Assembly: GCA_030747675.1 (NCBI GenBank)
Contig: JASLKH010000052.1
Location: forward strand, 1-13,200
From: Candidatus Thalassarchaeaceae archaeon
GTDB taxonomy: Archaea > Thermoplasmatota > Poseidoniia > Poseidoniales > Thalassarchaeaceae
Direction: 5' to 3'
Length of the DNA: 13,200 bases
Part shown: piece by piece, positions 1 through 13,200 of the stretch
Layout: each line of letters opens with the position of its first letter
Numbering within the stretch: position 1 is the stretch's first letter
The notes under the pieces: model-generated
Databases searched by the model: none
The model's input: only the letters and a program-made list of their open reading frames with translations
Told to the model about the DNA's origin: nothing
Translations under genes and position numbers: made by a program

Positions 1-1
1 C

Positions 2-2038
2 TTGGTCTGGAACACAGAACCTTGGTGGACTTGGACAAGCTCAGATATCGACCGCAATGGTATTCATGACAGCCTTCAATCAGAAATGGAATCTGTTTGG
101 ATAGGGTTGTCATATAATCAAACTCCTACTCGTGAAGATGAATTCCGACTTGAAAGTTTAGGTTTTGATGTAAAATTGATTCTTCCATCGGTTGATGCAA
201 TATTGATTGGAGAGGTAAATGCTAGTGATATTTGGCAACTCGCTGAAATTGAAAATGTCGTGATGGTTGAAAGGTACGGTTTATTGGAGTTTTATGGAGA
301 TGTCCAAACACTTGCAGTCAAGGCCCGAAATTCAACTGAGTATCCAGAGAGTGCTTGGCAATTAGGAGTATCAGGACAAGGTGTCAATATTGCTTTGACA
401 GACACTGGCGTGGACAGTGAACATCCTGGTTTAGAAGGTAAGCATGTTGCTGGTTATGATGCAGTTTGTTTCTTGCATACGGACTTACATTCGTGTGTTT
501 TGGCTGGAGGTCGACAAAGTGACGGTTCATTTGATCCAGATGATGGTAACCAACATGGTACTGCCTGTATGGGAATGGCATCCGCAACAGGTGTTGAAGC
601 AGATGGAAGCCAATCTGAATATTATGGAAGTGCTCCCAATGCATCACTTGTCGATGTGAGAATTGGGACGGATGTCGGTGCAGGTCCGTTTGAAAATTAT
701 TTACTCGAGCAAGAATTCTATGAGTCTGCGATGAATGGTCTGCAATGGATTATTGACAACAAGGATACTGCGTGGGCAGGTACTGACGAGTCCCTTTATG
801 GAATTGATATTATTTCTCTTTCTTGGGGAATTACTAGCCATGAGGATGGTGGTTCAGATGGCACAGATATGCATAGCCGAATTTTGGATGAAGCAACAGA
901 GGCTGGAGTGACAGTATCGAATGCTGCGGGTAATGACGGAGAAAATAACGATGGCCTTTCAGGAATGAGTGCCTCATCACTTTCTATCACCGTTGGCGCA
1001 ACTGACGACAAGAATTCCGTTGACAGAGGAGACGATACTGTTGCAGGTTATTCCTCACGTGGTCCACGTCGTGATAATGGAGACGGCAATCCAGTCAACG
1101 AATTGATACCGGAGATTTCGGCACCAGGGACCAATATTATTCAGGCAGAAGGTTGTGTGACTAGTGGTGGATGCAACAACAATATCCCTGGTCAAGATGC
1201 AAGTGACAATACCTACACCGGGCGCGGATCGGGTACATCATATGCCACCCCTTCAGTTTCTGGAGTTATCGCACTAGTTATCGAAGCAAACCCTGATTTG
1301 AATCCAATGCAGATCAAAGAAGTTCTCAAGCAAACTGCAGAACGTCGGGGACCTGCATCGGCCCCGACAATCGACCCCTATTGGAATCGAGATTTTGGAT
1401 ATGGAATGGTCGATGCTAGGGCAGCTGTTGAATTGGCATTGCATCTAAAAGAGACCAATCAGAGTACGTCAATTGATTGGACAATCCAAAATCATATTCT
1501 TAATGTCTCAAATGAAGGGAAAAATGTCATCATCAAGGGACATGCATGGACACAATCAGATGTCATAGAGAGGGTGGAATTCAGGGTAGGGAATGGTGCT
1601 TGGTCAGAGTCGACTTATGAAATGGCAATTGGTGAACTTGGACCATTGACACCTTTCAACTGGACTATTGCTCTTGATACTTCAAAACTGGATGTGGGAA
1701 TCCAAACCATCGAAGTTAGGGCATCTAGGGGCGCCGTTCATTCAGTCCCAACAACTGTCACAGTAGAAGGTACAGGTAGCGCACAATCGTCATCAATGGG
1801 TTGGGTTGTTATAGGGGGCGGAAGTCTATTTGTTATTGCTTTGATTTCAATTATGATGGTTCTTGTGATGAAGCGAACTTCTGAGTCAATGACCGATCCT
1901 GAAATCTATGAGGCTGAAATTCTGGATGATGACTCCTACGACGAAATGACAGTTAAACAACTGAAGGACGAATTATCGTCAAAAGGTCTTTCTGTTTCGG
2001 GTAAAAAGTCTGATTTAATCTCTAGACTTCGTTCTTAA
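2..2038 (+). CDS. S8 (subtilisin-family) serine peptidase, 5'-partial, with Ig-like domain, C-terminal transmembrane helix and terminal SAP domain
   Basis: Catalytic triad in subtilase order: TDTGVD (Asp 401-403), NQHGTAC (His 554-556), GSGTSYATP (Ser 1238-1240). Oxyanion motif AAGNDG, plus SSRGP and PEISAPG. Hydrophobic helix at 1796-1870 and SAP-like YDEMTVKQLKDELSSKGLSVSGKKSDLISRL from 1937. The frame is open at the window edge, so the true start and signal peptide lie upstream. Confidence 0.95.
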   Translation: MVWNTEPWWTWTSSDIDRNGIHDSLQSEMESVWIGLSYNQTPTREDEFRLESLGFDVKLILPSVDAILIGEVNASDIWQLAEIENVVMVERYGLLEFYGDVQTLAVKARNSTEYPESAWQLGVSGQGVNIALTDTGVDSEHPGLEGKHVAGYDAVCFLHTDLHSCVLAGGRQSDGSFDPDDGNQHGTACMGMASATGVEADGSQSEYYGSAPNASLVDVRIGTDVGAGPFENYLLEQEFYESAMNGLQWIIDNKDTAWAGTDESLYGIDIISLSWGITSHEDGGSDGTDMHSRILDEATEAGVTVSNAAGNDGENNDGLSGMSASSLSITVGATDDKNSVDRGDDTVAGYSSRGPRRDNGDGNPVNELIPEISAPGTNIIQAEGCVTSGGCNNNIPGQDASDNTYTGRGSGTSYATPSVSGVIALVIEANPDLNPMQIKEVLKQTAERRGPASAPTIDPYWNRDFGYGMVDARAAVELALHLKETNQSTSIDWTIQNHILNVSNEGKNVIIKGHAWTQSDVIERVEFRVGNGAWSESTYEMAIGELGPLTPFNWTIALDTSKLDVGIQTIEVRASRGAVHSVPTTVTVEGTGSAQSSSMGWVVIGGGSLFVIALISIMMVLVMKRTSESMTDPEIYEAEILDDDSYDEMTVKQLKDELSSKGLSVSGKKSDLISRLRS

Positions 2039-2061
2039 TCCGTTTTCTAGGCACGCAACGG

Positions 2062-2071
2062 CTTAAGTCCG
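2062..2071 (+). promoter_or_regulatory. Putative archaeal TATA-like promoter element (CTTAAGTCCG)
   Basis: TTAAG lies at -29 to -25 from the ATG at 2092, and no SD precedes that ATG, consistent with a leaderless transcript. A 9/10 identical copy is at 5086-5095. Confidence 0.45.
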
Positions 2072-2091
2072 TAAGCGGGTTCCGGCCGCAC

Positions 2092-3243
2092 ATGGCCGAG
2101 TTTAGTGAGCGCGCGTTGGGGATACAACCGACCGGCGTTCGCAAGATGTTTGATATGGCAGGAGACGATGTCATATCCTTTGGATTGGGTGAGCCTGACT
2201 TTCAACCTCCACAGGTTGCTATTGATGCAATGACAAAGGCTATGCAAGAAGGTCACAACAAGTATACGACAACAGCAGGTCTCCCAATACTTCGTAGAAA
2301 AATTGCAGAATCTTGGAATAGTTATGAATCGGATATGGATGAATCTAATGTTTGCATGACTATGAGCGGCACCAATGCTCTACTCGCATGTACAATGGCA
2401 GTCTTAAATCCAGGAGACAATATTCTATTGCCCGAGCCTTATTTCCCATTGTATGCGCCGGACGCAGTTCTTTGCAGTGCTGAATCAAAATTCTATCCTT
2501 GTTTGTTCGAAAATGAGTTTATCCCTCAAATAGATGATTTAGAATCTCTTGTAGATGAAAATACCAAAGCAATTCTATACAATTTTCCAAGTAATCCTAC
2601 TGGAGCAACTTTGAACATTGAACAAAGAGACATGCTATTGGAATTTGCCAAAAGGCATGATCTTTGGATTATTACTGACGAGGTTTATGACCGTATCATC
2701 TATGTTGATGAACACGTATCATTTCTTGGAACGGGTTACGAAAATCTACTCCTTGTGAATTCATTTTCCAAAACATTCGCGATGACAGGATGGCGTATAG
2801 GATATGTTCTTTCTCCAAATCTCGAAGCGATTGGTCAAATTACAAAATTACAGTATTACATAGCTGCATGTAGTAATGACGCTATGCAATATGCTGTTCT
2901 AGAAGCATTTCAGTCAGCTGCTGATTATCCAGCTCAGATGGCAATCGAATTCCAGGCACGACGCGATTTAATTTGCGAGCGACTGAATGCAATGTCGGGA
3001 GTTTCGTGTCATGTACCGGAGGGGGCATTCTACGTGTTCCCCAAAGTCGAAGTTGAAGGTATGAATTCTGAAGAAGTAGCCATTGAACTTCTCAAAGGAG
3101 GAGTGTTGTGCTCTCCCGGTTCTGCATTCGGCGATTCAGGCGAGGGCCATCTACGATTTGCGTATACTGTGGGTCGTGAGGACATTAGTAGGGGTATGGA
3201 CAAGGTCGCTTCAGTCCTCTCAAGGCTTCGTGGTGAATCTTGA
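2092..3243 (+). CDS. PLP-dependent aminotransferase, class I/II (aspartate/aromatic aminotransferase-like)
   Basis: Family motifs GEPDF, YTTTAG, NFPSNPTG, DEVY, SFSKTFAMTGWRIG (PLP Lys 2770-2772), GAFYVF, PGSAFG and LRFAY. At 383 aa it is full length. Substrate cannot be assigned from motifs. Confidence 0.95.
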   Translation: MAEFSERALGIQPTGVRKMFDMAGDDVISFGLGEPDFQPPQVAIDAMTKAMQEGHNKYTTTAGLPILRRKIAESWNSYESDMDESNVCMTMSGTNALLACTMAVLNPGDNILLPEPYFPLYAPDAVLCSAESKFYPCLFENEFIPQIDDLESLVDENTKAILYNFPSNPTGATLNIEQRDMLLEFAKRHDLWIITDEVYDRIIYVDEHVSFLGTGYENLLLVNSFSKTFAMTGWRIGYVLSPNLEAIGQITKLQYYIAACSNDAMQYAVLEAFQSAADYPAQMAIEFQARRDLICERLNAMSGVSCHVPEGAFYVFPKVEVEGMNSEEVAIELLKGGVLCSPGSAFGDSGEGHLRFAYTVGREDISRGMDKVASVLSRLRGES

Positions 3244-3248
3244 GGTGG
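3243..3248 (+). promoter_or_regulatory. Shine-Dalgarno site (GAGGTG overlapping the aminotransferase stop) for the CDS at 3253
   Basis: The sequence reads TGAGGTGGAATCATG. The 9-nt gap between genes implies co-transcription. Confidence 0.6.
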
Positions 3249-3252
3249 AATC

Positions 3253-3834
3253 ATGTCCATTGAAGGCCAAATTGCAGGAATTGTGTTTGGTTTAATTTTT
3301 GGAATGATAATTCCTCGATTACCATTGCTCTTTTTCACTCGTTTTCTAAATCTTGAACGTGGATTAAGCCCTCATCCTGATCCCATCCCAGTCGATGTTC
3401 CACTTGTTCAAAGAATGCTGTTAATACGACGTATTCACATGATGGGTTGGGTTCTCGCCGCATTCCCATTACTTCTTTCAATTGCCATAATGCGAACATC
3501 ACCTGAACCATTTGCACTTGGGATGTTTGCGGGAGTTATTTGGTTCATTTTGTCAAGATTAATCCCAGTTAATATCCAATCTGGAGTTGGCATCATGCCG
3601 ATGAAATTAGTACGCCAAGTGAATAACTTGAGGCAACCAGACCCTCCTTGTTGCAATAGGCCCAGGCCTCAATGGGAAGTTCGTAAGGTTCGGTGCCGAT
3701 ATTGTAGAACGGTTATTTTGAACAAACCTCGCCCAGATATGGGGCGAATACGATCTGATGGGCGCTTACTTGGCTTATTTCGAATTTTGTTAATGGATGG
3801 CCGCTCTCTTTACAGGTCCGAAGAAGAGGAATGA
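3253..3834 (+). CDS. Hypothetical membrane protein, about 3 TM helices, with Arg-rich C-terminal region carrying CC...CxxC
   Basis: Good SD. Hydrophobic segments IAGIVFGLIFGMII, MMGWVLAAFPLLLSIAIM and FALGMFAGVIWFILS. Cys at 3649-3654 (CC) and 3694-3705 (CRYC). No family recognised. Confidence 0.8.
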   Translation: MSIEGQIAGIVFGLIFGMIIPRLPLLFFTRFLNLERGLSPHPDPIPVDVPLVQRMLLIRRIHMMGWVLAAFPLLLSIAIMRTSPEPFALGMFAGVIWFILSRLIPVNIQSGVGIMPMKLVRQVNNLRQPDPPCCNRPRPQWEVRKVRCRYCRTVILNKPRPDMGRIRSDGRLLGLFRILLMDGRSLYRSEEEE

Positions 3835-4937
3835 TTATCATTATCTAGAGAATCTAGTTGTTGTGCCAATTGTACAATTTTTTCTTCAAATGGTGTAGGT
3901 TCTTCTTTGGTATTTTCTTCTAATCCAATTTCATCCTCAGTGAGGTGAGCATCACTTCCTTTTGCCTCACCAACACCTTCTCCAGGTGCAGGTAACGCGC
4001 CTACACTTTCTTCTTCATCTTCCCCCCCTGTCCAATTGGCATTTGTTCCAATCATCCATCGGGGTATATCTTGTTCCCCTCCTCCCAAAACTGCCATTGT
4101 TGTAAAAATGGCCATTGGCAATAGAGAAAGAGCAACTAACAAGTCGAGGAATGAAGACTCAGGAATTTCAATCGACACAGGTATGATTGCTTCCAGTATT
4201 CTTTGTTCATCATACACTTGTTGCCACCGACCCACATCAAGGTCCAGTGCATCAAATGCAACCATCACTATGAATCGTTCAACCATCCATAGGAGTAGTA
4301 CGGGGAACAACCAGCCCAATTTTGTTCGATCAACTAATATCCGTCTTGCCACTGCAGCCGCGCCTACACTTTTTTCTGCAATTTTTGGGAAAAATCGTAA
4401 TCCAATTACTAAACCTGCAAGATATACTAGCAATGATAATTCTAATAATCGATTATCTTGCAACCAATGAGATGGAACAAAGCGAAGCACAAGCAGTGGT
4501 AACATGATTAGAACTAGTTGAACGGGGGCTGCTAATAGTTGCAAACCACCGTGAACTTCTAGTAATGGCCGCCCTCGATCCTTGACTTCACGATGTACAA
4601 TTCTAGTGACTTTTCCGTAGGGTGAAGATATCAATTGCAAACGAGCTCGATCGACCATGTCTGCATCTCGAAGACGTCGGCTAAATCCTAGTACTGGCAT
4701 CCATCCTCCAGCATCAGCAACTCTAGTTGGCATATAACCGCCAACAACCAGTGCAAGAGTTAATGATACCATGCCATAGAAAATTGCAGCACTGATAATC
4801 CATGGGAATAATTCAACGCGAAGTTGAATTGTATAGGTGCTCCAATCCACATCAACAATGTATGTCAATGTAAATGCTATAACCGGGGCAATGAAGACTT
4901 GTGTGGCAATAATTAGCGTCAGCCAAATTCTGGCCAT
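3810..4937 (-). CDS. Hypothetical polytopic membrane protein with acidic C-terminal tail
   Basis: Long ORF with about 6 hydrophobic segments and an E/D-rich tail. ATG 4937 is preferred over TTG 4961 because AGAGGT lies just upstream of it. The 3' end overlaps the convergent CDS by 25 nt. No family recognised. Confidence 0.8.
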   Translation of the reverse strand: MARIWLTLIIATQVFIAPVIAFTLTYIVDVDWSTYTIQLRVELFPWIISAAIFYGMVSLTLALVVGGYMPTRVADAGGWMPVLGFSRRLRDADMVDRARLQLISSPYGKVTRIVHREVKDRGRPLLEVHGGLQLLAAPVQLVLIMLPLLVLRFVPSHWLQDNRLLELSLLVYLAGLVIGLRFFPKIAEKSVGAAAVARRILVDRTKLGWLFPVLLLWMVERFIVMVAFDALDLDVGRWQQVYDEQRILEAIIPVSIEIPESSFLDLLVALSLLPMAIFTTMAVLGGGEQDIPRWMIGTNANWTGGEDEEESVGALPAPGEGVGEAKGSDAHLTEDEIGLEENTKEEPTPFEEKIVQLAQQLDSLDNDNHSSSSDL

Positions 4938-5057
4938 CAATGTACCTCTGATGGTGGACAACGAAACCTCTGGCGTCAGTTCTGACCTATAGCCTGTCGG
5001 CCGGATTATGATTGTTTGAGTCTATTTCTAGATTGAAATTTCAAGGCCGAAGTGATT

Positions 5058-5076
5058 ACCCTGTCGTAGACAGGGT
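5058..5076. repeat. Perfect hairpin, 8-bp stem with GTA loop (ACCCTGTC-GTA-GACAGGGT)
   Basis: Read directly from the sequence; lies in the divergent intergenic region. Confidence 0.85.
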
Positions 5077-5085
5077 TCAACCAAC

Positions 5086-5095
5086 CTTAAGACCG
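5086..5095 (+). promoter_or_regulatory. Putative TATA-like promoter element (CTTAAGACCG)
   Basis: 9/10 match to 2062-2071; TTAAG begins 38 nt upstream of ATG 5125. Confidence 0.4.
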
Positions 5096-5124
5096 GCTTG
5101 ATACTGGACAGGTTGTTGATTGTC

Positions 5125-8100
5125 ATGAAAGATGCTCGAATGCTCTTCGTACTTGGAATTCTAATTGCTGCTACTTTGACACCATTTGTTGCAAATGATG
5201 ATTCTCTAGATCCTAGTTCGAACTCAGAATATACTGAAGGCCGCGCTCAAGTTGACATGACAATTTTGGATATTACTGCAGGCAATGTATCAACGCCAGC
5301 CGAGGTGTGGACACAATCGTCAGGAACAACTCAAGATTATCTGATTCGAAACACTCTCTATGAAGTCACAATCACTTTCAAGAATGCTGGAACTGGATTT
5401 TCTTCGGTCGATTCTACTGGAACGTTGGAAATTATTCACCCAATTGGATTTGTAATGCAGATGTGGGAATTCAACATGTCCGGGCAATATGCAATGGCTG
5501 GTGGTCAGACAAGAACAGAGGTTGTTGAATGGACTCCTACTGCTTCCCACAGTTACGTTGACGAAATTGGAGATTTGGCAGGAGGCTTAATATTCCGTGG
5601 AAGCATTGAAACTGGGGCACTTGAATTGCAACCACAACGAGGAAATAACGAGTATCAAGAATCCTTCCCCGTTGCAGTTTGGCATGACAATTTGGAACCC
5701 ACACAACCCCTTTCATTCCCTGGTTACGGCAATCCACTTTTCGTGCCTGTTGCTTACGAAACTCGTTATCCAACCCCTACTCTATATCCTGGTGGTACTG
5801 ATTGGCAACCAGATAATTCTAGTGCAGCTGCAGGAAATCGGCATTGGAGAATGTCAAACTCTGGTGGTGATTACCCCTCTAACAACGTTGAGATGCTACG
5901 ATGGGGCTGGTTTACTAATTCGCAAGGTGACTGTGCTGACTCAGGTCACGGTTTAGGGTATGGTCAGTATGACTCTGATATCACTGCTTATTATTCTCAG
6001 CATTTCTGCACCGCCAACATTGGAGAGTATGATTACAAATCTCTTCATTGGGTGACAAATGCATATGGTTCAATGGCTCAAGGCGACGAGTTGGCTATGG
6101 AAGCTTTGCGTAGTTTCTTTCCAAGCGATATCCAACAACTCAATTTAACAGAACAATCACTTTCAACCACTGCAGGAGATTGGACTCAAGTTGTTTGGAA
6201 TATGACTGATGTCCACGATGAGCAAGCATTCATGATATCTTATTCGAAAATTGCAGATGAACAATTTGCCAATGAAGGAATCCACATAGATGATTTTGTA
6301 TTATTGGGTATCGATCGAGTCGAAGAATTCACAGTTACTCTTGAGTGTGATGATCCACTTCCTAACGCCTATGTTGTTATCCCAGCGGATCCTAATCCTC
6401 CATCGTTATATTGTGAATTGACGAATAATGGATATCGTGAGAAAACGATGACAATTAATACCGAGGTCAGCAATCAGACTTGGATGGCTAATTATCCACT
6501 TCGTATTGATAGTAACAATGTTGTTGACCATGATAATGTGGTGACTCTCTCACCTCTCGATGGTGAAACTACGACATATTTCTGGATCAATCTTACTATT
6601 CCCGAAGGTGCAAATGTAGAGACTTTGAATTGGACAGTTGAAATTAGTAACAACAATTTCGGGTCCACCGAAGAGAAAGCCTCCATGCTTATCCCAGTCA
6701 GTGTTGATTCGTCTTATTCAGTTAGAATTCAGCAAGTAGAATCAACCGGCCAAAATGTTGCTTTGACTCTTGAACCAGGTCAAACAGGTGACATTGAGAT
6801 GCGTATCAAGAATACAGGGAACAAATATGCAGATTGGAATTTAGGGGCCTACTTTGACAGTACACTGTGGTGTGACAATTGTCCAAATGACAACCTTGCG
6901 TGGTTGGAAGATTGGGATGGAGATGGCAACATGACTGAAATTACACAACTTGGACTATCTAAGAGTGAGGAGCGTTATGTAACAGCCCGATTTACGAGTC
7001 CATTACAAATGCCTCCCGGATTAGTTGAAGTTTCATTACTCGCTAGTGGAGTTCCTCCAGCAAGCGCTCAATCGATTAAGCAAGTAATCATTGAAGTTCC
7101 AGTCATCCAAGATGTCTCTGTAGAAGCTCAGCAGTCTTCATTGATGGCATCTGCTAATGGATTTACTCGGACAATGCCTATTACTATTACAAATAATGGA
7201 AATGCACCTGAATACTTTGATGTGTTAATCAATGCAGACATACGCCTTCAAGCCTACTTGAATACTGAAATTACTGAAGAGATCGACCCCTTTGGCGGTC
7301 AAACAACAGTAATGGTCATCTTGCCAATGAATCCAGGGTTGCCTGACGAAATGTCGCCCTACCAAGTGACAGTAACTGCGCGTTCGAAAACGGATAGTTC
7401 CCACAGTTCATCGGGTTCATTTGACCTCTCTGTTCCAGTAACATATCTCACCGAGGTTCAGGATTATGGCCAATTAACCGAGCAGACTTTCACACCAGGT
7501 GAGAATGCCAAAACATTGAGGTTTGAAATTTTCAACCATGGTAATGATCCCGACGCATTCACAATCGATATGGCACTTGACTCAGGCGTTATAGCGTCAA
7601 TATCGAGTGGAGTTTCAGATGGCCGTACTCCTTACATCGACCCAGGTACATCAACGAATATCACAATTTCTTATTCATTTTCAGATGGTACATCTGGCCT
7701 GCGAACAATGACAATTACATCTACAAGTGTTTCAGCAGCCTCCGCAGGTGAAACCATTACTGCTTCGGGAGAAGCAATCTTTGACGTTGGTGAAAAGGGA
7801 TGGTTATTACTTGAGCCTAGTCAGCCGATTGAAATCGATGAGCCCGGCACATATTCGATGTCTGTTCGCATTTTGAATCGACACCCTGACCGTAATCAAG
7901 AAATTGATCTTCAGGTGATTACAGATGGAACAGAACGTTGGGATTATGTTGACAAAATACGACCGGGTGCACTTGACGTTGCCGGATTCTCACTTGATCC
8001 AGGGGTAGAACGAATCATCACCATTGAAATCCGATTGACGGAAACGAATTTGGAAAACCTACCACAAGATAGCATGGATTACAATTTCACAGTGCGAGTT

Positions 8101-8610
8101 GCAGCAACAGATGACACATCAGATATTGTACTTAGTTTTACAACCAACCAATTTTCAGAATCTTCAAATTCAGATTCAGAGAGCTCAGATGACTTGTTGA
8201 AGAGTATTGCAATTTGGACATTGGGCGGTCTAGTGATTATTGCACTTCTAGCAGTATTGGTCAAAATCATAATTTCCACAGAGCACGAAGATGAGATTTC
8301 GACTTTATCAGGTTATGAATCCAATCTCGAGTTGCCAGATGCTCCCTCATTGCCTGAAGCACCGACTTTACCTAGTGCGGATTTGACTGCTAATTCGATG
8401 TATGGCGGCACTCAGGAATTATTTGAGCAACCAGTGATGACTACACCACCTGCTCCAGAATCAACGGTTGCTTCAGATCCAGCACCAGTTCCAGAACCAG
8501 CACCTGCAGCCGGCCCTCCGTTGCCTGAATCGGGCTTGCCAGAGGGGTGGTCTATGGAGCAATGGACACACTATGGTGAGGAATATTTACGCCGGCAAAA
8601 TGAGTCGTAA
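5125..8610 (+). CDS. Large type I membrane-anchored cell-surface glycoprotein: jelly-roll/MAM-like region plus tandem CARDB/COG1470-like Ig repeats
   Basis: Signal-peptide-like N-terminus MKDARMLFVLGILIAATLTPFVA (ATG 5125 preferred over TTG 5098). Recurring Ig-repeat motif: ITFKNAG, LTNNGY, IKNTGN, ITNNGNAPE, IFNHGNDPD, ILNRHPD. GIHIDDF resembles the GWYIDD strand of MAM/jelly-roll domains. At least 11 N-x-S/T sequons. TM helix about 8203-8274, then a Pro-rich tail. Domain names are recognised by eye only. Confidence 0.85.
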   Translation: MKDARMLFVLGILIAATLTPFVANDDSLDPSSNSEYTEGRAQVDMTILDITAGNVSTPAEVWTQSSGTTQDYLIRNTLYEVTITFKNAGTGFSSVDSTGTLEIIHPIGFVMQMWEFNMSGQYAMAGGQTRTEVVEWTPTASHSYVDEIGDLAGGLIFRGSIETGALELQPQRGNNEYQESFPVAVWHDNLEPTQPLSFPGYGNPLFVPVAYETRYPTPTLYPGGTDWQPDNSSAAAGNRHWRMSNSGGDYPSNNVEMLRWGWFTNSQGDCADSGHGLGYGQYDSDITAYYSQHFCTANIGEYDYKSLHWVTNAYGSMAQGDELAMEALRSFFPSDIQQLNLTEQSLSTTAGDWTQVVWNMTDVHDEQAFMISYSKIADEQFANEGIHIDDFVLLGIDRVEEFTVTLECDDPLPNAYVVIPADPNPPSLYCELTNNGYREKTMTINTEVSNQTWMANYPLRIDSNNVVDHDNVVTLSPLDGETTTYFWINLTIPEGANVETLNWTVEISNNNFGSTEEKASMLIPVSVDSSYSVRIQQVESTGQNVALTLEPGQTGDIEMRIKNTGNKYADWNLGAYFDSTLWCDNCPNDNLAWLEDWDGDGNMTEITQLGLSKSEERYVTARFTSPLQMPPGLVEVSLLASGVPPASAQSIKQVIIEVPVIQDVSVEAQQSSLMASANGFTRTMPITITNNGNAPEYFDVLINADIRLQAYLNTEITEEIDPFGGQTTVMVILPMNPGLPDEMSPYQVTVTARSKTDSSHSSSGSFDLSVPVTYLTEVQDYGQLTEQTFTPGENAKTLRFEIFNHGNDPDAFTIDMALDSGVIASISSGVSDGRTPYIDPGTSTNITISYSFSDGTSGLRTMTITSTSVSAASAGETITASGEAIFDVGEKGWLLLEPSQPIEIDEPGTYSMSVRILNRHPDRNQEIDLQVITDGTERWDYVDKIRPGALDVAGFSLDPGVERIITIEIRLTETNLENLPQDSMDYNFTVRVAATDDTSDIVLSFTTNQFSESSNSDSESSDDLLKSIAIWTLGGLVIIALLAVLVKIIISTEHEDEISTLSGYESNLELPDAPSLPEAPTLPSADLTANSMYGGTQELFEQPVMTTPPAPESTVASDPAPVPEPAPAAGPPLPESGLPEGWSMEQWTHYGEEYLRRQNES

Positions 8611-8662
8611 GTCCATCACCTACGAAGCGGTCGACTTATGAAGGCCCCCTCGGTGGGCTGCT

Positions 8663-8677
8663 CGCTCCGTAGGAGCG
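8663..8677. repeat. Perfect hairpin, 6-bp stem with GTA loop (CGCTCC-GTA-GGAGCG)
   Basis: Read directly; ends 8 nt before the GGTGGG SD of the thermosome gene. Confidence 0.8.
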
Positions 8678-8698
8678 TCTCATACGGTGGGAATTGAT

Positions 8699-10318
8699 AT
8701 GTACGGTGGACAACAACCAATCTTCATTCTGAAAGAAGGAACAAATAGAACACGTGGAAAGAGTGCTCAGAGCAACAATATTGCTGCAGCAAAGGCGGTA
8801 GCAGATGCGGTTCGAACAACGCTCGGCCCAAAAGGAATGGACAAAATGCTGGTGGATAGTATGGGTGATGTAGTTATCACAAATGACGGTGCTACAATCC
8901 TCAAAGAAATGGATATTGAACATCCTGCGGCAAAGATGATTATTGAGGTTGCAAAAACACAAGAGCAACATTGCTATGATGGGACTACAAGTGCAGTGGT
9001 TATCGCTGGAGAATTACTCAAGAGAAGTGAAGATCTAATCGATCAAAACGTCCATCCTACGGTCATTTGCGAAGGCTTCCGTTTAGCTGCAGATCGGGCT
9101 GTTGGACTTTTAGATTCACATTCAGTCAATGCAGATGAAAAAACACTTCATGAAGTTGCCAAGACCGCGTTGACAGGTAAATCAGCAGGTGCAGTAAAGG
9201 CATTCCTAGCAGACATTTGTGTTAATGCAGTACAAGCAGTTGCCAGGGAAGAAGATGGTGAAATAGTGGTAGATCTTGATGATGTTAAGGTTGAGAAGAA
9301 ACAAGGCGGTTCAATCAAAGATAGCACTCTAGTTGACGGTATTATCCTCGATAAAGAGAGGGTTCACAGTGGTATGCCTAGGAGCGTAAATAATGCGAAA
9401 GTCGCTTTGATTAATTCTGCAATTGAAGTCAAAAAAACTGAAGTCGATGCAAAAATTCAGATTACAGATCCAACTATGCTTTCCCAATTTTTGGAAGAGG
9501 AAGAGAATTACCTCCGCAGTTTGGTTGAAAAAATACAAGCTGCCGGTGCAAATGTTGTAATTTGTCAAAAAGGAATTGACGACCTTGCTCAGCACTATAT
9601 GTCAAAAGCTGGATTATTTGCAGTTCGACGAGCAAAGAAGAGCGACATGGAAGCCCTTTCCAAAGCAACAGGTGGTCGTGTTGTTACTAACATTGACGAT
9701 TTATCAGGTGATGATTTAGGGCATGCTGCTAAGGTTGATGAAAGGAAAATTGGGGAGTCCGACATGGTATTTGTCACCGGTTGCCCTAAGGCTAAGAGTG
9801 TCTCAGTATTACTTCGTGGTGGCACTGAACACGTTGTTGATGAAATCCGAAGGGCTTTTGACGATGCAATCGGAGTGGTCAGTGTTGCACATGAAGATGG
9901 AGCAGTTCTCACAGGTGGTGGCTCAGTTCTTGCCGCTTTATCTCGCGAACTTCGATTATATGCAGAAGGTGTTGGAGGGCGAGAACAAATGGCAATTGAA
10001 GCATTTGCCGGCGCTTTAGAAGTGATTCCTCGAACCCTTGCTGAGAACGCAGGTCTGGATCCTGTGAATACAATTATTGATGTTCGAAAGGCACATGCTG
10101 AAGGTAAATCGACATACGGCGTAAATGTGTTTGAAGGCGGTGTGATGGATATGCATGCTGCCAATGTACTGGAGCCTGTACGAGTCGTTGAGCAGGCAAT
10201 ACAATCTGCAACAGAAACTGCAATCATGATTTTACGAATTGATGACGTCATTTCCAGCCGTGCAGGTGGCGGAATGCCAGACATGGGTGGCATGGACGGC
10301 ATGGATATGGGTTTCTGA
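8699..10318 (+). CDS. ths: Thermosome subunit (group II chaperonin)
   Basis: [86 protein letters not shown] and a GGM-rich tail. Colinear with Thermoplasma thermosome subunits as recalled. ATG 8699 is preferred over GTG 8687 because that GTG is part of the SD GGTGGG (8686-8691). Alpha versus beta subunit not assignable. Confidence 0.98.
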
Positions 10319-10395
10319 GGGAGAGGGATAGTGCCGCAAAGGCTCGCCCTTGACCCGCTATGTTCAATAATCGAAATCCAGTCGATAGCCTCGTT

Positions 10396-10410
10396 CAGCC
10401 CGTAGGGCTG
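10396..10410. repeat. Perfect hairpin, 6-bp stem with GTA loop (CAGCCC-GTA-GGGCTG)
   Basis: Read directly; separated by 1 nt from the SD GGGTGA (10412-10417). Confidence 0.8.
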
Positions 10411-10422
10411 TGGGTGATTCCG

Positions 10423-12330
10423 ATGTCAGCGGTTACAAAAGTCTGGATCGATGAGGGCTGTATCACTTGCGATGCATGCGAAAACATCGTTCCAGAAGTT
10501 TTCCAAGTGGAAGATGAGACTTGTGTAATTGTTGATGGTGTAAATCCCAGTGAATGGGGCGATGACATCATTGAAGCTGCTGAAGGCTGTCCAGTTGACG
10601 TAATCATGTATGAGGTCGCTGGGGCTGATGAAGAACCGGCAGAAGAATCTCCGGCAGAAGTAATCGAAGAAGCCGTTGCTGTGGCCGAGGAAGTATCTAC
10701 AGCAAGTGCAGGGGCTGGTGTATTAGCTGAATTGATGAGCGGTGACCGAGATGTCCACATATTCTTTGGTAGCCAATCCGGTAATGCAGAATCTCTTTCT
10801 GCTAAATGGGCAAAGAAAGCCTCTGACTATGGGTTGGTTGGCCATGTTCATGACATGGACGGGTTTGATATTGCCACTATGAGCGGAATGAAAAGAGTCC
10901 TAATTGCTTGTTCTACTTGGGGTGAAGGTGATATGCCAGATAACGCTGAAGCGTTATACGCTGCAGCGAAAGGCGCAGGGAAGATACTTTCAAACACACA
11001 TTTTTCAGTCTGCGCATTAGGTGACTCTTCTTACGAGTTCTTTTGCGAATCAGGAAAAGAATGGGACCAGGTCATGGAGGAAATGGGCGCCTCCCGGATT
11101 CACGAAAGAGTTGATTGTGATGTAGACTACGATGCTCCTTCGGAGGCGTGGATGTCCATTGCAATGTCAAAGATAGCCTGCGTTGATGATAGTGGTACGT
11201 TCCAAGAAGATTTACTTGAGGCGATGATATCTCATGCTTCAGGCGACTCCTCAGCTGCTGTTGCAGGTGATGTAGCATCAGTGGCAGAGCCTGAAATTCA
11301 AGTCACAGCTACAATTTTCCGATACGATTCCATGACCGGTGAAACTGGGGCTGATGCATGGGCCTGTTCGCTACCAGGGCATTACAGTGTCCTCCAACTA
11401 TTACGGACACTGAAAAGTACTCAAGATGGTTCATTGACGTTCCGAGATGGTGCAAATAATGACCCTACTACTGGTGTTTGCGTCAATGGTCGTCTAGTTT
11501 TACCTGGTATGGTGCGACTATCCGATATTGCTAGGGACAAAGGAAACGGTGCCCAAATTCGAATTGAACCTCTTGCGGCTTTCGATGTGATTCGTGACCT
11601 TGCTGTAGACCTTTCTTCATATGACAAACTTCGAATGTCAACCAAGCCTTGGTTTGTAGGCGGAGAACGAGAGGGCTCCTATGCTTCGGGAGTCGTAATG
11701 GGTACAATGGATCCAGTTGTGGCTACAGAATTACATTCATCTACCAATTTTGAGAGCCACTACATTTTACACGCATCTAGTGATGCAGTTCCACACAACC
11801 AATCATACATTGGACCCGCCTTGGTTAACCATTTGTGGAACAGATCTTGCGACCCCCGAATATCCGACAAATCTAGAACCGCAATTATTGAATCTCTCTC
11901 TGATGTAAATGGTGTTAAGGCTGAAACAGACATGGCTAGTATCCGTCGTCAAGGAACCATGGGATTGGCAGTATCAAAATCAATTCTGCAAGCGAAAAAA
12001 GCAGCCTTAGCACATGACGGTTATAATGGCCGACACGGAAAACATGTCTGGTGGTATACTTGGTCCATAAAAAGTAGTGGAAAGGTGAATGAGACGACGC
12101 TCTATAGAACTGTTTTGGGCCCAATGGGTTTGGCGAGTAATGCACTTTCTGGTGTATCTGCTAGGATGATTTTTGGATTCACACGTACAGGGCGACCAAT
12201 GATCAATGAATTGTTAGCCCTAGTTGCCCCTCCTGCCGGCATTGGTAAAATGCCAAAGCAATTTAATTCAAAAGTTGAAAATCATCATGAGGTGGTTTCA
12301 ATTTTCAATGAAATGGATGGTCGATTCTAA
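10423..12330 (+). CDS. Fusion protein: [4Fe-4S] ferredoxin + acidic linker + flavodoxin + cysteine-less SdhB/FrdB-like domain with type-E-like C-terminal extension
   Basis: ATG 10423 follows SD GGGTGA. Ferredoxin: CITCDAC (10459-10479) and CPVD (10588). Flavodoxin about 10753-11178: FGSQSGNAE, STWGEGDMPDNA, LGDSSYEFFC, RVDCDVDY. SdhB scaffold from about 11299: IFRYD, SVLQLL, SLTFR, VNG, IEPL..F.VIRDLAVD, KPW, YIGPA. None of the cluster cysteines is present. Confidence 0.9.
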   Translation: MSAVTKVWIDEGCITCDACENIVPEVFQVEDETCVIVDGVNPSEWGDDIIEAAEGCPVDVIMYEVAGADEEPAEESPAEVIEEAVAVAEEVSTASAGAGVLAELMSGDRDVHIFFGSQSGNAESLSAKWAKKASDYGLVGHVHDMDGFDIATMSGMKRVLIACSTWGEGDMPDNAEALYAAAKGAGKILSNTHFSVCALGDSSYEFFCESGKEWDQVMEEMGASRIHERVDCDVDYDAPSEAWMSIAMSKIACVDDSGTFQEDLLEAMISHASGDSSAAVAGDVASVAEPEIQVTATIFRYDSMTGETGADAWACSLPGHYSVLQLLRTLKSTQDGSLTFRDGANNDPTTGVCVNGRLVLPGMVRLSDIARDKGNGAQIRIEPLAAFDVIRDLAVDLSSYDKLRMSTKPWFVGGEREGSYASGVVMGTMDPVVATELHSSTNFESHYILHASSDAVPHNQSYIGPALVNHLWNRSCDPRISDKSRTAIIESLSDVNGVKAETDMASIRRQGTMGLAVSKSILQAKKAALAHDGYNGRHGKHVWWYTWSIKSSGKVNETTLYRTVLGPMGLASNALSGVSARMIFGFTRTGRPMINELLALVAPPAGIGKMPKQFNSKVENHHEVVSIFNEMDGRF

Positions 12331-13190
12331 TGGCAATGAAATATGCATATCACCCAGGTAATGTTGCTCATAGCAATGCGCTTGAAGTTGCAGATACAAT
12401 GCCTTTCGCTGCAGAATCACTTGGTATTGAATTAATTCCTCTTGATGCTGCTACAAGTTGCGGAGCAGGAATTCTAAGGCAGGCGAATGAAGAACTCCAA
12501 ATCACTCTCAATGCCCGAACATTGGCGATTGCAGAATCAATGGGCCTTGATATTATCACATCTTGTGCAACAACAGCAGGAACATTACATGAAGATTTGA
12601 ATAATCTTAGAAATGATAAGCAATTATTATCCAAAGTGAATGATATTCTTCAGCGACATTGTGGTCTTACTCTAAAATGTGAAATAAATGTCCACCATTT
12701 GTTGCATGTAATTGTTGATGAAATAGGGTTGGAAAAACTTGCAGATGCGGTCAAGAATCCATTTGGATTCAAAATTGCAGGATACTATGGCCCCAATATT
12801 CAGCAAGATGGTGCATGTGGTGGCGATGACATATTTGATCCAGATTACCTTGAGCAAGTCATCAGTGTTTTGGGAGGGGAACCTGTACAATGGTCAAGCA
12901 AAACCCAGAGTGTGGGTGTTCCAGGGTTGTTTAGTGAAGATAAGACTGTCATGAAACAAACCGCAAGCGTACTTTCGGATGCCAAATCAGAAGGGGCGCA
13001 ACTAGTTGTCAGCGCTTGCAATCTTTCCCATATGTTGCTTGATGTGTATCAAGGAAAAGCTGGAAAGGTTTCAGGAAAGAAGACGAAGGTCCCCGTGATT
13101 CACCTCACTGAGTTCCTAGCATTCGCATTCGGGCATTATATTGATCGATGTGCGCAACTTAGGACAAGAGTACTGGTAATTGGCGATTAA
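12330..13190 (+). CDS. HdrB/SdhE-like CCG-domain protein with degenerate cysteine motifs
   Basis: TAATG overlap with the upstream stop (alternative ATG at 12336). Scaffold MKYAYHPG, LGIEL, NARTLAIAE.MGLDIIT, KIAGYYG, LGGEPV, AKSEGA..VV.AC and PVIHLTEFLAFAFG matches the HdrB family. CCG ligands are mostly substituted. Confidence 0.9.
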   Translation: MAMKYAYHPGNVAHSNALEVADTMPFAAESLGIELIPLDAATSCGAGILRQANEELQITLNARTLAIAESMGLDIITSCATTAGTLHEDLNNLRNDKQLLSKVNDILQRHCGLTLKCEINVHHLLHVIVDEIGLEKLADAVKNPFGFKIAGYYGPNIQQDGACGGDDIFDPDYLEQVISVLGGEPVQWSSKTQSVGVPGLFSEDKTVMKQTASVLSDAKSEGAQLVVSACNLSHMLLDVYQGKAGKVSGKKTKVPVIHLTEFLAFAFGHYIDRCAQLRTRVLVIGD

Positions 13191-13200
13191 TCTTCAACTT

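Follow-up and report, generated by a model that had tools for sequence, protein, structure and literature searches.

Short perfect inverted repeats with a preferred C-(G/A)TA-G loop on the gene-start side of intergenic regions in Poseidoniales

A family of perfect DNA inverted repeats, amounting to about 80 copies per genome and nearly all intergenic, was found in Marine Group II archaea (Poseidoniales). The repeats form hairpins with a three-nucleotide loop and GC-rich stems of 6-8 bp, up to 11 bp, whose sequence is arbitrary. Within intergenic gaps they are positioned on the side of a gene start; evolution conserves their pairing, whereas the loop changes, often by inversion. Taking the evidence together, we tentatively favour, at somewhat less than an even chance, the reading that these lineage-specific repeats act mainly as a promoter-proximal DNA hairpin or cruciform signal. 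The family is apparently undescribed, as no description of it was found in print.

Three C-GTA-G hairpins had been noticed in the window (the whole stretch of DNA that was analysed, 13,200 nucleotides), and all three were confirmed, read on the + strand, at the positions given in Table 1. Hairpin 1 lies in a divergent gap between a minus-strand ORF ending at 4961 and a gene with its ATG at 5125. Hairpin 2 is located 8 nt upstream of the SD-like site GGTGGG (8686-8691) and 21 nt upstream of the thermosome ATG at 8699, while hairpin 3 is followed by GGGTGAT (10412-10418) and then by the ATG at 10423 of a ferredoxin/flavodoxin-domain gene (Pfam families); the reported adjacency of two copies to SD sites therefore holds. 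Other + strand copies of CGTAG, at 2293, 4616, and 6109, have stems of only 3, 2, and 1 bp, in line with the weak pairing described for them, and no further CGTAG or CATAG on either strand of the window has a stem above 3 bp. Conserved sequences beside the hairpins could be promoter elements. TTAAGA, downstream of hairpin 1, is a candidate TATA-like box from its resemblance to GTTAAA(G/T)A of ribosomal-protein loci. The box before hairpin 2, whose TTAT and next A are the same in all 17 loci, is a putative promoter element, and that before hairpin 3 may have a TATA-like function.

Table 1. Hairpins and neighbouring conserved features of the window
Feature	Position	Strand	Sequence	Remarks
Hairpin 1	5058..5076	+	ACCCTGTC-GTA-GACAGGGT	8-bp stem, GTA loop, C-G closing pair
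Conserved block	5077..5093	+	TCAACCAACCTTAAGAC	directly 3' of hairpin 1; invariant or near-invariant columns in a 21-sequence alignment
Candidate TATA-like box	5087-5092	+	TTAAGA	inside TCAACCAACCTTAAGAC; 32 nt before ATG 5125
Candidate TATA-like box	8635..8642	+	CTTATGAA	TTTATGAA or TTTATCAA in relatives; ends 20 nt before hairpin 2
Hairpin 2	8663..8677	+	CGCTCC-GTA-GGAGCG	6-bp stem, GTA loop
Candidate TATA-like box	10363..10371	+	TTCAATAAT	AT-rich, conserved columns; TTGAAGAAT in most relatives; ends 24 nt before hairpin 3
Hairpin 3	10396..10410	+	CAGCCC-GTA-GGGCTG	6-bp stem, GTA loop

The three hairpins are retained genus-wide despite diverging flanks. Hairpin 1 is kept in 22 of 22 genus loci (its own locus counted) with a constant stem, except for the outermost pair, which is lost in two; its loop is GTA in 13 loci, ATA in six, and TTA in three. 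Hairpin 2 is kept in 17 of 17 loci with 100% of the alignment cells of the stem paired, and one of its pairs reads C-G in 14 loci but T-A in the other three, a two-sided change; the loop is ATA in three of the loci. The stem of hairpin 3 is invariant in 17 of 17 loci, with one extra pair in two of them; GTA forms the loop in 16 loci, ATA in the remaining one.

Perfect triloop hairpins with a stem of at least 6 bp were surveyed in a genome of 1.68 Mb (G000). C-GTA-G is the most frequent combination of closing pair and triloop, accounting for 52 of 744 hairpins genome-wide, and C-ATA-G ranks second with 29. The excess over chance that the preliminary description had claimed is very large: 43 C-GTA-G hairpins lie wholly inside non-coding-like segments, compared to a mean of 0.09 and a maximum of 1 in 100 dinucleotide-preserving shuffles of 147,590 bp of such DNA, and triloop hairpins of all kinds number 159 compared to 37.8 in the shuffles. 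GTA also ranks first among the triloops of intergenic DNA; the C-G-closed loops in the non-coding-like DNA comprise GTA (47), ATA (23), GGA (4), and GAA (3). The idea of a fixed GTA loop has to be modified, however, since the loop is actually G/A-T-A: it starts with G or A, has a strong bias towards T in the middle, and keeps its 3' A. The closing pair of the 68 GTA-loop hairpins is mostly C-G (52), the remainder being G-C (6), A-T (5), and T-A (5). Stem lengths show a separate mode at 6-8 bp that is lacking in control loops, and the stems are unrelated between copies apart from C-richness beside the loop. A generic DNA folding model without a GNA-loop term gave equal energies for both strands, from -6.1 to -8.1 kcal/mol.

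The position of the hairpins was examined in intergenic gaps of at least 25 bp, grouped by gene arrangement. In G000, hairpins are present in 34 of 187 divergent gaps (18%), 35 of 376 tandem gaps (9%), and 1 of 44 convergent gaps (2%). The corresponding values are 11/72, 25/166, and 0/19 in a second genome (G014) and 5/46, 8/103, and 0/11 in an independent genome (G118). A gene start lies within 150 nt of 73 of 81 hairpins, at a distance from the start codon that varies from 0 to over 100 nt. The hairpin comes before a candidate TATA-like box at some loci and after it at others, and a crude word search for a promoter motif yielded no clean motif. The common orientation upstream of + strand genes, seen in the window, does not generalise genome-wide because the tandem gaps of G000 contain 20 sense and 15 antisense copies and because the loop flips between species.

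Orthologous loci were compared through spanning BLAST matches (queries of +-600 nt) that were 63-83% identical. Among 45 retained orthologous hairpins, 310 of the 320 compared pairs are the same and 10 are changed on both sides with pairing preserved, and the stems change at a rate about tenfold below that of their surroundings. It is thus the pairing and not the stem sequence that is conserved, as had been suggested, and the compensatory maintenance of stems in relatives, proposed as a check, was found. The loop differs in 25 of the 45 hairpins and is therefore a strong preference rather than a fixed signal; in eight it is inverted with the stem untouched. When a hairpin is present in one species and absent in another, the difference was never a clean hairpin-sized indel (21 aligned cases), and the alignments indicate that hairpins arise and decay in place, with no insertion. 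A similar behaviour is seen in plastid non-coding DNA, where the loop between short inverted arms flips among close relatives while the stem is constant. Plastid hairpins are mostly 3'-end RNA stabilisers, and we know of no loop-sequence preference among them.

The hairpin class occurs in both main families of Poseidoniales, with a patchy distribution among genera, and was not found in the sister families searched. The suggestion of a lineage-wide element is borne out to this extent, across the genus and both main families. A hairpin at the L10e gene occupies the same relative place in four of four genomes of Poseidoniaceae g5, and its position is common to two families. In the hairpin-rich genus g1, a hairpin proxy word is enriched in eight of eight genomes. 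A T7-type RNA polymerase (PF00940) is encoded in two of these eight and, order-wide, in 10 of 151 genomes; its occurrence does not follow that of the hairpins, a result that the incompleteness of metagenome-assembled genomes (MAGs) weakens but does not reverse.

If the repeats work as DNA, negative supercoiling, supplied by gyrase (A and B are both encoded) and by transcription moving off from the promoter, or a local opening of the strands would cause them to extrude as small hairpins or cruciforms. Extrusion would cost less because of the compact C-(R-T-A)-G loop, in which a purine and the A form a sheared pair and one base is flipped out, as at the early promoters of phage N4. The extruded form could be a structural promoter-proximal signal, that is, a supercoil-sensitive switch or buffer, or alternatively a landing site for a loop-reading protein. 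For repeats downstream of the start site, such as hairpins 2 and 3 by position, the hairpin may additionally form in the RNA and cap the leader at its 5' end.

According to the N4 reports, the N4 early promoters carry a small DNA hairpin with a stem of 5-7 bp, a 3-nt loop, a C:G closing pair, a 5' G and a 3' A in the loop, and stem bases that are free if paired. In the same reports, extrusion and stability need the C:G closing pair and the two loop bases, extrusion from supercoiled DNA is gyrase-dependent, and cruciforms were detected at a superhelical density of -0.035 with Mg2+; C:G closure is reportedly worth approximately 2-3 kcal/mol in d(GNA) loops. The apparent correspondence of the family to these reported requirements favours DNA over RNA. 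As described there, however, the three N4 promoters have a GGA or GAA loop (purine centre), stand at a constant distance from the start site and in a single orientation (template strand), and are served by a T7-like polymerase of their own together with SSB, whereas here approximately 80 chromosomal copies have a T centre, vary in both distance and orientation, and lack a dedicated polymerase. An N4-type hairpin promoter proper was rejected on these grounds, as orientation and distance are unfixed and no cognate polymerase tracks the hairpins. The same C-GNA-G core is found in the d(GCGNAGC) mini-hairpins of Hirao, Yoshizawa and others (phage G4, RSF1010 ssi origins), whose extra stability is ascribed to a sheared G.A pair that depends on C:G closure, the closure of 52 of the 68 GTA-loop hairpins here. 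The known natural cases each serve as a single priming signal of a single-stranded replicon; the family described here differs from them in that it is chromosomal and promoter-side, accepts A for the loop G, and prefers a middle T, which the stability rules do not require.

Several observations count against the DNA reading. Arms of 6-8 bp are shorter than usually held able to form cruciforms, the preference for a middle T is unexplained by DNA mini-hairpin stability alone, and the ATA variant has no G.A pair. A sheared A:A pair in an AAA loop is said to exist, going by the title of a report. Orientation is not fully random, which fits a strand-specific and possibly RNA role, and hairpins 2 and 3 are placed as 5'-terminal leader hairpins would be. 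A survey of 118,019 genomes (PMC13155455) located perfect inverted repeats mainly in intergenic DNA near transcription starts and ends and, like the present analysis, observed conserved arms and fast-changing spacers. It was limited to arms of at least 10 bp, because shorter arms were thought unable to form cruciforms, and to complete genomes (687 archaeal), and it reports no loop-sequence rule; the 6-8 bp class of a lineage known mostly from MAGs is therefore invisible to it.

The repeats could instead be RNA elements, 5'-terminal or intercistronic stem-loops that provide protection from 5'-to-3' exonuclease, cistron insulation, or SD context, with loop inversion and the like as side effects of any perfect inverted repeat. 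We regard this as a genuine but minority possibility. Hairpins 2 and 3 begin 20 and 24 nt past conserved, putatively TATA-like boxes, at approximately the expected transcription start and directly before SD and ATG, and the genes beside all three window hairpins were found in metatranscriptome contigs. Sense copies outnumber antisense ones among the hairpins lying no more than 30 nt from a start codon (13 versus 5), in tandem gaps pooled from the three genomes (43 versus 25; p 0.038, with orthologues not independent), and in the tandem gaps of G118 (7 versus 1). On the other hand, 15 of the 35 tandem-gap copies of G000 are antisense, and the loop flips between species while the hairpin is kept. 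At least five copies lie upstream of the adjacent gene's TATA-like box, at five loci 7-11 nt upstream of the candidate box and hence outside the presumed transcript of the gene, and 52 of 70 hairpins are more than 30 nt before the start codon. The earlier suggestion of a 5'-leader hairpin accordingly fits hairpins 2 and 3 by position, but not hairpin 1 and the ribosomal-protein loci, where the hairpin is upstream of the putative box. No G.U-type pairs occur within or past the stems, which is unusual for RNA helices; the first mismatch beyond the stem is of G.T type in 42 cases and of A.C type in 31, giving no wobble signature, and the helix almost never resumes past it. The rules for closing pair and loop fit DNA and match none of the RNA triloop rules in the literature consulted, and no Rfam match was found in the window at the gathering score or at four further loci at E <=0.01. 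The inversion of 8 of 45 loops over an untouched stem, the occurrence of both orientations, the absence of a wobble signature, and the distances from start codons and candidate boxes all argue for DNA over RNA.

The DNA reading also has to be weighed against an origin without function, in which GC-rich palindromes result from template switching or fold-back repair and are kept perfect by arm-to-arm correction; the GTA/ATA centre would then reflect the best-nucleating fold-backs and CpG-type G-to-A decay, with no selection. The inverted loops show the arms interacting as DNA and imply arm-to-arm templated repair, and such repair could keep the arms complementary and yield the two-sided changes with no selection on structure. 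Rapid loop change, birth and decay in place, patchy abundance among genera, and the lack of a common function among neighbouring genes would be explained as well. However, each window hairpin persists in 17 to 22 species-level genomes despite diverging flanks, stems change about ten times more slowly than their surroundings, and the L10e position is common to two families. Nor would a neutral mutational process be expected to produce the strict gene-start-side bias and the near absence from convergent gaps, and we consider this explanation unlikely.

Very little weight is given to a role in terminating transcription of the upstream gene or stabilising its 3' end, or to double-stranded operators of a dimeric regulator. 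The start of some copies is no more than 3 nt from a stop codon, but divergent gaps are richest in hairpins and convergent gaps nearly devoid of them, and runs of at least four T within 12 nt are unenriched (7 of 81 hairpins versus 6.9 +- 2.3 at random non-coding positions). Palindromes are typical of operators, but the half-sites would need to differ at every locus, and non-complementarity is maintained between the bases on either side of the centre, suggesting a loop rather than a symmetric protein site. Least probable of all, and largely refuted, is a mobile REP/MITE-like repeat spread by a transposase recognising the folded hairpin: the copies are abundant, intergenic, GC-rich, palindromic, and in both orientations, as are bacterial REP/BIME elements, and GTAG recalls the tetranucleotide of E. 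coli REPs, but REPs, which are perfect or imperfect palindromes, have a sequence in common within each genome, are located mainly at 3' ends or in operons, and come with a Y1 transposase (RAYT), whereas the stems here are unrelated, the copies are gene-start-sided and syntenic genus-wide without insertion footprints, and PF01797 (Y1/HUH transposase), the partner that had been proposed, had no match among 151 genomes of the order, against matches in 6 of 14 control genomes.

The family is a rare candidate for cellular use of a very stable DNA mini-hairpin, so far represented by a few phage and plasmid signals. On the DNA reading, cruciform-type structures would be used genome-wide with arms far below 10 bp, a class that current surveys exclude by design. 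A bolder and rather doubtful extension is that extruded mini-hairpins might be a general supercoil-gated promoter accessory in Poseidoniales. The C-(R-T-A)-G loop, its T flipped out, would be recognised on either strand by a host protein, and local superhelical stress would be coupled to initiation at about 5-10% of genes, gyrB and a gene for a type IA topoisomerase among them. Such an accessory would amount to a cellular version of the phage N4 hairpin promoter, and no cis element of this kind is known to us from archaea. Under the RNA reading, what has been defined is a widespread leader element. On either reading, the hairpin family should be masked or modelled in the annotation of MAGs, and the frequent loop inversions call for caution with intergenic alignments and phylogenies. 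In surface ocean waters, Marine Group II rank with the most abundant archaea and, to our knowledge, have no cultured member, so that their transcription control is nearly unstudied. The simple, checkable rules of stem length, closing pair, loop, and gene-start position provide a handle on their promoter regions.

The genome from which the window comes (G000; 1.68 Mb in 100 contigs, 43% GC, the window being its contig C52) contains 744 perfect triloop hairpins whose stems are at least 6 bp long; their most frequent loops are GTA (32) and its complement TAC (36). A C-G pair closes 52 of these 68 hairpins, and when closing pair and loop are counted together, CGTAG/CTACG (52) and CATAG/CTATG (29) lead the next class (19). 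The family, counted as perfect stems of at least 6 bp with a C-RTA-G core only, has 81 copies. The underlying gene map is a crude longest-ORF map, in which 94.7% of the genome is called coding and ORF starts are over-extended; gaps together with the first 45 nt of every ORF were taken as non-coding-like DNA, which makes up 8.8% of the genome. This fraction holds 173 triloop hairpins, including 47 C-GTA-G and 23 C-ATA-G hairpins, and 43 C-GTA-G hairpins lie wholly within non-coding segments, compared to a mean of 0.09 in 100 dinucleotide shuffles. The genome-wide triloop count against shuffles, proposed in the preliminary description, therefore gives GTA as the top loop, enriched in non-coding-like DNA, and the hairpin excess is beyond chance by a wide margin. 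In addition, CGTAG sites with stems of 1 to 9 bp number 949, 255, 69, 26, 4, 19, 23, 9, and 1, respectively, showing a second mode at 6-8 bp that is shared by CATAG and missing in nine control cores. No dominant sequence was seen among the 4- to 8-nt loops of this genome. The stems have a GC content of 72%, compared to 46% in their surroundings. The word SCCCRTAGGGS, which catches the CCC/GGG-cored subset of the family only, occurs 37 times in the genome, compared to 4 and 1 for loop-swapped controls.

A gene start lies within 150 nt of 73 of the 81 copies. The 52 C-GTA-G copies are distributed among gaps (36), sites at most 40 nt from an over-extended ORF start (12), and positions deep in ORFs (4). 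The context of all 81 copies is divergent for 34, tandem sense for 20, tandem antisense for 15, convergent for 1, a contig end for 2, and intra-ORF for 9, several of which are chance hairpins. Among gaps of at least 25 bp, a hairpin is present in 34 of 187 divergent, 35 of 376 tandem, and 1 of 44 convergent gaps, and these rates are near two : one : zero, which is the number of gene starts per gap of each type. The same pattern is found in G014, a genome sharing orthologues with G000 (11/72, 25/166, and 0/19), and in G118 of the family Poseidoniaceae (5/46, 8/103, and 0/11). The distance to the nearest refined start codon, a heuristic assignment in which the start may be miscalled for the 7 copies at 0-4 nt, is broadly spread and exceeds 30 nt in 52 of 70 copies; this broad distribution speaks against discrete distance classes. 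T-runs are not enriched beside the hairpins. The neighboring genes are diverse, with L10e, S19e, an Rrp4-like protein, gyrase B, and a type IA topoisomerase confirmed by Pfam and the remaining functions guessed from N-termini. A relation to the replication strand was rejected: hairpin strand matches the sign of GC skew in 38 of 81 copies and the local gene-strand majority in 44 of 81, and matches to SCCCRTAGGGS alternate in strand along single large contigs of G118 and of another genome, G081. Adjacent hairpins share their orientation in 22 of 33 cases (p 0.08). One divergent gap of about 600 nt on contig C30 holds two family hairpins of opposite loop orientation, 70 nt apart; this gap has no called gene and may contain an unannotated small gene or RNA.

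The taxonomic range was surveyed with SCCCRTAGGGS as a proxy word in 151 genomes of Poseidoniales, relative to the reversed pattern. The eight genomes of the source genus in Thalassarchaeaceae (g1) show 37-48 matches versus 3-15 reversed, and genus g5 of Poseidoniaceae shows 11-51 versus 0-2. The counts are intermediate in g3, g7, g15, g20, and g11, and at background in g4, g6, and g16-g19. True hairpins per 400 kb number 26 in G014 and 17 in G118, in both of which they are the top class, and 3 in G020. These counts agree with those of the proxy word, and the hairpin class spans MGIIa and MGIIb. Thus, the lineage-wide element that had been suggested is present in both main families of the order, but several of its genera (g4, g6, and g16-g19) remain at background, and two additional families of the class, represented by 45 genomes, show no excess of the proxy word. 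The hairpin of L10e occupies the same relative position in all four g5 genomes, with stems unrelated to that of G000; it is the only such cross-family position found, S19e and gyrB having no hairpin in the g5 genomes. None of the 12 scanned thermosome loci of two other families has these hairpins; a further locus, L027, yielded no ORF.

Within the window, the three hairpins were located again exactly at the positions first reported, and each is indeed upstream of a + strand gene, encoding a 1170-aa protein, the thermosome, and a ferredoxin/flavodoxin-domain protein, respectively. The two copies said to adjoin an SD site are hairpins 2 and 3. The thermosome is 92-93% identical to that of the closest named relatives, Candidatus Poseidoniales / Thalassarchaeaceae (Marine Group IIb) MAGs. 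Neither an Rfam family at gathering score nor a tRNA was found within the window, and three of its ORFs match no Pfam family at E ≤0.001. The 1170-aa ORF has a signal-peptide-like N-terminus after the ATG at 5125. The subtilase (Peptidase_S8) has a C-terminal SAP domain, which is a DNA-binding motif and uncommon on a protease. Three metatranscriptome runs from one study matched with small shares (0.19, 0.06, and 0.06); their short contigs, for which no molecule starts were given, contain exact pieces inside the three genes, and none of the pieces listed crosses a hairpin.

Coordinates of the hairpins and associated features in the window and elsewhere in G000
Feature	Location	Strand	Remark
Subtilase	window 2-2038	+	Peptidase_S8
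ORF, 193 aa	window 3253-3834	+	no Pfam family
ORF, 383 aa	window 3810-4961	-	no Pfam family
Hairpin 1	window 5058-5076	+	
Conserved 17-nt block	window 5077-5093		directly 3' of hairpin 1
ORF, 1170 aa	window 5098-8610	+	gene after hairpin 1; no Pfam family
Hairpin 2	window 8663-8677	+	
Hairpin 3	window 10396-10410	+	
Metatranscriptome pieces	window 6972-7208, 8705-8928, 8934-9178, 9295-9446, 10445-10653, 10491-10686		exact matches
Shared-layout loci L151-L154	C59 ~1370-1440, C61 ~8950-9020, C11 ~11440-11530, C58 ~1960-2040		
Hairpin pair	C30 25696-25783		opposite loop orientation
11-bp stem hairpin	L186 151-185 (C97 ~18050-18084)		gyrB
8-bp stem hairpin	L187 (C69 ~4785-4803)		type IA topoisomerase

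Hairpin 1 is present in all 22 genus loci with an unchanged stem, except for an outer pair lost in 2, and its first loop base is G in 13, A in 6, and T in 3. Hairpin 2 is fully paired in all 17 loci, where one pair is C-G in 14 and T-A in 3 and the loop is ATA in 3; its covariation score is reached by 1 of 500 shuffles, which, with a single varying pair, is weak alone. Hairpin 3 is the same in all 17 loci apart from one ATA loop. The block directly following hairpin 1, TCAACCAACCTTAAGAC, is all but invariant in 21 genus sequences, in which the flanking DNA varies. This block is conserved beyond the need of a plain TATA box and may serve the 1170-aa surface-protein gene as a specific operator or leader element.

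G000 was compared with samples comprising 799 kb of G014, 400 kb of G013, and 205 kb of G016; the four genomes have orthologues in common and are thus not independent. Of the 80 unique locus pairs obtained, 45 retain a hairpin whose stem is related, 22 lack a hairpin of at least 5 bp, and 13 were scored as unrelated, about 5 of these being the same stem in a shifted register as judged by eye. With ±600-nt queries, BLAST matches across the hairpins show 63-83% identity. Of 320 base pairs compared in the 45 retained hairpins, 310 are the same and 10 have changed on both sides with pairing kept; this comparison covers perfect stems alone, so that one-sided changes appear as shorter stems or as absent hairpins and are uncounted. 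These ten changes bear out the maintenance of stems in relatives that had been put forward as a check. The loops of the same hairpins are identical in 20 cases and otherwise comprise 3 GTA/ATA switches, 8 inversions, one of which has an extra transition, 13 other triloops, and 1 change of size. Loop inversion is a known phenomenon in hairpins. Most of the other loops (GAA, GCA, GGA, CTA, and AAA) are one step from GTA or ATA; TAA and TTC are not. This pattern resembles that of a weak selection for GTA working against a fast mutation of the loop. In 21 cases, several of which involve chance hairpins within conserved coding sequence, one species lacks the hairpin; the site is then occupied by degraded DNA of about the same length, and a clean indel of hairpin size was seen in none of them.

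Upstream of 514 SD-supported starts, the enriched 6-mers are CG-rich words and the hairpin core itself. Because no clean TATA word emerged there, all TATA assignments are made locally from conservation. TTCAAG-like words show no positional peak. The enrichment upstream of genes relative to the genome is 7.6-fold for CGCGCG and 5.9-fold for GCGCGC, which suggests that CpG is depleted in coding sequence or, more generally, that leaders are GC-rich and structured. Five copies are located 7-11 nt upstream of a TATA-like box, at the loci of hairpin 1, L10e, S19e, the Rrp4-like gene, and an 80-aa gene, one of them with the opposite loop orientation. Four loci have a common layout of hairpin, 7-8 nt, GTTAAA(G/T)A, ~10 nt, a GGTCGGCGG-like word, SD, and ATG, followed by the genes for L10e, S19e, the Rrp4-like protein, and the 80-aa protein, which has no Pfam family. 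This arrangement resembles a strong promoter combined with a conserved leader word, serving translation- or RNA-related genes. The idea that the GTTAAA box precedes structured-RNA genes was rejected, as there are no Rfam or tRNA matches and the genes are protein-coding. Upstream of the Poseidoniaceae thermosome (L018-L026 and L030), RAGGGTTCAAG is conserved ~40-55 nt before the start codon, with variants in L028 and L029, and the Thalassarchaeaceae genus has TTTATGAA at this place. RAGGGTTCAAG may represent a heat-shock operator or the form that the promoter box takes in Poseidoniaceae.

As for partner proteins, the HUH/TnpA-REP nuclease that had been proposed as a search target did not appear: no Y1/HUH transposase was found in the 151 genomes, in a search whose positive controls stood at 6 of 14. 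A T7-type single-subunit RNA polymerase (PF00940) is encoded in 10 of the 151 genomes, which belong to 8 of 22 genera from both families and include 2 of the 8 g1 genomes; this scattered distribution is consistent with a mobile cassette. Neither protein explains the hairpin family.

The leading, still tentative reading is a promoter-proximal signal at the DNA level, in the form of a hairpin or cruciform. The family keeps C:G closure, a purine at the 5' end of the loop, and an A at its 3' end. According to a review of N4, a C:G closing pair, a 5' G, and a 3' A are needed for extrusion and stability of its promoter hairpins, which have a 5-7 bp stem and a 3-nt loop and form cruciforms at a superhelical density of -0.035 with Mg2+; their extrusion in vivo is described there as gyrase-dependent. 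For d(GNA) loops, other work puts the gain by C:G closure at 2-3 kcal/mol. In favor of a DNA signal, divergent gaps, where the twin-domain model expects the most negative supercoiling, are the richest hairpin location, loops are inverted without hairpin loss, and five copies are upstream of a TATA-like box. The stems are Watson-Crick perfect on both strands and have no wobble signature (42 G.T-type versus 31 A.C-type in five pooled genomes). A G.T-wobble test for the folding strand was discarded, the apparent T.G excess in G000 being lost on pooling.

An RNA leader or intercistronic hairpin is less likely and ranks second. Hairpins 2 and 3, besides adjoining SD sites, start 20 and 24 nt downstream of conserved AT-rich boxes, near the transcription start that the usual archaeal TATA-to-start spacing would predict. 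Moreover, copies at most 30 nt from a start codon are 13 sense versus 5 antisense, and those in pooled tandem gaps are 43 versus 25. Weighing these lines of evidence, we place the DNA signal first and the RNA hairpin second; the two are not mutually exclusive. That the hairpins are a functionless by-product, third in rank, is improbable, and other readings of the family are minor.

G000 encodes both gyrase A and gyrase B. The longest family member, with an 11-bp stem, precedes gyrB by ~20-30 nt, with eight A's after it, and an 8-bp member is found 82 nt upstream of the type IA topoisomerase gene. Seen after the fact, the presence of the element at two topology genes is suggestive of a link to supercoiling.

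Stable GNA mini-hairpins, N4 hairpin promoters, and inverted repeats enriched at transcription starts are described in earlier work (PMC4496689, PMC3201870, PMC13037366, PMC13155455). The largest survey, which was confined to complete genomes and excluded arms shorter than 10 bp, describes conserved arms and variable spacers for inverted repeats at transcription starts (PMC13155455). In literature outside subscription journals, we found no account, for archaea or Marine Group II, of a chromosomal hairpin family that extends over a genome and obeys this loop rule. With its ingredients already known, the part that appears new is a chromosomal, genome-wide archaeal hairpin family that follows a C-RTA-G loop rule.

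What the first reader, a model, noticed from the sequence alone, without database searches (positions are those of the whole stretch)
10423..13190. Candidate new system: cluster-stripped SdhB/SdhE(HdrB) pair carrying ferredoxin and flavodoxin
Seen: two coupled genes (TAATG overlap) with intact frames, both losing their Fe-S ligands while keeping fold-defining residues, and both new redox domains retaining their cofactor motifs. Known: SdhB plus a CCG-domain subunit is the arrangement of type-E succinate:quinone reductases (e.g. Sulfolobales SdhE), which attach to membranes via amphipathic helices. Inference: a duplicated type-E SDH subcomplex lost about five clusters and became a structural, probably membrane-associated platform presenting Fd/Fld to a partner such as SdhA or another oxidoreductase. 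Alternatives are a pseudoenzyme regulator or an iron-sparing redesign. No sdhA lies upstream; downstream is outside the window. I know of no description of this system, but could not search.
Basis: partly seen in the sequence, partly recalled or inferred. Interest (0 to 1): 0.88.

Follow-up and report, generated by a model that had tools for sequence, protein, structure and literature searches.

The report
Cluster-stripped SdhB/SdhE pair with tethered carriers
Marine Group II archaea, among the commonest archaea of the surface ocean, all keep a two-gene remnant of an archaeal-type succinate dehydrogenase that has lost its iron-sulfur wiring, carries ferredoxin/flavodoxin domains on flexible tethers, and probably pairs with a similarly stripped SdhA-like flavoprotein encoded elsewhere; its function is untested.

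Summary
Window 10423-12330 encodes ferredoxin + flavodoxin + an SdhB-like module with none of its Fe-S cysteine ligands. Window 12330-13190 overlaps it by one base (TAATG) and encodes an HdrB/SdhE-fold protein that keeps 3 of 10 ligand cysteines.

It is not decay. The pair was found in 150 of 151 Poseidoniales genomes searched and nowhere else in the phylum sample. dN/dS is 0.04-0.10.

- The cluster loss came in stages. The SdhB-like clusters and the C-terminal CCG cluster are gone in every lineage sampled. The N-terminal CCG cysteines survive in some genera and were lost at least twice.
- The carrier domains swap: Fd-Fld, Fld-Fld, Fd-Fd or Fd alone. Two proteins 94% identical downstream differ in the outermost domain.
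- An unlinked, order-wide third SdhA paralogue (A') has lost the catalytic and covalent-FAD residues and has a shortened capping domain. It co-folds with the SdhB-like module (0.94 against 0.00 for the controls), though this is a textbook pair.

Best reading: a scaffold derived from a type-E-like complex II that carries tethered low-potential electron carriers. Its function is unknown. I found no paper describing it. This scan has reported the same operon on other MGII genomes at least eight times; none of those notes turned up in a word search for an SdhA-like partner.

The parts
10423..12330 (+). Gene 1 (B'): Fd - linker - Fld - linker - SdhB-like module, 635 aa, stop included. An in-frame ATG at 10360 is unlikely to be the start.
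   Evidence: ORF and translation. A 635-aa identical database entry, and homologues starting at the equivalent Met. Pfam and NCBIfam hits.
10447..10605 (+). Single-cluster ferredoxin domain (Fer4_13). Its four Cys ligands are at codons 10459, 10468, 10477 and 10588, and the last is followed by Pro.
   Evidence: Pfam 39.2 bits against a cut-off of 24.5. The Cys and Pro are invariant in 15 homologues. It is the only Fer4_13 hit in the genome.
10597..10716 (+). Acidic Ala/Glu/Pro-rich linker 1 (residues 59-98 of the 635-aa protein).
   Evidence: pLDDT below 50 in the AlphaFold2 model. Sequence and length vary between homologues.
10759..11130 (+). Flavodoxin domain of the CysJ/MioC type, with its FMN loops kept.
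   Evidence: Pfam 95.3 bits. TIGR01931 cysJ FMN region at 6.1e-36. pLDDT 80-92. It is the only Flavodoxin_1 hit in the genome.
11245..11286 (+). Linker 2 (residues 275-288), joining the flavodoxin to the SdhB-like module.
   Evidence: pLDDT below 50. The first residues of the module (8-15 of P0001:295-656) lie in the predicted interface with A'.
11284..12327 (+). SdhB-like module. It has no cysteine at any [2Fe-2S], [4Fe-4S] or [3Fe/4Fe-4S] ligand position, and it ends in a conserved type-E-like C-terminal extension.
   Evidence: 38 invariant columns across 13 lineages. dN/dS 0.095. Found in 150 of 151 Poseidoniales genomes.
12330..13190 (+). Gene 2 (E'): a 286-aa HdrB/SdhE-fold protein, stop included. 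Cys remains at 3 of 10 CCG ligand positions: C44 (12459), C79 (12564) and C230 (13017). C79 and C230 are invariant in the family.
   Evidence: Model pLDDT 88.5, with TM 0.87-0.89 to HdrB chains 5odc_B and 8rvy_B. dN/dS 0.044.

Best explanation
Shown. The two genes are the B and E subunits of a paralogue of a type-E-like (SdhA-SdhB-SdhE) complex II, found here only in Poseidoniales. The paralogue has been turned from an iron-sulfur enzyme into a core free of clusters: in this genome all five clusters are gone. The core is strongly conserved. It carries one or two small low-potential carriers at its N-terminus (here a [4Fe-4S]-type ferredoxin and an FMN flavodoxin), joined by linkers that the model predicts to be disordered.

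Inferred.
- The core assembles with A', an unlinked order-wide SdhA-like protein that keeps its FAD-binding motifs. A' is G000:C10:15089-16681, protein P0245. It has lost the covalent-FAD histidine and the dicarboxylate-binding and catalytic residues, and its capping domain is shortened.
- The A'B'E' body then works as a docking scaffold rather than as an electron wire.
- The tethered carriers do the redox work, relaying electrons between a ferredoxin- or flavodoxin-dependent donor (for example the genome's 2-oxoacid:ferredoxin oxidoreductase) and an acceptor held at the scaffold. That acceptor could be the FAD of A', the N-terminal CCG cluster of E' where it survives, or a membrane quinone.
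- The stepwise loss of clusters and the Fd-to-Fld swaps reflect selection to save iron in surface-ocean lineages.
For: Architecture and loss of ligands.

Distribution. The SdhB-like module is in 150 of 151 Poseidoniales genomes (58 of 58 high-quality ones). It was found in 0 of 7 genomes of the sister order. Elsewhere in the phylum sample only ordinary SdhB proteins matched, at E 4e-13 or weaker. Among 1.84 billion representatives only 130 proteins matched. The nearest cysteine-bearing SdhB inspected scored 2.6e-10, and the four better-scoring non-full-length hits inspected (P0256, P0262, P0263, P0264; E 9e-70 to 6e-26) had no cluster motifs.

Purifying selection: dN/dS is 0.066 for A', 0.101 for B' and 0.044 for E'.

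Type-E ancestry. sdhA-sdhB-sdhE operons occur in other Thermoplasmatota, and one of their SdhE proteins is 35% identical to E'. The C-terminal extension of SdhB is shared.

Tethers: the linkers have pLDDT below 50, while the flavodoxin domain is modelled confidently.

Interchangeable carriers. The forms seen are Fd-Fld, Fld-Fld, Fd-Fd and Fd alone. P0010 and P0045 are 94% identical over their last 520 residues but differ in the outermost domain.

Stepwise loss. The N-terminal CCG cysteines are kept in f2, in f3 genera g19 and g22, and in f1 genera g2, g3, g8 and g10. They are lost, with different replacement residues, in f1 genera g1, g4-g7 and g9 and in f3 genera g15, g17 and g18.

A' as the partner.
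- It is in 46 of 47 sampled Poseidoniales genomes and in family f2, and not in the sister order.
- It is a third paralogue beside SdhA and a true NadB.
- By BLAST it is closer to the SdhA of type-E operons (1e-43 to 1e-51) than to its own genome's SdhA (1e-30) or to NadB (1e-20).
- Its catalytic residues are lost across the family, and its capping span is 81-94 aa against 109-143 aa.
- The genome holds exactly two SdhB-type proteins for two SdhA-type proteins.
- Co-fold of the B' module with A': score 0.94 in three runs, best of 3 controls 0.00. That mark was reached by 58 of 80 solved complexes and by 2 of 110 mismatched pairs (counts only rough here, because my own alignments were used). The runs agree in at least 95% of contacts, and the partner's pLDDT is at least 92.

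An OFOR is present in the genome.
Against: - SdhA-SdhB complexes are solved many times over. The co-fold pass may therefore only reflect likeness to them; it does not show that this copy binds.
- I could not run the specificity controls: canonical SdhA with B', and A' with canonical SdhB.
- A' is never adjacent to B'E' in the genomes where both places were compared.
- One genome that is 94% complete has B' but no detectable A'.
- Residues of the predicted interface are no more conserved than the rest of either protein.
- The tree places A' as sister to SdhA plus type-E SdhA, not inside the type-E group.
- The shared distribution of A', B' and E' amounts to a single evolutionary event.
- With no clusters in B' there is no evident electron path from the FAD of A' through the core.
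- No donor or acceptor has been identified. The genome also has a free 7Fe-type ferredoxin, so the tethered carriers are not its only ferredoxin.
- Cofactor binding, membrane association and expression were not tested here.
Confidence: 0.45

Rival explanations
1. B'E' works without A'. It is a stand-alone hub, possibly attached to the membrane by one face (monotopic), whose only job is to hold ferredoxin and flavodoxin near some other enzyme or the membrane. A' would be an unrelated, fast-evolving flavoprotein.
For: - A' is never linked to B'E' in the genomes compared.
- A' evolves much faster: 31-59% identity to P0245 across the order, against 49-64% for E'.
- Its interface residues show no extra conservation.
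- G035 has B' but no detectable A'.
- A' has its own conserved neighbour, an unknown four-TM protein X.
Against: - B' keeps the whole SdhA-facing N-terminal domain under purifying selection.
- The co-fold scored 0.94 against 0.00 for the best control (with the textbook-pair caveat).
- A' would otherwise be an SdhA-type protein with no SdhB-type partner.
- Both show parallel order-wide distribution and parallel loss of function-defining residues.
Confidence: 0.22
2. E' is still a catalyst. The two invariant cysteines C79 and C230 sit at equivalent positions of the two CCG half-sites. Together with the invariant H234 they would form a thiol/disulfide or metal site, reduced by the tethered FMN. 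This would be an HdrB-like disulfide (or quinone) reductase that no longer needs non-cubane clusters.
For: - C79, C230, S233 and H234 are invariant in 13 lineages, while the other ligand positions changed.
- E' is the most constrained of the three proteins: dN/dS 0.044 and 66% mean column identity.
- The HdrB fold is intact, with TM 0.87-0.89.
- The N-terminal cluster motif survives in many lineages.
Against: - No coordinates were available, so I could not measure the distance between C79 and C230.
- No substrate is known.
- The lineages with and without the N-terminal cluster would need different chemistry for the same role.
Confidence: 0.13
3. B'E' is an alternative, low-iron set of subunits for the canonical SdhA, used in place of SdhB/SdhC when iron is scarce.
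For: - The Fd-to-Fld swaps and the stepwise cluster loss point to iron economy.
- B' keeps the SdhA-facing domain.
Against: - With no clusters in B', electrons from the FAD of SdhA have no path.
- The canonical sdhB is kept next to sdhA in the own genome, and canonical SdhA is present in every relative checked for it.
- A dedicated stripped paralogue, A', exists.
Confidence: 0.08
4. The genes are decaying relics or annotation artefacts.
For: The loss of every cluster ligand would normally inactivate an SdhB.
Against: - The frames are intact in 150 of 151 genomes.
- dN/dS is 0.04-0.10.
- The replacement residues are themselves conserved.
- Synteny and translational coupling are conserved.
Confidence: 0.01

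Closest known systems
Type-E ('non-classical') succinate:quinone oxidoreductase SdhB + SdhE (Sulfolobus/Acidianus SdhABEF; MFR SdhABE of Campylobacter/Wolinella). SdhE is defined by two CXnCCGXmCXXC motifs and is thought to be a monotopic membrane anchor (PMC2754724; PMC2680327).
   Same: - The gene order B then E.
- The SdhB fold with the type-E C-terminal extension.
- The HdrB/SdhE fold.
- The nearest cysteine-bearing relatives among the loci fetched sit in sdhA-sdhB-sdhE operons of other Thermoplasmatota.
   Different: - No sdhA in the operon.
- No Fe-S ligands in B'.
- Only 3 of 10 CCG cysteines here.
- Ferredoxin and flavodoxin domains fused to the N-terminus.
- The candidate A subunit lacks catalytic residues.
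Heterodisulfide reductase HdrB (PDB 5odc_B, 8rvy_B) and thiol:fumarate reductase TfrB (an SdhB-HdrB fusion).
   Same: - E' matches HdrB best by sequence (1.4e-33) and by fold (TM 0.87-0.89).
- The pairing of an SdhB-like part with an HdrB-like part mirrors TfrB.
- One genome even has B' and E' in a single 997-aa frame.
   Different: - The non-cubane cluster ligands that form HdrB's active site are missing: the C-terminal set in all lineages, the N-terminal set here.
- No HdrA/HdrC or TfrA-type catalytic partner.
Tethered FMN domains of diflavin reductases (CysJ, cytochrome P450 reductase) and ferredoxin/flavodoxin substitution under iron limitation.
   Same: - The flavodoxin domain is of the CysJ/MioC type.
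- It hangs on linkers predicted to be flexible.
- Fd and Fld replace one another at the same position in near-identical proteins.
   Different: - No FNR-like FAD/NADPH domain.
- The body to which the carrier is tethered is a stripped complex II fragment.

Membership tests
SdhB/FrdB iron-sulfur subunit (type E) | [2Fe-2S] ligands CxxxxCxxC...C in the N-terminal domain | tested here: not met
   The four positions read A, D, T and G in the window. They are non-cysteine in all 13 lineages aligned.
SdhB/FrdB iron-sulfur subunit (type E) | Two CxxCxxCxxxCP-type motifs for the [4Fe-4S] and [3Fe/4Fe-4S] clusters | tested here: not met
   Every ligand position is replaced (S, I, A, A and E, M, I, G in the window). 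The replacements are conserved across the family.
SdhB/FrdB iron-sulfur subunit (type E) | Homology to the SdhB fold, including the type-E C-terminal extension | tested here: met
   Fer2_3 scores 36.7 bits against a cut-off of 27. PRK12576 matches at 2.8e-15 over residues 309-587. The extension aligns with cysteine-bearing type-E-like SdhB proteins.
SdhB/FrdB iron-sulfur subunit (type E) | Encoded together with sdhA | tested here: not met
   The flanking genes are a thermosome upstream and a Hef-type helicase downstream.
SdhE/HdrB (CCG-domain proteins) | Two CXnCCGXmCXXC motifs (PMC2754724) | tested here: not met
   In the window, 2 of 5 N-terminal and 1 of 5 C-terminal cysteines remain. The N-terminal motif is intact in 7 of 13 lineages; the C-terminal motif is lost in all.
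SdhE/HdrB (CCG-domain proteins) | HdrB-like fold | tested here: met
   The model has pLDDT 88.5. TM-score is 0.87-0.89 to 5odc_B and 8rvy_B, at 27-28% identity.
SdhE/HdrB (CCG-domain proteins) | Monotopic membrane attachment | not testable with these tools
   No transmembrane helix is evident, and attachment through an amphipathic helix cannot be judged from sequence here.
Flavodoxin (CysJ/MioC type) | FMN-binding loops and the flavodoxin fold | tested here: met
   Pfam scores 95.3 bits. The GSQSGNAE and STWGEG loops are invariant in 15 homologues. pLDDT is 80-92. Actual FMN binding was not tested.
Single-cluster ferredoxin (Fer4_13) | CxxCxxC...CP ligand set | tested here: met
   C13, C16, C19 and C56-P57 are invariant. 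The type of cluster was not tested.
SdhA/FrdA flavoprotein (for the candidate partner A', P0245) | N-terminal FAD Rossmann motif and C-terminal GxxAAGD motif | tested here: met
   GxGxAxxxAA is kept. A343, A344 and G345 are invariant in 19 sequences.
SdhA/FrdA flavoprotein (for the candidate partner A', P0245) | Covalent-FAD His plus the catalytic and substrate residues (E. coli FrdA H44, E245/R248, R287, H355, R390) | tested here: not met
   H44, E245/R248 (the TEGxRGEGG motif), R287 and R390 are replaced in all 19 members. H355 is replaced in nearly all: a few sequences carry a His within a residue of that column. The replacements differ between lineages. The HPT histidine is kept only in part of the family.

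The most novel reading that the evidence does not exclude
Poseidoniales run a three-protein descendant of complex II: a stripped SdhA-like protein with FAD binding, a cluster-free SdhB-like protein with tethered Fd/Fld, and a cluster-poor SdhE-like protein. The whole iron-sulfur wire has been replaced by flavins on flexible arms. In the most derived surface-ocean lineages (Fld-Fld forms with a cluster-free E') the complex holds no iron at all. This would be a new kind of flavin-only electron-transfer hub, and a documented case of an enzyme complex being stripped of iron step by step under ocean iron scarcity.
Probability: 0.25. Interest if true: 0.88.

Novelty: new variant of a known kind. Interest (0 to 1): 0.74.

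Why it matters
Marine Group II archaea are among the most abundant and most transcriptionally active archaea of the surface ocean, and none has been cultured. This module is core to the order and strongly conserved. Public sources label it sulfite reductase flavoprotein, succinate dehydrogenase cytochrome b subunit or heterodisulfide reductase, so metabolic reconstructions probably count it wrongly.

It also offers a natural series for study: the N-terminal CCG cluster kept or lost, and Fd or Fld as the carrier. That series shows how an iron-sulfur complex can lose its clusters and still be kept by selection. The proposed trio of A', B' and E' turns the question of what the module does into a concrete co-expression experiment.

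Tried and rejected
- A' as L-aspartate oxidase: rejected. Relatives, including one of the same genus, have a true NadB above the TIGR00551 cut-off in addition to A' and SdhA. A' also lacks the shared catalytic residues. The own MAG simply lacks nadB.
- The tethered carriers as the cell's only ferredoxin: rejected. A free 7Fe-type ferredoxin lies on C72:7528-7857. The flavodoxin and Fer4_13 domains of B' are, however, the only ones of their families found.
- A third SdhB-type protein as partner for A': rejected. The Fer2_3 hit on C74 is a CoxS/xanthine-dehydrogenase-type 2Fe-2S protein.
- Conservation of the predicted A'-B' interface: inconclusive. 130 of 529 circular shifts for A', and 232 of 361 for B', reach the observed value.
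- Tree of the SdhA superfamily: A' is monophyletic, but its origin inside the type-E group is not resolved.
- Fusions longer than 1113 aa that might name a partner: none found, which is weak evidence.
- Protein X upstream of A': no family in Pfam, and only Thermoplasmatota hypothetical proteins in the Atlas.
- Literature: four full-text searches found no description. Two candidate papers do not mention the module.
- dS is saturated between this genome and its nearest sampled relative, so dN/dS was taken from the pair G002/G017.
Full report
**What is in the window.** The window is the whole of contig C52 of a 1.68-Mb, 78%-complete genome. Source names of the nearest homologues place it in Marine Group II, that is Poseidoniales and Thalassarchaeaceae. 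Upstream of the finding lie a subtilase, an aminotransferase, three proteins without a Pfam family, and a thermosome.

Gene 1 runs to 12330. Its start is most likely 10423: the identical database entry is 635 aa, and homologues begin at the equivalent Met. Gene 2 starts on the last base of gene 1's TAA, giving TAATG, and ends at 13190, ten bases before the contig end.

**Checking the observation.**

- **Domains of gene 1.** Gene 1 holds Fer4_13, Flavodoxin_1 and Fer2_3 domains, all above Pfam's cut-offs. Its best SdhB model is the type-E-like PRK12576, and its flavodoxin resembles the FMN part of CysJ.
- **Cofactor motifs of the carriers.** The ferredoxin keeps CxxCxxC...CP. The flavodoxin keeps the GSQSGNAE and STWGEG loops. 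These are invariant in 15 homologues.
- **SdhB-like module.** I aligned it with cysteine-bearing SdhB proteins from other Thermoplasmatota and with the genome's own SdhB. It has no cysteine at any ligand position of the three clusters. The same holds for twelve other lineages spanning all three families of the order.
- **Gene 2.** It matches HdrB and the MFR SdhE subunit and solved HdrB chains at 1.4e-33. Its AlphaFold2 model (pLDDT 88.5) superposes on HdrB with TM 0.87-0.89. Of HdrB's ten cluster cysteines only C44, C79 and C230 remain.

**It is a conserved system, not decay.**

- The SdhB-like module was found in 150 of 151 Poseidoniales genomes, in 58 of 58 high-quality ones and in 22 of 22 genera. 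The one genome without it is 85% complete and in 300 contigs.
- In a phylum-wide sample it is confined to the order. It was found in 0 of 7 genomes of the sister order, and outside the order only ordinary SdhB proteins appear, at E 4e-13 or weaker.
- An exhaustive HMMER scan of 1.84 billion representatives found only 130 proteins. Of the hits I inspected, the members and fragments of the family had no cluster motifs. The nearest cysteine-bearing SdhB inspected scored 2.6e-10.
- Gene order is kept in both large families: thermosome, gene 1, gene 2, a convergent Hef-type helicase, then the ribosomal protein operon. No sdhA lies beside the pair.
- For a pair of genomes with unsaturated dS, dN/dS is 0.101 for gene 1 (0.095 for the SdhB-like part) and 0.044 for gene 2.
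- The residues that replaced the cysteines are themselves conserved.

**Origin.** Other Thermoplasmatota carry sdhA-sdhB-sdhE operons. One of their SdhE proteins is 35% identical to gene 2's product. Their SdhB proteins share the C-terminal extension of the SdhB-like module. This is the type-E arrangement, in which SdhE is defined by two CXnCCGXmCXXC motifs (PMC2754724). The genome also has an ordinary SDH locus: an unannotated 305-aa membrane protein, then SdhA, then a fully cysteine-bearing SdhB.

**Cluster loss was stepwise.** The five cysteines of the N-terminal CCG motif of gene 2 are all present in these lineages:

- family f2;
- f3 genera g19 and g22;
- f1 genera g2, g3, g8 and g10.

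They are lost in f1 genera g1 (this genome), g4-g7 and g9, where the five positions read N, S, C, C, T. They are also lost in f3 genera g15, g17 and g18, where they read N, S, D, C, S. Different replacement residues in different families mean at least two independent losses.

The C-terminal CCG ligands and all SdhB ligands are gone in every lineage sampled, so those losses date to the ancestor of the order. C79 and C230 sit at equivalent positions of the two half-sites. Together with S233 and H234 they are invariant.

**The carriers are cassettes.** Most members are Fd-Fld. Some f1 genera have Fld-Fld. One f2 genome has Fd-Fd, and one representative has a single Fd. P0010 (Fld-Fld) and P0045 (Fd-Fld) are 94% identical over their last 520 residues yet differ in the outermost domain.

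In the model of the full protein the flavodoxin is confident (pLDDT 80-92). Residues 59-98 and 275-288 fall below 50, which fits flexible tethers. One genome encodes Fld-Fld, the SdhB-like module and the SdhE-like protein in a single 997-aa frame. If that is real rather than an assembly error, it supports physical association of the two products.

**A candidate missing flavoprotein.**

- **Location and family.** The genome has a second SdhA-type protein, P0245 (A'), on contig C10. It scores far below every NCBIfam cut-off for SdhA, FrdA, TfrA and NadB.
- **Lost residues.** Aligned to E. coli FrdA and to 29 relatives, the family keeps the FAD-binding motifs. It lacks the covalent-FAD histidine, the E/R of TEGxRGEGG, the proton-shuttle arginine, and the substrate histidine and arginine. 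The replacements vary between lineages.
- **Capping domain.** The stretch between the HPT and AHY motifs is 81-94 residues in A'. It is 109-121 in type-E SdhA, 120-130 in NadB and 143 in the order's own SdhA.
- **Distribution.** A' is present in 46 of 47 sampled Poseidoniales genomes and in family f2, and not in the sister order.
- **Not NadB.** Relatives have a true NadB as well.
- **Selection.** dN/dS is 0.066.
- **Nearest relatives.** By BLAST it is closest to the SdhA proteins of the type-E operons. In the tree, however, it is a long monophyletic branch, sister to SdhA plus type-E SdhA, so its origin is unresolved.
- **Counting partners.** The genome holds two SdhB-type proteins for two SdhA-type proteins.
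- **Co-fold.** A co-fold of the SdhB-like module with A' gave a score of 0.94 in three runs, with the best of 3 controls at 0.00. That mark was reached by 58 of 80 solved complexes and by 2 of 110 mismatched pairs (counts only rough here, because my own alignments were used). The runs agree in at least 95% of contacts, and the partner's pLDDT is at least 92.

SdhA-SdhB complexes have been solved many times. The pass may therefore reflect likeness to them rather than binding by this copy.

Evidence against the pairing:

- The two loci are never adjacent in the genomes where both were compared.
- The predicted interface is not more conserved than the rest of either protein.
- One 94%-complete genome lacks a detectable A'.

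A' always follows a conserved protein of unknown family with four predicted transmembrane helices, here called X.

**Mechanism.** What is shown:

- the architecture;
- its conservation across the order;
- the loss of ligands;
- linkers that the model predicts to be disordered;
- the interchangeable carriers.

What is inferred: the core (B'E', probably with A') no longer conducts electrons. It serves as a docking body, and the tethered Fd/Fld relay electrons between a ferredoxin- or flavodoxin-dependent donor and an acceptor at the scaffold. The genome has one 2-oxoacid:ferredoxin oxidoreductase that could be such a donor. The staged loss of clusters and the swaps of Fld for Fd would reflect iron economy.

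Three rivals remain: a hub without A', residual thiol-based catalysis in E', and a low-iron substitute for SdhB/SdhC. Decay is excluded.

**Novelty.** Four full-text searches found no description of this module. Public sources name the proteins sulfite reductase flavoprotein, SDH cytochrome b subunit or HdrB. This scan has reported the same operon at least eight times on other MGII genomes. A word search of those notes for an SdhA-like partner returned nothing.

I rate it a new variant of a known kind. The parts are recognisable type-E complex II subunits, but the cluster-free state, the fused carriers and the stripped flavoprotein are undescribed, and the function is open.

Noticed in passing
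G000:C10:13350-15002 (L021:2350-4002, protein P0376): A 550-aa protein with about four predicted TM helices and a soluble C-terminal part. It has no Pfam family. It lies immediately upstream of A' in both large families of the order, and it evolves fast (25-32% identity). It could be a membrane partner of A'.
   Followed up: partly
L089:1841-4831 (G019:C27): A single 997-aa frame encodes Fld-Fld, the SdhB-like module and the SdhE-like protein. The last ~26 residues of the SdhB-like tail, conserved elsewhere, are missing at the junction. This is either a natural fusion or an assembly error.
   Followed up: partly
G000:C35:36888-37805 (L020:6888-7805, minus strand; protein P0242): The canonical sdhA-sdhB locus is preceded by a 305-aa polytopic membrane protein with no Pfam or NCBIfam match. 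It is probably the cytochrome b anchor, of an unmodelled type.
   Followed up: no
window 2-2038 (+): A subtilase (Peptidase_S8) carries a C-terminal SAP domain, an unusual pairing for an archaeal protease. In a relative (L019) the SAP domain falls in a separately called gene.
   Followed up: no
window 5098-8610 (+): A 1170-aa protein with no Pfam hit. Language-model neighbours are CARDB/COG1470-like predicted surface or membrane proteins. It is syntenic in relatives, at 1071-1126 aa.
   Followed up: partly
window 3253-3834 (+) and 3810-4961 (-): Two ORFs (193 aa and 383 aa) with no Pfam family. ORFs of similar size hold the same positions in relatives.
   Followed up: no
G000 whole genome: nadA is present (C35:7303-8199), but neither nadB nor an aspartate dehydrogenase was found. 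Relatives have nadB, so this is probably a gap in the 78%-complete MAG.
   Followed up: yes
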